From Sedimentisphaerales bacterium (GTDB lineage: Bacteria > Planctomycetota > Phycisphaerae > Sedimentisphaerales > Anaerobacaceae): a stretch of DNA of 64,000 nt. The DNA is taken from the NCBI GenBank assembly GCA_963708075.1, contig OY970194.1, forward strand, positions 5,984,001-6,048,000, in the 5' to 3' direction. Positions 1-64,000 of this stretch are shown one piece after another; positions within the stretch are counted from its first letter, which is position 1; the number at the start of each line of letters is the position of its first letter. A model generated the notes under the pieces. The model was not told the DNA's origin. It was given only the letters and a program-made list of their open reading frames with translations, and searched no databases. A program made the translations under genes and the position numbers.

Positions 1-328
1 CTTCGTTCGGGGCAAGGCCGACTACCGCCGGGAACGCGCCAATATCATCGCCTCGGAGCTGATCCCGCTCGAAAGGGCCCGCGAAAAACTGGCCAAGGGC
101 GTGCACATCAAGCTGGATGCCCAGAGGGTGACGAAAGAGACGGTGCAGCAGATCCGCAGCATCTGCCAGTATCACAAGGGCGACCGGCCGTTCCAGATTG
201 TGATCAAGACGGACAAGGGCAAAATCTACGCGACGGCCGGCAGAGACCTGTCGGTCAATCCGGATGTGGATTTCTGCCGCAAAATGAGACAGCTCGTGGG
301 CGATGAGAATTTTGCACTGGCTAAATGA
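1..328 (+). CDS. dnaE: DNA polymerase III alpha subunit, C-terminal fragment (5' truncated by window)
   Basis: Open frame from nt 2 (FVRGKADYRRERANIIASELIPLERAREKL...HKGDRP...LVG) resembles the OB-fold end and C-terminal domain of DnaE. Confidence 0.7.
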   Translation, partial: FVRGKADYRRERANIIASELIPLERAREKLAKGVHIKLDAQRVTKETVQQIRSICQYHKGDRPFQIVIKTDKGKIYATAGRDLSVNPDVDFCRKMRQLVGDENFALAK

Positions 329-729
329 CATGGAGGATTCGTATGTATCTCAAGGGTTGGACGAGCATGAGCAGACACGTGGGCGTGGCGGCGATTCTCG
401 CTGCCGGGCTGCTTGCGGGGTGTGCATCGGATGAAGATTTGCGCGTGGCCGGCCTGCCGGGTGAACAATACCTGGTCGGCGGCGGCCTGACCATCGGGTG
501 GAAGGCCCCGAAGGCGGGAACCGTCTATCTCATGGAGAAGAAGACCGGCAAGCTGGTGGAGACCCGCTCGCTGGAAGAGGGCGACGTCTATTCTTTCACC
601 GTCGACTCGATAGTCCGGGCCCAGGAACTTGGCGATATACTTGGGATCAATCTCACCAGGGCGGAGTTCCTCCTGTACTTCGAGCCCGCCGGCGAAGGAC
701 TGTCTGAGCAGGCCCGATTGGTCAAGTAA
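325..729 (+). CDS. hypothetical lipoprotein (true start may be 343 or 367)
   Basis: Hydrophobic stretch followed by lipobox LAGC; ATGA overlap with upstream gene. Confidence 0.6.
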   Translation: MTWRIRMYLKGWTSMSRHVGVAAILAAGLLAGCASDEDLRVAGLPGEQYLVGGGLTIGWKAPKAGTVYLMEKKTGKLVETRSLEEGDVYSFTVDSIVRAQELGDILGINLTRAEFLLYFEPAGEGLSEQARLVK

Positions 730-986
730 TGATGAGTAAGGCATTCGATACGACAAACGAGGCTTTGCGGGAGCATATCAAGGGGCTGCGCCGCCTCGGC
801 CTCAGCGGACGAGCGGCGATGACTTTCGAGCTGAGCGATAACCTTCGCCAGATCGTGAAGGACGGCGTCCGGCACCGGCATCCCGACTGGGACGAGACCC
901 AGGTGAAACGAGAGGTGCTGCGCATTGTCCTCGGCGGCCGCCTGTTCAATGAACTTCCTGAAGAGGTCAAAAGGCGGGTTCAGTAG
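729..986 (+). CDS. small hypothetical protein resembling the helical partner usually encoded upstream of nucleotidyltransferase-like toxins
   Basis: DT...ELS...GVRHRHPDW...REVLRIVLG pattern; translationally coupled on both sides. Confidence 0.5.
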   Translation: MMSKAFDTTNEALREHIKGLRRLGLSGRAAMTFELSDNLRQIVKDGVRHRHPDWDETQVKREVLRIVLGGRLFNELPEEVKRRVQ

Positions 987-1640
987 ATGGATATTGACAA
1001 AGGCAGGACAGATAGTGATTTCGCCGGGCGGCTCATTGTGCTGGACGGGCCGGATGGGTGCGGCAAGAGCAGCCAGGCTCGGATGCTGATGGAGTGGCTG
1101 CAAAGGCAGGGCGTGGCCACCGTCGGTCTTCGCGATCCCGGGGCGACGGTGATCGGCGAAAAGATTCGCGAGATCCTGCTGAGCACGGCCCATGAAGCCA
1201 TGACCACGCCGGCGGAAGTGCTTCTCTATATGGCGGCTCGGGTGCAACTTTGGGCCGAGAAGATCAAGCCTGCCCTGAGTGAAGGCAAATGCGTGGTTCT
1301 GGACCGCTGGCTGTCGAGCACCTGTGCGTATCAGGGGTACGCCGGCGGTTTCGGCATGGAGAAGGTGATCGGGATCGCCCGCGACTCACTCGAACGGGTC
1401 TGGCCGGATTTGACCGTCATCCTTGACGTGGACCTGAAGACGGCCGCCCAGCGACTCCATCGCGAGCTGGACCGGATGGAACGCAAGGGCGACGGCTATC
1501 ACAGCCGGGTGCGAGAAGGGTTCTTGAAGCTTGCCCAGGGCCGGCCCGACTTCGTGGTCGTTGATGCCACCACCAACATGGAAGCCGTGCACAAAGAGGT
1601 CATTCGAGCCGTACTGAAGGTGTTGGAGGCAGGGTGCTAG
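987..1640 (+). CDS. tmk: thymidylate kinase
   Basis: P-loop DGPDGCGKS, RDPG, LLYMAAR, DRW..S..AYQG, PDLTVILDVD. Confidence 0.95.
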   Translation: MDIDKGRTDSDFAGRLIVLDGPDGCGKSSQARMLMEWLQRQGVATVGLRDPGATVIGEKIREILLSTAHEAMTTPAEVLLYMAARVQLWAEKIKPALSEGKCVVLDRWLSSTCAYQGYAGGFGMEKVIGIARDSLERVWPDLTVILDVDLKTAAQRLHRELDRMERKGDGYHSRVREGFLKLAQGRPDFVVVDATTNMEAVHKEVIRAVLKVLEAGC

Positions 1641-1673
1641 CCGACGCTTAATTGAAGAATCAGTGGAGTGGCC

Positions 1674-1752
1674 GGGTGCCATGTCTGCGCTTGCGTAGAC
1701 ATGTTCGAGTCGATGAGCAAAGCATGCTTACGCGAGCGTAAGCATGGCACCC
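1674..1752. repeat. REP doublet (REPIN-like), GGGTGCCATG...CATGGCACCC
   Basis: Terminal 10-bp inverted repeat; each arm holds its own hairpin (CATGTCTGCGC-TT-GCGTAGACATG; CATGCTTACGC-GA-GCGTAAGCATG). Confidence 0.7.
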
Positions 1753-1816
1753 CAGCTACTGCCGGAGTTATCAGCCAAAACTCACTAGATTCGTTGGTGT
1801 ATGACGGCGGTCGTTT

Positions 1817-2947
1817 ATGTCGCTTACAGACGTTTTCTGCCAGGATAGACCCATAGGGATTCTGCAGCGGGGGCTTGCGGCGGGCAAGTCGGCCCATGCT
1901 TATATATTTTCCGGGTCGGAAGGCGTGGGGAAGTACAAGACCGCTCGGGAATGGGCCAGGCTTCTGCTGTGCAAGAGTCCGAAGGTAGACCGGGATGGAT
2001 CGGTGCCTTTCGCCGATAGTTGCGGCTCCTGCGAGTCCTGCTTGCTCGTGGAAGCCGACTCGCATTCGGACTACTCGCACATATACAAGGAACTCTTGGA
2101 GTTCACGGAGAACGGCAAAGGCCGCAAGAGCCCGGTGGACCTGCCGATCGACGTCATCCGTGAGTTTCTCATTCAGCAAGTCGCGATCCGCCCGTCGCTG
2201 TCGGCAAAAAGAGTCTTCATCGTCAGCGAGGCGGAGAAGCTGAATCTGAACTCGCAGAATGCGCTGCTGAAGGTGCTGGAGGAGCCGCCGCAGTATTGCA
2301 CCATCATTCTGCTGTGCACCCGTCTGGAGAAGCTCTTGCCGACGATCAAGTCCCGCTGTCAGATCATTCGCTTCGGGCCCGTCGAGGAGGGTCGAATCGT
2401 CTCTCACTTGACCGGAATGGGCCTGGGCCGCGAGCAGGCGATCTTCTTCGCCCGCTTGGCGCAGGGCAGCTTGGGGTTGGCTTGTCAGTGGGCCCGGCTC
2501 GAACTCGCAGGCTTGGGGCTCTTCAATATCAAGAAGACCGTCGTTGCATCCCTCGCAAAACTTGAGTTGGTCGATGCGTTGGACGCGGCCGAGCAACTCC
2601 TGAACTGTGCCAGGCAAATCTCCTCGGGTTGGGCGGACCTCGACAAGGCCACGAGCAAAAGCGACCTCAATCGCCGGGCGCAAAAGACAGTTGTCCAGAT
2701 GCTCATCGCTGCTCTGCACGACGCCATGACGTTGCCGCTTGCCGGCGGCCGGCGTCTGATTAACGCGGACCAGGCAAAGCAGATCGCGGATCTGGCCGGC
2801 CGATTCGATCCCGAGCAGGCCGGCCGGGGGATCAGCGACGGCTACGAGATGCTCCGCTGGATCGAGGCCAGCGTCAACGAAAAGCTAATTTTCGATCGCT
2901 TGTTGTTACGTCTGGCCCCCTCTGCTATAATGGGTGCCGCGTGGTAG
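1817..2947 (+). CDS. holB: DNA polymerase III delta' subunit
   Basis: HAYIFSGSEGVGK, zinc motif C...CGSCESC, NALLKVLEEPP, LPTIKSRC; follows tmk. Confidence 0.9.
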   Translation: MSLTDVFCQDRPIGILQRGLAAGKSAHAYIFSGSEGVGKYKTAREWARLLLCKSPKVDRDGSVPFADSCGSCESCLLVEADSHSDYSHIYKELLEFTENGKGRKSPVDLPIDVIREFLIQQVAIRPSLSAKRVFIVSEAEKLNLNSQNALLKVLEEPPQYCTIILLCTRLEKLLPTIKSRCQIIRFGPVEEGRIVSHLTGMGLGREQAIFFARLAQGSLGLACQWARLELAGLGLFNIKKTVVASLAKLELVDALDAAEQLLNCARQISSGWADLDKATSKSDLNRRAQKTVVQMLIAALHDAMTLPLAGGRRLINADQAKQIADLAGRFDPEQAGRGISDGYEMLRWIEASVNEKLIFDRLLLRLAPSAIMGAAW

Positions 2948-3024
2948 TGTAGCTCAATCATGCGAATACCGGGGGTTCTCCGCGCCCTTTCCCGCGCAGC
3001 GAGCATCCCCTCAGGATAACCAAA

Positions 3025-4080
3025 ATGACGGAAACGCCAGGGGCAAAGCCCAAGTTGATCAAAGGCAGGAAGTACATGCTGGTCCGTTACGGCCGCATGA
3101 ACATTCTTGGTCTGTTCGAGCACAATGAGTCACAAATGCCGAAGGTCCCCACCCGCGTCGTGGTGAAAACCGACAAGGGCCTGGAGCTCGGCCACGTCGT
3201 GGGCCAGCCGATCACCTACCGCGAGGGACGGTTCCGATTCACCGAGGAGCAGATCTGCGGCTATTTCACCGGCAGCGAGATCAGCTTCCCGAGCGAAACA
3301 GCGGGCAAGGTGATCCGGTTCGCGACGCAGGACGATATCAGCGAAGAGCAGCACCTGACGAAGATCACCGCCGAGGAGATCGCGACCTGCGAGCAGTTCG
3401 CCCAGGAGCTCAACCTGAGAATGAAGATCGTCGATGCCGAGCATATCTTCGGCGGCGAACGCATCGTCTTCTACTTCATGGCCGACGGTCGGGTCGATTT
3501 CCGCGAGCTTGTCCGCAAGCTTGCCCAGGAGTACCAGACCCGCATCGAGATGCGCCAGATCGGGTCGCGCGATGAGGCCAAGTTGCTCGGCGACGTCGAA
3601 AGCTGCGGGCAGGTCTGCTGTTGCATCCGCTTTCTCCAGTTGCTCAAGCCCGTGAACATGCGGATGGCCAAGATGCAGAAGGCCACGCTCGACCCGTCCA
3701 AAATCTCGGGCTACTGCGGCCGGCTCAAGTGCTGCCTGCGGTACGAGGACCAGACCTACACCGATCTCAAGAGGAACCTGCCCAAGAAGAACACGTGGGT
3801 CAAGACGAAGAACGGTCAGGGAAAGGTGGTCGACGGCCACATCCTGACGCAATTGGTCATCGTGGAGCACGAGAACGGCGAACAGATGGCCTTTCCTCTC
3901 GACGAGATCACGATTCTGCCGTATCCGGCCGCGAGGAGGAACCAGCCGCAGGAGGCGACTGCGGCTCCTGCACCGGCGCCGGCCTCGCGCCCGCCCGCCG
4001 AGCCCGAGGTGGATAACGCCCCCAAAGAGGCGGACGCCAACGAGCCGGAAGGGGACTACGAGCGGGAGGAAGAGGAGTAA
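3025..4080 (+). CDS. ricT: PSP1 / RicT (YaaT) family protein
   Basis: FYFMADGRVDFRELV, RIEMRQIG.RDEA, CGQVCCC, KISGYCGRLKCCLRYE; holB-ricT-metG synteny. Confidence 0.9.
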   Translation: MTETPGAKPKLIKGRKYMLVRYGRMNILGLFEHNESQMPKVPTRVVVKTDKGLELGHVVGQPITYREGRFRFTEEQICGYFTGSEISFPSETAGKVIRFATQDDISEEQHLTKITAEEIATCEQFAQELNLRMKIVDAEHIFGGERIVFYFMADGRVDFRELVRKLAQEYQTRIEMRQIGSRDEAKLLGDVESCGQVCCCIRFLQLLKPVNMRMAKMQKATLDPSKISGYCGRLKCCLRYEDQTYTDLKRNLPKKNTWVKTKNGQGKVVDGHILTQLVIVEHENGEQMAFPLDEITILPYPAARRNQPQEATAAPAPAPASRPPAEPEVDNAPKEADANEPEGDYEREEEE

Positions 4081-4089
4081 AGCAAGCCT

Positions 4090-6123
4090 ATGCCCCGTAC
4101 CATCGTGGTGACATCTGCATTGCCGTATGCCAACGGCCCTATCCATATCGGCCACCTCGTGGAGTATATCCAGACGGATATCTGGGTGCGTTTCCACAAA
4201 ATCTGCGGCGACCGATGCTACTACTTCTGTGCGGATGATACCCACGGCACGCCGATCATGATCAGCGCCCGAAAGGCCGGCATCAGTCCGGAGCAGTTGA
4301 TCGAGCAGGTGCATCGCGAGCACTCGGCGGATTTCAGCCGCTTCCATATCGAATTCGACAACTACTATACAACGCATTCGCCGGAGAACAGGGTGTTCGC
4401 CGAGACGATTTTCGAGCGGCTCAATCGGGCCGGCTCCATCGTCAAGCGCGACGTCGAGCAGACGTACTGTGAGAAGGACCAGATGTCGCTGCCCGATCGA
4501 TATGTGCGAGGCACGTGTCCCCGCTGCGGCAGCCCGGACCAGTACGGCGACTCCTGCGAGGTCTGCGGCTCGACGTACCGGCCGACGGACCTGGTCAATC
4601 CGCGTTGCTCCGTCTGTGGGACCCCGCCGGTGATTCGGGTTTCGCAGCACTACTTCTTCCGGCTGGCCAACTATGAGAAGCAGCTCAAGGAGCTGTTTGC
4701 GGCCGGCTATACGCAGCAGTCAGTGGCCAACAAGCTCGAAGAGTGGTTCAAAGTGGGCCTGGAGGATTGGGACATCTCCCGTGACGGGCCGTACTTCGGC
4801 TTCAAAATCCCCGGCGAGCAGGACAAGTATTTCTACGTGTGGCTCGATGCCCCCATCGGCTACATGGCTTCCACGAAGAACTACTGTGATCGTCACGGCC
4901 TGAGCTTCGATGAGCTTTGGAACAACCCGGCCAACGAGCTGTACCACTTCATCGGTAAGGACATCATGTATTTTCATGCCCTGTTCTTCCCGGCGATGCT
5001 CATCGGCTCGGGCTTCAAGACCGCCAACAAGCTCTTCGTCCACGGCTTTCTCACCGTCAACGGCGAGAAGATGAGCAAGTCCCGCGGGACGTTCATCCGG
5101 GCCAGCACCTACGCCGATCATCTGGACCCGGAGTTTCTGCGATATTACTACGCGGGCAAGCTGACCGGGGCGGTGGAGGACATCGACCTGGCCATCCAGG
5201 ACTTCATCGGCAAGACCAACGGCGACCTGGTCGGCAAGTACGCCAACTTGGCGTCCCGCTCGGGGCCGATGCTCACCCGCCAGCTCGGCGGCCGGCTCGG
5301 CACGCTCGACGCCGAGGGCAGGGGCCTCGTGGCCAAATTGACCGCCGCCAAAGGCCAGATCATCCGCGATTACGAGGGGCTCAACTACGCCTCGGTCGTT
5401 CGCACGATCAGCATGCTGGCCGATGAGGCCAACCGCTATGTCGAGCAGAAGCAGCCCTGGACGACGATCAAGACCGACGCCGAGCAGACGCGGACGACGC
5501 TGACGGCCGTGCTGAACGCCATGAAAGTGCTGACCATCTATCTCAAGCCCATTCTGCCGGAGTTCGCCAAGAAGGTCGAGAAGTTCCTGAACGTGGGTGA
5601 TCTGAGCTTCGCGGATGTGGAACACACGTTGGAGAATCGTGAAATCGGCACGTTTGAGCGATTGTTCGAGAGAATTGACGAGGAGCAGGTAAACGCCATG
5701 ATTGAGGAAAGCAAAGAGGGTCAGGCCCCGAAACCGCCGGCCGCGCCACAAGCAGCAACTCCGGCCCCGGCAGCGGTGCCGCAAGGGGACTTCAAGCCGG
5801 AATGCACGATCGATGATTTCGCCAAGCTCGACCTGCGCATCGCCCGGATCGTCTCCGCCGAGCCCGTCCAGGGCGCCAACAAACTGCTGCGACTGGTGCT
5901 CGACGTCGGCACGGTCCAGAAGACAGTGATGGCCGGCATCGCGCAGGCTTATAAACCCGAAGACCTGGCCGGCCGGCTGGTGGTGTTCTTCGCCAACCTC
6001 AAGCCAAGACAAATGAAGTTCGGCCTCTCCGAGGGCATGATCCTCGCCTCCGGCCCCGGCGGCAAGGATGTCTTCCTGCTCGGCGTCGATCCCGGCGCCA
6101 GCCCCGGACAGAAGGTTTCGTAA
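4090..6123 (+). CDS. metG: methionyl-tRNA synthetase with C-terminal tRNA-binding domain
   Basis: [18 protein letters not shown], zinc knuckles, C-terminal [10 protein letters not shown]...SEGMIL domain. Confidence 0.97.
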
Positions 6124-6131
6124 ATGAGGCC

Positions 6132-6190
6132 GGAGACTACAGGTTGCAGGCTGCAGGCGCCTGCAGTCTCCAGTCTACAGCCTGAAGCCT
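6132..6190. repeat. inverted heptamer tandem array (GGCTGCA-type then CCTGCAG-type units)
   Basis: GACTACA GGTTGCA GGCTGCA GG / CCTGCAG TCTCCAG TCTACAG CCTGAAG CCT. Confidence 0.6.
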
Positions 6191-6200
6191 TGAAGAAGCG

Positions 6201-6554
6201 ATGAAGAAGAACCTGGAAGAGATTGCGAAGGAGGATGGACGATACAATCCTGTCGCCTTCAAGTTCGTCTATGACGGACTGGGCTACACGATTCGCAACG
6301 TGGCCAGCGAGCCCCGCCACGTAAGCGGCCAAATGCTCTGCGAGGGCCTGCGGCAGATCGCCCTCGACAAGTACGGCCGGCTCGCCTTGCTCGTCCTCCA
6401 TTCCTGGGGCATCAAGACCACTCGCGACTTCGGCGAGATCGTCTACACGCTCATCAACCACGAGTGGATGAGCGCCCAGTCCACCGATACCATCGACGAC
6501 TTCAACGCCGTCTACGACTTCCGAACGGTCTTCCGAGACCAGTTCACGTTCTAA
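6201..6554 (+). CDS. Minf_1886-type PVC-restricted conserved protein
   Basis: D.RY...A..FV..GL, RHVSGQ.LC.G, WGI.TT.DFGEIVY.L, D..DDF..VYDF motifs. Confidence 0.8.
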   Translation: MKKNLEEIAKEDGRYNPVAFKFVYDGLGYTIRNVASEPRHVSGQMLCEGLRQIALDKYGRLALLVLHSWGIKTTRDFGEIVYTLINHEWMSAQSTDTIDDFNAVYDFRTVFRDQFTF

Positions 6555-6703
6555 AGCGATCCTGCACCCGCCTCGACACGGCCTTCTGCCCCATTTGACT
6601 TCGCGCAGCGGAGGTTTACATCTTCACACGCCTGCCGCATCCTTCTTGCAATTGGCATGTTCTCGGCTACAATCGCGGCGTTAAAGGATCAGGTGCTATA
6701 CGT

Positions 6704-7423
6704 ATGAAGACGATGAGTTTCTGGGCCAAGGTCCAAAAGAACGTTGGCCGGCGGATGACGTCGGGCATGCTGGTGCTCGTGCCTGTCGGCGTGACGCTGC
6801 TGGTGATGAGATGGCTGTTCAAGTGGGGCACTGGACAGCTTCGTCCCGTTGTGAAGTACTTCACATCGGGCCTGGAGCGATCGGAGTGGATCGCTGCCCA
6901 GCCGGAAGCCTGGGTGAACTTCTATGTCTACATGCTCACGATCCTGCTGCTGTTGCTGCTGCTGTACCTGATCGGGCTCCTCGGCCAGTACATCGTCGGG
7001 CGGCGATTGATCGGGGCGTGGGAGAGCATCTGGCTGAGAATCCCGCTGGCCCGGACGGTCTACGGGGCGACCAAACAAGTGACCGAGGCCCTGTCCCAGC
7101 CGGAGGGCTCGGCTTTCAAGTCTGTCGTCGTCGTGGATTTCCCCTATCCTGATGCCAAAGCCATCGGATTTCTGACGGGCTACGTCGAGGATGACGCCGG
7201 CCGCAAGTTCGCCAAGGTCCTGATCCCCACGACGCCCAACCCGACCACGGGCTTTCTCGAACTGATTCCCCTGGACAGGATGTTCATCACCAACCTGACG
7301 ATCGAAGAGGGATTCCGGATGATCATCTCCGGCGGCATCGTCTCGCCCACCGACCTGCTCAAGCACAGACAACCGCCGGCAGCGGAGAACACGCCGGAGA
7401 CCCAACCCGAGTCCCCCGCGTGA
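6704..7423 (+). CDS. DUF502 family membrane protein
   Basis: Two TM helices, RIPL.RTVY...KQV, IPTTPNPTTGFL, IISGG. Confidence 0.9.
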   Translation: MKTMSFWAKVQKNVGRRMTSGMLVLVPVGVTLLVMRWLFKWGTGQLRPVVKYFTSGLERSEWIAAQPEAWVNFYVYMLTILLLLLLLYLIGLLGQYIVGRRLIGAWESIWLRIPLARTVYGATKQVTEALSQPEGSAFKSVVVVDFPYPDAKAIGFLTGYVEDDAGRKFAKVLIPTTPNPTTGFLELIPLDRMFITNLTIEEGFRMIISGGIVSPTDLLKHRQPPAAENTPETQPESPA

Positions 7424-7673
7424 CGGATCGTTCCACCTGGAACGATGTCCCCAACTTGCCTATTGTAGCCGGCCTCTCGTGTGCTATAATGACATGCAGC
7501 AAGGTGCGGCCGGGAATTGCCATTATACTTGTCCGCCATCATAGTTGACCGATCCTATCATATCAGGCCCGCCTTCAGAGAGTCACAGGGTAGGAACAAT
7601 CGCCGCAGGAAGCGCATGAAGGCACGGAGTGTGCCCGGTCATCATATGATCTCGTACATTGGAGGGAACGCAA

Positions 7674-10229
7674 ATGGCATCATTCAGGACTCACCCGGGG
7701 GCGGCCGCAGCCTTTCTAATCGCTGTCGTGCTGAGCCTCTGCACGATCGCAAGGCCCACCGAATTCGCCGGCGGCACCGGCGAGCCGAACGACCCCTATC
7801 AGATCGCCACCGCCGAGCAGCTTGACACTCTGGGCAAGCAGCCGGAGCTGTGGGGCGAACATTTCGTTTTGACCGACGATATCGACTTGGCAGGCAGGTC
7901 TTATTCCAACGCCCTCTTGGGCCAGGGCAACAACAGCACCCATGGCTTTGAGGGCACAGCGTTCACAGGCGTGTTCGACGGCCAAGGGCACGAGATCGCG
8001 GGGCTGGTCGCCATGTCGGACGGCGAGTTCATGGGCCTGTTCGGCAGGATCGAGCCCGGCGCGAGCGTGCGCAATCTTGGTGTGACGGATGTGCGCATTC
8101 GTGGGCGAGTCCAACGGATCATTCGCGAGTGCGGCACGGGTGGACTGGCCGGCGAAAACTGGGGCGAGATTCGGAACTGCTATACCACCGGCTCCATCTC
8201 CGGCACACTGGAGGTCGGGGGTCTGGTTGGCCACAACGAGGGGCTGATCACCGGCTGTTTCTCACAGGCTGTTGTGAGGGGACATGAGCAGGTGGGCGGT
8301 CTGGTGGGAAACAGTACGTCCTCAGGTGTTCTATCTGACTGCTACAGTGTCGGGCCGATTGCTCACGGCAGTTACTACGTCGGCGGACTCGTCGGTCAGA
8401 ACGGCGGGCGAATTGACCGCTGCTATACCGACACCCGCCTTTACGAACCGGGCAATCAGTGGTACGGTGGTTTGGTTGGGGGTGGCAGCGGCGAGGTTTG
8501 CCAGTCCTTCTGGAATACGCAGACGAGTGGCCTGTCGGCAAGTGCTGGAGGTGTAGGTCTGGAGACCGCTCAAATGCAGGACCTGCAGACCTTTCTGAAT
8601 GCCGGCTGGGACTTCATGGGCGAAACGGTCAATGGAACCCAGGACCTCTGGCAGATACTGATCGAGGGCGATCGTCCGATACTGAGAACATTCGACGGAT
8701 ACCGGCCGCCGCAATTCAAAGGGCGGGGGACAGCCAGTGATCCGTTCCTGATCTCCACGGCCATAGAACTGGAAAGCATTCCCTTGTTCGACCCCAACGC
8801 CTGTTGTAGGCTGGTCACAGATATCAACTTGGCTGGCCTTCAATGGTCTGGGGCCGTGATCCCGAAGTTTTCCGGCACTTTCGACGGCAGTGGCCATTGC
8901 ATCAGCAATCTGACGATCACGGGCGGAGACTGGCATCTCGGGCTGTTTGGCCAACTGTTACGCGGGGCCCGCGTCAGGGATCTCGGCATCCGGAACGTGA
9001 AGATCAGCGATAACGGAGTCTTTGTCGGCGCGCTGGCAGGAGTCAATTATGGCACTGTGGCCCGCTGTTTTTCGACGGGGAGTGTGCAAGGAACAGAATA
9101 CGTGGGCGGACTGGCAGGACAGAACGAGGGAACGCTCACTATCTGCTACTCGACTGTGGCTGTGACGGCGAGATCGAGGATTGCAGGGGGGCTGGCAGGA
9201 TCCAACTCGGGCGGGGTGTTTCACTGCTACAGCACCGGTGCGGTCACTGGCGAAGATGACATTGGCGGCTTGGTGGGTGGTGGCCGAGGCGTTCGCTGGT
9301 GCTACTTCTTGGCTCAAGCCGATGACAGCGGGCTGGACAATCAGATGGGCACAGTCTTGACCGATGCCCAGATGAGGCAGCAGACCAGCTTCACGGATTG
9401 GGATTTCTGGGGCACTGAGCTCGACGGCATAGCAGACCCGTGGTTTATGCAGGACGGTTCTTATCCTGTCTTGACTTGGCAGACGGACCTTAGTGGCCTT
9501 GTGCCGATCCCCGATGTCGCAGGTATGACTTCAGAGGAGGCAATAGAGGTACTGGCCCGCGCAGGCTTCACGCCGGCGGCACAGGCGCGGATTGATGCCG
9601 ACGCAGTCATTCCACAAGGACGGGTCCTGCGGACCTATCCGCTGTTCAATGCCGCTCCGGCAAGTGTGGTGGAGATCACGGTGAGCGCCGGAGCCTACGA
9701 CTGGACGATCAACGAAGGCAACGGGACGCCGCCCGCACCCTACCGGATTCAGACAGCCGGCCAACTGGACTCCTTGAAGGATCACCCCGAGCTGTGGGAT
9801 AGGGACTTTGTCCTGATCAGTGACATTGACCTCTATGGAAGGACGTACGCCAGGGCCTTGATTGCCCCGGATGTGAACGAGCTCGAGAACGACTTTCAGG
9901 GCACGGCCTTCGCCGGTACCTTCGATGGCGGCAGCCATACGATCCGCAATCTAACCGTCGCGGACCCGAACCACGACTACCTCGGACTGTTCGGCATGAT
10001 CGCTGCCGGCGGCTGGGTCGGCCACCTTGCCCTGGTAAACGCGGAAATCTCTGGCACGTACTCCATCAACGTGGGCACGCTGGCCGGCTACAACGCCGGG
10101 ACCCTCGTCGAATGCTCTGCCACGGGAATCGCCATCGGCTGTGGCAATGTACGTGAGCTGGCCGGCTTCAATTCGGGCAGTGTAATCAACTGCAGTCCTG
10201 ACGTGTGGGTGAAGTGGCGTTGCAGATAA
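7674..10229 (+). CDS. secreted GLUG-motif beta-helix protein with internal PASTA domain
   Basis: Signal peptide, repeated GGLVG.N.G units, three G.GT...P(Y/F).I.TA..L modules, PASTA-like IPDVAGMT.EEA..VL..AGF. Confidence 0.8.
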   Translation: MASFRTHPGAAAAFLIAVVLSLCTIARPTEFAGGTGEPNDPYQIATAEQLDTLGKQPELWGEHFVLTDDIDLAGRSYSNALLGQGNNSTHGFEGTAFTGVFDGQGHEIAGLVAMSDGEFMGLFGRIEPGASVRNLGVTDVRIRGRVQRIIRECGTGGLAGENWGEIRNCYTTGSISGTLEVGGLVGHNEGLITGCFSQAVVRGHEQVGGLVGNSTSSGVLSDCYSVGPIAHGSYYVGGLVGQNGGRIDRCYTDTRLYEPGNQWYGGLVGGGSGEVCQSFWNTQTSGLSASAGGVGLETAQMQDLQTFLNAGWDFMGETVNGTQDLWQILIEGDRPILRTFDGYRPPQFKGRGTASDPFLISTAIELESIPLFDPNACCRLVTDINLAGLQWSGAVIPKFSGTFDGSGHCISNLTITGGDWHLGLFGQLLRGARVRDLGIRNVKISDNGVFVGALAGVNYGTVARCFSTGSVQGTEYVGGLAGQNEGTLTICYSTVAVTARSRIAGGLAGSNSGGVFHCYSTGAVTGEDDIGGLVGGGRGVRWCYFLAQADDSGLDNQMGTVLTDAQMRQQTSFTDWDFWGTELDGIADPWFMQDGSYPVLTWQTDLSGLVPIPDVAGMTSEEAIEVLARAGFTPAAQARIDADAVIPQGRVLRTYPLFNAAPASVVEITVSAGAYDWTINEGNGTPPAPYRIQTAGQLDSLKDHPELWDRDFVLISDIDLYGRTYARALIAPDVNELENDFQGTAFAGTFDGGSHTIRNLTVADPNHDYLGLFGMIAAGGWVGHLALVNAEISGTYSINVGTLAGYNAGTLVECSATGIAIGCGNVRELAGFNSGSVINCSPDVWVKWRCR

Positions 10230-10257
10230 GGATCATGGATTGACCGACGTGCCGGCT

Positions 10258-10743
10258 TTATCTCAGTTCGAGGATGTGGGCTTGGTCGCAACGGCAGGAG
10301 AGGTGGGTGGGGACGTAGGGCTTGAAACCGTAAGCCTTGTAGAGGCTGATAGCTTCCTTCAAGACTGAGGCGGTTTCGAGGGTGACTTGTTGGAAGCCGA
10401 GCCGGCGGGCTTCGACCAGGGCGTGTTCCAGCAGTTGTCTGCCGAGGCCCTTGCCGCGATAGTCCCGGTGCAAGTACATCTTTCGCAGCTCACAGGTGGC
10501 TGAATCTATGGAATAGAGGCCATAGGAGCCAACGATCGAGCCATCTGTCGCTTCGAGTACGTAGAAAACGCCGCCGCGTTTGAAATAGGACTGCTCGATA
10601 TCGCACAGGTCGGCGTCGGTGCAGGCGGGGTCAGGCTTGAGATGGTATTCGCCGAGAACCGTGAAGACCAGGCTTCGCACTTGCTCGCAATCGGCGTTTG
10701 TCGCGGGGCGCAATCTCGGCCATGTCGTCATAGCTTTTGACAT
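10258..10743 (-). CDS. GNAT family N-acetyltransferase
   Basis: CELRKMYL...RGKGLG, LET....EAI.LY...GF. Confidence 0.9.
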   Translation of the reverse strand: MSKAMTTWPRLRPATNADCEQVRSLVFTVLGEYHLKPDPACTDADLCDIEQSYFKRGGVFYVLEATDGSIVGSYGLYSIDSATCELRKMYLHRDYRGKGLGRQLLEHALVEARRLGFQQVTLETASVLKEAISLYKAYGFKPYVPTHLSCRCDQAHILELR

Positions 10744-10746
10744 CTG

Positions 10747-11655
10747 CTATTTGAGATTTGAGATTCTCCTGAGCAGGTCCGGGTGGAAGGCGCCTTCGAA
10801 TGTGCCTTCGACCGGGCCGGTCATGCGGATCCGGCCGTCGGGGGCGATCTCGATCTGCAGCTCGCCGCCAGGCATGTGGACGGTGACGTCGTTGTCCACC
10901 ATGCCGAGGCGATGCGTCGCGGCGGCGGCGGCGCAGGAGCTGCTGCCCGAGGCCAGCGTATAGCCCGCCCCGCGCTCCCAGATGCGAATGTCGATATTCG
11001 CCCGGTCGATCACCTGCACGATCTGCATGTTGATGCGGTTCGGGAACATCTTGTGGTTCTCGACATAGGGCCCGATGGCCCGGGCGGTTTCCTCGCTGAC
11101 CCCCTTCATCGGGATCACGCAATGCGGATTGCCAATCGACAGGCAAGTCACTTTGTACTCGGTGCCCTTGATATCGAGGGGCTCATCGACGACCTCGCGC
11201 TTCGGGCCGGCGACGGGGATCTCGTTGCTGATGAACGTGACTTTGCCCATGTCGATGCGGATCAGGTTGGCCGTCTCGTCCTTGACCTGCACGTCCACGA
11301 TGCCGCCGAGCGTCTTGATCTTGAAGCTCTTTCCGCGCACGTACTTCTTCTCGAAGAGGTACTTGGCGAAGATGCGCAGCCCATTGCCGCTCTTTTCCGC
11401 CTCGCTGCCGTCAGGGTTGAAAATCCGCAGGGCGGGCATGTCATGTGTGGCACCCCCGCCCTCGGGGATGACTGATCCCCAGCCGAGGGCGGCTGGGCTA
11501 CATGGCCCGTACAGGATGCCATCGGAGCCGACACCGAAATTCCGGTCGCAGATCAGGCGGATGTTCAGCTCCGTCATGGCGACATCGCGCACACTGGGAT
11601 CGATGACGAGGTAATCGTTGCCGAGACCGTGGTACTTCTTGAAATCGACAGCCAT
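10747..11655 (-). CDS. dapF: diaminopimelate epimerase with an internal REP-derived insertion
   Basis: FKKYHGLGND, CDRNFGVGSDG, FNPDGSEAEKSGNG, GNPHCV, WERGAGYTLASGS; Ser at the usual catalytic Cys positions. Confidence 0.9.
   Translation of the reverse strand: MAVDFKKYHGLGNDYLVIDPSVRDVAMTELNIRLICDRNFGVGSDGILYGPCSPAALGWGSVIPEGGGATHDMPALRIFNPDGSEAEKSGNGLRIFAKYLFEKKYVRGKSFKIKTLGGIVDVQVKDETANLIRIDMGKVTFISNEIPVAGPKREVVDEPLDIKGTEYKVTCLSIGNPHCVIPMKGVSEETARAIGPYVENHKMFPNRINMQIVQVIDRANIDIRIWERGAGYTLASGSSSCAAAAATHRLGMVDNDVTVHMPGGELQIEIAPDGRIRMTGPVEGTFEGAFHPDLLRRISNLK
11446..11502. repeat. GTAG-type REP doublet inside dapF
   Basis: Minus strand TGTAGCCCAGCCGCCCTCGGCTGGGG-ATCAGT-CATCCCCGAGGGCGGGGGTGCCACA; same family as 32475-32535. 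Confidence 0.8.
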
Positions 11656-11696
11656 TTTCAGTTGCTCCGGAAAAGGACCTCAGGGACCACAAGGAC

Positions 11697-12854
11697 CTAA
11701 AGCTCCAGCTCCATGAATGTGACGCCTTCGACGGGCACGTACTGGTACGGCGGGATCTCCCGAAAGCCCAGCGACCTGTAAAGGCTCCGGGCGGGCTCGA
11801 ACGCCGTGTCCAGTCGCATACGCTTATACCCGATCCGGCGAGCCTCTTCAATGATGGCCTGGGCCAGGGCCTTGCCGATCCCATTTCCCCGGTGCGCCGG
11901 TTGCACGAACAGCCGCTTCATCTCACACATCCCATCGCCGATCTGTCGCAGCGCCACGCATCCCACGAACGTATCGTTGTGCCTGGCCATCAGCATCCGG
12001 CCGCCCGGCGGCGCGTACCGCCCGGGCAAGGTCCGGAGCTCTTCTTCAAAATTCTGAAACGACAGATCGAACGGCAGACTCGCTTCATACTCCCGGAACA
12101 GTGTCCTGACGACCTGAAGTTCTTCCACCGTCGCCAGGATGATGTGGGCGTTGCCTTCCCTCAATGTGCGCGCCAGGAATCGTTGGGTCCAGGGACAGGC
12201 GTTGATGCAGATGCCGCAGATCGTGGCCTTGATGCCGTTGTGTGCCGCAAAGGCCCGTGCCGTCCTGAAGCATGCTGTTGCATCATAGATCCGGTCTCTC
12301 GCGATGCCTGGTTGCCAACTCTCGCCCGTGACAGCTCCGGCCGGGCAGCGATCGACACACTGGCGACAGTCGCCGCAGTGCGAAGCCTCCGTTGGCGTTC
12401 CGATCTCCAGCGGCGCGTCCGTGAGGACGGAGCCGAGTCGAACGGCGGATCCGTACTCTCTCGTGACAAGTAATCCGCATTTGCCGATCCACCCCAGCCC
12501 CGCGCGCGTCGCGGCGGTCTTATGCTGGAATCGCGTCGCCAATGTGGTTTTGTCGATTTGCTCCGTCGTCGCTCGGAACACGTGAGCGTGGTGTCCGGCA
12601 TCTCTCAGGACATCGGTGACTTGCCCGGACAAGTGGTCCAGGAGCACATTGGCCCGCTCGTATTCGACGAGATAGGCTGTGGTCGGGCCGTCTCTGATGT
12701 CGCGGATCACCGCCGGGTCGAGTGCCACCGCCAGTGAGACCGCCCGCGTCAAGCCGTCCGTGATCTCAATGGGCAAGCACGAAACATCCGCAAAGCCGAC
12801 CGGGCCTGCGCCAAGGCGGCTCGCTAATTGCCGGATGCTGTCTTCAATGCTCAT
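11697..12854 (-). CDS. QueG/reductive-dehalogenase-like 4Fe-4S protein fused to C-terminal GNAT
   Basis: HKTAATRAGLGWIGK, YGSAVRLGSVLTD, CxxCxxCxxxCP and CxxCxxxCP; C-terminal CEMKRLFV...RGNGIG. Confidence 0.8.
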   Translation of the reverse strand: MSIEDSIRQLASRLGAGPVGFADVSCLPIEITDGLTRAVSLAVALDPAVIRDIRDGPTTAYLVEYERANVLLDHLSGQVTDVLRDAGHHAHVFRATTEQIDKTTLATRFQHKTAATRAGLGWIGKCGLLVTREYGSAVRLGSVLTDAPLEIGTPTEASHCGDCRQCVDRCPAGAVTGESWQPGIARDRIYDATACFRTARAFAAHNGIKATICGICINACPWTQRFLARTLREGNAHIILATVEELQVVRTLFREYEASLPFDLSFQNFEEELRTLPGRYAPPGGRMLMARHNDTFVGCVALRQIGDGMCEMKRLFVQPAHRGNGIGKALAQAIIEEARRIGYKRMRLDTAFEPARSLYRSLGFREIPPYQYVPVEGVTFMELEL

Positions 12855-12876
12855 GCAATGCTCCTTCGGCGGCCAA

Positions 12877-13191
12877 TCAAACGTCCTCGACAAGAACAAC
12901 TTTCACGAAATCTGTCAACACTCTGGCTTTGTGCCGGTGCTCGTGTCCGGGCCTGATGAACAAACCATCGCCGGGACACAGGGTCACGACCTGGCCATGG
13001 AAGTCCACCTCCATTTGGCCTTCGAGCACGTATCCGATGTGCCCCCTGGTGCACCAGTCGGGCTCGACGAAGTCCTTTGTGAACTGCGCCAGCCGCAGTC
13101 TTCGCCCATCCTGTTCACAGGCTTTGAACCTCACCCCGGGGGCCGGCTGCTCCCATGGCATCGATCCGAAGTCCACTCTGTAACGTTCCAT
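12877..13191 (-). CDS. cupin domain protein
   Basis: WCTRGHIGYVLEG...PGDGLFI..G.EHRH cupin motifs. Confidence 0.8.
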   Translation of the reverse strand: MERYRVDFGSMPWEQPAPGVRFKACEQDGRRLRLAQFTKDFVEPDWCTRGHIGYVLEGQMEVDFHGQVVTLCPGDGLFIRPGHEHRHKARVLTDFVKVVLVEDV

Positions 13192-13213
13192 ACTTCATTC
13201 CTCAATGTGCTGC

Positions 13214-13682
13214 TCAATGCTGCTGGTTCGATTTCTGCCACACGTAGTGTTTGCCTCTGGCGTGCGACCAGTGCTCCACCCCGTACTTTTGGATCATCCG
13301 CAGGTTATGTTTCACCGTGTCGCCGTGGCAGGTGCACAGGATCTTCAGGGTATCGCAGGCCTCGAAATCCCCGCACTGCCAGCAGCCTTCCAGCCCCTTC
13401 TGGCGCGCACAGGTGCGAATTGCACAGTTGGGATTGCCGCCGCCGTGGAAACAGGTCTTCGGGCATCGCAACGTCAGGATCGCATCCAAAACCTCGCGGA
13501 ACGTTCCATAGGCGTTGAAGGTTCTCGTTGTGTGCACTCTTGTGCTCTGCGTACTTCTCGAATTGGCAGTCTTCGAGCTGCTGTCTCAGCGCAGTGGCAG
13601 CGTTGAACAGGGACTGATTTGCAGGAATGCAGTCCCCGCAGTACAGGCCGCAATATGCGGTTTGCTCTCGATCATTTGCCAC
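13214..13682 (-). pseudogene. DUF3795-type Cys-rich protein interrupted by a +1 frameshift near 13522
   Basis: N-half AYCGLYCGDC in one frame, C-half C...C..GGGNPNC.IR.C.....EGCWQC in another; RBS AAGGAG before GTG at 13682. Confidence 0.7.
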
Positions 13683-13726
13683 GCAAGATTCTCCTTTCAT
13701 CCGTCTGCCGTTTAGAGCAGGGCGGG

Positions 13727-14614
13727 TCATACCAGTTCCGCTTTGGCGATTGGGATGACCTTTCCGCCGACGTTCACCTCGATCCGTTCACCGCTTCGCC
13801 CGGCGCGCAGGTAGATCAGCGAGGGCCGGCCGATCTCGTAGCCCTGCTCCACCCGGACATCGATCTGGTCCGTGTCGAAATAGCGGTGCTTGACCAGGTA
13901 GGCGGCAAAGCAACTATTCGCGCTTCCCGTGGCAGGATCTTCCACGATGCCGTAGTAATCGGCAAACGCACGGGCGTGAATGTGATTGGCCGGATCGACA
14001 GTTTGGCGACAGAAGACGAAAAGCATTTTCGCCGGGCGGTCCTTGACCCAGTCGAGCCATTTGTCGCGCACGACGCCGGCGCGTCTGACCGCCTCCAGGC
14101 TCCGCAACGGCAACAGGATGAACGGCAGTCCGGTTGAGACCGACTGAATTGGAAAGTCAGTGTCGATGTCTGCTCCGGCGATAGTCAGAAGCGGAGCAAG
14201 CTCACCAATGTCGAGCACCTCGCTGAAGGTCGCCTCCTTTGGCGTCATCCACAGGATGTCCCGGCCATCGCTCTGGCGGTCGAAGCGGACCGGGATTTGC
14301 CCTACCTTGAGATTCAGATTCACCTGCCGGATGGGCTGCCGGAGAATCTCCTGCCGGATGATGTACGCGGTCCCCAGCGTGGGATGTCCCGCGAATGGGA
14401 CCTCGGCGGCGGGTGTGAAGATCCGCACATCATAACCGCCGTCATGCTCAGTGTCCGACAGAACAAACGTCGTCTCCGAGAAGTTCATCTCCCTGGCAAT
14501 CTTCTGCATCTCATCGCTCGAAAGATCGCGTGCATTCCTGAAGACCGCAAGCTGATTGCCTGCATATTTCTGCTCTGCGAAGACGTCAACGATATGGAAC
14601 GGGACAGCTTTCAT
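13727..14614 (-). CDS. PhzF family isomerase
   Basis: VDVFAE..YAGNQLAV, IAREMNFSETTF, RIFTP..EVPFAGHPTLG, EDPATGSAN, QG.EIGRPS; ATGA overlap at 14611-14614. Confidence 0.92.
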   Translation of the reverse strand: MKAVPFHIVDVFAEQKYAGNQLAVFRNARDLSSDEMQKIAREMNFSETTFVLSDTEHDGGYDVRIFTPAAEVPFAGHPTLGTAYIIRQEILRQPIRQVNLNLKVGQIPVRFDRQSDGRDILWMTPKEATFSEVLDIGELAPLLTIAGADIDTDFPIQSVSTGLPFILLPLRSLEAVRRAGVVRDKWLDWVKDRPAKMLFVFCRQTVDPANHIHARAFADYYGIVEDPATGSANSCFAAYLVKHRYFDTDQIDVRVEQGYEIGRPSLIYLRAGRSGERIEVNVGGKVIPIAKAELV

Positions 14615-15090
14615 AGTAAGCTCCTCTGCATTTTGAAGAAGTCCAGACGTTGGTCGTTCTCCAGCGGCAGGAAGGTTTTCTCCACAGTGACATAACCCAG
14701 CCTGTCGTAGAACACCTTGGCAGGCAGTGATGCATCCAGCCGCACCGTTGCGATTCCTAATGAACGGGCCGTCTCTTCCAGGTATCGCATGATCCGACGG
14801 CCCTCGCCGTGCCTTTGAGCCCACGGGTCCACAAAGACTCGTTTGATTTCATCGCCGACGAGGGTGCCGGTGCCAATCGCCCGGCCGGCTCTCTCCAGCA
14901 CGGCTGTGCACCCCCCCTTTGCATCCGCGCGAATCGCCTGTTCATCGTGATAGTTCATGAAGAAGCGGACCGCCTCCGGGCAGTAATGCCCTGGATAGCA
15001 GACGGCGATCGTCCTATGAATCATCGATTTCAAAGGCATCAGGTCTGCTTCGCGAAACATCCTGATGCTCAACGGAGCTTCTTCTTTCAT
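14611..15090 (-). CDS. GNAT family N-acetyltransferase
   Basis: IKRVFVDP..QRHG.GR.IM, LDASLPA..FY..LGY. Confidence 0.85.
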   Translation of the reverse strand: MKEEAPLSIRMFREADLMPLKSMIHRTIAVCYPGHYCPEAVRFFMNYHDEQAIRADAKGGCTAVLERAGRAIGTGTLVGDEIKRVFVDPWAQRHGEGRRIMRYLEETARSLGIATVRLDASLPAKVFYDRLGYVTVEKTFLPLENDQRLDFFKMQRSLL

Positions 15091-15115
15091 GATCTGGACT
15101 CCATCACAATCTGAA

Positions 15116-15934
15116 TCAGCGTACCTGCCGGGCGGCCGTGGTCAAGCTTTCGGCTGCTGCCGGCACGGACTTTCTCGTGCACAAATACGCCGCCAGGAAG
15201 TCGTCCTTGTAGTCGACGTCATCGATCTGGAAGCCGGCTCGTTCGAGCAGACCCTCCATGATCCAGCTACAGGTGCTGTACTCTTCGCGCACGTGTGTCT
15301 CCGCGGCCCTGTGGCCGTTCGGAACCGTGTGGATGCTCATCTTCTCAATGAACCGCTCGACGGCCGGCGCATAGCGGCCGACATCGAAGGAAAAGACCAC
15401 GTCGAACAGATAGAGACGCCCGTTCGGCTTCAGCATCGACGCCAGGCGATGCAGCCCTACGAGTTTCCAGAAATCCGGCAGATGATGCAGCGCAACGACC
15501 GAGACAATGGCATCGACCGGCTCGTCCGTATGTTCATAAGTCAGGAACCCGCCGCGACGGAACTCGATATTGGTCAGGCCGGCTTTCCTCGCTTTTCGGC
15601 GGGCGCGGCCCAGCATGGCTTTCGCGACATCGACAGCGTAGACCTTCCGGTAGTGCGGCGCCGCGTGGATCGCGAAGGCGCCGGTGCCGCAGCCCATGTC
15701 GAGCACGGCCGCGGAGTTGTCCAGTCCGAGCGCTGCGACGATCTGCTCGGCTTCCCGCCGGTAGTCCCGGAACGTCTGGTGGTACTTGTCGTAGCCCCTG
15801 GCTACGAAGAAGCTGTTGAAGTCCGCGCCGCAGGACCTCATCTCATCGTACCGCCACGCGGGGCCTCGCGCCTCGTTGACCGCGTTCACGTAGTCCAGGT
15901 AAAAGTCGATGTCCATTTCTCTGATCCCTCTCAT
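15116..15934 (-). CDS. class I SAM-dependent methyltransferase
   Basis: VLDMGCGTG, YAVDV...ML, ALHHLPDFWK, LKPNGRLYL. Confidence 0.9.
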   Translation of the reverse strand: MRGIREMDIDFYLDYVNAVNEARGPAWRYDEMRSCGADFNSFFVARGYDKYHQTFRDYRREAEQIVAALGLDNSAAVLDMGCGTGAFAIHAAPHYRKVYAVDVAKAMLGRARRKARKAGLTNIEFRRGGFLTYEHTDEPVDAIVSVVALHHLPDFWKLVGLHRLASMLKPNGRLYLFDVVFSFDVGRYAPAVERFIEKMSIHTVPNGHRAAETHVREEYSTCSWIMEGLLERAGFQIDDVDYKDDFLAAYLCTRKSVPAAAESLTTAARQVR

Positions 15935-15991
15935 TTGACATACCTCTCACGTCCTCGCAAAACCCCTTGTTTTGCTGGTCCTGTGGAAATG

Positions 15992-16032
15992 AAAAAAGCC
16001 TTTCAGGGTCTTGTGCTCCCTGAAAGGCTTTT
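15992..16032 (-). terminator. rho-independent terminator (attenuator) upstream of the methyltransferase
   Basis: 15-bp perfect inverted repeat AAAAGCCTTTCAGGG / CCCTGAAAGGCTTTT with 9-nt loop, ending in a U-tract on the minus strand. Confidence 0.85.
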
Positions 16033-16060
16033 AGAACTCTTCAATGGTTGGGTTCGTCCT

Positions 16061-16204
16061 TTAGGGAGCCGCCTCCTTTCCGATGGCTACCACCATAATC
16101 ATGGCGTCCTTGGCCAGGATGGCAGCCAGGGCGGCGCGCACAAGCAGCGTCGTCACGGCGTGACGCGTCAAAGGCTTATGCGTGTTTTCCCTAATCTGAA
16201 CCAT
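16061..16204 (-). CDS. putative 47-aa attenuation leader peptide MVQIRENTHKPLTRHAVTTLLVRAALAAILAKDAMIMVVAIGKEAAP
   Basis: Lies between a consensus promoter and the terminator; its stop codon sits inside a predicted antiterminator strand. Confidence 0.65.
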   Translation of the reverse strand: MVQIRENTHKPLTRHAVTTLLVRAALAAILAKDAMIMVVAIGKEAAP

Positions 16205-16237
16205 GGAGATACTCTCACTCGAAACGATTACAGGCCG

Positions 16238-16266
16238 ATCGTACAAGGACCAAAAAACCTTGTCAA
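16238..16266 (-). promoter_or_regulatory. sigma70-type promoter
   Basis: TTGACA-N17-TACGAT on minus strand. Confidence 0.75.
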
Positions 16267-16316
16267 GAAGAATTATGGAAAAAATCATCAGGAATTCTCG
16301 GGCACGCGCATCGCGA

Positions 16317-17429
16317 TCAAGCCAGGAGTGTCTCAATCACGTTCCTGAACAGATCGGCGGCTCGTTCGAGGTCGGCAGTGTCGATGTACTCGTCGGTCTG
16401 GTGGCAGAGCTTCGGCTTGCCGGGGCCGTAGAGGACGATGGGGGCGCCGAGCGGCACGACGTGCGGGGCGTCGGTGGTGTAGCCGATCACGTTTGTCAAA
16501 TCGACATCCACGGCCGAGCAGAGCCGCTTGACGAACTCGCACTCAGGGTCGGTTTCCATCGCTTTGGCCGAGCGCTCAATGACAAGCTCGGCGTCGAACT
16601 GTGGCGTTGTGGCCTTGAGTTGCGCGAGGATCCGCTCGATGTCGTAGCGCAAAGCCTCGTGGTCCTGTCCCGGCAGCGTGCGGATGTCCACGCCGATCGT
16701 GCACCCGTCCGGGATGATATTCATGGCCTCGCCGCCACTGATCGTGTTGACGCTCAGGGAGCTCTTGCCGAGCAGGGGGTGCGGCTCGAAAGGAATCTGG
16801 TACTGCTCCAGTGCATCGAGCACGCGTTTCATGGAGGTGATCGCATTGACGCCTCGCTCGGGCATGGAGCTGTGGGCGGCCTTGCCCCTCGTCGTGATCT
16901 TCAGCCAGAACAAGCCGCGGTGGGCGGTGACAACGCTGAGGTCCGTCGGCTCCGGAACGACGATGCCCCCCAGCGCGGGCAGACGGCCGCGATGCTGCAT
17001 GAACCGTTGAACGCCGGAACTGTCGGTTTCCTCGCCCGCGGTGGCGGCAAAAACGATATCGCCCTGCAGCGCCGCCCGTGAGTCCACCACTTTGCAGATG
17101 GCGGCCATGACGGCGGCGATTCCGCCTTTCATGTCCACCGTGCCCCGGCCGTAAATCCTGCCCTCTTTCTCGACAGCTCCAAACGGCGTGTGATTCCACG
17201 TCTCCTCGCCGGGACCGACCACGTCCAGATGGCACAGGAACAGCAGACCCGGGCGTTTGCGGGCGGTCTTCACCTGTGCGATCACATTCGCGCGATTTCC
17301 ATCCCACGGGTCGATCCGGCAGTCGATGCCGTGCTTGGTGAACCAGCGTGCGACCACATCAGCCGCCGCCGCTTCCCCTTTGCCCGCCGTCGAGTCGGCA
17401 CGAATCAGTTGTTTCAGCAAATCCTTCAT
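16317..17429 (-). CDS. M20 family metallohydrolase (ArgE/DapE-like)
   Basis: HLDVV, GRGTVDMKGG, GEE, EPT, GKAAHSS, YGPG....CH..DE. Confidence 0.9.
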   Translation of the reverse strand: MKDLLKQLIRADSTAGKGEAAAADVVARWFTKHGIDCRIDPWDGNRANVIAQVKTARKRPGLLFLCHLDVVGPGEETWNHTPFGAVEKEGRIYGRGTVDMKGGIAAVMAAICKVVDSRAALQGDIVFAATAGEETDSSGVQRFMQHRGRLPALGGIVVPEPTDLSVVTAHRGLFWLKITTRGKAAHSSMPERGVNAITSMKRVLDALEQYQIPFEPHPLLGKSSLSVNTISGGEAMNIIPDGCTIGVDIRTLPGQDHEALRYDIERILAQLKATTPQFDAELVIERSAKAMETDPECEFVKRLCSAVDVDLTNVIGYTTDAPHVVPLGAPIVLYGPGKPKLCHQTDEYIDTADLERAADLFRNVIETLLA

Positions 17430-17701
17430 GGCACGGCGATTATATCCCTGTGTCTTTGTGAATCAACTATGCAAACCCATGTCGCCGGCGACAGGAGGGG
17501 TTCATCCGGCCAATCGGCAAGCCGAACCCAAGTATCTGCCGCAGCAGAATTTATGTGTTCCGGGACCGAAGTGAAAAATCTGACGAAGAGCGTATGATTT
17601 TTTGGTTGCGGAGGGCTTGACAGCCGGACATAATAATGTGCTCAATGATTGCAGCGCCGATCCTCGCTGCTGCGAACGTCGGCCAGCCATGAGGAGCTTA
17701 A

Positions 17702-18439
17702 ATGGGACCTGTACTAAACGGGTTAATAAAACTTCAGAGTGTGGAAAATCGCCTCCGGGCCGCCCAAGCGAAGCTGGCCCGCAGTAGAAGAAGCGTTACC
17801 ATTCAGGAAAATCAAGTCCGAAGCCTCCAAAACGCCCTCGAAGCCAAAAAAGAGGAATGCCAGTTGACCAAGGTGCAGTCCGACCGCCTGGAGCTGGAGC
17901 TCAAGACCCGGGACCAGGAGGTGGGCAAGCTTCGGGCCTCCCTCAACGCCGCCAAGACCAACAAGGAATACGCCGCGGTGCTGACTCAGCTCAACACGAC
18001 CCGGGCCGACAACTCCAAGATCGAAACCCAGATCCTGGAGCTGATGAAGGCGGTCGAGGTGGACGAGGGAGAGTGCGAGAACATCCGCAAGCAGATCGAG
18101 GAGCAGAAGCAGGAGCTCGAGCAGACGCGAAAGAAGGTGGACAGTTCCGTGGCCGAGCATGAGGCGGAGATCGCGAAGATCCAGGCCGAGTGGAACGAGG
18201 CTGCCAAGGCGATCCCGCGCAAGGCCCTGGATGTCTTCAAACGCGTCGCCGATACCTACGATGGCGAGGCGGTCGCCATGATCGAGCAGCAGGAGGGCAG
18301 GACGGCTGCCTATAGCTGCGGCGGCTGCTACATGGGTGTGCCCGCCGAGAGTGTCAACCTGCTGATGACCAAAGACGATATTATCCGCTGCTCCAACTGC
18401 ACGCGAATCCTGGTGCTCAACCCGTCGCAGGAGTACTGA
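17702..18439 (+). CDS. coiled-coil protein with C4 zinc ribbon (DUF164 type)
   Basis: Long coiled coil, KTNKEY, C-terminal CGGC...CSNC.RIL. Confidence 0.88.
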   Translation: MGPVLNGLIKLQSVENRLRAAQAKLARSRRSVTIQENQVRSLQNALEAKKEECQLTKVQSDRLELELKTRDQEVGKLRASLNAAKTNKEYAAVLTQLNTTRADNSKIETQILELMKAVEVDEGECENIRKQIEEQKQELEQTRKKVDSSVAEHEAEIAKIQAEWNEAAKAIPRKALDVFKRVADTYDGEAVAMIEQQEGRTAAYSCGGCYMGVPAESVNLLMTKDDIIRCSNCTRILVLNPSQEY

Positions 18440-18546
18440 GGCGCGGGAACTGCAAGACGATGTGCGAAGTCGCACGGGGGCCGGACTGCATGAGCGGTTT
18501 CGTCGGTTGTGGCTCTACTTCTTGAATTCCCAATCGGTAATCAACG

Positions 18547-19611
18547 ATGAAAGTGATCGTACATGTAGATGGTGGCAGCCGGGGCAATCCGGGCCCGGCG
18601 GCCGCGGCGTTTGTTCTCGATGACGCGGCCGGCAACCGATTGGCGGCCAGGGCATGCGTGCTGGGCAAGACTACGAACAATGTTGCCGAGTACACGGCCC
18701 TGCTCCGTGCTTTAGAGGCGGCCGGTGCGCTCGGTGCAACGGATGTGGCCGTCTTCAGTGACAGCGAGCTGCTCGTCAGGCAGCTTACCGGCCTGTACAA
18801 GGTCAAGAGCGACTTGATCCGGCCGCTGTACGAGCAGGTGAACGACTTGCGCAATCAGTTCGACTGCTTCAGCATCCGGCACGTCATGCGCGAGCAGAAC
18901 AAGGAGGCGGATCGGCTCGTGAACGAGGCGCTGGATGCCGGTCGGGACATCGAGGAGGGGGCGGCAAAGCCGCAGAAGAAGATCCGGCTGGGCGTGCTCA
19001 TCAGCGGCGGGGGCAGGACGATGATGAATATTCTCGACTGCATCAAATGCCGCGAGCTCAACGCGGAGATCGCCGTCGTGATCAGTTCGCTCTCGACTAT
19101 CGCGGGCATCAACAAAGCGCGCAACGCGGGGCTGCCCGTGAAAATCATCCGGCGGAAGGACTATCCCGACATCGATGCATTCAGCGAGCAGATCACGGAA
19201 GAGCTGGATGCGGCCAAGGTGGACCTGGTGGTGCAGGGGGGGTGGCTGTGCCTGTGGAAGATCCCGCCGCAGTATGAGAACCGCGTGATGAACATCCACC
19301 CGGCATTGCTGCCCGGTTTCGGGGGCAAGGGCATGTGGGGTCATCACGTGCACGAGGCGGTGCTCGCCGCCGGCTGCAAGGTCAGCGGCTGCACGGTCCA
19401 CTTCTGCACGAACGAATACGACAGGGGGCCGATCATTGTGCAGCGGACCTGCCCGGTGGCCGACGACGACACGCCCGACACGCTGGCGGAGCGGGTCTTC
19501 GAGCAGGAGTGCATCGCCTATCCGCAGGCAATCCGCTGGTTTGCTGAAGACAGACTCCAGGTGGAAGGCAACCGGGTGAAGGTGCAGTCATTGATGAAGG
19601 ATGATGGATGA
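18547..19611 (+). CDS. purN: RNase HI - phosphoribosylglycinamide formyltransferase fusion
   Basis: N-term DGGSRGNPG, TNNVAEY, SDSELLV, N.EADRL; C-term GVLISGGG, NIHPALLP, GCTVH, D.GPII. Confidence 0.85.
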   Translation: MKVIVHVDGGSRGNPGPAAAAFVLDDAAGNRLAARACVLGKTTNNVAEYTALLRALEAAGALGATDVAVFSDSELLVRQLTGLYKVKSDLIRPLYEQVNDLRNQFDCFSIRHVMREQNKEADRLVNEALDAGRDIEEGAAKPQKKIRLGVLISGGGRTMMNILDCIKCRELNAEIAVVISSLSTIAGINKARNAGLPVKIIRRKDYPDIDAFSEQITEELDAAKVDLVVQGGWLCLWKIPPQYENRVMNIHPALLPGFGGKGMWGHHVHEAVLAAGCKVSGCTVHFCTNEYDRGPIIVQRTCPVADDDTPDTLAERVFEQECIAYPQAIRWFAEDRLQVEGNRVKVQSLMKDDG

Positions 19612-19690
19612 TGGATGATTGGTAATTGCCGATCGCATCTATCCAGAGTCAGCCGTCGATGCGTGTGCCGGCACGTATGCAAGGGATGCC

Positions 19691-20140
19691 GTGAATAGAC
19701 GCGAGAGAGCATTGCTGATCGAATCGCTGTTTGTGCTGATCGCCACCATAGCGGCGGTCATCGGCATGGTGCAGCTCAAGGACTATGTCAACCGCTCCGA
19801 GGCCATGCGTGCGATGACCCAACTTGGCGAGCGCGTTCTCGAACACCGCAAACAGTACGGCTCACTGCCGCCGCAATCGTTCGTGGACAACATCAAAGGC
19901 GATGTGGAGGGCGCCGTCCGCATGGGCAACGTCAACTACCGCGCCCGGTGGATCGGCCTGGACGCCCCCGATGGCACCATCCTGGCCTACTCCCAGAAGC
20001 ACCTCCCATCCTCCTTCCTCAAAGACGGCTACGTAGTCCTGCGCCTGGATGGCACAGTCGAGTGGCTGCCAACGAGACAATTCACCACCCTCTTCGCCGG
20101 CCAGCGAACACCTACAGAGCCGGACATCCCTAAAGAGTGA
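19691..20140 (+). CDS. hypothetical membrane-anchored protein (start uncertain)
   Basis: One N-terminal TM helix; YGSLPP and VL.LDG.VEW motifs reminiscent of planctomycete prepilin-associated small domains. Confidence 0.55.
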   Translation: MNRRERALLIESLFVLIATIAAVIGMVQLKDYVNRSEAMRAMTQLGERVLEHRKQYGSLPPQSFVDNIKGDVEGAVRMGNVNYRARWIGLDAPDGTILAYSQKHLPSSFLKDGYVVLRLDGTVEWLPTRQFTTLFAGQRTPTEPDIPKE

Positions 20141-20299
20141 TCTGGATTCGCCGGCAGTCGGCGAAGGCGCAATACGCCGGTTTGAGGCGCGCGGCAAAAT
20201 CCGGAAGGACTTCAAAAACAACGAAAGGCAGGGCATCAGGTAATCTGATGCCCTGCCTGTTGATTCTCCGGCAGAAGCTGCGTATCCGTGCTACTTGGG

Positions 20300-22801
<2,502 letters not shown>

Positions 22802-23300
22802 TTCTATACAACCTGCTCCAAAAACAATGCCTGCATTTAACAGTTGCTACGGCGGAGAAAGTCTCCAGATTCTCTGATCAGCGTTAAGCTATTCCGTTTC
22901 CGCCATCTTGTCAACCGTTTTAGATACACCTGTCCTCTATCGTGCAAAATAACAGATACAACAGGGCGGCTGCCTTACGTGACCTATAATTATATGACAC
23001 AAAAGGCTTCCATGTTCGTTTCCTGCAGGGCGCCTTCCCGAATAATCATTCACCGTATCGGCAAAATGGGCGCAGAACTTTCCTCAACCCGGGGTAACAC
23101 CGTGGATAGCCGACAGGCATACGAACACCGGATCGTTCGGGTTAGTGAGCGTCCGGAACGACTCAGATCATCGAATTCCCCTGATATGCATGAGATTTAC
23201 GGGCAAAGCCGGGCAGCCGGCGCTTCCGACCAGCGGGCACGGGCAGTCAGGGAATCTTACCGGAGCATTTAGCTCAGCCCCGGCAAGGAGCGGTCACGCC

Positions 23301-23588
23301 CTATATCCCGGGCTCTTTGTTCTCGCCGCCGCTGCCGTTGTCTTCGAGCAGCTTTCTGAGGTACGTGTTCTCCCGGCGCGTCGCCTCCAGGTCGAACGCC
23401 TGGTACTTGATGCAGACCCGCAGGTAATCCAACAGCTCCTGCAGGGTGCTTATGCTCTTTTGGAGCTGTTTGCGACTGGCGTCGGCCTGTTTGGCCAGAT
23501 CGGCCAGCTTCTGGTGGCTCGGATCGGTGGTTTCGCCGAAATGCCTGAGCAAGTCATTCAGTGCGCCTTCCAGACTGGCCTCGTCCAT
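23301..23588 (-). CDS. small conserved-looking coiled-coil protein
   Basis: RBS GGAGAG; LDYLRVCIKY..FDLEATRREN.YLR.LLE motif. Confidence 0.7.
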   Translation of the reverse strand: MDEASLEGALNDLLRHFGETTDPSHQKLADLAKQADASRKQLQKSISTLQELLDYLRVCIKYQAFDLEATRRENTYLRKLLEDNGSGGENKEPGI

Positions 23589-23814
23589 CGCACTCTCCTC
23601 CGGAAAACTTCTAAAAAACCAGTGGATAAACCCCCAAACTACATAGTGCCTATTGTACCAGACGCCGGACTGTTGGAGAAGGCCATTCTATGCTCTTTTC
23701 CCATCTTAACGCATATAATGGCCCGAAAGGAGCGTTGAGAGGGACGGCTGTGTCGAGAGTAGGGCTTGTAACCAATCTGCCGGAACACACCGCCCTAACG
23801 ACCATAACGTCCGC

Positions 23815-24140
23815 CAATTGGCTTTGTTCCGCACGGGCCGGCAAGCCACCTGGGCCGAGTTGATCACTTCAAACATCAAACTTCACACCTCGAACTCCCC
23901 CCAATTGGCTTTGTTTCGCACAATGATCGACTGCCTGCCGCCTGTCGCCTGGCAATTGGCTTTGTTTGGCGCAACGGGTTCTTCCCGTAGGGGCGGGTTT
24001 CAAACCCGCCCGCAAACTTGGCACGTTTTGTGGCGAGGCCGTCCTGGCCTTGTCTGCTACAATTGGCTTTGTTTCACGGAATCCTGATGCCCGCTGCCTG
24101 CTCCCTGATGCCTCCTCTTACAGATTGGCTTTGTTTCTGC
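23815..24140. repeat. array of five ATTGGCTTTGTT direct repeats with irregular spacers
   Basis: Core starts at 23817, 23904, 23955, 24062, 24124 (periods 87, 51, 107, 62). Confidence 0.85.
23987..24011 (+). repeat. GTAG-type REP
   Basis: GTAG-G-GGCGGGTTT-C-AAACCCGCC-C hairpin. Confidence 0.75.
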
Positions 24141-24228
24141 ACGTGGCTGATCTGGGCTTGTTCCGGGTTCTCGTGCCTTCTCGGGACGCCTGATCCAGTT
24201 GCGATGTGATTCTGAGCGTTGCGTAGTT

Positions 24229-24257
24229 ATCATACAAACGCCGCACTTTGATGTCAA
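24229..24257 (-). promoter_or_regulatory. sigma70-type promoter pointing into the repeat array
   Basis: TTGACA-N17-TATGAT on minus strand. Confidence 0.7.
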
Positions 24258-24351
24258 TGGAAAATCCCGGCAAGACACAGATTCCCGCCGATTGTAAGGC
24301 CTTATTGGACACGGATTTACGCCGATGGACACGGATTTTTGAGAGATTCTG

Positions 24352-24425
24352 TCTCGCGCAAGACGCCAAGATCGCAAAGGTTAACAGCAGTGTCTTCTTG
24401 GCGTTCTCTGCGTCTTAGCGCGAGA
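24352..24425. repeat. imperfect inverted-repeat element built from ~9-nt units
   Basis: TCTCGCGCAAGACGCCAAGATCGCAAAG ... CTTGGCGTTCTCTGCGTCTTAGCGCGAGA. Confidence 0.6.
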
Positions 24426-24651
24426 TACAAGTCTTTTAGTCCCCACAACTTACACCGGACCGTCGAATGTCCTCTCACTTGAGAACTGATAACCGGCAAC
24501 CGACAACTGACTACCGACAACCATTTCCGATTTGCCCTGTTGCCTCCGTCGCGACATAATAGAGCCTGCTGGACCGAGCGTGACGGCTTTGGAGGCCGAG
24601 AGACCATTTGGACAATGCATCCGCCGGGACCGTTGAGAAGGGAGAAGGCAC

Positions 24652-27600
24652 ATGGCCAAAGGCAGGCAATCCAAAGGTAAACCTGACCGACGAAGCGAAA
24701 AAGCGACCGGCGAACTGCCGGCAGGCGTCAAGTTGCTCCGGACACTGGAAGGGCACAAGGACACCGTCCTTAGCGCATCGTTCAGCCCGGATGGGCGGTG
24801 GCTGGCCAGCGCAAGCGACGATGCTACGCTGCGTCTGTGGGAGGTCTCCAGTGGCAGGGAACTGCGACAATTCAGTGGGCACAAGGACAGTGTCAATAGC
24901 GTGTCATTCAGCCCGGACGGACGGTGGCTGGTCAGCGCAAGCGACGACACGACATTGCGTCTGTGGGAGGCCTCCAGCGGCAAGGAACTCCGACAGTTCA
25001 GCGGATACGAGAATAGCGTGTTGAGCGCATCGTTCAGCCCGGATGGGCGGTGGCTGGCCGGCGCCAGCTACGACGGGATGGTGTGTCTGTGGGAGACTTC
25101 CAGCGGCAAGCGACTGCGACAGTTCGGCGGGCAGAAAGACATTGTCTGGAGCGTGTCGTTCAGCCCGGACGGGCGATGGCTGGCCGGCGCCAGCTACGAC
25201 GGGATGGTGTGTCTGTGGGAGGCCTCCAGCGGCAAGGAACTGCGACAGTTCAGCGCGCACCAGGGCTCCGTCTTTGGCGTGTCGTTCAGCCCGGACGGGC
25301 GGTGGCTAGCCGGCGCGAGCGCGGACAAGACGGTGCGTCTGTGGGAGGCCTCCAGCGGCAAGCTGCTCCGCACCCTCGAAGGACACACAGGACCTGTTTC
25401 AGCGGTTGCTTTCTCCAAGGACTTCGGGATGCTCGCTTCCAAGAGCTCTGACGGGACCGTACGGCTTTGGAATTGCGAGTCGTGGGAATGCGTCGCGGTC
25501 ATTCCGACACCGGATCAGCGGTGGGGCTTTTTTGCGGCTTTGTGCTTTCACCCAACCTTGCTGTGGCTTGCCACGGACGCCTCGAAGCCGGGGGCCATTG
25601 GAGAAAGCGGCCGTCTCATTCGGTTCTGGGAGTTGGATGTCGAGGTTCTGCTCGGGAAAGGGCCCGGGGCCAGACCGCCATCGGAGGCGGTCCATCACAC
25701 CACCAGCAAGATCGTCCTGGTGGGTGATCACAGTGTGGGCAAGTCCGCACTTGGCTATCGGATGCTTCATGGCGAGTTCAAGGAGCAAGCTTCGACACAC
25801 GGGCAGCAGTTCTGGGTGTTTCCTGCCTTAGGCAAGCGACGCGCTGACGGCACCGAATGTGAAGCGGTTCTCTGGGACTTCGCTGGCCAACCCGATTACA
25901 GACTGGTTCACGCGCTGTGCATTGATGATGCCGACTTGGCCTTGGTATTGTTCGATGCCTCGGACATTCGCGACCCGCTACATGGAGTGAGCTTCTGGCT
26001 GAAGCAGCTTCAAGGGGGGCGCACCCGGTGTCCTGTTATCCTCGTAGGCGCGCAAACGGATCGCGGGAGTTGCGCGCTGATGCCGGAGGAACTGCACTCC
26101 TTTTGTCAGCAGCACGGTATCGCAGGGCCGACCCACACGAGCTCGCTCACGGGTGCCGGCGTGCCAGAACTCGTTGAACAGATGAAAGCCCTGATCCCGT
26201 GGGACGACAAGCCCGCCACCGTCACAACTACGACTTTCAAGCGCATCAAGGACTACGTGCTCGGCCTCAAGGAGTCGAAATCGCACGACCAGACCATCTT
26301 CACACCCGTGGAACTCCGTGCCCGTTTGGAGGCCACCGATGTCGGCTGGCATTTCACCGACAATGAAATGCTGACTGCCGTAGGGCACCTTGAGAACTAC
26401 GGCTATGTCAGACGCTTGCGGACCTCGAAGGGGGAGCTGCGTATCCTGCTCCAGCCGGAACGGCTCAACAATCTGGCATCATCGTTCGTTCTAGAAGCAC
26501 GCCGGAACACACTGGGTGCGTTGGAGGAGAGACGTTTGCTGGCTGGCGGCTACGCCTTTCCGGAGTTGACGGACTTGAGCGAGGCCGAGCGTGACTTGCT
26601 TCTGGATTCGGCGGCCTTGCTTTTCCTGGAGCACAATGTTGCATTTCGCGAGACGGACCCCCTACGCATGGAGCCGTACTTGGTCTTCCCGGAACTGATC
26701 AACTTGAAGAAGCCGTCTGGGGACGAAAGGGCAACCGAAGAGGGGGTGGCCTACACGGTGCGTGGGCCGACGGAGAACGTGTTTGCCTCGCTGGTCGTCC
26801 TGCTGGGCCACACGCATACTCTCACGCGCACGGGCCAATGGCAGAACAATGCGCGTTACGAGGTGGGCGAAGGCTTAGTCTGCGGGTTCCGCCAAGAGGC
26901 CGAGCGCGACGGTGAATTAGACTTCGTGGTCTGCTTCGGTCCCAAGGTGGGTGGACCGATCCGGACTCTATTCCAAGGGCTATTCGAGAGCTTCCTCGCC
27001 CGGCGCAACCTGACGGTGATCCGTTACGAACCGGTGCGTTGTACTGAGGCGGAGTGTGGACACTTGCTGGACCGATCCGTCGTGCGCCAGCGGATGAAGG
27101 AGGGTAAGACCTTTGCCTTCTGCAACGATTGCGGCGAGAAATTGACATTGCCAGAGATGGCGGAGCCAATTCAGTTGACGCGCGAAATCGAAGCCGAGGT
27201 TGAGACTCAGCGTCGCACTGCCGAGCAGCGGACACGATTCGAACAGGCCATCTTCAGTGTGCAAAACTATGTGGTAGAGCAGGGAATCAAGGTGCCCGAG
27301 TGCTTCATCAGCTATGCCTGGGGCGTGCCGGAGCACGAACGGTGGGTGGAAAAGCGGCTGGCGACCGATCTACAAAAAGCGGGGATTGCGGTCGTGCTGG
27401 ATCGATGGCACAACGCGAAGATTGGCGCAAGCGTAGCGAGGTTTATCGAACGCATCGAAAAATGTGACCGGATTGTCACGGTTGGCACGCCGCTCTATCG
27501 TCACAAGTACGAGAACAAGGACACAAGCACCGGCTATGTCGCGGCGGCGGAGGTGGATTTGATCAACAACCGGCTTCTTGGCACCGAGCTACAGAAGGCA

Positions 27601-27804
27601 AGCGTGCTCCCGCTGTTGCTGGACGGAGAGAAGACCGCTTCCCTACCGCCGCTCCTGCATGGTCGCGTCTATGCTGACTTCCGCAACGAGGACGACTACT
27701 TCATCACGGCATTCGACTTGATCCTGTGTCTCTACGGGATTGCGCCGAGCGATCCGGCCGTGGCGGACTTGCGGGAGTCGCTCCAAGAGCTGCGGCTGAG
27801 GTAG
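24652..27804 (+). CDS. WD40-Roc-COR-zinc ribbon-TIR/SEFIR (Roco family) protein
   Basis: Six clear WD40 repeats, GDHSVGKS P-loop, WDFAGQ switch II, COR-like region, C....C and CxxC pair, C-terminal CFISYAW...WV..LA.DL...G..V.LD.W. Confidence 0.85.
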   Translation: MAKGRQSKGKPDRRSEKATGELPAGVKLLRTLEGHKDTVLSASFSPDGRWLASASDDATLRLWEVSSGRELRQFSGHKDSVNSVSFSPDGRWLVSASDDTTLRLWEASSGKELRQFSGYENSVLSASFSPDGRWLAGASYDGMVCLWETSSGKRLRQFGGQKDIVWSVSFSPDGRWLAGASYDGMVCLWEASSGKELRQFSAHQGSVFGVSFSPDGRWLAGASADKTVRLWEASSGKLLRTLEGHTGPVSAVAFSKDFGMLASKSSDGTVRLWNCESWECVAVIPTPDQRWGFFAALCFHPTLLWLATDASKPGAIGESGRLIRFWELDVEVLLGKGPGARPPSEAVHHTTSKIVLVGDHSVGKSALGYRMLHGEFKEQASTHGQQFWVFPALGKRRADGTECEAVLWDFAGQPDYRLVHALCIDDADLALVLFDASDIRDPLHGVSFWLKQLQGGRTRCPVILVGAQTDRGSCALMPEELHSFCQQHGIAGPTHTSSLTGAGVPELVEQMKALIPWDDKPATVTTTTFKRIKDYVLGLKESKSHDQTIFTPVELRARLEATDVGWHFTDNEMLTAVGHLENYGYVRRLRTSKGELRILLQPERLNNLASSFVLEARRNTLGALEERRLLAGGYAFPELTDLSEAERDLLLDSAALLFLEHNVAFRETDPLRMEPYLVFPELINLKKPSGDERATEEGVAYTVRGPTENVFASLVVLLGHTHTLTRTGQWQNNARYEVGEGLVCGFRQEAERDGELDFVVCFGPKVGGPIRTLFQGLFESFLARRNLTVIRYEPVRCTEAECGHLLDRSVVRQRMKEGKTFAFCNDCGEKLTLPEMAEPIQLTREIEAEVETQRRTAEQRTRFEQAIFSVQNYVVEQGIKVPECFISYAWGVPEHERWVEKRLATDLQKAGIAVVLDRWHNAKIGASVARFIERIEKCDRIVTVGTPLYRHKYENKDTSTGYVAAAEVDLINNRLLGTELQKASVLPLLLDGEKTASLPPLLHGRVYADFRNEDDYFITAFDLILCLYGIAPSDPAVADLRESLQELRLR
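24748..25480 (+). repeat. 126-nt tandem coding repeats (WD40 blades)
   Basis: TTCAGCCCGGA recurs at 24781, 24907, 25033, 25159, 25285; a diverged unit follows at 25411. Confidence 0.9.
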
Positions 27805-27815
27805 GGGCATCGAGG

Positions 27816-27843
27816 GAAACGCCTTGCGGCGTCACTACAAACG
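27816..27843 (-). repeat. GTAG-type REP between convergent genes
   Basis: Minus strand GTTTGTAGTGACGCC-GCAA-GGCGTTTC. Confidence 0.6.
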
Positions 27844-27859
27844 GCTGCCTTTTGTCGAT

Positions 27860-28444
27860 CTATGCCAAACCTTCCGGGGTGGACTGGCCGTGGAACTCGC
27901 TGGGGTTGAGGAAGATTTCGCCGCGGACCTCCTCGACGATGAGCTGGGCGATGTGCATGGCGGGACGCAGGAGGATGGTCTGCGGTCCGAGGTTGATCAT
28001 TTCGAGCGTGAGCGGGCCGGCCCAGCCGGGATGGACGGTCGGCGAGGTGAAGTGGACCATCAGGCCGCAGCGGGCCCGGCTGCTCTTGCCCTCGATCCGC
28101 GCGGCCAGGTGCGGCGTCCCCTTGTTCACCGGCAGCTCGATGCGCTCCAGCGTGCGGCCGAGGATGAACTGCTGCGGCTTGAGCGGGTACGGGTTCTCGT
28201 CCGTGAGCGAGATTCTTCGCGAGTTCCGCGCGATCACCTCCGACAGCGTCCCGCGCTCCGTGACATCATAATGGTATGGCCCCGCCTGCGGCACCGCGAT
28301 CTCTCCATGCAGTCGCAAGTCCACCGCGTGCGTGTCATACGGACAGTACTTCCCCTTCTCCGGCCGCCTCGGCGCCGGCTCCGGCTCAATCACCAGCCGC
28401 CCTTCATCCAATGCCTTTTGAATCTCGATATTCGATAGAATCAC
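27860..28444 (-). CDS. dcd: dCTP deaminase (trimeric dUTPase-fold)
   Basis: MILSN.EI, VDLRL, EGKSSRAR.GL.VH.T.P.VHPG..G.LTLEM.NLG, IAQL. Confidence 0.88.
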   Translation of the reverse strand: MILSNIEIQKALDEGRLVIEPEPAPRRPEKGKYCPYDTHAVDLRLHGEIAVPQAGPYHYDVTERGTLSEVIARNSRRISLTDENPYPLKPQQFILGRTLERIELPVNKGTPHLAARIEGKSSRARCGLMVHFTSPTVHPGWAGPLTLEMINLGPQTILLRPAMHIAQLIVEEVRGEIFLNPSEFHGQSTPEGLA

Positions 28445-28665
28445 GTTTCAGCTCACAATCTCACCGCGTGTCAATGCCGCCGGATTCACCGGCCCAATGG
28501 GTCCATAAGATACCGCTTCTCGAGTCACAACGCCAGAGCCACGCGATGCAGGATTTGTCTTGATGCTTCGCACGAAAAGCGTAAAATGAGAGTCAGCAAG
28601 CAAGCCTGATTGACATACGAGTGACGGCGGGAAAAGCGGGAATGACCACTGGCGGAGCGCGTACC

Positions 28666-30849
28666 ATGAGAGCGGGAAGACTGCTGATATTCATCATTTG
28701 GGTCGAGCTGCTGATGTGCGTCGGTTCAGTCCTCGCCGACGGCTTCATGTTCAGGCGACGTGCGGCGAGCCAAGCCGATATCCTCCAGCCGACGCAGAAA
28801 GTCTACATTCGCTGGGATGGCTCCGAGGAGAAGCTGCTGATTCAGACAAAGTATGAAGGTCCAGCCGAAGAAATGGTCTGGATCGTGCCGGTTCCCTCGC
28901 GGCCGGCCGTGGTGGAGGGCGATCCGAACGTCTTCCGACGGCTCAGTATAGAGACGTATTCTGGGGAGATCTTCTACACTGATTTTGCAGGTCTGCGGCT
29001 CTACAGCAGTGCCGGCGGCGCCCCGAGGAGAGAGGATCCTGTGGAGTGGCGTCAACAGATTGGCGCCTATGACGTCGTGCTGTTAAGACCGGCCGGAGAA
29101 GAGACGGTGATCGAGTGGCTCAATGCCAACGACTTCGGCATGCCGGACAGAGCCGTTCCCATCCTCCAGGACTACATCCGTGAGCAATGGTGGATGGTGG
29201 CCGCAAAGATTCATCCCGATGCTTTGACGGACATCACACGCGATGCACTCGCCAAGGGTCTGTTACATCCTCTGGAGATGACGTTCCAGTCCCCTGCGTG
29301 TCTCTATCCGCTCCGCTTGACGAGTATGGCGGCCGGGCCGGTGGAGGAACTGATCTACATCGAAAGTACGGAACACTGCGAGCCGGCGACATACGCAGAT
29401 GGCAAATGGACGATCGATGTTTTTGGCGGCCCCGTCCGGCAGATACCCGACAGTGATGGTCTGTCCGACATGGAGCGAACCGCCGCGATCATCGAGGGCC
29501 GGACGGAGACTATCTTCACGAGGTGTCTCACAAAGCTCAGAAGGGTCTTCCAGCCCGAGGAGATGACAGAGGACATCGTGTTCAGAAAGATGAACTATGC
29601 GGCGCTGCTTGCCAGCGAAGCTCCCTCGCAGATCGGTCAGGGGGCAACCCAGTACGGCCGCCGTCGTGACCCGAACGGCATATCGCCTCTGTTGGGCGTG
29701 CTCACACCGGCAGCTCTGGATCTGGTGAAGCCCGGGCCGAAGGAATTGCAGCCGTTCCCGAACCCTTCAGCCAATTTCCTTTTCTTTGGGGAGTTGGACA
29801 ACCAGAAACGCAAGTGTGCCCACCTGCGAAGTTGCATCTGGGCCCTGGGGGAAATCGGTATCGATCACAACACTGCCCCGGGCGTGGAGGCGACGCTCCT
29901 GCGGTGTGCAGAGCATGAGAATCAGCTCATCCGAATGGAGGCATATATTGCCTTGATCAAGTCGGGTCTTCCAGGCGTGGGAGTGGTGCTGCTTGACCGA
30001 TTTGAGCGAATCGTCAGCGGTGACCTGACGTACCTTGTGTCTTCCCTCTGGCTGGATGCACCGATTGGTCTGGCCGAGGTGGACATTGTGGCGGATTGGG
30101 TGAATCGGGATGGAAGCGCCGCCGACAAGGAAGCATTTCGCACAATTCTCTCACAGACGATTGCCCGCCTACCCGCTGATCCCATGACTGCCGTGGGACG
30201 CGATGAGTGGGGCAACGCGATTCTTCTGGAGTGGCCCGGATGGATGGTGCATCAGGCCATCATGGCGCCGGAGGCACGCATGGTCGGCGCACTACGGAGT
30301 CTCCGCGAGAAGTTCTCCGAGGCCAATTCAGTGGCTCTCTTCCTGCTGAAGGCAGAGGTGTTGTGCGGATCCGCCGAGGCCGTCTCGGCGGCCGCTCGCT
30401 GGATAGCTGACGCCCAAAACCGAGTCCTGCCGGAACTGGAGGGGCCCGTCAAAGGCGGCTATGCACGCCTCACATATACAGGTGAACAGGGCAAGAGCCT
30501 CCGTGACCGGGTGCTTAAGGTCGGCACGAATGATTACCGCTATTCCGGAGTACCCTCTACGGTCAGCGGCACGATCCTCCGAACGGCTCTTTCGAATTAC
30601 CAGCTTGATGATTGGTACGCCCTGTACCTGTTGGCGCAGATCGAGTCCCCCCAGGCCTCCGACAGACAGATGATCCGGACCCTCTGGGACACCAAGGACG
30701 AAGGCAAGCGATTGGTCGCCGTCGATATCCTGTGGCTATGGAAAGATGCCGAGATGATGATCGAGTTTTACGACGGATGCAATCAAAGCAGGGTCAGGTT
30801 CGAAATCGACCGTCTCGTAGCCGATCTCGAAGGGAAACCTCACAGGTAG
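28666..30849 (+). CDS. secreted DUF2330-domain protein with C-terminal helical (HEAT-like) region
   Basis: Signal peptide; WIVPVPS.P, GAYDV.LL, WL.ANDF, LHPL...F, YPLRLTS motifs. Confidence 0.7.
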   Translation: MRAGRLLIFIIWVELLMCVGSVLADGFMFRRRAASQADILQPTQKVYIRWDGSEEKLLIQTKYEGPAEEMVWIVPVPSRPAVVEGDPNVFRRLSIETYSGEIFYTDFAGLRLYSSAGGAPRREDPVEWRQQIGAYDVVLLRPAGEETVIEWLNANDFGMPDRAVPILQDYIREQWWMVAAKIHPDALTDITRDALAKGLLHPLEMTFQSPACLYPLRLTSMAAGPVEELIYIESTEHCEPATYADGKWTIDVFGGPVRQIPDSDGLSDMERTAAIIEGRTETIFTRCLTKLRRVFQPEEMTEDIVFRKMNYAALLASEAPSQIGQGATQYGRRRDPNGISPLLGVLTPAALDLVKPGPKELQPFPNPSANFLFFGELDNQKRKCAHLRSCIWALGEIGIDHNTAPGVEATLLRCAEHENQLIRMEAYIALIKSGLPGVGVVLLDRFERIVSGDLTYLVSSLWLDAPIGLAEVDIVADWVNRDGSAADKEAFRTILSQTIARLPADPMTAVGRDEWGNAILLEWPGWMVHQAIMAPEARMVGALRSLREKFSEANSVALFLLKAEVLCGSAEAVSAAARWIADAQNRVLPELEGPVKGGYARLTYTGEQGKSLRDRVLKVGTNDYRYSGVPSTVSGTILRTALSNYQLDDWYALYLLAQIESPQASDRQMIRTLWDTKDEGKRLVAVDILWLWKDAEMMIEFYDGCNQSRVRFEIDRLVADLEGKPHR

Positions 30850-31529
30850 GGGCGGATATGCGCAACGCGGCGCAAGCCTGCGAATGAATCGAGGAGGTAG
30901 TCGGGCCTTTCGGCCTGGATTTTGTGGAGGTGGTTGAGGGCCTGGCCGCCGGTTTGGACGACGGCGGAGAGAACGCCGGCTTTCTTCGCTTGGCGGACGT
31001 CGTGGTCGGTGTCGCCGATGTAGATGGTCCGCGCAGGGGCGACGCGGAATTCCTCGACGAGGCTGATGATGCCGAGGGCGCGGGAGTCGCCGGACTCCGT
31101 CGGGTACATCATGGAGGAACGCACGGCGTCCCAGTCCTTGAAGGCGAGCGTGGATAGGATGCTCTCGATGGCTTCGAGGCGCAAGCCGCTCAGCACGGCC
31201 AGGCGAATGCCCCGCGCCTTCAATTCGTGCAGGGCCTGTTCCACGCCGTCAAAGGGCGTGATCTGACCGACTACTTTGTAGGGGAATAGTGTCCAGAACC
31301 GCTCGTGGCAATCATCGGTCCGGCCCTTGCAGTTTTCTGGGAGGTACGCGCGGATGTACTCCCAGATGCTGGTCCCGAACACATCGTACACGGGCTCGGC
31401 GCATCCTTCCGGAATCCCCAGCTCCTTCGCCGCCCGTCGCACCGCCGCCATGATTGCTTCGTCGGTCCTGACCAGCGTCCCGCCAAGGTCCGTAACGATC
31501 AGGTCTATCTTCTTTCCGGTATGACTCAT
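30840..31529 (-). CDS. HAD-superfamily hydrolase
   Basis: Motif I variant TDLGGTL, LAVLS, YIGDT.HDV..AK.AG. Confidence 0.8.
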   Translation of the reverse strand: MSHTGKKIDLIVTDLGGTLVRTDEAIMAAVRRAAKELGIPEGCAEPVYDVFGTSIWEYIRAYLPENCKGRTDDCHERFWTLFPYKVVGQITPFDGVEQALHELKARGIRLAVLSGLRLEAIESILSTLAFKDWDAVRSSMMYPTESGDSRALGIISLVEEFRVAPARTIYIGDTDHDVRQAKKAGVLSAVVQTGGQALNHLHKIQAERPDYLLDSFAGLRRVAHIRPYL

Positions 31530-31578
31530 GTGAATGTCCTCAGAAGGCATGTTTTCGACACATGGGCTTTGATTCGCC

Positions 31579-32079
31579 TCATGCCTGTTTCTCTTCGATC
31601 TTGAGAATTGTGAAGCCGGACTTGAGGTAGTTGTTCAGGGCGTTGGGATGATCGTAGGTGCAAGTGTGGACCCAGACACGGCTTGCCGCCCAGGCGAAGG
31701 CGTTCCCGATGGCGCTGTCGAGCAGCGGGCCGCCGTGGCCCTGGCCGACGAACTCGGGAGTCAGGCCGAAGATCCGAATCTCGGCGCTGCCGCCGTCCTG
31801 GCGCTGGAGTTCGTAGTAGCCTGCGATAGAGCCTTGCCGGTACGCGACAAAGGTCCTGAGATTGTCGCCGGCCGCGTAGTCGTGCCACTGCTCAGCGGTC
31901 CAGACGAGGCGATCCGTCCATCGCCAATCGCCGCCCACGTACTCATAGAGGAAGCGGTTGAATCGCGGCTGCTTGACCACGCACTCGCGAACCTCCAGGT
32001 CGCTCGCCTTGCGGGGCCTTCGGACCCACTGCTCTTTCGATGTTATCTCCAGATGCGTAACTCGCAGCATATCTTCCAA
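31579..32079 (-). CDS. GNAT family N-acetyltransferase
   Basis: LY..VG..W.W.DR, AGYYEL, FGL.PEF.GQG.G, RVWVHTC.YDHP.AL.NY...GF. Confidence 0.88.
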   Translation of the reverse strand: MEDMLRVTHLEITSKEQWVRRPRKASDLEVRECVVKQPRFNRFLYEYVGGDWRWTDRLVWTAEQWHDYAAGDNLRTFVAYRQGSIAGYYELQRQDGGSAEIRIFGLTPEFVGQGHGGPLLDSAIGNAFAWAASRVWVHTCTYDHPNALNNYLKSGFTILKIEEKQA

Positions 32080-32193
32080 CCTCAGAGCCTCATCCGACAG
32101 CCAATTTCACGAGATGGCTTTCGGGCAGATTGTTATAATCGAGAGCATCGTGAAGTAGAAGCGGCGTTTCCTTGAAATCAGGAGGATTGAGAG

Positions 32194-33516
32194 ATGACAG
32201 CCTACGGAATTGCACTCATGTCGATCTTGGCTCTTGTGGATAATGGCCCGGCCCGCGAGCCGAAGCAGGCTGGTCCCGACCCGGAGACGAAGCTCGTCGC
32301 GGAAGGCAACAATCGGTTCGCCCTGCAACTGTATCAGAAGTTACAGGACGACAAGGGCAACCTGTTCTTCTCCCCCTACAGCATCGCCACGGCACTGGCT
32401 ATGACCTACGCGGGGGCACGAGGCGCCACGCAGGAGCAGATGGCCCAGGTGCTGAGTCTCCCGACCGCGAAGCATGTAGCCCAGCCGCCCTCGGCTGGGG
32501 AACAAAGGGTCACCCCCGGGGGCGGGGGTGCTACAGCGGCGGGGACATTGCAGTCTCGTGAGCCGATGTCCCAGGAGCAGCTCGCACAGGTCTTCGGCAA
32601 CGTGATCAAGGACCTCAACACGCGAGGCGGCGGGGACAAGTACGAGCTTCGCATCGCCAACGCGCTGTGGGGCCAGAAGGACTACAAGTTCCTGCCCGCG
32701 TTCGTAGGATTGGTCGAGAAGCAGTACGGTGGCACGCTGCGAAACGTCGATTTCGTTACCGCCGCGGAGCAGGCCCGCCAGATGATCAATGCGTGGGTGG
32801 CCAAACAAACCAACGACAAGATCAAGGACCTCATCGGCCCGGGCGTGCTGGACGCCATGACCCGCCTTGTTCTGACCAACGCCATCTACTTCAAAGGCAA
32901 CTGGGCCAGCCAGTTCGAGAAGGACCAGACGCAGGACCAGCCGTTCACGCTGCTGGAAGGGACAAACGTGCAGGCCCCGATGATGAACCAGCAGACTCGC
33001 TTCGGCTACGCCGAGACCGATATGCTGCAGGTGCTCGACATGCCCTACAGGGGCGACGAGCTCTCGATGGTGGTCCTGCTGCCGAAGAAGATGGACGGCA
33101 TCAAGGGGCTTGAGCAGGATCTCACGGCCGAGAGCCTCTCGAAATGGCTCGGCGCTATCCGCAGACGGCAGGTCATCGTCTCCGTGCCGAAGTTCAAGAT
33201 GACCAGCAAGTTCAGTCTCGCTCAGGTGCTGCAGTCGATGGGCATGGCCGATGCCTTCACCGACCAGGCCGATTTCACCGGCATGACGGCCCGCCGGGAG
33301 TTGTTCCTCTCGGCGGTGATCCACCAGGCCTACGTCGATGTGAACGAGGAAGGCACCGAGGCGGCCGCCGCCACCGGGGCTGTCGTGGGCGTGACATCCA
33401 TCGGCCCGGGCACGACGCCGGTCTTTCGTGCCGACCACCCGTTCCTCTTCCTGATCCGCGACAAGACCACCGGCAGCATCCTGTTCCTGGGCCGGGTGAT
33501 GAACCCACAGACCTGA
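32194..33516 (+). CDS. serpin (serine protease inhibitor) with REP-derived insertion
   Basis: NLFFSPYSI..AL, LVLTNAIYFKG.W, hinge EEGTEAAAAT, FRADHPFLF.I, LFLGRV.NP. Confidence 0.95.
   Translation: MTAYGIALMSILALVDNGPAREPKQAGPDPETKLVAEGNNRFALQLYQKLQDDKGNLFFSPYSIATALAMTYAGARGATQEQMAQVLSLPTAKHVAQPPSAGEQRVTPGGGGATAAGTLQSREPMSQEQLAQVFGNVIKDLNTRGGGDKYELRIANALWGQKDYKFLPAFVGLVEKQYGGTLRNVDFVTAAEQARQMINAWVAKQTNDKIKDLIGPGVLDAMTRLVLTNAIYFKGNWASQFEKDQTQDQPFTLLEGTNVQAPMMNQQTRFGYAETDMLQVLDMPYRGDELSMVVLLPKKMDGIKGLEQDLTAESLSKWLGAIRRRQVIVSVPKFKMTSKFSLAQVLQSMGMADAFTDQADFTGMTARRELFLSAVIHQAYVDVNEEGTEAAAATGAVVGVTSIGPGTTPVFRADHPFLFLIRDKTTGSILFLGRVMNPQT
32475..32535. repeat. GTAG-type REP doublet inside the serpin gene
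   Basis: TGTAGCCCAGCCGCCCTCGGCTGGGG-AACAAAGGGT-CACCCCCGGGGGCGGGGGTGCTACA. Confidence 0.8.
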
Positions 33517-33584
33517 GGTCGCGGAGCCATTCCTCACCGCTGCGGGGTGTGGTCGGAATACGGTGGCGGTCCATGTGATTTCTC

Positions 33585-33608
33585 GTAGGGCGAGCGTCCC
33601 CGCTCGCC
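33585..33608 (+). repeat. GTAG-type REP
   Basis: GTAG-GGCGAGCG-TCCC-CGCTCGCC hairpin. Confidence 0.7.
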
Positions 33609-33743
33609 TGTCTCTACAGCTTATGACCGCCGGAGATGTCGTGCGAAGACGCACGACAAGAGTGGCGAGCGAGGCTCGAATCCGCCACCGGATCCCGGTC
33701 GTACCCCCGCTGCGACCGGCGGCTAGAATTTGCAGGTTGCTTC

Positions 33744-33772
33744 TTGACTTGATACGGCCCGAATGGTAGCCT
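33744..33772 (+). promoter_or_regulatory. possible sigma70 promoter of argBDF
   Basis: TTGACT-N17-TAGCCT upstream of the GGAG RBS. Confidence 0.45.
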
Positions 33773-33810
33773 CGAAGGTTTCTTTCATTTGGGTCCAAGG
33801 AGTATTTTCA

Positions 33811-34689
33811 GTGCAAGAAGCAATCGCAAAAGCCGGTGCTTTGATTGAGGCCATGGGGTACATCCGGGCCTTTCGCGGCCGCATTGTCGTGGTCAAGCTC
33901 GGCGGCAGCGTCCTTGACGACGAGGCCGCGCAGCGAAACCTCCTGGCCGATGTCGCGTTCATGTCCACGGTGGGCATGAGGCCGATCATCGTGCACGGCG
34001 GGGGCAAGGCCATCACCCGCGCGATGAGCGAGGCGGGTCTCGAGCCCGTCTGGGTGCAGGGCCGCCGGTACACCGACCAGCGGACGCTGAACATTGTCGA
34101 GCACGTGCTCATTCGCCAGGTGAACGAGCCCATCTGCCGGACGCTCGAAGAGCTTGGCTGCAACACGATGGGCCTGCACACGCTCAGCAGTTGCGTGCTG
34201 ACGGCCGAGACGCTGCGCCTGCCCGGCGAGGACGGCCGCAAGATCGACCTCGGCCTCGTCGGCAGGGTCACTGAGGTGAACGCCAAGCTGCTCCTCACGA
34301 TCTGCGGCGACGGCACGATCCCCGTCATCTCCTCGACGGCCATGGACCGCAGCGGCGGCAAACTGAACGTCAACGCCGACACCGCCGCCGGCAAAGTGGC
34401 CGCCGCCGTGGTGGCGGAGAAGCTCGTCATGGTCAGTGACACGCACGGCATCCGCCGCGACATCAACGACCCGGAGAGCTGGGTCTCCAGCCTCAACGAG
34501 GCCCAGATCAAGGAGATGATCGACGCCGGCATCATCACCGACGCCATGTACCCCAAGGTCGAGGCGTGCCTGATCGCCCTGGAGGCCGGGGTCAAGAAGG
34601 CGCACATCATCGACGGCAGGATCGACCACTCCCTGCTGCTGGAAATCTACACGGAGAAGGGTATCGGCACCGAGATCGTCAGGGGCTGA
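33811..34689 (+). CDS. argB: acetylglutamate kinase
   Basis: VVVKLGGS, VHGGG, GRRYTD, NVNADTAA, AHIIDGR, LLLEIYT..GIGT. Confidence 0.95.
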   Translation: MQEAIAKAGALIEAMGYIRAFRGRIVVVKLGGSVLDDEAAQRNLLADVAFMSTVGMRPIIVHGGGKAITRAMSEAGLEPVWVQGRRYTDQRTLNIVEHVLIRQVNEPICRTLEELGCNTMGLHTLSSCVLTAETLRLPGEDGRKIDLGLVGRVTEVNAKLLLTICGDGTIPVISSTAMDRSGGKLNVNADTAAGKVAAAVVAEKLVMVSDTHGIRRDINDPESWVSSLNEAQIKEMIDAGIITDAMYPKVEACLIALEAGVKKAHIIDGRIDHSLLLEIYTEKGIGTEIVRG

Positions 34690-34887
34690 GCGTCCCGCCG
34701 AAACGGAAGCCACAAACGTGATTGTATTGAGGACAGATATTTTGTTTTCATTCGTTGTCATCGTGAGGCATGCGAAGGAGGGCCGAATCCTTGGGCAAGG
34801 GCTCAAGGAGTTGTTGAGGTGTTGCGCTTCCCTGGCGTGATGCACTGAGAACGAGCGAATGAACACGATGATCCCGAGAGGATTCTT

Positions 34888-36066
34888 ATGACAACACAAG
34901 AGACGATTGAACTGTTCAACAAGTACGTGATTGCCAACTATGGCCGATTGCCGCGGGTCATGGTCAAGGGCGAAGGCTGCTACATCTGGGACGCCGACGG
35001 CAACAAGATTCTCGACATGTTCCCCGGCTGGGCGGTCAGCGGCATCGGGCATTGTCACCCGAAGGTGGTCGAGGCCGTCTGCAAGCAGGTGGGCGAGCTG
35101 ATTCACATGGATAACACGTTCTACTCCGAGCCGCAGGGCCGCCTGGCGAAGATGCTCAGCGAGCGGGCGTTCGGCGGCAAGTGCTTCTTCTGCAACAGCG
35201 GGGCGGAGGCGAACGAGGCGGCGCTGAAGCTGGCACGGCTGCACACGGCCAAGCAGAAATACAAGTTCATCACGTGCGAGGGCAGCTTCCACGGCCGCAC
35301 CTTCGCGACCGTCACCGCGACGGCGCAGCCGAAGTATCACGAGGGCTTCCTGCCTCTGTTGCCCGGCTTCACCTATATTCCGTTCAACGATGTCACCTCG
35401 CTGGAGGCGGCGTTCACCGATGAGGTGGCCGCCGTGCTCGTCGAGCCGATCCAGGGCGAGGGCGGCATCAACATCGCCAGCCCCGAATTCCTGCAGGCGA
35501 TCCGCCGGCTGTGTGATGAGAAGGGTGCCTTGATGATCCTCGACGAGGTGCAGACGGGCATCGGCCGCACCGGCAAATGGTTCGGTTACCAGCATTTCGA
35601 CGTCGAGCCGGACATGATCTCGATGGCTAAGACCCTCGGCGGCGGCGTTGCGATCGGAGCGATGATGGCCAAGCCGGAAATCGCCGCCTCGCTCGTGCCG
35701 GGAAAGCACGCCTCCACCTTTGGCGGAAACTGTCTCGCTTGCGCTGCCGGCGCGGCGACCATCGAGGCCATCGAGGAGGGCAACCTGCTGCAAAACGCGG
35801 TCGAGATGGGCCAGTATGCGCAGGAGAAGCTGCGAGGGCTCAAGGAGAAGCATTCCACCATCGATCACGTCCGCGGCATCGGCCTGATGATCGGCATTCA
35901 GCTCCTCCGGCCGGGCGCCGACATCGTCAGCAAGTGCCTCGAGCGAGGCCTGAGGATCAACTGTACCCATGATACCGTCATCCGCTTCATGCCCCCGATG
36001 GTCGTCACGAAAGACCAGATTGACGAGGCGGTGGGAATCTTCGATAGCGTTCTATCCGAGGGTTGA
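34888..36066 (+). CDS. argD: acetylornithine aminotransferase
   Basis: FFCNSGAEANEAA, SFHGRT, EPIQGEGG, DEVQTG.GRTG, AK.LGGG. Confidence 0.95.
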   Translation: MTTQETIELFNKYVIANYGRLPRVMVKGEGCYIWDADGNKILDMFPGWAVSGIGHCHPKVVEAVCKQVGELIHMDNTFYSEPQGRLAKMLSERAFGGKCFFCNSGAEANEAALKLARLHTAKQKYKFITCEGSFHGRTFATVTATAQPKYHEGFLPLLPGFTYIPFNDVTSLEAAFTDEVAAVLVEPIQGEGGINIASPEFLQAIRRLCDEKGALMILDEVQTGIGRTGKWFGYQHFDVEPDMISMAKTLGGGVAIGAMMAKPEIAASLVPGKHASTFGGNCLACAAGAATIEAIEEGNLLQNAVEMGQYAQEKLRGLKEKHSTIDHVRGIGLMIGIQLLRPGADIVSKCLERGLRINCTHDTVIRFMPPMVVTKDQIDEAVGIFDSVLSEG

Positions 36067-36068
36067 CC

Positions 36069-36980
36069 ATGAACGACTTCATTGACATCAGCGATTGCTC
36101 CACGCAGGAGCTCCGGGAGCTGCTCGAAGAAAGCAGCTCGCTCAAGGCGTTCTACAAAGCCGGCAAGCGCGACCTGTGCCTGGCCGGCCGCACGCTGGCT
36201 ATGCTCTTCGAGAAGCCGAGCCTGCGCACTCGGATCAGCTTCCAGGTGGCCATGACCGACCTGGGTGGCCATCCGATCTATGTGAAACCCGAGGACATTG
36301 GCGGCATCGGCAAGCGTGAGCCAGTCAAAGATATTGCCCGTATCCTGAGCCGCTACGTCCAGGGGATCATGGCCCGGACGTTCGAGCATCAGACGGTGGT
36401 CGATCTGGCCCGGTATGCCGATATTCCCGTGATTAACGCACTGACGGACTGGTCGCATCCGTGCCAGGCGATGGCGGATGTGCTGACGATCCAGGAGCAC
36501 TTCGGACGCATCGAAGGGATCAGGATCGCGTACGTGGGCGACGGGAACAACGTGGCGCGCTCGCTGGCCTTCGCCGCCGGCAAGCTGAAGATGAAGCTGG
36601 TGGTCGCCTCGCCGCGCTGCTACGAGTTGGACGCCGAGACGATCGCGAGGGCCAACAGCTACACGCCCGATACCGTGCGACAGACCAGCGATCCCGTGGC
36701 AGCCGTAGCCGACGCCGACGTGATCTACACGGACACCTGGGTGAGCATGGGCCAGGAGAACGAGAAGGAGAAACGCCGGAAGGACTTCGCCGGCTTTACG
36801 ATCGATGCCCGGCTCGTTGCTGCGGCGCCGGGGCACGTGAAGATCATGCACTGCCTGCCGGCCTATCGCGGCTATGAGATCACCGACGACGTCACCGAGA
36901 GTCCCGGGTCGATCATCTTCGACCAGGCCGAGAACCGCCTCCACTTCCAGCGCGCCCTGCTCAAAAAGCTGATGGCGTGA
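36069..36980 (+). CDS. argF: ornithine carbamoyltransferase
   Basis: FEKPSLRTR, HPCQAMAD, YTDTWVSMG, HCLP, QAENRLH. Confidence 0.95.
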   Translation: MNDFIDISDCSTQELRELLEESSSLKAFYKAGKRDLCLAGRTLAMLFEKPSLRTRISFQVAMTDLGGHPIYVKPEDIGGIGKREPVKDIARILSRYVQGIMARTFEHQTVVDLARYADIPVINALTDWSHPCQAMADVLTIQEHFGRIEGIRIAYVGDGNNVARSLAFAAGKLKMKLVVASPRCYELDAETIARANSYTPDTVRQTSDPVAAVADADVIYTDTWVSMGQENEKEKRRKDFAGFTIDARLVAAAPGHVKIMHCLPAYRGYEITDDVTESPGSIIFDQAENRLHFQRALLKKLMA

Positions 36981-38421
36981 TGCGGATTGACAGGCGCCGA
37001 GTGTCCTTGGCTCGGCGCCTTTTACTCTTCTTCTGAACGTGGCGTTTCAGCAGGCTGTAGGCGAGCAGGGGCAGCCGGAGGGACATATCTGCAATATCTC
37101 GCCTGTCGACCAGCCCGATACGCCAGGCCTTTCCGGCGATTCGCAGGAGTTGGGCCGGCGTGTAGAACTGCGCCCGGATGCGGTTGCGAATCCGCTTGAG
37201 CTCCGTCGGCCCGAACTTGTCTGAGAATACGTGGCCGCCGGTGGGATGGTAATAGTAGCCGGGTGTTGCCTCGACGAGGTCCTTCAATGGCGAGAACTTC
37301 TCGATGCGCAGCTTCTGGAAACTGATGGAGTCCAGCCCGATCTCCCGGGCGAACTTCGGGATGTAGAGCATCTCCTCCTCCGTTTCGCCGACGTTGCCGT
37401 AGATGAAGTAGCCGTGGAGGTGGAAATCATATTGTCTCAGGACGGTGAACGCCTCGCGGATCTGTTGCTGGGTGATGCCTTTCTGCAGTTGGCTCAGGAT
37501 TCGGTCGTGCGGCGACTCGATCCCAATGAGAAAAGTCCTGAAGCCCGCCTGCCAGGCCTTATCGAGGAGCCGGCGGTGCCTGGCGATGTCGACGCGGGCC
37601 TGGACCACGAAGGTTTTACGGATCTTGTTCTCGACGATCAGGTCGCATAGTTGCTCGGCCCGGCGCGGATTGGTCGCGAAATTGTCGTCGCTGAAGAGCA
37701 CGATATCGGCGGAGATCGTCTTGAGCTCCTCGATGACCGATTCGACCGGCCGCTCCGTGTACTCTCTCTTTTGCCCGAGCGGATTGAGACTGAAGGTGCA
37801 GAACTTGCATTTGAACGGGCAGCCTCGTGCCGTCAGCACGGTGTCGAACGTGTGCCGGGTGAGCCGAAGGCCATCGCGGGCGCACCAGTAGTCGTGCCTC
37901 CGGAGAGATCGATCCGGATACGCAATGTGCGCCAGGTCGGGCAGAATCGCGTTCTCGTTGTGGACGATGCGGCCGTCTCGCCGGTGGGAGAGCCCGCGGA
38001 TGTCCTCGCAGGGGACCCCTGTCACGATCTGCTTGATAATTTCCTCGCCCTCGCCGCGCACCACCATGTCGATGTTCGGGCAGCGCTCGAACAGGTGCTC
38101 GACTTCCTGCGTCGCCTCATGGCCCCCGGCAATGGTGGTGACCTCATCGGGCAGTTGAGCGACAAGATCGCAAACCCTGTCGAACCGCGATCGCCAACCC
38201 ATGGTGACGCACAGCAGGTCAATCTCGCGGCGGACGAACGCGCTGAGGGTCCGCGGATCACGGTATGCTTTCTCGTAGCCCAGATCAAGGATGGTCACCT
38301 TGTCCACGAGACCCTTCATGGCGGCCGCGATGTACTCAAGACCGGTCGGTGGAAATAGTTGCCGAGCGTCGGCGGCGTACCCGAAGTAGGGGTTCAACGC
38401 TAACACATGTTTGTATCTCAT
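36961..38421 (-). CDS. B12-binding radical SAM protein (paralog 1)
   Basis: PPTGLEY, VRGEGE, RGCPFKCKFC, FSDDNF, GIES. Confidence 0.9.
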   Translation of the reverse strand: MRYKHVLALNPYFGYAADARQLFPPTGLEYIAAAMKGLVDKVTILDLGYEKAYRDPRTLSAFVRREIDLLCVTMGWRSRFDRVCDLVAQLPDEVTTIAGGHEATQEVEHLFERCPNIDMVVRGEGEEIIKQIVTGVPCEDIRGLSHRRDGRIVHNENAILPDLAHIAYPDRSLRRHDYWCARDGLRLTRHTFDTVLTARGCPFKCKFCTFSLNPLGQKREYTERPVESVIEELKTISADIVLFSDDNFATNPRRAEQLCDLIVENKIRKTFVVQARVDIARHRRLLDKAWQAGFRTFLIGIESPHDRILSQLQKGITQQQIREAFTVLRQYDFHLHGYFIYGNVGETEEEMLYIPKFAREIGLDSISFQKLRIEKFSPLKDLVEATPGYYYHPTGGHVFSDKFGPTELKRIRNRIRAQFYTPAQLLRIAGKAWRIGLVDRRDIADMSLRLPLLAYSLLKRHVQKKSKRRRAKDTRRLSIRITPSAF

Positions 38422-38605
38422 CGAGAGCGAATCATAGCCTGCGCAGCGGGCACCGCAAGTAAGGAAAATGCCTAGCGGAAACACGCCTCTGTACGTGTCA
38501 ATTGCGGCTGAATTGTGCGCAGTTTGTCATGTGAAGCGAAGCGTAATCGCGACATCTGCCGACAACCGCGGCGCCCTTGTCATTCGCAGCAGCAGCTCGA
38601 TGCTT

Positions 38606-40084
38606 TCAGGCATTGACCCCGGATGCAGGTTCGCGTCCGGCTTGACGTTGGTGATTCGCCGGGTTGCGCGGGACATCGCGTTTCTTCTTCTTTTGGCTGC
38701 GGCGTTTCATCAGGCTGCACGCCAGCAGCGGCAGATGCAGGGCCATGCTGGCGGCGTCTCGCCCATTGACCAGCCCGATGCGCCGGGCCTTCCGGGCAAT
38801 GTGCAGCAACTGTGCCGGACTGTAGAACTCCGACCGGATGCGGTTGCGGATTCGCTTGAGCTCCTTGCGGCCGTATTTCTCCGAGTAGACGGTACCGCCG
38901 ATTCGGTTGTAGTAGTAGCCCGGAGTGGACTCCACGACTTCTTTCAACGGCGAGTACTTCTCGATGCGCAGTTTCTGAAAGCTGATGGTGTCCAGCCCGA
39001 TCTCCCGGGCGAACTTCGGGATGTAGAGCATCTCCTCTTCGGTCTCGCCGACGTTGCCGTAGATGAAGTAGCCGTGCAGATGGAAGTTGTACCGGGTCAG
39101 AATGGCAAACGCTTCGCGGATCTGCTGTTGGGTGATGCCCTTCTGCAACTGGGTCAGGATTCGGTCATGCGGCGACTCGACGCCAATCAGAAAGACTTTG
39201 AATCCGGCTTGTTGTGCCTTATCGAGGATCCTGGGGTGCCTGGCAATATCCACCCGGGCCTGGACGACGAACGTCTTCTTGATCCCGTTCTCGATGATCA
39301 GGTCGCAGAGCTGCTCGCTGCGTTTGGGGTTCGTGAACATGTTGTCATCGCTGAAGAGCACAATGTCCGCGGTAATCGTTTTGAGTTCCTCGACGACCGA
39401 TTCGATCGGTCGCTCCGTATAGCTTCTCTTCTGCCCGAGCGGATTGAGGCTGAAGGTACAGAACTTGCATTTGAACGGGCAGCCGCGAGTCGTCAGGATG
39501 GTGTCAAATGTGCGACGGCTGAGCCGAACGCCCCGTTGCAACCAATAGTAGTCGTGTCCCCTCAGGGAGCGATCGGGATAAGCCAGCCCCGCGAGGTCGG
39601 GCAGCGGCTGGTTCTCGTTGTGTACGATATTCCCGTTGTCCCGATAGGAGAGCCCGAGGATTTCCCGGCGAGGCACATCCGCTACGATCCGCCGGATGAT
39701 CTCCTCGCCCTCGCCTCGCACGACCATGTCCACATTCGGGCATCGCTTGAAAACCTCTTCCACTTCCAGCGTCGCCTGGTAGCCTCCGACGACTGTGGGA
39801 ACCTCATCGGGCAGCCGGGAGATGAAGTCGCAGATGTTCTCGAACTGAGCGTCCCATTGGATGCTGATGCACAGAAGGTCGATCTCGGCCTTGATAAACC
39901 GGTTCAGGGTTTCCAGGTCCTGGTATGCCTTCTCGTAACGAAGATCGAGAAGCGTCACCTTGCCAACCAGGTCCTTCATGTTGGCGGCGATATACTCCAG
40001 GCCGGTCGGGGGGAATACCCCCAGGGCGGCCGTCGAACTCCCGAAATATGGATTCAGCGCAAGAACATGTCGGTATTTAGCCAT
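38606..40084 (-). CDS. B12-binding radical SAM protein (paralog 2)
   Basis: Same motifs as paralog 1; long identical peptide blocks. Confidence 0.9.
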   Translation of the reverse strand: MAKYRHVLALNPYFGSSTAALGVFPPTGLEYIAANMKDLVGKVTLLDLRYEKAYQDLETLNRFIKAEIDLLCISIQWDAQFENICDFISRLPDEVPTVVGGYQATLEVEEVFKRCPNVDMVVRGEGEEIIRRIVADVPRREILGLSYRDNGNIVHNENQPLPDLAGLAYPDRSLRGHDYYWLQRGVRLSRRTFDTILTTRGCPFKCKFCTFSLNPLGQKRSYTERPIESVVEELKTITADIVLFSDDNMFTNPKRSEQLCDLIIENGIKKTFVVQARVDIARHPRILDKAQQAGFKVFLIGVESPHDRILTQLQKGITQQQIREAFAILTRYNFHLHGYFIYGNVGETEEEMLYIPKFAREIGLDTISFQKLRIEKYSPLKEVVESTPGYYYNRIGGTVYSEKYGRKELKRIRNRIRSEFYSPAQLLHIARKARRIGLVNGRDAASMALHLPLLACSLMKRRSQKKKKRDVPRNPANHQRQAGREPASGVNA

Positions 40085-40121
40085 GAACACAGTATAGGCG
40101 ATGAGAGTCCATCCGGCAACA

Positions 40122-40199
40122 AATTACCATTTGCGAATTACGATTTACGATTGAGCATGGCCGGACAAATCGTAAATCATAATCCGTAAATCGTAAATC
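40122..40199. repeat. inverted GATTTAC heptamer array
   Basis: Minus strand after TAA: GATTTAC GATTTAC GGATTAT GATTTAC GATTTG ... AATCGTAAATCGTAATTCGCAAATGGTAAT. Confidence 0.8.
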
Positions 40200-41987
40200 T
40201 TAGAGGGAGCCGTCTTTTCGCAGCAGGCCGCCCTTGGCGGAATCGACCGTCACGGTGAATGCACCGCTGCCCTGCACGATAAACTGCACGCGAGCCTCGT
40301 CCATACCGTCAACGGTGTCGAGCTCCACCCGCTCCGGCCGGGACTCGACAGCCTCGACCCGCTTGAAGAATCGGTCCATGACGCGTCCGGCGGAGATGAC
40401 CTTGATACCGTTGCCCCCAATGGAGACGATGTCTGGCGGGCTGATGCGATGGCGCACGTCGTGGGCGGTCCGCGTCGGGGCCAATCGCTGGTTCTCGATG
40501 GTCACCCAGACCTTGAACAAGCCGGGGCCCAGCGGCTCCGCACTCACGTCGCTGATGCGGAGCAGCGGCATCGTGCCCGCGTGGTAGAGCGTGAACGCCA
40601 TGTTCCGGTGGAGCTCCTCTTCGAGCAGGAACGACGGCGGCGTGCGGCCCCATTCCTTCCGGAAGCCCCCGATCTCGATGCGCCCGTACGTCGGATGATC
40701 GTATTCCCGCCAGGCGACCATGCCGTCGCCGAGCAGGACGTGCTTCATGAACTCGGCTTCGTCCTCGTCCGAAGGTGAGCCGTCCGCCTTGTACAGGTTA
40801 CGAGGCGTCCACATTTCGTTGGTGTACGCCAGGATGCCCCGGGCGCCGTAGAACCACGTGTCCTCGTCGCCCCAGGTCGTGTACAGGTCCTTCCAGGAGA
40901 TGATCGAACGGTAATAAGGCAGGATGCGCTCCCCGTGCCGGCCGATGAAGATCAGCAGCCGCTCGTCGGCGGGCTGCATGGCGCCGTTCTCGTTGCCGGG
41001 CCCGCGCAGGATCATGCCGCCGGAATTGTGGTAGCACTGGGCCGCGGCGATATTCGGGTGGGCCAGTACGAACTGTGCGATGGCCCGGCACTCCGGCTGC
41101 GAAAACGGGTAGTCCCGGGCCCCATACTGGATATAGCCTGGCTGCCAGTCGAAGGCCCAGTTGCGATTGAGGTCGTAGCCGCCCCGGCCGTCCTCATTGA
41201 CCCGGCCGTCGCCGTCATTGTCGGTTCCCTCCCAGCCGAGCAGGGTGAATTCGCCCAGCTCGTCATCCTTGGCCCGGATCATGAGGCACTCCGGATAATC
41301 CGGGTGACGTTTGTACCGGCCATGCACATCCTTCATGCGCATCTGGGTGATGACGCCGTCGCCGTTGAGGTCCTCGCAGTCGTCCTCGTCGCAGACGCCG
41401 TCCCTGTCGTTGTCGGTCGGCTGCGAGCCGCTGCGGCCGGACATCGCCCCGTCGCTGTCGTGCAGCCAGAAGTCCCGCCCGTCCGGGTTGACCATCGGCA
41501 CGAGGTAGAACGCGTAATCGTTGAGCAGGGAGGTCACCTTGTCCAACCGGCCGTACTGATGGCACAGGTACCAGCCCGTATAGGCGATCACTTCACCCGC
41601 CTGAACCTCGTTGCCGTGGATGTTTCCGTCGATGTACATCGCCGGCTTGCGGTCGGGATTGCCCACGTTGCGGGCGGTGACCTCCAGGCACCAGAGGTCC
41701 CTGCCCTCGGTGGATTTGCCGATGGAGTACAGCCGGGTCAGCTCGGGGAACGCCTCATGCAGCCGCGACAGGATATTCGCCAGGCCTGCGTGATCGTAGT
41801 GCCGGTTCCAGGCGACATCCACCTTCCGCTCGGCGGGGGCGCCCAGGGCGCCGAACGCATGATCGGCCGGTTTCAAAGGCTCCGCCTGTCCACCCGGCGC
41901 CGTCCCGGCTGTCAGTACGGCCGACGAAAGCACATATGATAAAACCACTACGTTCACACGCAAATCACTCTTGAGCGTTGACATCAT
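40200..41987 (-). CDS. secreted M14 zinc carboxypeptidase
   Basis: SIGKS.EGR, HGNE zinc ligands, NPDG, DLNRNW, YHN; DxDxDG Ca-binding loops. Confidence 0.88.
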   Translation of the reverse strand: MMSTLKSDLRVNVVVLSYVLSSAVLTAGTAPGGQAEPLKPADHAFGALGAPAERKVDVAWNRHYDHAGLANILSRLHEAFPELTRLYSIGKSTEGRDLWCLEVTARNVGNPDRKPAMYIDGNIHGNEVQAGEVIAYTGWYLCHQYGRLDKVTSLLNDYAFYLVPMVNPDGRDFWLHDSDGAMSGRSGSQPTDNDRDGVCDEDDCEDLNGDGVITQMRMKDVHGRYKRHPDYPECLMIRAKDDELGEFTLLGWEGTDNDGDGRVNEDGRGGYDLNRNWAFDWQPGYIQYGARDYPFSQPECRAIAQFVLAHPNIAAAQCYHNSGGMILRGPGNENGAMQPADERLLIFIGRHGERILPYYRSIISWKDLYTTWGDEDTWFYGARGILAYTNEMWTPRNLYKADGSPSDEDEAEFMKHVLLGDGMVAWREYDHPTYGRIEIGGFRKEWGRTPPSFLLEEELHRNMAFTLYHAGTMPLLRISDVSAEPLGPGLFKVWVTIENQRLAPTRTAHDVRHRISPPDIVSIGGNGIKVISAGRVMDRFFKRVEAVESRPERVELDTVDGMDEARVQFIVQGSGAFTVTVDSAKGGLLRKDGSL

Positions 41988-42045
41988 AGCAACTATCTCT
42001 CACATAAGAACGGCCCGAACGCTGCGGCACCCCGATAATCTACTC

Positions 42046-43854
42046 TCATGGACGGGACTGATTTGTGCCTGTCTCATTCGTCTTGAGCAACTCGATGGTT
42101 CCTTCGGTCCGGCCGGCGAGTACGGAGATGACCTGGAAGCGGACCTCTTTCCGATCCGGCACGCGGACTGTGTAACGTGCTTTCGCCGTGCCGCCGCTGC
42201 CGGCAATCGGGGGCAGGACCGTCGTCTTCGTCCCGGCCAGGAAGCACTGCGGCTCGAGCTCCAGGACTACCCGCGTCGGATACACCTCCCGCGTCGTCTC
42301 CCCGTGCGCCAGCGAAGTCGGAAGGAAGCCCGTGTTGGTCACGAGGATCTCGATCTCATACAGCGAATCGGCCAGCAGGCGGCACCCGGTCCGGGCGACG
42401 CTGATTCGCGGCAGCCGCTGGGCCAGCTCCGTGAGGAAGTCCCCGTGTTTGGCGGCCAGGTCCACGAGCATGGCCACGGGCGGGTTCGTGCGGGCGAACG
42501 GCCGGTAGCCGCCCACCTCGACGCGCCGGCCGGGGAACTCGGGATGCTCGATCGCCAGCCACGCGACAAATGCATCCGGCGCGTGCTCGTCGAGCCACTT
42601 GAGCTGCTCGCGCTCCTCCTTGTTGCGCTTGTCGCCTTCCTTCTCGCGTTTTGCATCGGCCTTTGGGGCATTGGGATCGTTGGGCTCGGCGGGCTTCGTG
42701 TCTTTGGGTTCTTTATCTTTCGCCTTCTGGGCTTTCGAGATTGCGACGGCCAGGGCCGCATCCCAGGGTCGCGCCGCCAGCGACAGTCGGCCCCGATGGA
42801 AGTACATCCAGTCGCTGAAGGTGCCCGGCTCGACTGTGCATTCCAACTCCTTGTCGAGGCCGAGCTTTGTCCGATAGATCTTGCCGAGCGCCTCATGGTA
42901 GCCAATGTCCTTCTCATCGATGGCTTCCATGGGCTTGGCCCGGCCGGCCGATGCCGCACATTTCGGCGTCTTGCGCAGGTTGTCCGCCGCACCGTAGGTC
43001 AGGACAACGCCGACGTTCGGATGCGCGATCACGAAATCGGCGAGCGCCCTTGTCTCGATTTCGCAGACCGGATGGACGCCCGCCTCCGCGCTGAAAAACG
43101 CGTTGCCATACGGGAAATTGCGATTGAAATTGGTGCCGCCGGGACCGTCCTCATTCCACCGCTTGTCATGGTCGCTGTCGATGCCCTCCGGCAGCAGCCG
43201 CCAGCCGGGCGTTTCCCCCTTCATCGGGTCGGCCTTGAGCAGCAGCCGGTTGTCATTTGGGTCAAGGGCGTACTGGCCCTCCTTATCCTCGACTCGCATC
43301 ATGGTGATCAGGCCGTCGCCGTTGAGGTCCTCGCCGCCGTCTTCGTCCGTGAGCCCGTCGTGGTCATCGTCGAATGGCGACCCATTGACATTCATCTCGA
43401 TCCTCGGCTCGACAAAAAACCGCTCCACGGCATCCGGATTGAGGCACGGGACGACGTAGATTGTCGTGGTCTTGAGGAATTGGGCCTTGGCCGGCTCCTC
43501 GCGGTACTGCTTGAGCAGGGACTCGACCCAGGCGACTGCCGTGAAGGGTCCGACGAGGTCGTTGCCCTCGATGCCTGCGACGACGAGCATGGCGGGACGC
43601 GCGTTGTGATCCTGCTCGGCCCCGCCGCCGATGTCGATGAGCCAGACTTTGCGCTTCTCTCGCGACTCGGCCAGCTCGCGGACGCGGACGAGATTCGGGT
43701 CCTGCTCGCCCAGCCACGCCAGCCGCTCGCCCAGCGCCTTACAGTTGTAGTATTCCGCTCCCTGTGTTATCGCCGGCCCGGCCAGCAGCAGTGTGATCAG
43801 CACCAGCAAGGCCCGCCGCCCATACGATTCCATCGCAGACAGTTCCACGCACAC
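42046..43854 (-). CDS. secreted M14-like peptidase homolog with degenerate zinc ligands
   Basis: M14 scaffold (NPD, NFNRNF, ETRAL) but GIEGND replaces HxxE and LTYG replaces the third His. Confidence 0.75.
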   Translation of the reverse strand: MCVELSAMESYGRRALLVLITLLLAGPAITQGAEYYNCKALGERLAWLGEQDPNLVRVRELAESREKRKVWLIDIGGGAEQDHNARPAMLVVAGIEGNDLVGPFTAVAWVESLLKQYREEPAKAQFLKTTTIYVVPCLNPDAVERFFVEPRIEMNVNGSPFDDDHDGLTDEDGGEDLNGDGLITMMRVEDKEGQYALDPNDNRLLLKADPMKGETPGWRLLPEGIDSDHDKRWNEDGPGGTNFNRNFPYGNAFFSAEAGVHPVCEIETRALADFVIAHPNVGVVLTYGAADNLRKTPKCAASAGRAKPMEAIDEKDIGYHEALGKIYRTKLGLDKELECTVEPGTFSDWMYFHRGRLSLAARPWDAALAVAISKAQKAKDKEPKDTKPAEPNDPNAPKADAKREKEGDKRNKEEREQLKWLDEHAPDAFVAWLAIEHPEFPGRRVEVGGYRPFARTNPPVAMLVDLAAKHGDFLTELAQRLPRISVARTGCRLLADSLYEIEILVTNTGFLPTSLAHGETTREVYPTRVVLELEPQCFLAGTKTTVLPPIAGSGGTAKARYTVRVPDRKEVRFQVISVLAGRTEGTIELLKTNETGTNQSRP

Positions 43855-44046
43855 GCGACCATCCTTAACAGAGCCCTTGTTGTCTTTGTACTGCCCATAC
43901 TCTAATGCGCAACCGCCCCCGTGACAACAAGCTACTCGACTGCGCCGGCGGCGACCGGCCGATGTGCCCCCAGACGCACTGCATGGATGCTCTGGAAAGT
44001 GCCACTGAGCTTCGCGGGGGTACTTGCCGCAATTACGACCAGGAGA

Positions 44047-44880
44047 TCAAGTCAGCCAGCTTTGAACCCATGGCAAGGGTTTGACGGATTCCAGCGTATC
44101 CTGGTCGGGACTCGGCAGCTGCCAGAAGAAGTCCAACCCGGCTCGCTTCTCCACTTCGTCAACCGTGGTCAGATAATTGAGTACAGGCGACGTGCGCGGC
44201 GCGGTTTGCTCCATGATGAAGGCGGCCACGTGCAAGGTGCCATGATCGCTGATGGCGACGATCTTCCAAAAGGCGCTCGGCACCGTGTGCGAGTCATCGC
44301 AGTTTGGCAGGGGCGGCATATTGACTTCGTAGATCGGGCCGGCCATCACCCACGCACTGCCGTGCCTGAGTACAAGGTCGCGGACCTTCGATTCGAGTTC
44401 CTCCCAGGGGCCTCTGTTCAGGTCAGGCCGTTGCGGCACGATGTTGCTGTAATAGTTCACCTGTGATGCAAATCGCGAGCCCTTGAATGCCGCCAGCGGA
44501 GCCAGATGGCCCCGGTCATAGGTTTTCTGATTTCGGTACGCATCCCGGTCTACCGGCTTGGCGGTCAGCGTCTCGGATGGCGCAAGCCACGGATCAGTGC
44601 GCCAGTTTCGTTCCAAGTCCAAGTCACCATCCACTTCGTGGCATGTCAGGTAGCAGCAGACCCAGTCGGCGAATTTCGTGGTGTCGTTGCTGCTCAGGGC
44701 GTACAGGTCTCGGACGATCAGGTCATTCGATGGCGGCGCGCCCAGCGGATAGCCATAGAAGAAGTGCTTGCAGTGAATCTCGGGCAGTGACGGCACGACC
44801 GTCTGGCCGGCGACTCGCGCCGCCGGGGCCAGCGCGGCTGAGAGAATCGTGATGGTCAGGATATAGCTTCGGCAATTCAT
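44047..44880 (-). CDS. secreted DNA/RNA non-specific endonuclease (NucA/EndoG type)
   Basis: Signal peptide, YDRGHLAP, SNIVPQ...LN.G.W..LE, VP..FWKI. Confidence 0.9.
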   Translation of the reverse strand: MNCRSYILTITILSAALAPAARVAGQTVVPSLPEIHCKHFFYGYPLGAPPSNDLIVRDLYALSSNDTTKFADWVCCYLTCHEVDGDLDLERNWRTDPWLAPSETLTAKPVDRDAYRNQKTYDRGHLAPLAAFKGSRFASQVNYYSNIVPQRPDLNRGPWEELESKVRDLVLRHGSAWVMAGPIYEVNMPPLPNCDDSHTVPSAFWKIVAISDHGTLHVAAFIMEQTAPRTSPVLNYLTTVDEVEKRAGLDFFWQLPSPDQDTLESVKPLPWVQSWLT

Positions 44881-44881
44881 G

Positions 44882-46051
44882 TCAAAACTTGATGACTGTC
44901 TTGAGACAATTATCCTTTTTATCCCTGAAAATACGGTAATAGTCGGGCGCCTGGTCCAGGGTGATTCGATGCGTGATGACGGCCGATGGCTTGATTCTGC
45001 CGTCGAGGATGAGTTGCAGGAGGGGGGCCATGTACTTGTGGACGTGGGTTTGGCCGCCGCGCATGGTCAGGCCTTTGTTGAAGAACGCGCCTAGCGGATA
45101 TTTATCCACGAAGCCGCCATAGACGCCGGGAACGGAGATGGTGCCGCCTTTACGGCAGGCCTGAATCACCCAGCGCAGGGCAGTTGGCCGGTCGGTTTCC
45201 AGCCTCAGCGAAGTCTTGACCGAGTCGTAGACGGCCATGAGACTGTCGCCGTGCGCTTCCATGCCGACAGCGTCGATGCAGGAATCCGGCCCATGCCCAT
45301 CAGTCAACTCCTTGATCTTCTCGAAGAGGTCTCTTTCTTCTTTATAATTGATAGGGGTGATTCGGTCGTCCGCCGCCTTCCTGAGCCGGTAGTCGAACCG
45401 GTCGATGAACAGGACTCTCCCCGCTCCCAGCAGCAAAGCGCTGCGGGCTGCGAACTGGCCGACGGAGCCCGCTCCGAACACCGCCACAGTGTCGCCTTCT
45501 TTGATGTCGCAATTTTCCGCTGCCATATATCCGGTGGGGAAGTTGTCGGTGAGCAGCACGGCGTCTTCGTCATCCACCTCCGGCGGGATCGCCACGGGGA
45601 TCTGGTCGGCGAAGGGGACGCGGAGGAACTCAGCCTGTCCGCCGGCGAACCCGCCGAACATGTGCGAATAGCCGAAATAGCCGCTTGGGGAATAGCCGTA
45701 CACTTTCGCCGCCATGGACGCGTTCGGATTGCTGTTGTCGCACAGCGAGTACAAGCCCTTTTCGCAGTAATAACATGCGCCGCAGGAGATATTGAAGGGA
45801 ACCGCGACCCGGTCCCCGTTGTGGAAGCGGCTCACCTGCCTGCCCGTATCCATCACCTCGCCGAAGGCCTCGTGGCCCAGAATATCGCCTCGTTCCATCG
45901 TGGGGATGAAGCCGTCGAACAGGTGCAGGTCGGACCCGCAGATGCCGGAGACCTTCACCCGGATAATCATGTCGGTCGGATCTTCAATCGCGGGATCGGG
46001 GACCTGATCGACATCGACGTGATGCTTGCCGTGCCAGCACAACGCTTTCAT
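44882..46051 (-). CDS. zinc-dependent alcohol/aldehyde dehydrogenase (YbdR/FDH-like)
   Basis: ICGSDLH, LGHE, CxxCxxC, GGQAE.LRVP, CIDAVG.E. Confidence 0.9.
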   Translation of the reverse strand: MKALCWHGKHHVDVDQVPDPAIEDPTDMIIRVKVSGICGSDLHLFDGFIPTMERGDILGHEAFGEVMDTGRQVSRFHNGDRVAVPFNISCGACYYCEKGLYSLCDNSNPNASMAAKVYGYSPSGYFGYSHMFGGFAGGQAEFLRVPFADQIPVAIPPEVDDEDAVLLTDNFPTGYMAAENCDIKEGDTVAVFGAGSVGQFAARSALLLGAGRVLFIDRFDYRLRKAADDRITPINYKEERDLFEKIKELTDGHGPDSCIDAVGMEAHGDSLMAVYDSVKTSLRLETDRPTALRWVIQACRKGGTISVPGVYGGFVDKYPLGAFFNKGLTMRGGQTHVHKYMAPLLQLILDGRIKPSAVITHRITLDQAPDYYRIFRDKKDNCLKTVIKF

Positions 46052-46305
46052 AGCCAACCTCTGTCTGAGAATCGCCTTTGTCGTGCGAGATGATTCTGTT
46101 CGTGAGTCGCTCAGCCCTCTTCATATATCTGCCTGGTCCGCCACGCGATGAGGGCCTTGCTCAGATTGCCGCAGGAAATGGGAAACGTCGCCGGGGATGA
46201 AGGCTGGACATTGGTCTGCCGTTTGCTGAATCCAAGGTAAAGAAAAGGTTGCAGGAGGGCGGGGGGCGGGATAGAATTCCGGGTTTGGCTGGGGAAGAGA
46301 AAGGA

Positions 46306-47571
46306 ATGACAATGAAATATGACGTAGCCGATTTGGCATTGGCGCAAGAAGGCAAAAGAAGGATTCTGTGGGCGGATAACGACATGCCGGTCCTGCGGCA
46401 GATTCGCGAGCGGTTTTCGCGGACCAAGCCGCTGAAGGGCTTGAACGTTTCCGCGTGCCTGCACATCACGGCCGAGACGGCCAACCTGGCGCGAACGCTC
46501 AAGGATAGCGGCGCGAACGCGGTGTTGTGCGCGTCGAACCCGCTGAGTACGCAGGACGATGTGGCGGCCTCGCTGGTCAAGGATTTTGGCATTCCGGTCT
46601 TCGCGATCCGGGGTGAGAACCGGAAGGTCTATTACGACCACATCAACGCGGCCATCGACCACAAGCCTGTGATCACGTTCGACGACGGGGCCGATCTGGT
46701 CAACGAAATGCACATGAAGCGAAAGGACGACGCCAAGCGGATCATTGCCAGCATGGAGGAGACGACTACGGGCGTCATCCGCCTTCGGGCGATGGAGAAG
46801 CAAGGCAAGCTGAAGTTCCCGGTGATCGCGGTCAACGACGCCAAGAGCAAGCATCTGTTCGATAATCGCTACGGCACGGGCCAGTCTACGGTCGATGGAA
46901 TCATCCGGGCGACGGATCATCTGCTGGCGGGGGCGAAGGTCGTCGTCGCGGGCTACGGCTGGTGCGGCCGGGGGTTTGCCATGCGGGCCCGCGGCATGGG
47001 CGCCATCGTCATCGTCACCGAGATCGATCCGATCAAGGCGCTGGAGGCCGCCATGGACGGCTTCGAGGTCATGCCGATGTCGGAGGCGGCCCGGGTCGGC
47101 GACGTGTTCGTGACGCTGACCGGCAACAAGCACGTAATCCGGCCGGAGCATTTCCGCGTGATGAAGGATCGCGCCGCCGTCGCCAACAGCGGCCACTTCA
47201 ATGTCGAGATCGACATCCCGGGCCTCAAGAACATGAGCCGGAAGGTCAATCGCGGCGTGCGAAGGAACGTGGACGAGTATGTCATCAACAAGAAAAGACG
47301 CATCTATCTCCTGGCGGAAGGACGATTGATCAACCTGGCGGCGGCGGAAGGCCATCCCGCCAGCGTGATGGACATGAGCTTCGCTACGCAGGCCCTCCAG
47401 GCCGAATGGGTGGTCAAGAACCAACGCAAGCTGGAGGTCAAAGTCTATGACGTGCCGCTCGAAATCGAGGAGCGGGTCTGCCAACTGAAGCTGCAGGCGA
47501 TGGCGATTGGCATCGACGAGCTGACGCCGGAGCAGGTCGCCTACCTCGCCAGCAGCGGCGAAGGAACGTAA
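46306..47571 (+). CDS. ahcY: adenosylhomocysteinase
   Basis: CLHIT.ETA, SNPLSTQD, DDGAD, EETTTG, K.LFDNRYGTGQS, GYGWCG, GHP..VMDMSF. Confidence 0.97.
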   Translation: MTMKYDVADLALAQEGKRRILWADNDMPVLRQIRERFSRTKPLKGLNVSACLHITAETANLARTLKDSGANAVLCASNPLSTQDDVAASLVKDFGIPVFAIRGENRKVYYDHINAAIDHKPVITFDDGADLVNEMHMKRKDDAKRIIASMEETTTGVIRLRAMEKQGKLKFPVIAVNDAKSKHLFDNRYGTGQSTVDGIIRATDHLLAGAKVVVAGYGWCGRGFAMRARGMGAIVIVTEIDPIKALEAAMDGFEVMPMSEAARVGDVFVTLTGNKHVIRPEHFRVMKDRAAVANSGHFNVEIDIPGLKNMSRKVNRGVRRNVDEYVINKKRRIYLLAEGRLINLAAAEGHPASVMDMSFATQALQAEWVVKNQRKLEVKVYDVPLEIEERVCQLKLQAMAIGIDELTPEQVAYLASSGEGT

Positions 47572-47700
47572 GATTTACGATTTATGATTTACAATTTACG
47601 ATTTGCAGATAGAAGCGCCGACTCACACCGCCTTGTGTCGCGCAACGGCCTTCGAAGGGCGAAGCCAAATCGTAAATCGTAAATGGTAAATGCTAAATGG
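47572..47700. repeat. inverted GATTTAC heptamer array
   Basis: TAA then GATTTAC GATTTAT GATTTAC AATTTAC GATTTG ... CAAATC GTAAATC GTAAATG GTAAATG CTAAATG. Confidence 0.85.
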
Positions 47701-49640
47701 CATCCGAGACTGAAAAAACGCCGAAGGCGCCCAAGTCCTTTCTGACCATCGGCCCGACGCTGCATTACAGTCACAGCAACGTGCAGCGGTCGTGGCTGCT
47801 GGCGGCAGCCCTGTTCTCCATCACCTGCCTGCTGTGGTCCAGGATCGTGACGGGATCGTTCTGGACGTTCGATTTCCAGGCCCAGGCGGCCCCGGACTTC
47901 TGGCGTCTGGGCGAGGCGACGACAGCGGGGACAAGTATCTTCGAGTACCCCTGGCAGATCATCGTGCTCGGCCTGCTGATGGGCATCATGGCGGTCGTGC
48001 CCGTACTGATTGCGCAGTTGATGAGCTTCGGGCACAGCTTCGTGTTTCTGCTGGCGGTGTTCTTCCTGGCGAACCTGCCCGGATTCGCGACGTTTCTGCT
48101 GGTGAGCTGCTTTGCGGTGGCAGCGCGGCCGCTGCGCTTTCGCTCCCGCATCATTGCGATCGCCCTTTGCATGGCGCCGCAGCTTTTGTACTGGGGCCTG
48201 TTCGGGGCGGCCAAAGAAGTCGACACGTTCTCATGGGGTCTGTCCCTGGCCCCATGGATCTTTGCGTGGCTGGTGGGCATGACGGTCGCCGGGATCGTGC
48301 TGGCCGTCGGGCACTACACCCGTTACAAGCCGGGACTGACCTGGATCTTCACCACAACCACCCTGTTACTGGCACTCGGAATCTTCGAAGGGGCCGTGGG
48401 GTTTGACGAGCTGGATTACCAGTTCTACGTGGCGAGGAATAACCCGGAGGACGTCACCGAGTTTCGCGAGCACACCATCCGCGAGGCGCTGGACGAGACG
48501 GTGAACGTGGCCATCAAGCAGAAAGACCTCAGTATGAAGAAGTTCGTGGCCACGGAGCGCATACCACTGCGTGCGGAGATGAAAGGGGAGATCCTGATCG
48601 ACCTGAACAACAGCGATGAATGGCCGGCCTGGTTTGATTCCAAGGTGCGGGAGGAGTGGAGATACAAGGACAGGCGGAAATGGCTCATCGAGCAATACGG
48701 TTGTTTCATGCATCCGGAGAAGCCCTGGTGGATGCCGAGGTTCGTTCACGACCGAATCCTCCAACGGCGCTCCGCCAGCGAGCGCATGCCGATCGCCTTG
48801 TACTACAAGGCGATGGTCAATGAATACAGCCCGGACCTCCGGCAAATCAGGCAGGATGACCTGCTAGGCTTCTACTGTGACTACCCGCAGGATGAAGCCC
48901 TGCCCATTTGGGACGACCTCTACAGTATCGAGGCGTACAATAAGAGTCCCGAGTCGATTGAAGCGAGATGGCGGCTGGCCCGGCACATCGCGAGGCAGGA
49001 ATGGCTCAAGGAATCGAGGCTGATCGGGGAGCTGGATTACGCCAACAGCATTCTCGTGGAGGCGAACGAGATGCTCGAGCGGGAGCTGGCCCTTGCCGAG
49101 CAGACCCGGCCTGCGCCGCCGGACAACCTCTTCGGAGCATTTCGCCGACCCGCGCGGACCGTGCTGACCGTCGTAAAGCTGCGGGACCTGCAGCGACGCG
49201 TCCGGGAGCTCAAGACCCTCATCGGCGAGGAGAATCGCAAGGGCGCGGAAGGGGCTGTGCTCCGTCTGGCGAAGTTCGTCAGGCTGAACCCCCACAGTCT
49301 GGAGTACGAGCAGCAGCTCGATGCCCTGCTCGCGGACACCGGACAAAATGACGGGCTGCTGGACAACCTCCTGCTGGAAAAGGCCAAGCTCATCGCCGAC
49401 GAGCAAGGCCGGGGCCGGCGGCTCGAAGCCCTGCACAGGCAATTCCAGAACACCGACGGCGGCATCCAGGCCCTCTACGAACTCACACGCCTGAGGATCG
49501 AGGTTTATAAGCGCGAGCCCCGCATGGATAGCCTGCTGCCGGCCCGCGACATGCTGATGAGCTTCCTGAGCCTGTACCCCAAGAGCTTCTACGCGGACCA
49601 GGTTCGCAAGAACCTGGAGGATCTGCCGGGGCCGGATTAG
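47697..49640 (+). CDS. hypothetical protein with N-terminal multi-TM region and helical/TPR-like C-terminus
   Basis: About 7 hydrophobic segments, then helical repeats ending FL..YP.S.YA. Confidence 0.7.
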   Translation: MASETEKTPKAPKSFLTIGPTLHYSHSNVQRSWLLAAALFSITCLLWSRIVTGSFWTFDFQAQAAPDFWRLGEATTAGTSIFEYPWQIIVLGLLMGIMAVVPVLIAQLMSFGHSFVFLLAVFFLANLPGFATFLLVSCFAVAARPLRFRSRIIAIALCMAPQLLYWGLFGAAKEVDTFSWGLSLAPWIFAWLVGMTVAGIVLAVGHYTRYKPGLTWIFTTTTLLLALGIFEGAVGFDELDYQFYVARNNPEDVTEFREHTIREALDETVNVAIKQKDLSMKKFVATERIPLRAEMKGEILIDLNNSDEWPAWFDSKVREEWRYKDRRKWLIEQYGCFMHPEKPWWMPRFVHDRILQRRSASERMPIALYYKAMVNEYSPDLRQIRQDDLLGFYCDYPQDEALPIWDDLYSIEAYNKSPESIEARWRLARHIARQEWLKESRLIGELDYANSILVEANEMLERELALAEQTRPAPPDNLFGAFRRPARTVLTVVKLRDLQRRVRELKTLIGEENRKGAEGAVLRLAKFVRLNPHSLEYEQQLDALLADTGQNDGLLDNLLLEKAKLIADEQGRGRRLEALHRQFQNTDGGIQALYELTRLRIEVYKREPRMDSLLPARDMLMSFLSLYPKSFYADQVRKNLEDLPGPD

Positions 49641-49835
49641 GCGGATTGTGACACCGGCGAGACACGCAACCGTCTTATCGGTCTGTTGCGAGCACGCGTA
49701 GGCCCGGTAAAATCGACCCTTGCGTCACGGCATTGGGTTTGGTTTGACTTTCACACGAGTTTTCGTAAGATAACAGTAGCGGGCCGCGCATTTGGGGTGG
49801 CTCGCGACAGCAACGGACAGGCAGGGATTTCGATA

Positions 49836-50324
49836 ATGGCGGCGAATGATGCTCGATTCCATCCCCGTGTCATCGTGGTCGGGGATCGGCATAGCAGTTT
49901 TGCGGAGGAGGTGGGCCGTCTGGCTGCGGAATACGACCTCGCAGTAGCCTCGTGCGACGACATCTACTCGGCGGCGACGGAGTTGGCCGGCCATCCCGAC
50001 CGGCTCCTCATGGTTACCGGGATGTTCCGGCAGTTGACCCGGGGGAGAGGTGATTTCTTCGCCCTGGCGGAGCGCCACGGCGTACCCTGTTGCTGTCTGC
50101 TGGATAAACAAAGCGACGTGGAGCGGCACAAGATTCTTGCGGCCGTGCACCGGGGGGTCCGATTGGCAGGGGAAGTGGCCGACATCCGCCGGTTCCTCGA
50201 AAACCGGCTGGCGGCCGAGGGACATCGTGGCCCGGAGGCCGACGAGGAGGATTTCCGGGGGGAGCAGTTCCGTGCGACCGAGGATGAGCTCAAAGCGCTA
50301 TTGAGGCAGGAGACAAATGGCTAA
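49836..50324 (+). CDS. hypothetical degenerate receiver-like protein
   Basis: VIVVGD start with alpha/beta pattern; overlaps the GGDEF gene by 8 nt; upstream TTGACT-N16-TAAGAT. Confidence 0.55.
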   Translation: MAANDARFHPRVIVVGDRHSSFAEEVGRLAAEYDLAVASCDDIYSAATELAGHPDRLLMVTGMFRQLTRGRGDFFALAERHGVPCCCLLDKQSDVERHKILAAVHRGVRLAGEVADIRRFLENRLAAEGHRGPEADEEDFRGEQFRATEDELKALLRQETNG

Positions 50325-51429
50325 CGGCACGGATCCAACATTGCCAGGCGGGGCGATAGGCGGGACTTCGTCCCGGCAGCCGGGGGTCCTGCTGGTCGGC
50401 GACGCCCGCAGGGCATTTGTAGATGCCGAGGGTGTGCATAATTATTCGTTCGAAGTGGCCTCGGGCCTGCTCGATGCGATGGACATGGCCGCCCGCGGGG
50501 ACTTCGCCGTGGTGGGCGTGGTCATGGACGGCACAGCGGGACATCTGTATGCGGCCCTGAAGGCTCTGCGCAAAGGGACTCACGCCCGCATTGTCCTGTT
50601 GGCACAGATGCACGAGGAGCCGATCGCCCGGCGGCTGGTGGAGGAGGGATGGGAAGGGGGCAAGCTCGCCGATGAGTACCTCGTTTGCCCAACCTTTCTG
50701 ACGCGGCTTTGCGGCCGTACGGCATCGGGAACGACCGGCGCGAGGACGCCATCGCCCGATGGACAGGAACAGCCTTCGCCCGCAGACACCCTGGCCCATG
50801 TCGATCCCGCGCAGTTGGAACAGAAGCTGCGGCATCTGGAATACCTCGCCACGACCGATGACCTGACGGACCTGAGGAACCGCCGGTATATCTGGGAGTT
50901 CGCCAGGCAGGCGCTGGAGCGTGCGAAGGTCAGCCACGGGCGCGTGACATTGCTGCTGTTCGACATCGACAATTTCAAGCACTACAACGACGTGTACGGC
51001 CATCTGGCCGGCGACGAGATCCTGCGGCAGGCGGGCATCCTGATGCGCCGCTGCTGCCGCCCGCGTGACGTGGTCGGACGCGTCGGCGGCGATGAGTTCG
51101 CCGTCGTGTTCTGGGACGACCCCTACAGGACCGGCGACCACTTGGAGCAGGACCGCCGCTCGACGGACACCGACCATCCGGCGGAAGCGATCTTTATGGC
51201 GAAGCGCTTTCAGAAGGAATTCGGCAACGCCGAGCTGCCTCTGCTGGGTCCTGAGGCCCAGGGTGTCCTGACCATCAGCGGCGGACTGGCCAGCTTCCCG
51301 CGCGACGGCTCCACCATCCACGATCTTTTTGAGCGGGCCGACATGGCTCTGCTCGACGCCAAGCGCAGCGGCAAAAACCGCATCTACCTCGTCGGCGAGC
51401 CCCAGAGCAACATCGCCGACATCCGGTAA
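50317..51429 (+). CDS. diguanylate cyclase (GGDEF)
   Basis: D.LT.L.NRR, DID.FK.YND.YGH..GD, RxxD I-site (RPRD), GGDEF, AD.AL..AK..GKN. Confidence 0.93.
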   Translation: MANGTDPTLPGGAIGGTSSRQPGVLLVGDARRAFVDAEGVHNYSFEVASGLLDAMDMAARGDFAVVGVVMDGTAGHLYAALKALRKGTHARIVLLAQMHEEPIARRLVEEGWEGGKLADEYLVCPTFLTRLCGRTASGTTGARTPSPDGQEQPSPADTLAHVDPAQLEQKLRHLEYLATTDDLTDLRNRRYIWEFARQALERAKVSHGRVTLLLFDIDNFKHYNDVYGHLAGDEILRQAGILMRRCCRPRDVVGRVGGDEFAVVFWDDPYRTGDHLEQDRRSTDTDHPAEAIFMAKRFQKEFGNAELPLLGPEAQGVLTISGGLASFPRDGSTIHDLFERADMALLDAKRSGKNRIYLVGEPQSNIADIR

Positions 51430-51436
51430 AGTTGCC

Positions 51437-53433
51437 CTACCATCGGTAGTCCAAGGCGCCGCTTATGACGTGGACGGTCTTGTCTGCGTTGAAGCTCGTG
51501 TCATAATCCACGAATGCTCGCAGCCCCCGGGTCAACCTGATGCCGGCTCCCCCTCCGAGCATGATGCTATCCCGGGTGGCCGCCTCATCGCTGATATCGA
51601 ACGGGGCCGGGGGTGCGTCCTGAAGCCGGGCCTCGACTTCGGAGACGACATCGCCAAGCTCATGCACGAAGCGGCCGCGAGCTTGAACGATCGCGGTGCG
51701 GCCCTGTGGACCCAACATCAATTCCTTTGTCAGCTTGGCGCCCACGGAGACCTTGTAGGATTCGTATTGCTGGTCCTCGAAGGCAAGAGCGCTGATCCCG
51801 CCGGTCTCCACGTATTCATCGAGCTGCAGGAACGCGACCTGCAATGCGGCCAACGGCTGGACTAGCCAGGTCGCGGCGGGTTGCCAGTCAAGGCCGGCCT
51901 CGAAGTAGGCGCCCAATTCACGCCCGTCGAGATCACCCTCAAGCCGCTCGCCGATCACGTCAACCACTCGCTCCGTCTCTACGCCAATCTTGGAATACAT
52001 CAGCAGGGAGTTGAGGTACCACCCCGTCGCGCTGTAGCTGTTATAGAGGCCAAAGTGTGTGGTCGTCATGTCCGCCTCGTCGGCCAGCGTGTCGTAATCC
52101 ACCTGGCCGTCCGAACGACCTATGGTGATACCCCAGATGGACCGCTCGCTGGATTGACCCTCGATGCCCACGCTCTGGCCAAAGACACTATACGAGTAGC
52201 CGGTAGCGCCATTCTCGGTCTTCCTGTCGCCGGACAGCCCGTACAGCTTGGCCCAGGTTCCCCAGCCCTCGTTCGACGTGTCCGGACCCAGGTCCCACAG
52301 GAAGCTGTCCCAACTGCGATCGGTGGGCGATCCGATGCCGCTTTGCGGTTCGGCCATCGCCAGCAGCGGCGTGTCACTCAAGCCTTGCAGGTCCCTGGCC
52401 ACGCCGCCACGCGCGCCCTGGAGCCGGTTGGAAACGATTCCCATGAACTTGGCCGTATCGGTCGTCAGGATCGGTGCCAGCGGGGGCCTGCTCTGCCCGC
52501 TCAACTGGTCGTATGCAGTCCGCACCTCGTCGAGGGTCGGCAATTGCTGCAATGCGGCGGTTAAGGGGGAGCCGCCCGACTCGGCGATGGTCTGCAGCAC
52601 GATCCCCATGGCCTGCTGGTTCGGCGTCTGGCTAAACTCCGCATCGAACTGGGCTGCCGAGATTCTCAGAAGCACAAAGGGGCCCCCGTTCGGATCCGCG
52701 ATGGTCAGGTCCAGCAAGGCCGTGTCAGTCACACCGAGCGCACCCTGACGCTGTTCGCGTCGACGATCGTGTAGTCCTTCGTCCCTGTGATCGTCTCCGT
52801 GGGAAACACGTTGACTCTCCCGCCGACGGCGTTGACGTCGCCGGTCACAACGAGTTTATCGCCGACGGCGCTGTCGTTGACGTCCACCTCCAGAATGCCG
52901 CCCGGCTTGAACGTGAGGTCGCCATCGATGGTCAGAGTCCCGATCCCATCCTCCCCTGGGCTGATCGTACCCCAGTTGGTGACCGAAGGAGACTTCAATG
53001 TGCCATTGCCCGCGAGAGCGCCGTCGCCCCAGATGATCGTCAGTTGATTCGCGTCAACCCTGCCGGCCATGATCATCAGCAGAGCCGTCCCGCCCGCCTG
53101 TGTTCCGCTGCCGCCGATGAAAAGACCGGTCGAGTTCTGCCAGAGGGTGTTGGGGTCCATAATGATCACACGCGCCTCGCTGCCGGCAAGGTAGCCCATG
53201 TAGGCATTGACATCGACGACCTTGCTGTTACCGGACAGGATCATGGTGCCGCTGGCGTCGATTCCCACTCTGAGGTCCCCGGCGATATTCCATGGATCGC
53301 CACCCGTGAATAGTGGCTGGACGTTGCCGCCGGTGATGATTGACCCTGTGGCAGGATCAGCCGGAAGAAGCAACGAGCCGAGGCCAGTCAAAAGTACGCC
53401 GAAGACCGCGAGTTTTCTCATATCCACTCTCAT
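51437..53433 (-). pseudogene. autotransporter (signal peptide + beta-rich passenger + beta-barrel) split by a one-base frameshift near 52745
   Basis: ORF 52729-53433 is the passenger (GTISPG..IGTLTI.G); ORF 51437-52732 is the barrel ending ...GALDYRW; adding one base fuses them. Confidence 0.7.
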
Positions 53434-53870
53434 GATTCACCTTCTGCGATTTATGGATCACCATTCATGATGTACGATTGGCCCAGGGCTCTCCTGAGCG
53501 GCGCGAATCATTACTCGTCGCTCCGGCCTGTACCCACATCACAAGTCGTACATCGTAATTCGGACATGGCAAGTCTAAGTCCATATCCCTCTATCGTCAT
53601 TTTGGCCCGCCGGGTGAGGAAATGAACCGTCCAAGCCTGTCAGTTCTGCATCAGGCGTCCGGGATTTGATGGCGGATGCGTCCGGCCACGGGATATCGGA
53701 CCATTGCCGACCTTCACGGGTTGTGCGACTACGAGATTGCCTGGTTTTGTTCGCAACGGCCGATAATGTCCCTTTGTGTCACTGCGAGCACCGGCATTGA
53801 CGACGTGCCCGGTCCCACGGCACAGTGCCTAAAACCTGCGCAGCCGCCAGGACTGGGCCCGGTCGTTTGG

Positions 53871-53898
53871 TTGACGGACAATGGCGGGGCGGTACAAT
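53871..53898 (+). promoter_or_regulatory. possible sigma70 promoter of the ABC exporter
   Basis: TTGACG-N16-TACAAT 30 nt before the ATG. Confidence 0.5.
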
Positions 53899-53927
53899 CA
53901 GGCGAGTTTTCTCTTCGGGTGTGAGCG

Positions 53928-54839
53928 ATGCATGCGATTGAGCTGGAGCAGGTAAGTAAGTCGTTCGGCGTGGTGCGCGCGGTGGACCGGTTGAGCGTCT
54001 CCGTGCCGCAGGGGAGTGTGTACGGATTCCTCGGGCCTAACGGGGCGGGCAAGACGACGACGCTGCGGATGGTAATGGACATCATCCGGCCGGATAGCGG
54101 GGCGGTTCGGCTGTTCGGGCAGGGGGCTTCGTCCGTGGTCCGCCGCCGTATCGGGTACATGCCGGAGGAACGCGGGCTGTATCGCAAGATGAGTGTCTCG
54201 GCCGTGCTCAACTACTTCGGTTCGCTCAAGGGGCTGGCCGGGACCGACCTCAGGCGGCGCACGACGCAGTGGCTCGAGCGGATCTCGCTGGCCGAGCACG
54301 CGAAGAAGAAGGTCGAGGAGTTGTCGCGAGGGATGCACCAGAAGCTGCAATTCGCCGTGACCGTGATCAATGACCCGGAGCTGGTGATCCTCGACGAGCC
54401 GTTCTCGGGACTCGATCCCGTGAACCAGGACCTGCTGCGGGAGATCATCACCGAGATGCGCCGCGACGGCAGGACGGTCCTGTTCTCGACCCACGTGATG
54501 CACGAGGCGGAGCGGCTGTGTGACTTCATCGTGCTGATCGATCGCGGCCGCGTTGTGGTCAACGGGACCCTGGACCAGATTCGCCGCGGACACGAGTCGC
54601 ACACGATCTCCATCGAGCTGGAGGGCGACGGCGATTTCATCCATCGCCTGCCGCTGGTGCAGGAAGTGCGGCCGGAAGGACGGCGGTTGGACATCCGGCT
54701 TCGCGATGGGGCGGACCCGCAGGAGCTGCTCAAGGCGCTCGTCGAGCGGACGCGGGTGCGGGCGTTCGAGATCAAGCAGCCCTCGCTGCACGAGATCTTC
54801 ATTCGACTGGTCGGAGGGGACCGTGCAGAACATCTATAA
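53928..54839 (+). CDS. ABC-2 type transporter ATP-binding protein (YhaQ/NatA-like)
   Basis: GPNGAGKTT, GYMPEERGLY, LSRGM.QK, ILDEPFSGLDP, PSLHEIF. Confidence 0.93.
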   Translation: MHAIELEQVSKSFGVVRAVDRLSVSVPQGSVYGFLGPNGAGKTTTLRMVMDIIRPDSGAVRLFGQGASSVVRRRIGYMPEERGLYRKMSVSAVLNYFGSLKGLAGTDLRRRTTQWLERISLAEHAKKKVEELSRGMHQKLQFAVTVINDPELVILDEPFSGLDPVNQDLLREIITEMRRDGRTVLFSTHVMHEAERLCDFIVLIDRGRVVVNGTLDQIRRGHESHTISIELEGDGDFIHRLPLVQEVRPEGRRLDIRLRDGADPQELLKALVERTRVRAFEIKQPSLHEIFIRLVGGDRAEHL

Positions 54840-56088
54840 AGTCGCACAGCGCGAGTTCCGCGAGACGGTCAGGACCTGGACCTTCATTCTGGGCATGGTC
54901 GTGTTGCCCCTGGCTCTGGGGGGCATGATCCTGTTTGGCGATCGGCTCGCCCCGGATCGCAACGCGCCCCGCGGGCCCATCCGGGTGGGCGTGACGAGCC
55001 CTTCGAGCGAGCTGTTCAAGCAGATCCAGGCCACATTTGACGGGTACAACCAGTCGCACCCGCAGGCTCCAATTACCTTGACGGCCGTGAATGCGGATGA
55101 GGGATCGGCCCAGGAGCAGGGCAAAGACATGCTGCGACAGGCCCAACTGGATACCTACGTGGCACTGGAAGGGGATCTGGAGGGCACGGACGGCACAGTG
55201 CGGTTCTACACCTACAAGCCGAAGTCGTCGCATATTGATGCGCTCTTCATGATCGAGGGTCTGCTTCGCGACGCGGTGGTCAGCCGGCGGTACGAGACGC
55301 GGGGCCTCGACCGCGCCGTCGTAAATGCGATCTCCAATGTTCCCATGCAGCGGGTCGAGCTCGGCGAGGAGGAGGGACAGGAGCAGGTGCAGGGCGAAGG
55401 CCAGCGGGTGGCCCGCATGATGGTCCCGTTCGCGTTCATGTACCTGATCTTCATCGGGATCATCAGCATGGGTCAGCATCTGGTCAGCAGCATCATCGAG
55501 GAGAAGAACTCGCGGATCATGGAGGTGCTGCTGTCGGTGGTCAGCCCGTTCGAGTTGATGGCGGGCAAGATTGTGGGGTTGGCCGCCGTGGGCTGCACGA
55601 TCGTGGTGCTGTGGGGCGCCGCGGGATACGCGGCCGCCATCTGGCAAGGCATCAAGATCGATATCGGCGTCGGCCTGATCCTGTGCTGCCTGATCTACTT
55701 CATCCTGGGATTCATCCTGTTCAGCGCGGTCCTGGCGGGCGTTGGCTCGATCTGCAATACGATCAAGGAGACGCAAAGCCTGCTCATGCCCGTCATGCTC
55801 GTCTTCGTCGCCCCGGTCGTGGCAGGCCTGAAAATGGTCCAGAATCCCAACGGCGAGCTGGCCCGCGTGCTGTCGTACGTGCCGCCGACCACGCCGATGG
55901 TGATGGTCCTGCGCCTCTCCAGCGGCACGGACATCTGGGCCGGTGAGGTCATCCTGTCGATCCTCGCCCTGGCCGCGGGCGTACTGGCGGCTCTCTGGGC
56001 GGCCGCCAAGGTCTTCCGCACCGGCATCCTCATGTACGGCAAGCGCCCCGCCCTCCGCGAAATCTTCCGCTGGCTGAAAGAGAAATAG
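54823..56088 (+). CDS. ABC-2 type transporter permease (YhaP/NatB-like)
   Basis: GTG after GGAGG; IEEKNSRIMEVLLS, LMAGKI.G, FR.GILMYGK.P. Confidence 0.9.
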   Translation: MQNIYKVAQREFRETVRTWTFILGMVVLPLALGGMILFGDRLAPDRNAPRGPIRVGVTSPSSELFKQIQATFDGYNQSHPQAPITLTAVNADEGSAQEQGKDMLRQAQLDTYVALEGDLEGTDGTVRFYTYKPKSSHIDALFMIEGLLRDAVVSRRYETRGLDRAVVNAISNVPMQRVELGEEEGQEQVQGEGQRVARMMVPFAFMYLIFIGIISMGQHLVSSIIEEKNSRIMEVLLSVVSPFELMAGKIVGLAAVGCTIVVLWGAAGYAAAIWQGIKIDIGVGLILCCLIYFILGFILFSAVLAGVGSICNTIKETQSLLMPVMLVFVAPVVAGLKMVQNPNGELARVLSYVPPTTPMVMVLRLSSGTDIWAGEVILSILALAAGVLAALWAAAKVFRTGILMYGKRPALREIFRWLKEK

Positions 56089-56129
56089 CGGGATTGGCAG
56101 GGCTTGTCCCGCCGCTACCCCTGGCTCTT

Positions 56130-57083
56130 TCAGCGATTCTTCTGTTGGGTGGCCATAGCGGCCTTGAGACCTTTGGCCAACTCCTCAGGCGGGCCCTTGC
56201 CCCAGAAGTGCAGGAAATAGAATGGTGGCTGGTCGCCGATCATGTGGTTATGCAGGGCGACAATGTGAATGTCGGCCTTGCGAAGGGCATGCATGACGGG
56301 CTGGACCTCGTCGGCGGCCATGATGAAGTCGCCGTCTGCGATCGCCTGCCTGGAATTGCCCGAGAACGATGCCCATGTGGTCAGTCCCATCGATCCGCCA
56401 ATGGGGACGCCGTCCATCGTGCCCGTACGGGGGAAAGTGAATTTGATCGTGGCCTTGTTGTCCTCGGCCTTGACGCCAAGGATCTTCTCGAGGGTGGGCA
56501 CGTCGAACGTGCCGGCCTGCTTGGGCACGTCGCCCAGGAAGTGGTCCCACGGCACCGGGTGTGTTCTGCGCACGGCCTTGATTGCATCCCATACCGCCTT
56601 GACAGCGCCGCCGAGCTGCTCCGGACTTCCGTGGCCCAGGATATGCATGAAGTAGACCGGCGGCCGGTCGAAGATGAAGTGGTTATGGATTCCCGTGATT
56701 TCGAGGCCATGGGCAAACGCGGCATCCATCGCCGGGGTGATTTCGTCCGCGAAGACTACAGTGTCGCCCATTACCATGGCCCCGCCCTTCGGCATCGCTT
56801 TGAACGCCGCCCATGATCCCAGCCCGGCCGAGGGCTCGAACGGCATGTTGTCTATCGTGACCTTCACCTCGTCGCGCGACCAGGCGATACGGACGACGCC
56901 ATCGGGCATCGTGGTTGCCTTGGTGCCTGCCGCACGCTCGATGGTCTCCTCGCTGAGCGGCTGGTTACTATCGGCGGTCGGCCGGTCCTGCCTTTGATCG
57001 GTGCCTGCTCCGGCAGCCCAGACAGAGACCGGCAAAAGAAACAAAACGCAGATGACGAGACGATGAGTCGTGCCTGTGCACAT
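56130..57083 (-). CDS. secreted DUF1259 family protein (two domains)
   Basis: Duplicated WA.F...GD...E..P......G..I...HNH....P..YF.H..G.G motif. Confidence 0.85.
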   Translation of the reverse strand: MCTGTTHRLVICVLFLLPVSVWAAGAGTDQRQDRPTADSNQPLSEETIERAAGTKATTMPDGVVRIAWSRDEVKVTIDNMPFEPSAGLGSWAAFKAMPKGGAMVMGDTVVFADEITPAMDAAFAHGLEITGIHNHFIFDRPPVYFMHILGHGSPEQLGGAVKAVWDAIKAVRRTHPVPWDHFLGDVPKQAGTFDVPTLEKILGVKAEDNKATIKFTFPRTGTMDGVPIGGSMGLTTWASFSGNSRQAIADGDFIMAADEVQPVMHALRKADIHIVALHNHMIGDQPPFYFLHFWGKGPPEELAKGLKAAMATQQKNR

Positions 57084-57274
57084 AGGCCTATTCCCTTCCA
57101 TTAGATTATTGCGTTGGTAGACCCATTGAAATCGCGAACCTCGCCGCTCACTATAGGCTTTCGGCTTACTCGCGGCCCTCCGGTTGCCTATCCTGGATGG
57201 CACTTGCCCCGGCGCTCTGTCTCGGATATGCTCAGGTGCAATGACATGGACGAATCGATAGGTGCAATGGAAGT

Positions 57275-57790
57275 ATGAATCTGATTACTGATGTCAGTCC
57301 GCTGACGTGGGAGGCGTTGCTGTGCTGCTTCCTGTCGGGGCTTGTTGTTGGGCTGGAGCGCCAATTGCGGGGCAAGCCGGTCGGGATGCGGACGAGCGCC
57401 CTGATCTGCATCGGGACGTACGTGTTCGTCGCCATCACGCGTAGCATCTCCACGGAGATAACCGATCCATCTCGGATCACCGGCCAGGTAGTCACGGGTA
57501 TCGGTTTCCTGGGTGCAGGCGTGATCCTGGCCCGGCAGGGGGCCATCATAGGTGTCACCTCGGCCTCCGCGATCTGGATCCTGGCGGCCATCGGCGTGAC
57601 CATCGGCACGGGTTTCCCCTGGCTCGGGGTCAAGCTGGCCATCCTGACGGTGGTGATCCTCGCCGGCGTGGAGCTCGTTGAGACCCGCTTTGAGGCTCTG
57701 CAGAAGGGCGTGCACGGCGGGCTCGGGAAGAAACGGGGACATGAGCAGGAGCAGGGAAAACGGCCCCGGATGAGAGAAGTCTCCGAATAG
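57275..57790 (+). CDS. MgtC/SapB family membrane protein
   Basis: GLERQ..GKPVG.RT, DPSRI.GQVVTGIGFLGAG, GVTSA..IW. Confidence 0.92.
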   Translation: MNLITDVSPLTWEALLCCFLSGLVVGLERQLRGKPVGMRTSALICIGTYVFVAITRSISTEITDPSRITGQVVTGIGFLGAGVILARQGAIIGVTSASAIWILAAIGVTIGTGFPWLGVKLAILTVVILAGVELVETRFEALQKGVHGGLGKKRGHEQEQGKRPRMREVSE

Positions 57791-57895
57791 CGCCCACCGG
57801 CTGTGACGATACGCAAGGAGGTCTTCGCCCAGCCGGATGGCAGATTTCAGATCACCGTGCTGCTGGACTTCTCCGAACGATGAAGTCCGCCCGGG

Positions 57896-59107
57896 TCAAC
57901 TGCCGAGGACTTCGGTTTGGGTGGGGCCAATGAGCCTGTAGCGAATGCCTCGCCAGCGGATGGTCTGACCGAACGCGGAGGAGAGAATGAACAGGCACAA
58001 CAGTGCCGACCAGAGCCAGCAGCCGAGGATGTCGGCGGCGGCGGCCCGCCAAAGCTGAGGCCCGTACTCGCTCAGGATCTGCATGGCCATCAACTGTCGC
58101 AGCATGGCGCGCAGGACCTGCCCGGCGAAGAAGAGCGCGGGGACGGCGGCGTAAAGAAGGATGTGCTCGGCGTGCGTGGCGGCGGCGTAGCCGGCCATGG
58201 CCAGGCCGCCCCAGAGACCCACGACCGACCCGAGGCTGAGGAGAAAGGCGGCCCACCACGTCCCGGGCACATAGACCCGCGCGATCAGGAATTGCCGGCG
58301 GGCAAACTCGTAGAGGCCCGACCACGTCGTATCCTCAAAGGACGGGACCAGGCACGTGGGCACGAAGGCCACTTTCATGCCGGCTTTCTTCACAGCATGG
58401 CTGAGCGAGAGGTCGTCGCTCAGTGTGCTCCTCCAGACCTGTTCCAGATTGAGCCGGTGGAAGTCCTCGGCACAGATCGCCATGGAGCCGCCCCAGGCGT
58501 GATTGAGCCGGCTGTTGCCGAGCAGTTGTGCCACAGCGGCATTGATCGCCGATATCGCCAGGCTTGCCAGGTTGTTCTTCGTGGGGACGAACCAGCGATA
58601 GCCGGTCGCCGCGGCCCGCCCGGGTCGGCGAACAGGCCAGACCAGTTGGGAAAGCCAGTCCTCGTGAACGCACACATCCGAATCGGCAAAGGCGAACACC
58701 TGCGCGCTGTCGGGCACGCGATCGAGGGCGTAGAGCAGATTGTGGATTTTCTGGCTGCACGAGGCCGATGGACCCGCAACGAGAATTTGAATATCGGACG
58801 CTTTCGACTCCCGGCCCAGGGCCTCCTTCAACTCGCATATCTTTGCATAGGCAGGGTCCGTCTTCTCTTCCACGACGAAGAACAGGCGGTAGTTGGTATG
58901 GTCCTGCTTGAGGAATGAGGCGATATTCGTCTGGAAGCGGGCATCCAGGCCCTTGCATGGGATGATCAAGGCGACAAGACGCTCCGGGATCGGCGGTCGC
59001 TTCTTTCCGTACCTGGATCGGGCGTAATGGTAGTTGCGCAAGGCGTAGTACGAGGTCAACAACTGTGCCAGTATCGCCACCCAGGCTATATAGATGTACC
59101 ACTGCAT
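57896..59107 (-). CDS. GT2/GT21 glycosyltransferase (ceramide glucosyltransferase/HpnI-like)
   Basis: IIPCKG, QK.HNL, FADSD, WGGSMA, SDD, RRQ, C-terminal WRG.RY; N- and C-terminal TM helices. Confidence 0.85.
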   Translation of the reverse strand: MQWYIYIAWVAILAQLLTSYYALRNYHYARSRYGKKRPPIPERLVALIIPCKGLDARFQTNIASFLKQDHTNYRLFFVVEEKTDPAYAKICELKEALGRESKASDIQILVAGPSASCSQKIHNLLYALDRVPDSAQVFAFADSDVCVHEDWLSQLVWPVRRPGRAAATGYRWFVPTKNNLASLAISAINAAVAQLLGNSRLNHAWGGSMAICAEDFHRLNLEQVWRSTLSDDLSLSHAVKKAGMKVAFVPTCLVPSFEDTTWSGLYEFARRQFLIARVYVPGTWWAAFLLSLGSVVGLWGGLAMAGYAAATHAEHILLYAAVPALFFAGQVLRAMLRQLMAMQILSEYGPQLWRAAAADILGCWLWSALLCLFILSSAFGQTIRWRGIRYRLIGPTQTEVLGS

Positions 59108-59312
59108 CTCGAATCAACGGATTCCAATATAAACGCCGGCATCTAATCCGCCCCGCGCTCCTGTGTTGCAGGACCGCGGCTACAATACGCCAGATCACGC
59201 AGAAACACCAGACTATTTCATACGCACTGCGTCAATAAGCTTCGACATAGGACGCGAAATGAGAAGGTAAGAACGTGAGAGGACAGAAACGTCAGAGGGA
59301 ATTGAGCCCGGC

Positions 59313-60161
59313 TTACTCGATGGAGGCCAGAGGGATGATGGATTGGGTGAGCTCGTCGATTGCGCAGGTCTTGGCCAGATCGATCCGGAGCATGTGTCCA
59401 TGGTTGTGATCGGAGGCCAGGATGATGAGATTGTCGCCTGCCCGGCGCCATCCGTCGGGTTGAGGCTGGTGGCCCAGCACGAAGATATCCACGTCCAGCA
59501 GCCTGGCCATGTGATTGACGGTGGCCTGGCTGTGCCGGCGGCCCCAGGTCAGCAGGTACGCGGACCCGGGTTTTTTGCAGTCCTCAATGCGAAGGTCCCG
59601 CTCGAAGATCCCTGCATCAAACTGCTCGGCGAGCCGGTCGCTGGGCAGCGAGTGGGAGACCCAGATCCGGTTGGCGCATTTGACGGCCAGGGGCTGCGAG
59701 AAGAGGAACTGCCGGATTGCCAACTCGACATCGGCATGGGCAAGGCGGAATTCGCGTTCCAGGGCGGCGCTCATGGCCCGGTTCATCTCCTTGCCGTTCT
59801 TCATCACTTCGCTGCTGATGATGCACGCGGTGTCGTGGTTGCCCATGACGAAATGGACCTGGTCGGGGAAATCGAGCTTCCACTGGACGGCCTTGAACAG
59901 CAGTTGATAGGACAGGCAGCCGCCGGCGTCGTCTTCGGGTCCGCCGTGGATGATCTCCTGCAGGATGACGTGCCTGTCCGGCCGGCCGGCAAGGTTGGCG
60001 TAGGTGATGAGACGCTCCAGGTTTCTTCGATGCCCGTGGATATCGCCGCCGACAACCAGCGAGCCCCGAGCCGGCAGGTGGATGAGATTGCCACGCCGGA
60101 ACTTGTCGGTGTGGTTGGCCTGAATCCCTCTATTGAGCAGATCGATGATTGTTTGAGGCAT
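59313..60161 (-). CDS. calcineurin-like metallophosphoesterase
   Basis: GDIHG, GNHD, SHS, GHQ motifs. Confidence 0.85.
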   Translation of the reverse strand: MPQTIIDLLNRGIQANHTDKFRRGNLIHLPARGSLVVGGDIHGHRRNLERLITYANLAGRPDRHVILQEIIHGGPEDDAGGCLSYQLLFKAVQWKLDFPDQVHFVMGNHDTACIISSEVMKNGKEMNRAMSAALEREFRLAHADVELAIRQFLFSQPLAVKCANRIWVSHSLPSDRLAEQFDAGIFERDLRIEDCKKPGSAYLLTWGRRHSQATVNHMARLLDVDIFVLGHQPQPDGWRRAGDNLIILASDHNHGHMLRIDLAKTCAIDELTQSIIPLASIE

Positions 60162-61008
60162 TATTTCGATTCGCTTTTATCTTCCCGCCGAAGATGCTGT
60201 GGATCATCAGATCCAGCCTGGAGATGACGTCCATCATATTGTTGGGCCGCTCGGCAGGGTCCGCCTTGACGCAGTCCATGACAAGCTTGGACACACCGAT
60301 GGGGATCTGCTGCTTGAGCTCGTGCGGGGCATAGCATTTTTGCGGCTCGTACCGGCCCACCGTGGCGATCTTCTTGGGGATCAGCGTGGGGACGTTCTTG
60401 CCGGTCAGGGCCCAGTACATCGTGGCGCCGAGGTTGAAGATATCGGTCCGGGGCCCGAGGGTCTTGCGCTTGACCTGCTCGGGGGCGATATAGTCAGGTG
60501 TGCCCTGGATGCGAGACTTGGTGGTGCCGATGGGACAACTCTGGCCCAAGTCGATGATTTTGATCGCGCCGCTCTTGCTGATGAGGATATTGTTCGGCTT
60601 CATGTCGCAGTGGATGAAGCTGGCCTGGTGCATGGCGTTGAGGCCGGTGGCGACCATGCGAAAAACCAGCAGGACATCGCCCAGGCTCAGCGTTGTACTC
60701 TCTTCAAGCGTCTTGCCCTCGAAGTGCTCCATAGACAGGAGCATTTCGCGGACCTTGAACATACTGCGGATCTTCCGGAGTTTGTAGCATTTGCGGATGT
60801 AGGGGTGGTCGAGGCGCTGGGAGACCTTGTACTCGTTCTCGGTCTGTTCGAAAACGCGGTGGTCTTCCGGCTTCTCATAGATGAGGCGTTTGAGCGCAAC
60901 AAGCGTTCCGTCCGTCTCATCCGTGGCGAGGTAGATCGTGCTGCGAGCCCCGCTGCCGATCCGTCGGATAATTGTGAATTCCCCGACACTGAGGATATCT
61001 TTGCCCAT
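60130..61008 (-). CDS. Hanks-type Ser/Thr protein kinase
   Basis: IGSGA, VALK, HCDMKPNN, IIDLG, GTPDYIAPEQ, TDIFNLG. Confidence 0.93.
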   Translation of the reverse strand: MGKDILSVGEFTIIRRIGSGARSTIYLATDETDGTLVALKRLIYEKPEDHRVFEQTENEYKVSQRLDHPYIRKCYKLRKIRSMFKVREMLLSMEHFEGKTLEESTTLSLGDVLLVFRMVATGLNAMHQASFIHCDMKPNNILISKSGAIKIIDLGQSCPIGTTKSRIQGTPDYIAPEQVKRKTLGPRTDIFNLGATMYWALTGKNVPTLIPKKIATVGRYEPQKCYAPHELKQQIPIGVSKLVMDCVKADPAERPNNMMDVISRLDLMIHSIFGGKIKANRNNASNNHRSAQ

Positions 61009-61264
61009 ACCGTACTGAACCTAAGAGCCCTGCGGGTCAATAATAACAATCATATTTGTCTTAGATGCGCCTCATCGCTTCGGTGTTCCTCTAATTCCCG
61101 GCCGCACCCGATGAACGACGCAGCCACAAACGCGAACCCCTTGTGGCGACTCAACCAAAATACGCAAGCTGGGTAAATTAACCAGCAGGCCCATTCCTGT
61201 CCAGCATTGCTGTCACTTTATATATCGTTACAACGGGGACCCGAGATAAATCTTGACAAAAGCC

Positions 61265-61293
61265 TTGAAATTGGTTGGATGTTTAGAGATAAT
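61265..61293 (+). promoter_or_regulatory. possible tRNA promoter
   Basis: TTGAAA-N17-GATAAT, with a TTGACA 12 nt further upstream. Confidence 0.45.
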
Positions 61294-61339
61294 CATTCAT
61301 CGTCGTCGTGCGCTATGCCGATGGATGTGCCGATGCTAT

Positions 61340-61412
61340 TCCCCGATAGCTCAATTGGTAGAGCGGGCGGCTGTTAACCGCCAGGTCGTAGGTTCGAGCC
61401 CTACTCGGGGAG
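61340..61412 (+). tRNA. tRNA-Asn (GTT), CCA not encoded
   Basis: Acceptor TCCCCGA/TCGGGGA, D arm GCTC..GAGC, anticodon stem GGCGG-CTGTTAA-CCGCC, T arm GTAGG-TTCGAGC-CCTAC. Confidence 0.97.
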
Positions 61413-61561
61413 TTCCACCCAGCCGACTGTCAAACCAGCGTGTCGGTTACACCATCTGGATCATATGTGAGGGTGATATCAGCCTCACGCAAATTCGGTT
61501 TCTTTCCACTGCGCATCGTCCTGTGTGACCGGGGAAATGGATCACGAGGTCCGATAGTCCA

Positions 61562-61601
61562 TTCCCATCCCGGCTACTCCTTTCCCATCCCGGCTACTCC
61601 T
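61562..61601. repeat. perfect 20-nt tandem duplication
   Basis: TTCCCATCCCGGCTACTCCT x2. Confidence 0.85.
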
Positions 61602-61775
61602 TCCGTGCATTATAAGTCCTTATATAGCAATGGATTAGTGAATGGCTCTGAGACCGCGGTCACCCTGATCTTATGCCGGTGACAGAGCCTGATTCGGCCC
61701 GGGCACGCGAGGCGCCCCGGCCAGGGGACAACAGGACCGTCGCGCGCCAACAGGGGCATATTTTCTTCCCGGCTC

Positions 61776-61890
61776 TTGACATGGATTGGCATTTGGGGTA
61801 AAATGCGCAATAGTGAGAAGTGTGTGATAGAGAAATTAGGCAAAACACAGAACTTTTTATATTGACAACCTGGTTGCGGTATGGTAGTTT
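61776..61890 (+). promoter_or_regulatory. two tandem sigma70-type promoters
   Basis: TTGACA-N17-TAAAAT (61776-61804) and TTGACA-N17-TAGTTT (61862-61890). Confidence 0.65.
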
Positions 61891-62231
61891 TGGTAAATTA
61901 GCGAGCTGCAGATGGTGTGCAGTTCGTCTTGGCCGAGCGTAGGAACGCAGCAGATTCGGCCAAAGGTCAGGAAGGTGAGAGAGTGAGGAGGGTCGCATAA
62001 GCCGACGGATCCTCACGGGATCTGCGGCAAAACTCACTTCTCCCGTTGTCACGACGGATCGTCGAAACTCCCACGGATTGGATGGCCACCAGCGCGATTG
62101 ATGTTGGTGGCGTGCTCTCAGACAACTGAGTGAGTGGACTTTAGCGGAACGCCGTTGAAAGTGCGCACCAGACAGAAGTACGCACGGAGTGAGCAGTACG
62201 GGTGCGTGATTATTTTTGGGGGGCAAGAAAG

Positions 62232-62711
62232 ATGAGTAATCTGGCGAAGTTTCTCGCGATTGTCACCGTGTGGCTGGCGGCGGGCAGTGCCATGGGCAAT
62301 ACCCCGCCTCCGCCTCCGCCTATGGGCCCGGTACCGCCTTTCGTGAAGGTGACCATTCCCAAAGAACCGTTGCAGCTCGGGGATATCTGGTCGGGCGGAG
62401 CGTTTCAGGCCGGAGCACAGGTGAATGTCCATGTTGTGGCGAATTGTCCGTACCAGGTTGATGCTTCCTTCCGGGACCTCAAGCTCGGAACGAGCAATCA
62501 GGTGGTGTCGCCGGAGCAGTTGATGGTAGCCATCAACGGCAAGCGGACGACCCTCGGAGGACGGGTACCGATTGTCTCGTCACGACAGCCGACGCCGCTG
62601 GATGGTGTGGACATCCCGGTGGAACTGCAAGTGGGTGTGAACGATTTCATGAAGTCTCGGGCAGGCCGGTACAACGGGACCCTGGTAATAACCGTGATGG
62701 CTGTGCCATAG
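62232..62711 (+). CDS. secreted beta-rich protein, fimbrial/pilin-subunit-like
   Basis: Signal peptide, Pro-rich linker, C-terminal AG.Y.GTL.ITV strand motif. Confidence 0.6.
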   Translation: MSNLAKFLAIVTVWLAAGSAMGNTPPPPPPMGPVPPFVKVTIPKEPLQLGDIWSGGAFQAGAQVNVHVVANCPYQVDASFRDLKLGTSNQVVSPEQLMVAINGKRTTLGGRVPIVSSRQPTPLDGVDIPVELQVGVNDFMKSRAGRYNGTLVITVMAVP

Positions 62712-63172
62712 CACGGAAGAGGGTGATGAAACAGGGCCTCACAGACCGGCTTCATCAAGCTTTGTCATGTGAATAGTGCTTTTGTAGGTTGCCCAGAACC
62801 TATGGAATGGTGCGATCCCAGGTAGAGGCCCCCCCCTGAAAAGGGACGGGGAGAAAGGAGGTAAGGTGATGACGAAGTGACATCTCGCAGGCTTCTATGA
62901 GCCTGCGGGTCGCTTGCGGGACTCGGCCCCCCTCGAGCGATAGGATGATGTCAAATGCCAAGTGGGAATGAAAATCGCAGGTCAAACTCAGGTGGATTCA
63001 GGGCCGCGATTACTCGGGTGTACAGCGGGCAAACCCGGGTGGATTGTACAACGCAGTGTTGCCCGCAGGAGTGTGCGGCGTAGGCACGTAGCCGAGCCGA
63101 AAAAACTGGGTGTAGCTCCTGTGGCTGTATCGGCCAATTCGGAGCGAGGGTTAAGTTAGAAAGGAAGTGAAG

Positions 63173-63631
63173 ATGTTGAAGAGAAGTATTCTTGCAGTAG
63201 CTGTCGTTGCTCTGCTGGCCGTGGGCGTACAAGCTGGCGAAATCAAAACCCATGAGTGGCCCTGCACGTTCGTTGCCCTGGAAATCACCTCGATTCCAGT
63301 CGTGATGGACATTGGCTACTATGTCCGGATCAAGGATCAGGACAAGCTGCGGATCAAGTTGGTGCAGGATGAGCAGGACATCCACAAGTTCAAGGGCTGT
63401 GTGGATATGGTTGTCGAGAGCAACTTCAACCTGGTCCTGAGCGCGAGCATCAGCAAGACCGGCGCGATTGATGGCGATTATGCCGTCAGCCTCGATCCGA
63501 GCAGCGCCAATGCGGGCAGCACGACCGTGAAGGTCTGCGCGACCCTGACGAAGGCCAACCTGACCGGCCAGGCCGCCGGCACCAAAGATGTGCAGGTTGC
63601 GACCGTGAAGATTAAGGTGAAGCCTGCCTAA
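63173..63631 (+). CDS. secreted beta-rich protein, possible major fimbrial subunit
   Basis: RBS AAGGAAG, signal peptide ending VQA, alternating beta pattern, C-terminal VATVKIKVKP. Confidence 0.6.
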   Translation: MLKRSILAVAVVALLAVGVQAGEIKTHEWPCTFVALEITSIPVVMDIGYYVRIKDQDKLRIKLVQDEQDIHKFKGCVDMVVESNFNLVLSASISKTGAIDGDYAVSLDPSSANAGSTTVKVCATLTKANLTGQAAGTKDVQVATVKIKVKPA

Positions 63632-64000
63632 CGAAGCCGTACAACGGCTATGCTCAGGGCGACATGACGCCGTACTGGTGTTGATGATCGTCTCTGGGTA
63701 GGTGAATCCCAAGGGGAGGATGGACCTACAGGTCCATCTCTCCCCTTCTTCTTATGTCTGGGTAAACGGCCCCCGCAGTCGAGTTCCCAGCTACCAGTCA
63801 GCAGGCATCACAGGTGGGGTTCGCGTGCACACGCATGATATCAGGACTGCTGCTCGGTCTCATTCACTTCCTCTGTCGTGTCCGCGAGGATCCAAAGGTC
63901 TGTTTTTGCCGATAAACCCGCCCCCTTCGATCGAGGGTGAAAATAGGGAAAATCGGCGGGATAGAGAGAATAGCCCTTGACAAAGCCTTTCAAATTTGGT

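Follow-up and report, generated by a model that had tools for sequence, protein, structure and literature searches.

A 64,000-nucleotide stretch of contig OY970194.1 from a Sedimentisphaerales bacterium, called the window here, carries an array of short direct repeats beside a Roco-TIR gene. The array has its own promoter, and each of its spacers holds a different short-repeat motif. What such an array does, and whether as RNA or as DNA, is the question that this locus raises. A sequence-only reading had taken it for something other than CRISPR and had proposed a protein sponge, a small-RNA precursor, a guide set, an RNA partner of the TIR protein or a hotspot of repeats. The explanation that we favour, with about even confidence, is that the array is a non-autonomous selfish DNA element whose repeats are protein-bound exchange points.

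Organization of the array

Five exact copies of ATTGGCTTTGTT were found at positions 23817, 23904, 23955, 24062 and 24124 of the window, compared with 0.11 expected from 100 shuffles. Four of the five read CAATTGGCTTTGTT, and the periods (87, 51, 107 and 62) agree with those first read from the sequence. The TTGACA-17-TATGAT promoter that had been proposed was also located, at 24257-24229 on the minus strand, with 11 of 12 matches and aimed into the array; the scan gave two promoter-like sites where 0.5 were expected. In the direction of this promoter the repeat is TGCGAAACAAAGCCAATT, and its 12-nt core, AAACRAASCCAA, was named R.

All R boxes lie on the minus strand and the five full ones were assigned from the sequence and the shuffles. 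The first full box past the leader occupies 24123..24140 and is followed by boxes at 24061..24078, 23954..23971 and 23903..23920, the last of these being the consensus TGCGAAACAAAGCCAATT, for which the genome-wide family was also used. The final copy, at 23816..23833, is a GAACAAAGCCAA variant. The leader (24141..24228, minus strand) runs from a predicted start at ~24222 to the first R box, and its sequence includes a degenerate sixth box of family D2 (24153..24165, minus strand). The promoter (24229..24257, minus strand) is of sigma70 type and was placed in the class I leader type (TTGAC-17-TG-TAnnnT) by its match and by leader identity. Two IHF-like sites were assigned by pattern match: one (TAA-N19-TTA, 24295..24319) ends 37 bp upstream of the −35 box, and the other (24428..24452) lies between the array promoter and the Roco gene. 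The region upstream of the leader (24274-24430) also contains ACACGGATT direct repeats and a CGCCAAG/CTTGGCG inverted pair, and comparable repeat clutter is found ahead of many array leaders. A heptamer-like run of GACAACT/GACAACC type lies at 24479-24519, between the array and the Roco gene.

Each of the spacer motifs first described, whether heptamer run or GTAG hairpin, is present at the position given for it. On the minus strand are a GTTTGAA/GTGTGAA run (23865..23892), of a family seen 28 times in the genome and 10 times within arrays, a GGCAGGC-type run (23929..23949), which resembles a unit of another array, and a CCTGATG-type run (24083..24110), without significant match to the units of other arrays. 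A single GTAG-type REP hairpin lies on the plus strand (23987..24011) and has 68 copies in the genome, eight of them within arrays. The array is overlapped only by TTG-start ORFs of 83-106 aa, and a codon-model gene caller retained none inside it, in keeping with the view that it holds no credible ORF.

The repeat family in the genome

A genome-wide search gave 231 occurrences of the 12-mer against 0.56 expected, almost all of them in 38 arrays. With one mismatch allowed there were 319 matches in 73 clusters, of which 38 contained three or more copies (280 copies in all); none of these 38 mixes orientations. Thus R forms a family of single-orientation arrays rather than scattered single motifs, and the window array, although real, is an ordinary member of it. 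Within the 280 copies each position of the R core is 95-100% invariant, in a search that permitted one mismatch, while the spacers have diverged. The unit periods range from 32 to 198 nt. Nine arrays are the tails of genes for a protein that we call STGP, and the other 29, that of the window among them, are gene-less.

Genes downstream of the arrays are co-oriented with them in 29 of 38 cases, compared with ~60% expected, a weak effect based on crude gene calls. No conserved neighbour gene beyond shadow frames was seen at 160 loci. A replichore bias (16/38) was dropped, and so was the reverse strand of R as a sigma54 promoter, which by inspection has GG-N9-GC rather than N10. Translated in any of the three frames, R arrays give short spurious peptides, which is relevant to the annotation of genomes that carry them. 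No paper on the R/STGP element family was found in the literature searched (subscription journals and supplements lay outside its scope).

Neighbouring genes

The divergent neighbour, a WD40-Roc-TIR gene (24652..27804, plus strand, by domain search), lies outside the element. The suggestion that the array supplies an RNA partner of the TIR protein was not supported. When orthologous loci were anchored on the 95-aa gene on the other side of the array, an array was present at only one of 19 relatives' loci (three of the 19 had <1 kb upstream), and its neighbours there were not Roco-TIR genes; by eye, the next genes match the window ORFs 31579-32079 and 28621-30849. The link is therefore not conserved, and the TIR gene is likely to be a bystander. 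The segment 24652-28444, with the WD40-Roc-TIR gene and a convergent dCTP-deaminase-like gene, is absent at the same position in the relative G007 and is possibly a variable defence-type insert.

The 95-aa gene, a host gene that flanks the element, occupies 23301..23660 on the minus strand (ORF 23301-23588, −10-like box 23652-23660) and is conserved in 29 of 31 genomes. Its product is helical, without a Pfam match above cut-off, and it lies upstream of clpC here. In relatives it is preceded by a conserved motif block (CGCCACAATCGGCACG...CGACAAA).

Descent from the STGP gene

Nine loci of the genome encode a protein of ~180 residues with an N-terminal STGP motif, and R boxes are present in all nine tails; one of these loci is frameshifted with an interrupted tail, and its tail fragment is counted among the nine. 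The STGP ribosome site and first codons are retained, above the 99th background percentile, in 10 of the 29 gene-less arrays. Six of the retained starts lie at exactly −47 from the first R and three at −92, and this recurrent geometry implies that the same deletions were copied to several places. From these sequence relationships, the gene-less arrays descend from the leader and tail of the STGP gene. In the window array the start is lost, its leader having no recognisable STGP start codon (score −12, below background), and it would represent a gene-less member of a multi-copy element centred on this gene.

The association between R and STGP extends to other genomes. Among the best 80 STGP loci from elsewhere, 74 had enough flank; R is downstream in sense at 57 of these, often beyond the stop codon, and upstream in sense at none. 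Antisense R is downstream in 13 of the 74 tails and upstream at one locus. Of the surveyed loci, 23 lack a Planctomycetota label (they are mainly from Acidobacteriota, with some from Alphaproteobacteria and Binataceae), and sense downstream R was seen at 11 of these. R does not accompany STGP everywhere: 17 of the 74 loci have no exact R, and the same is true of three genomes of the phylum with a clear STGP gene. With up to 22 candidates scored in each of 110 genomes of the phylum, STGP was matched in eight, five of them weakly, and the frequency of R was close to its control level. In some loci (L040, L041, L045, L046, L049, L056 and L061) the STGP tail has an inverted R followed 132-279 bp on by a sense R, with repeat cargo enclosed.

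The STGP family comprises 25,002 cluster representatives at E<0.001, and the nearest homologues are in records labelled Phycisphaerae, Sedimentisphaerales and other Planctomycetota. Searches of Pfam, PHROGs and PDB sequences gave no match, and NCBIfam gave none for the query and two unrelated single-member matches among 145 aligned proteins; matches in the ESM Atlas were to unnamed clusters only. The predicted structure is all-helical (pLDDT 87.6), with a long helical hairpin after the N-terminal module. Fold searches returned no catalytic fold and no specific structure, the best of the generic coiled-coil matches having Z 7.9. No STGP was found in annotated phages, and plasmids gave four partial matches. 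A full-length but tail-less homologue was observed on a viral contig (L107:1194-1634), between a methylase-like gene and probable virion genes.

Shuffling of units among arrays

The spacers consist of heptamer and REP families that are dispersed through the genome itself, which bears out the idea that the spacer heptamers match dispersed repeats. The 242 units in the genome group into families common to several arrays, with 1778 cross-array matches in sense and 105 in antisense. Eight dispersed repeat families keep the motif orientation in 84 of 91 occurrences within arrays and are far commoner outside them. Neither set of counts consists of independent observations, given shared descent.

Orthologous sites provide a direct view of turnover. 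In three array pairs of the relatives G005 and G013, out of five noticed, the leader and the 3′ junction are kept while most inner units differ, and these inner units are drawn from a shared pool. Among 475 units of three relatives, 259 cross-array pairs have similar middles. In such pairs co-segregation is mostly kept for edge bases within the unit (kappa up to 0.93), is barely present for the two variable positions within R (kappa 0.05-0.23) and is absent for bases past the right R; a match in the next unit was seen in 4 of 181 pairs. This loss of co-segregation across R places the exchange breaks within R. Thus, as read from the unit sequences, units are shuffled between arrays, with breaks inside R. 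Spacer units would be swapped at R among the 38 arrays of this genome, and the heptamers and REPs would be passengers that entered units and spread along with them.

The genome has 13 matches to RAYT-type Y1 transposases and one IS110-family gene. Three of 10 checked Y1 flanks held one spacer repeat family, and no link to the arrays was established. A GCTGCCACCC-type inverted repeat family is very abundant (550 copies) and lies close to three Y1-transposase matches.

Could the arrays simply be places where repeats accumulate? In that case R in the gene-less arrays would have no current function, and the arrays would be decaying gene remnants at intergenic hotspots, expanded by slippage and homogenised by ordinary recombination. 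Such decay would fit spacers made of the genome's common repeats, the tandem unit duplications and insertion-sequence-like interruptions found in some arrays, and the loss from the window array of both the STGP start codon and the module described below. It is nevertheless unlikely, because the R core has stayed near-invariant while the spacers diverged. Furthermore, RecA is poorly suited to exchange between distant loci that share 12-18 bp of identity.

A fixed-geometry module around an IHF-like site

Many STGP tails and gene-less copies share an ancestral module of two R boxes, the first 23 bp before and the second 30 bp after a 25-bp TAA-N19-TTA site. Of 29 close R pairs at distant STGP loci, 20 have the geometry R-(22-24)-site-(28-31)-R, and three relatives show a spacing of (23-24)/(30-32) in 50 of their 55 site-bearing units. 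In this genome the site is present in 19 units and in 18 of the 38 arrays; 11 have the module spacing, and most of the remaining site-bearing units have a right arm ~9 bp shorter. The module is absent from the window array and from all nine STGP-tail arrays of the genome. A metagenome scan gave at least 115 module stretches, and among the 58 with at least 900 bp upstream only three have STGP there. That the spacing and promoters persist although the other 55 are without STGP upstream weighs further against passive decay of gene-less copies.

The arms of the central site show no covariation in 81 metagenome copies. Its right half fits the IHF-like pattern W-A-W-CAA-N4-TTR in 54 of the 81, a match that is partly built in because TAA and TTA were set by the search pattern. 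The strict Escherichia coli IHF consensus WATCAANNNNTTR (PMC5224486, in part) fits 28 of the 81 with one mismatch allowed. Fixed spacing without RNA covariation points to a bent DNA-protein complex. The site is spacing-specific across the genome, with 68 occurrences at N15 compared with 1-12 at other spacings, as expected of a host factor, and TAA-N19-TTA is likely to be a binding site of the host IHF-like protein. About 140 TAA-N19-TTA sites of strict spacing occur genome-wide, mostly outside arrays. The genome has three HU/IHF-family genes, and the two that were scanned matched IHF-beta models best, below curated cut-offs. No helical periodicity was seen in unit lengths overall.

We infer from these patterns that STGP binds R, that IHF binds at the central site and that the element moves as DNA. 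R boxes would then be DNA sites, probably bound by the STGP protein with the aid of an IHF-type bending protein.

Probable transcription of the arrays

The window promoter proved to be a shared trait of the family: every array points away from its promoter and the leader classes recur. The window leader has an identity of 0.40 (0.35-0.44) to nine class I leaders, compared with 0.26 ± 0.06 (maximum 0.44) for 319 unrelated sites. Leaders of sigma70, ECF and sigma54 type occur, the arrays at G000:C1:211948 and 1388806 having sigma54-type leaders. The −92 STGP-start geometry is common to three arrays whose promoters are of different classes, which suggests that promoters have been swapped. In the metagenomes, a sigma70-type promoter in sense precedes 28 of 61 modules, compared with seven in antisense and four in shuffles. 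The promoter of the window array would be inherited from the parent element and is probably still firing, so the array itself is probably transcribed. A look-up of sequencing runs listed a single one (share 0.05, probably of DNA), whose one 151-bp contig lies on the clpC side, and none of RNA, an outcome with no bearing on expression.

The promoter strand is also G-rich. Its G-skew is 0.23 in gene-less arrays (positive in 29/29), whereas STGP tails have 0.08 and 1056 control gaps 0.05 ± 0.09; these values are non-independent, as unit families are common to arrays. Transcribed DNA loses C from its non-template strand, and C-rich RNA is where Rho is loaded. Rho is present in the genome, and either way the skew of the gene-less arrays suggests, and is consistent with, untranslated transcription.

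These features raise the alternative that the arrays act as CsrB-like RNAs whose many sites titrate an RNA-binding protein, be it STGP or some other, with different sigma factors driving different copies. The common direction away from promoters of several types, the excess of sense promoters ahead of metagenome modules, the G-skew in a genome with Rho and the A-rich part of R, which is predicted to be unpaired, would all be accounted for. A CsrA gene is present in the genome. However, the motif is not displayed on any stem: neither a repeat hairpin nor a supported stem around R was found, five sequence sets showed no excess pairing, and a hairpin presenting R was rejected on this basis. Terminator-like sites follow 10 of the 38 arrays compared with 42 of 200 controls, which is no excess. 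Titration by RNA would also leave unexplained the fixed 90-bp geometry around a non-pairing site, and it sits poorly with the inverted R in 13 of the 74 STGP tails and with the turnover of array number and position within one genus. We rank it second, after exchange of DNA at R, as a minority possibility.

The leader-repeat-spacer layout, the IHF-like site in the leader and the matches between spacers and dispersed repeats could instead suggest a CRISPR-like array that gives rise to small RNAs against the genome's repeats, or to an RNA partner of the Roco-TIR protein. This we consider very improbable. No match to Cas1 (PF01867) was found in a genome that is 92.8% complete, as would be expected if, as first judged, the array is not CRISPR. 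The periods are far from constant, and the same spacer families recur, keeping one orientation in 84 of 91 cases. With no repeat hairpin, no terminator excess and no Rfam match at the gathering score (best E 2.3), and with a TIR neighbour that is not conserved, neither a guide nor a processed-RNA role is supported.

Turnover and possible mobility in relatives

Close R pairs, a pattern that covers spacings of 21-51 nt only, number 54-199 in four members of the genus and 0-6 in fifteen other genomes, with none in twelve of other families. When flanks of relatives' arrays were mapped to this genome (90 loci fetched, from which 27 duplicates of an array already counted were dropped), placement succeeded for 53 downstream flanks, and two of these, at one site, fell near an array, where chance gives 2.6%. 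Thus copy number and position are patchy and turn over within one genus. A leaderless array in a relative (L225, G013:C30) lies just before a host promoter, with its junction at a CAA inside a degenerate R; the corresponding segment here, G000:C1:3410700-3411060, is without an array.

No transposase or recombinase linked to the element was found at 160 loci. By inspection, and without a close empty site for comparison, neither terminal inverted repeats nor target duplications were seen. The absence of a linked recombinase, the window array and STGP-tail arrays without the module, the STGP loci without an exact R, the lack of helical periodicity and the lack of a catalytic fold in STGP count against movement and exchange as DNA. 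What this explanation does account for is unit shuffling, fixed module geometry, inverted R copies and patchy distribution. A role as RNA accounts for the promoters and the strand skew, and promoter retention and G-skew fit such a role equally well; the two are not exclusive.

A possible link to phage packaging

STGP residues 3-44 align to 19 phage ORFs (hhalign probability 99.3%) that directly precede long ORFs, three of five scanned being matches to terminase large-subunit profiles; a related ORF carries the NCBIfam HGGxSTG domain. The homology ends at about residue 44, and the identification of the phage ORFs as small terminases rests on position only, their model being of low confidence (pLDDT 64) with no clear TerS-fold match in fold searches. 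In small terminases the N-terminal part binds DNA and the centre forms a helical hairpin (PMC9611059, in part), and the lambda protein binds two boxes across an IHF bend (PMC9026076, in part). Only by analogy does this support STGP being a DNA-binding protein.

The genome itself encodes phage-type proteins beyond the window. Portal and capsid genes lie ~51-54 kb past its end, and a stand-alone terminase large subunit (G000:C1:6070072-6071544; L386:2076-3545, minus strand), missed by phrog_2 and PF03237 and located via relatives, lies 22 kb past its end and ~25 kb from the portal-capsid cluster. No small subunit was seen beside this terminase here or in three relatives.

STGP could parasitise this host terminase machine. 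It would be a small-terminase-like adaptor and R modules would be start signals for the host-encoded terminase and capsid; DNA beside the element would be packaged, and cuts at R would feed the shuffling. The shared N-terminal module and long helical hairpin, the resemblance of R-site-R to the R3-I1-R2 part of cosB (PMC9026076, in part), the portal and capsid genes and the terminase without an adjoining small subunit would fit. But the homology reaches only to about STGP residue 44 and is to ORFs identified by position, and cosB R2 is inverted relative to R3 whereas R boxes are direct. R-like words are only slightly denser near the phage ORFs (18 in 38 kb compared with 35 in 108 kb), and the exact module is absent from viral contigs. 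Among the 31 genomes of the order-level set terminase is present in 30, capsid in 26 and STGP in only 20, so STGP cannot be an obligatory small subunit. We therefore hold packaging to be improbable. In its fullest form, which is just as doubtful, STGP elements would be minimal selfish cassettes, a small-terminase-like DNA-binding protein with its own IHF-bent recognition module, supplying the domesticated terminase and capsid of the host, or infecting phages, with sequence-specific start sites, and gene-less arrays would be amplified start-site banks recombining at bound boxes. If so, DNA beside an STGP element would be preferentially packaged and transferred, a new route by which selfish DNA could bias gene-transfer particles. 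Exchange of DNA at protein-bound R boxes remains our preferred explanation.

Comparison with known systems

The new elements in this work are the reshuffling of units at orthologous sites, the R-site-R module, the STGP N-terminus in phage ORFs and the G-skew. Sponge RNAs such as CsrB and RsmY have their own promoter, many short A-rich motif copies and several paralogous loci, and R arrays are alike in all three. The Csr/Rsm motif is GGA in hairpin loops; R, in contrast, has no GGA, no supported stem and no terminator excess, and its arrays are unstable in copy number and position. In MITEs and other non-autonomous deletion derivatives, copies with internal deletions retain both ends and are more numerous than the coding parent. 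Gene-less arrays resemble these as deletion derivatives of a coding parent, the STGP start being kept in 10 of 29, but inspection of the R element showed neither terminal inverted repeats nor a target duplication, and no known transposase was found for it.

Type I-E CRISPR arrays have a promoter leader with an IHF-type site and one-directional repeat-spacer units (PMC5224486, in part), as R arrays do. R arrays differ in having no Cas1 and in their unit length, which varies over 32-198 nt rather than being near-constant, and their spacers are not unique but self-derived, recurring in shared families and shuffled rather than added at one end. The heptamer direct repeats of Beggiatoaceae, Cyanobacteria and Bacteroidetes are short oriented intergenic runs like the spacer cargo (PMC4679880, in part), but it is the cargo alone that they match, neither R nor the array. 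Lambda cosB (R3-I1-R2-R1) and pac sites (PMC9026076 and PMC9611059, in part) resemble the R element in having repeated boxes around a bending-protein site and an adjoining gene whose product has a small-terminase-position N-terminus and then a helical hairpin. Boxes at fixed spacing around an IHF-type site occur in the R family, though not in the window array. The differences are that R boxes are direct, that no cosN or phage context was seen, that there are dozens of chromosomal copies and that the homology spans 42 residues.

The closest parallel is with the NIMEs, which, in the part of the source drawn on here, are reported only in Neisseria (PMC1797815). There a short constant repeat separates many variable spacer families, syntenic arrays vary in number and content with other repeats inserting, and a specific recombinase acting at the repeat has been proposed (PMC1797815, in part). 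R arrays likewise have variable spacer families that are dynamic at syntenic sites. However, the NIME repeat dRS3 is a 20-bp inverted repeat, whereas R is an unrelated, asymmetric 12-18-mer and strictly one-directional (PMC1797815, in part, for dRS3), and R arrays have in addition a promoter leader, descent from a protein-gene tail and the fixed R-site-R module. For a family of ~25,000 protein clusters without a Pfam, NCBIfam or PHROG model, the R arrays offer a candidate DNA site together with an architecture that experiments can probe. What drives arrays of this kind is a long-standing question, and it becomes testable with one protein, one 12-mer and IHF. Thus the window array works most like a NIME array but is not one, and the family to which it belongs represents NIME-like cassette shuffling outside Neisseria, with the parent gene attached.

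Follow-up and report, generated by a model that had tools for sequence, protein, structure and literature searches.

Avs and bNACHT proteins are one-polypeptide receptors that join a sensor, an NTPase and an effector, and their effectors can be swapped. Bacterial Roc-COR proteins serve as structural models for LRRK2, the Parkinson's protein, and in the literature that we found none of them has a demonstrated cellular output. A 2019 review states that every identified prokaryotic Roco has leucine-rich repeats (LRRs; PMC6337361), while Kaur et al. 2021 (PMC8195603) predicted an immune role for bacterial Roc-COR proteins and linked such systems to multicellular prokaryotes. The main text of that study describes LRR sensors only, and the source data of its Figure 6 hold ~21 propeller plus AP-GTPase entries, which carry no COR label; four of these are BetaPropeller+AP-GTPase+TIR or BetaPropeller+AP-GTPase+PrimaseZnR+TIR. 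A bacterial SEFIR system protects against phage (Millman et al. 2022, 10.1101/2022.05.11.491447), bacterial SEFIR has been described as NAD+-depleting, and the WD-repeat proteins HET-E and HET-D function in fungal allorecognition (PMC1805685).

We analysed a window of 64,000 nucleotides from a Sedimentisphaerales bacterium in which one gene encodes a WD40 propeller, a Roc GTPase, a COR region, a zinc ribbon, a helix and a SEFIR-type effector (Table 1). Its 1050-residue open reading frame is confirmed as real and all of the domains named in a first-pass annotation hold: profile searches and structure prediction bore out each of them, the COR by fold only. A Shine-Dalgarno-like purine run lies 5' of the ATG, and a genome search found the gene in single copy. 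The best reading of the sequence and the structure models is that the product would act as a one-gene sensor-switch-NADase receptor against phage.

Table 1. Coordinates within the window of the receptor gene, its encoded domains and motifs, and flanking elements.
Feature	Position	Strand	Remarks
WD40-Roc-COR-Zn-helix-SEFIR gene (P0001)	24652..27804	+	1050 aa ORF
Seven-bladed WD40 propeller, residues 23-330	24718..25641	+	Pfam, model, repeat alignment
Roc (AP-GTPase) domain, residues 350-517	25699..26202	+	PF08477; fold match to Rab and Roc
P-loop GDHSVGKS, residues 358-365	25723..25746	+	K364 invariant; H360 and S361 typical of subclade
G4 AQTD, residues 467-470	26050..26061	+	D470 invariant
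COR-A and COR-B, residues 518-793	26203..27030	+	Fold match; no Pfam match
Cys4 zinc ribbon	27031..27147	+	C797, C802, C824, C827 conserved (27040-27132)
Helix, 34 residues, linking zinc ribbon to effector	27181..27282	+	Structure model
SEFIR-type TIR, residues 881-1030	27292..27741	+	D917; candidate catalytic E967 (27550-27552)
Candidate sigma-70-like promoter, weak (9/12 match)	24532..24560	+	~90 bases upstream of start
GTAG-type REP-like repeat	27801..27845	.	Spans stop codon; genome-wide family, not gene-specific
Five-copy cluster of dispersed genome-wide repeat	23806..24137	.	Flanking context, outside system

The propeller comprises six 42-residue WD40 repeats (Pfam PF00400, E 2.7e-73) and a divergent seventh blade, in agreement with the annotation. 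A first structure model (31 close sequences, pLDDT 68) was usable for the propeller alone, and the propeller model matched known seven-bladed propellers with target TM values of 0.88-0.97. Five of the six repeats share 72-83% DNA identity with each other. Identity at four-fold sites is 0.59 among repeats within a gene versus 0.48 for the repeat at the same position in another gene, a comparison whose ceiling is reduced by GC bias; at the nucleotide level, the repeats look homogenised within genes. Their DNA was not shared with any other locus in a genome search. Repeat positions 13, 15, 31 and 33 are hypervariable (entropy 3.4-4.0 bits across 434 repeats from homologues), and the repeats differ at these positions in 188 of 188 cases, whereas the most discriminating other four positions tried reached 145 at most; this evidence for diversification comes from counting tests rather than a codon model, with synonymous sites near saturation. 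The counting tests supersede an earlier pN/pS table that was biased, its pairs having been picked by scaffold identity. A diversity-generating retroelement changes adenines only, and from Asn codons such change would not give Trp, Lys, Gln, Glu or Met. All of these residues occur at the variable propeller sites, which makes such an element an unlikely source of the variation.

All of the Roc motifs listed by the first-pass annotation are present, the atypical G4 included. Pfam PF08477 spans residues 353-470 (E 8.4e-18, 65 bits against a curated cut-off of 27), and STHG and WDFAGQ lie at residues 381-384 and 408-413. K364, H383, D409, G412, Q413 and D470 are invariant in 120/120 close homologues and nearly so in distant members; because these 120 homologues were ranked on the core, their high core identity is partly built in. 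The G-domain departs from consensus in the P-loop and at G4, which has neither Asn nor Lys, and for this reason GTP binding is here an assumption. The position of Ras G13 is Ser in 118 of the 120 close homologues and Gly in 119/139 of the wider family. At the position of Ras K117, which is Q468 in this protein and Lys in Rab11, all 120 close homologues have Gln and the wider family mostly Arg (124/145). Where this protein has H360, S361 and Q468, the residues typical of the family are Ser, Gly and Arg. Every Gln-bearing representative is without the Gly (10/10, with 134 of 150 representatives parsed). Finally, the position of Ras A146 is Ser in the window protein and in 16/120 close homologues.

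Substitutions at Ras G13 raise nucleotide exchange and loading. Ras A146T increases GDP release ~12-fold and K117N increases GTP loading (PMC6813200), and the Ser and Gln of the subclade at the G13 and K117 positions, together with the Ser of the window protein at that of A146, would fit an immune receptor whose Roc is not a ligand-driven switch. Such a Roc might bind nucleotide weakly, exchange it fast and read the GTP/GDP balance of the cell as a second input, or be a scaffold only, with the SEFIR activated directly when ligand clusters the propellers. A relative without a Roc domain (L008) also favours this explanation and, with a tandem copy whose G2 and G3 motifs are eroded (L019), indicates that the switch can be lost. 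We nevertheless judge a non-switching Roc unlikely, as the invariant motif residues argue for retained nucleotide chemistry and variation in the G4-G5 motifs is known among Rocos (PMC6337361). The joint P-loop and G4 changes, moreover, probably had a single origin in one clade, and are not independent for that reason. The tree used here is a quick, unfinished version. That the nucleotide cycle gates the receptor is probable.

The COR-like region of the annotation stands by fold but not by sequence profile. In the model covering it (pLDDT 93), a predicted COR domain directly follows Roc, and the model aligns to Roc-COR structures over about 500 columns. Its best Foldseek match is the C. tepidum RocCOR 3DPU (E 3.1e-17, 508 columns), with LRRK1, 6HLU and LRRK2 ranking next, and VIA-align aligned 306 residues with M. 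barkeri RocCOR 4WNR (Z 22.0, rmsd 3.9) and 446 residues with LRRK1 (rmsd 7.8). The Pfam COR-A and COR-B profiles matched neither the window protein nor any of 28 aligned members (0/28), although Pfam COR matches do appear in the neighbouring LRR-Rocos of two homologue loci (L025 and L039). Searched against PDB sequences for COR, one profile returned zinc-finger matches only and profile A2 was swamped by WD40 matches, while hhalign of the COR region with one LRR-Roco COR gave a probability of 0.6%.

Beyond the COR region, the four cysteines of the annotated zinc ribbon are conserved, and the spacer between ribbon and effector is 55 residues long in 115 of 159 measurable proteins. The C-terminus has the TIR/SEFIR fold and the Glu that had been proposed: it is matched by the TIR_2 (E 1e-15), SEFIR (E 3.4e-7) and PADLOC bSEFIR (E 1.4e-27) profiles, the last over profile positions 37-183 of 412 and in the SEFIR part alone. 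The closest solved structure is a bacterial SEFIR (5Y8F, E 1.8e-13), with whose conserved Glu E967 aligns. E967 is found in 120/120 close and 107/119 aligned distant homologues, and D917 in 120/120 close homologues; from its motif, D917 may correspond to D40, a residue that Millman et al. mutated (10.1101/2022.05.11.491447). A homodimer prediction for the COR-to-SEFIR part scored 0.12 (mark 0.42), a value that weighs neither for nor against a dimer.

By analogy with its homologues, the output of this domain is very likely NAD+ depletion. A SEFIR that makes a signalling nucleotide, such as an ADP-ribose derivative, or that is an adaptor for effectors elsewhere would be a different kind of output. 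TIR-made signals are established in Thoeris, a precedent for such an activity. In addition, TIR, caspase or second SEFIR genes adjoin homologues at five loci (L019, L025, L034, L039 and L053), and a further SEFIR-like protein is encoded in the genome from which the window comes. Members of the family have no recurrent effector gene next to them, however, and the C-terminal position is variable, holding SEFIR/TIR, DUF4365 or phosphoesterase domains: in same-genus relatives, the SEFIR is replaced by a DUF4365 nuclease with an N-terminal TIR, or by a calcineurin-like phosphoesterase. The presence there of direct effectors such as a nuclease suggests a self-contained toxin and makes the signalling or adaptor role decidedly improbable.

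The gene had been described as standing alone in a repeat-rich insertion between clpC and dcd. Its stand-alone layout was upheld, with no recurring partner among 524 ORFs neighbouring homologues. A conserved 95-codon gene (23301-23588) separates it from clpC, which corrects the placement. The neighbouring dcd scores above the TIGR02274 cut-off and has no PADLOC match; it is a housekeeping dcd and was rejected as a defence partner. "Repeat-rich insertion" is an overstatement, because the repeats are genome-wide (one 13-mer of the upstream family has 218 copies) and are also present at the corresponding site of L085, a relative with no copy of the gene at that place. The GTAG-type repeat over the stop codon, which is REP-like, has 37 further matches in the genome. 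An Rfam search of the upstream region returned nothing above the gathering score. The GC3 of the gene (0.73) is lower than that of clpC, dcd, purN and the serpin gene (0.83-0.86), but it is not under the values for argB or DUF2330, and was left out of the argument. Contigs from three DNA runs span the gene in short pieces only; a contig joint bypassing it has a 26-base side within repeats and is likely a repeat artefact.

The WD40-Roc-COR family is large and mobile. It forms 805 clusters at 50% identity (E up to 1e-30), and the 67 homologue loci come from an archaeon and from bacteria of several phyla. Close copies, with identities of up to 83%, are spread over several phyla, and one cultured strain (L072) carries a 78%-identical copy. 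Within the genus, full-length close copies were present in 4/23 genomes, at other sites, and in 0/20 of the matching clpC loci. With vertical conservation in core synteny absent and a TIR/SEFIR fold present, the idea of an immune receptor survives. Co-occurrence with defence islands proved modest, a plausible defence-type gene neighbouring homologues at 8/64 loci (from a scan of 128 ORFs that had no background control); among 15 PADLOC-positive neighbours, seven were dropped as ABC ATPases, methylases or helicases by profile, not all with a Pfam check. Homologues lie mostly among housekeeping genes, and this neighbourhood, along with strong core conservation, would suit a protein that simply regulates or scaffolds and plays no part in conflict. 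That reading is highly improbable given the patchy occurrence within the genus, the different sites, the cross-phylum identity near 80%, the hypervariable binding face and the interchangeable toxic domains. A role in conflict or immunity is, conversely, very probable.

Granted that role, a phage protein is the likely trigger. The receptor might alternatively sense non-phage non-self in aggregate- or biofilm-forming bacteria, serving kin discrimination or detecting predators, episymbionts or mobile elements, with the same NAD+ output. HET-E/HET-D, the proteins whose evolution most resembles that of the propeller, function in allorecognition (PMC1805685), Kaur et al. associate systems of this kind with multicellular prokaryotes (PMC8195603) and the defence-island link is weak, all of which point this way. 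Against it, the sole tested bacterial SEFIR is anti-phage (10.1101/2022.05.11.491447), domain scans of the protein turned up neither a membrane nor an export part, as would suit a ligand inside the cell, and no "self" partner gene recurs. A non-phage trigger thus appears quite improbable.

Taken as a phage receptor, the protein would be a single-gene pattern-recognition receptor that halts or kills the infected cell. The top face of the propeller, with four diversified residues per blade, may bind a foreign protein, most likely from phage, and binding would change the nucleotide state of the Roc-COR unit. In C. tepidum, the homologue forms dimers in its empty and GDP-bound states and is monomeric with GTP, and this protein could cycle similarly, as judged from its homologues. 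The zinc ribbon and the helix of 34 residues would relay the rearrangement to the SEFIR, which would then self-associate and hydrolyse NAD+ using the candidate catalytic E967. The simple CtRoco cycle alone fails to explain activation, since monomerisation by GTP opposes the oligomerisation that TIR domains need; either GTP or GDP might mark the "on" state. We give roughly even chances to the specific combination of a ligand-sensing receptor and a Roc-COR unit that gates the NADase output of the SEFIR.

The bolder proposal would be a third NLR-like design, a GTPase-switched plug-in cassette with a HET-E-like propeller that has recently been spreading across phyla, and in whose present subclade the P-loop and G4 have been jointly retuned to fast exchange such that firing requires two inputs, the binding of a foreign protein and a guanine nucleotide pool disturbed by infection; this is quite unlikely. 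If true, immunity would be the job of the prokaryotic Rocos used as LRRK2 models, and NAD+ loss would report the "on" nucleotide state. A candidate SEFIR NADase is a built-in, assayable output and the specificity residues of the binding face can be named, which makes it testable whether prokaryotic Rocos serve as receptors in immunity and which of the two states, GTP or GDP, turns on a downstream domain. The surprise is limited by prior cataloguing: the novelty implied by the annotation does not hold, as the BetaPropeller+AP-GTPase+ZnR+TIR architecture already appears among the source data that accompany Kaur et al. 2021 (PMC8195603). The hypervariable WD sites and the subclade with altered G1/G4 were not found in the text and source data of that paper available to us, nor was the architecture in two supplement files of Kaur 2020. 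Literature searches of sources other than bioRxiv supplements and papers behind a paywall brought up no experiment on a protein of this kind.

In comparison with known systems, the protein resembles the AP-GTPase proteins of Kaur et al. 2021 in its repeat sensor, AP-GTPase, COR and variable C-terminal effector, TIR included. It falls outside their LRR-based definition but has the propeller form of the source data, with rapid site-specific change; homology to those entries is inferred by analogy of architecture and length. It shares a Roc-COR tandem, by fold, with CtRoco (3DPU, 6HLU), MbRoco2 (4WNR) and LRRK1/LRRK2, yet has WD40 repeats where Rocos have N-terminal LRRs, adds a zinc ribbon, helix and SEFIR, and its COR is too divergent from theirs for Pfam or hhalign. 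Like the bSEFIR system of Millman et al. 2022, it has a SEFIR-type domain with the conserved LDRW Asp and Glu; there, the SEFIR is N-terminal in a ~400-residue protein, whereas here it is C-terminal and behind a GTPase, and no full-length family match was obtained. With HET-D/HET-E (Paoletti et al. 2007, PMC1805685), it has in common 42-codon WD repeats, which here look homogenised within the gene. Its four hypervariable top-face positions form two pairs, in the same loops and at the same distances as the four positively selected HET-E codons. HET-D/HET-E differ in their NACHT ATPase, effector-first order, much higher repeat identity and inter-locus exchange. The NLR-like sensor-switch-effector layout seen by the first-pass annotation is borne out by the propeller, the Roc-COR fold and the swappable effectors. 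The protein thereby follows the single-chain sensor-NTPase-effector logic of Avs and bNACHT, effector swapping included, but in place of a STAND (NACHT, NB-ARC) ATPase core its NTPase is a small, Ras-like Roc with a COR, and the sensor comes first and the effector last.

The candidate receptor gene is single-copy in the 7.5-Mb genome and encodes 1050 residues. ClpC of this host groups with proteins labelled Sedimentisphaerales, which makes a planctomycete of that order the most likely source. Pfam identified six WD40 repeats, a Roc domain at residues 353–470 (E 8.4e-18) and a C-terminal piece matching TIR_2 (E 1e-15) and SEFIR (E 3.4e-7), and PADLOC gave a bSEFIR match at residues 872–1030 (E 1.4e-27). 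The propeller is seven-bladed in a full-length predicted model, and COR is followed by four conserved cysteines, then by a helix of 34 residues and finally by the effector. All motifs named in the first-pass annotation were found where it placed them. It had also described a COR-like region, on which sequence methods were silent: Pfam returned no COR match for this protein or for 28/28 aligned members, and profile comparisons with PDB sequences and with one LRR-Roco gave no sequence-level match. The region was nevertheless borne out by fold. A model of residues 344–1050, built on 114 sequences (pLDDT 93, pTM 0.76), had the C. tepidum RocCOR structure 3DPU as its best Foldseek match (E 3.1e-17, 508 columns, rmsd 9.3), with LRRK1, 6HLU and LRRK2 as other top matches, all ranking above plain Rab GTPases. 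A second, independent aligner matched M. barkeri RocCOR 4WNR (Z 22.0, rmsd 3.9, 306 residues), a score equalled by Rab domains, which however span only ~170 residues, and aligned LRRK1 and LRRK2 over 424–446 residues (rmsd about 8). Given these matches to Roc–COR structures from both methods, the middle of the protein is assigned, on its predicted fold, as a Roc–COR tandem with a divergent COR.

Residues K364, H383, D409, G412, Q413 and D470 of the Roc switch are invariant in 120/120 close homologues. Compared with Rab11, the residues at Ras positions 12 and 13 are His and Ser in this subclade, and its G4 reads Ala-Gln instead of Asn-Lys; most of the wider family has Ser-Gly and Ala-Arg, respectively, at these places. 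The G4–G5 motifs of Roco proteins are described as variable (PMC6337361), and changes at Ras K117 and A146 are reported to increase GTP loading or GDP release (PMC6813200). Because of these effects in Ras, albeit across a long distance, a fast-exchange state is plausible for the subclade Roc. TIR domains must assemble to act. Yet CtRoco is described as a dimer when empty or GDP-bound and a monomer with GTP (PMC5714945), so the candidate coupling could take either of two forms: GTP may release the SEFIR domains for polymerisation, or the active form may be the dimer.

The proposed C-terminal TIR/SEFIR domain with a retained Glu was confirmed. The best match of a 25-member effector profile was to bacterial SEFIR structures (5Y8F, E 1.8e-13), with TIR next at 0.002, and E967 was aligned with the conserved Glu of 5Y8F. 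Both E967 and D917 are present in all 120 close homologues, and in 107/119 and 109/119 aligned distant homologues, respectively. Following established TIR chemistry, E967 is a candidate catalytic residue. A Bacillus SEFIR protein is reported to protect against phage phi29, for which it requires an Asp with a predicted role in joining SEFIR domains (10.1101/2022.05.11.491447), and is described as NAD+-depleting in a later paper (10.1101/2024.02.11.579819). The genome contains a second SEFIR-like open frame (G000:C1:1049174-1050364, E 2.7e-13).

Identity to close homologues is 50% in the propeller versus 78–85% in Roc and COR, a gap inflated by ranking on the core. Across 434 repeats taken from the 120 closest homologues, treated as a 42-residue unit, entropy peaked at positions 13, 15, 31 and 33 (3.96, 3.85, 3.71 and 3.38 bits; ceiling 4.3), followed by positions 11 and 12 (about 3.0 bits). 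These peaks flank a conserved Val14 and Asp32, the constancy of the latter being imposed by the repeat-extraction pattern, and lie at the strand a entry and b–c turn in the model. Their spacing and loops are identical to those of the four positively selected codons (7, 9, 25 and 27) reported for the top face of fungal HET-E (PMC1805685). In DNA from 53 loci, the four-residue combinations were distinct in 188/188 non-terminal repeats (39/227 repeats, of terminal type, were left out), compared with 145 for the best alternative four positions tried and 171 for the best shifted pattern, which includes two of the four variable sites. A counting test near saturation, rather than a codon model, used pairs picked on half of the scaffold synonymous sites; in 20/20 splits the four sites differed more at second codon positions (0.68) than the held-out scaffold half did at synonymous sites (0.42). 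Repeats of one gene resembled each other more (0.59) than they did the repeat at the same position in another gene (0.48), gene cores also scoring 0.48, which points to homogenisation or re-amplification within genes. Four other WD-repeat frames in the genome share no repeat DNA with the candidate gene.

Roc–COR is followed by a TIR of this type in 118 of 150 representatives. Distant same-genus relatives (about 29% identity) have the architectures TIR-WD40-Roc-COR-Zn-DUF4365 and WD40-Roc-COR-Zn-phosphoesterase, one close homologue has an ATPase-like AAA_35 domain where the propeller should be, and a WD40-COR-Zn-TIR relative (L008:574-3099) lacks Roc in frame, which may be genuine or may stem from the assembly. 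A constant core with interchangeable toxic domains is the pattern seen in conflict systems. A two-gene set (L053:1110-6253) encodes TIR-AAA_35, then AAA_35-Roc-COR-Zn-SEFIR, the ATPase-like domain replacing the propeller. Elsewhere, a second Roc-COR-SEFIR gene without a propeller (L019:12191-14356) lies directly downstream of a full one; its G2/G3 motifs are eroded and its branch is long, and it is possibly a helper, decoy or decaying duplicate. By eye, seven family members (P0129, P0154, P0163, P0165, P0205, P0214 and P0270) carry extra domains: those at the N-terminus look vWA-like, similar to MoxR-vWA ternary systems, and those at the C-terminus resemble nucleosidase, CHAT or adaptor domains.

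The homologue search returned 1652 proteins from 7999 scored candidates, the top 119 sharing 72–83% identity over the core; 805 clusters at 50% identity reach E 1e-30. A set of 67 loci spans Acidobacteriota, Planctomycetota, Verrucomicrobiota, Pseudomonadota, a cyanobacterium, Chlorobium and Methanosarcina. A quick, unfinished tree needs five or more label changes across its well-supported branches for Acidobacteriota, and likewise five or more for Planctomycetota, and it pairs the archaeal copy tightly with a planctomycete one, a pattern compatible with horizontal transfer, short of proof. A copy in a cultured Nitrosomonas strain (L072:6908-12649) is flanked on each side by transposase fragments, those downstream being IS630-type. 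Within the genus, 4/23 genomes hold a full-length close copy and one more a partial copy.

Vertical conservation was looked for and core synteny is lacking, as the gene is absent from 20/20 matching relative loci, each surrounding the 95-codon gene linked to clpC. In eight of these, two from genomes holding a close copy elsewhere, its place is taken by serpin, GNAT, HAD or dcd genes. The adjacent dcd block runs opposite to all eight informative same-genus loci, so the gene borders a local inversion, which could be real or an assembly feature. The "repeat-rich insertion" proposed earlier was not upheld: the upstream repeat, without an Rfam match, has 218 copies genome-wide and occurs at the matching site in relative locus L085, and is therefore not an insertion mark. 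The gene's stop codon falls inside the downstream REP-like repeat, which has 37 other genome matches. The predicted promoter lies some 640 bases ahead of the 95-codon gene, is directed through the repeat cluster and may yield a long leader or non-coding RNA. The 95-residue protein, found in 22/23 same-genus genomes and below the cut-off of every Pfam and NCBIfam family, is a possible ClpC partner. The apparent PurN fusion, whose extra domain we take from its motif to be RNase H-like, has full-length matches in same-genus loci.

Features of the window around the candidate receptor gene
Feature	Position	Strand	Remarks
PurN, apparent fusion	18547-19611	+	N-terminal RNase H-like domain
95-residue helical protein	23301-23588	-	conserved; just upstream of clpC
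Dispersed repeat family	23806-24137		conserved 13-base core; often clustered, spacings 50-110 bases
GTAG-type REP-like repeat	about 23984-24012		upstream of gene
Sigma-70-type promoter	24257-24229	-	predicted; near-consensus 11/12
Candidate receptor gene	24652-27804	+	WD40-Roc-COR-Zn ribbon-helix-SEFIR
GTAG-type REP-like repeat	27801-27845		downstream of gene
dcd-DUF2330-HAD-GNAT-serpin block	27860-33516		inverted

Clustering of 524 neighbour ORFs revealed no recurring partner, which supports a stand-alone gene. A PADLOC scan of 128 neighbour ORFs at 64 loci (127 of the nearest 215, and one other) gave 15 matches, eight plausibly defence-type and seven set aside; the suggested link to defence islands is thus modest, the counts being uncontrolled. 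At two loci, a canonical LRR-Roc-COR gene (L025:765-3640 and L039:12398-14725) lies <4 kb from the WD40 version, with TIR genes nearby.

The gene is genuine and well-formed, and the leading reading, to which we give roughly even chances, is a one-gene receptor whose propeller would recognise a foreign protein and pass this recognition through the Roc–COR unit to an NAD+-destroying SEFIR domain. Its main interest is that it allows the role of prokaryotic Roco proteins to be put to the test; no experimental test of such a protein was found in the literature searched, mostly papers outside paywalls. The earlier label of an NLR-like system holds for the working logic, but the protein is not an NLR, as the STAND ATPase is absent; nor does it belong to the bSEFIR system, whereas by fold it is a Roco protein. 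Kaur et al. 2021 predicted LRR+AP-GTPase+COR proteins as counter-invader systems with at least 24 effector types, including TIR, and their Figure 6 source data mention propeller+AP-GTPase 41 times in about 21 entries (PMC8195603). These include BetaPropeller+AP-GTPase+TIR and BetaPropeller+AP-GTPase+PrimaseZnR+TIR, listed without a COR label (PMC8195603) and matched to the present protein by architecture, so this arrangement was already catalogued in 2021. The protein therefore belongs to an already predicted kind, to which the present analysis adds the COR assignment by fold, the propeller variability of HET-E type and the subclade with altered G1 and G4.
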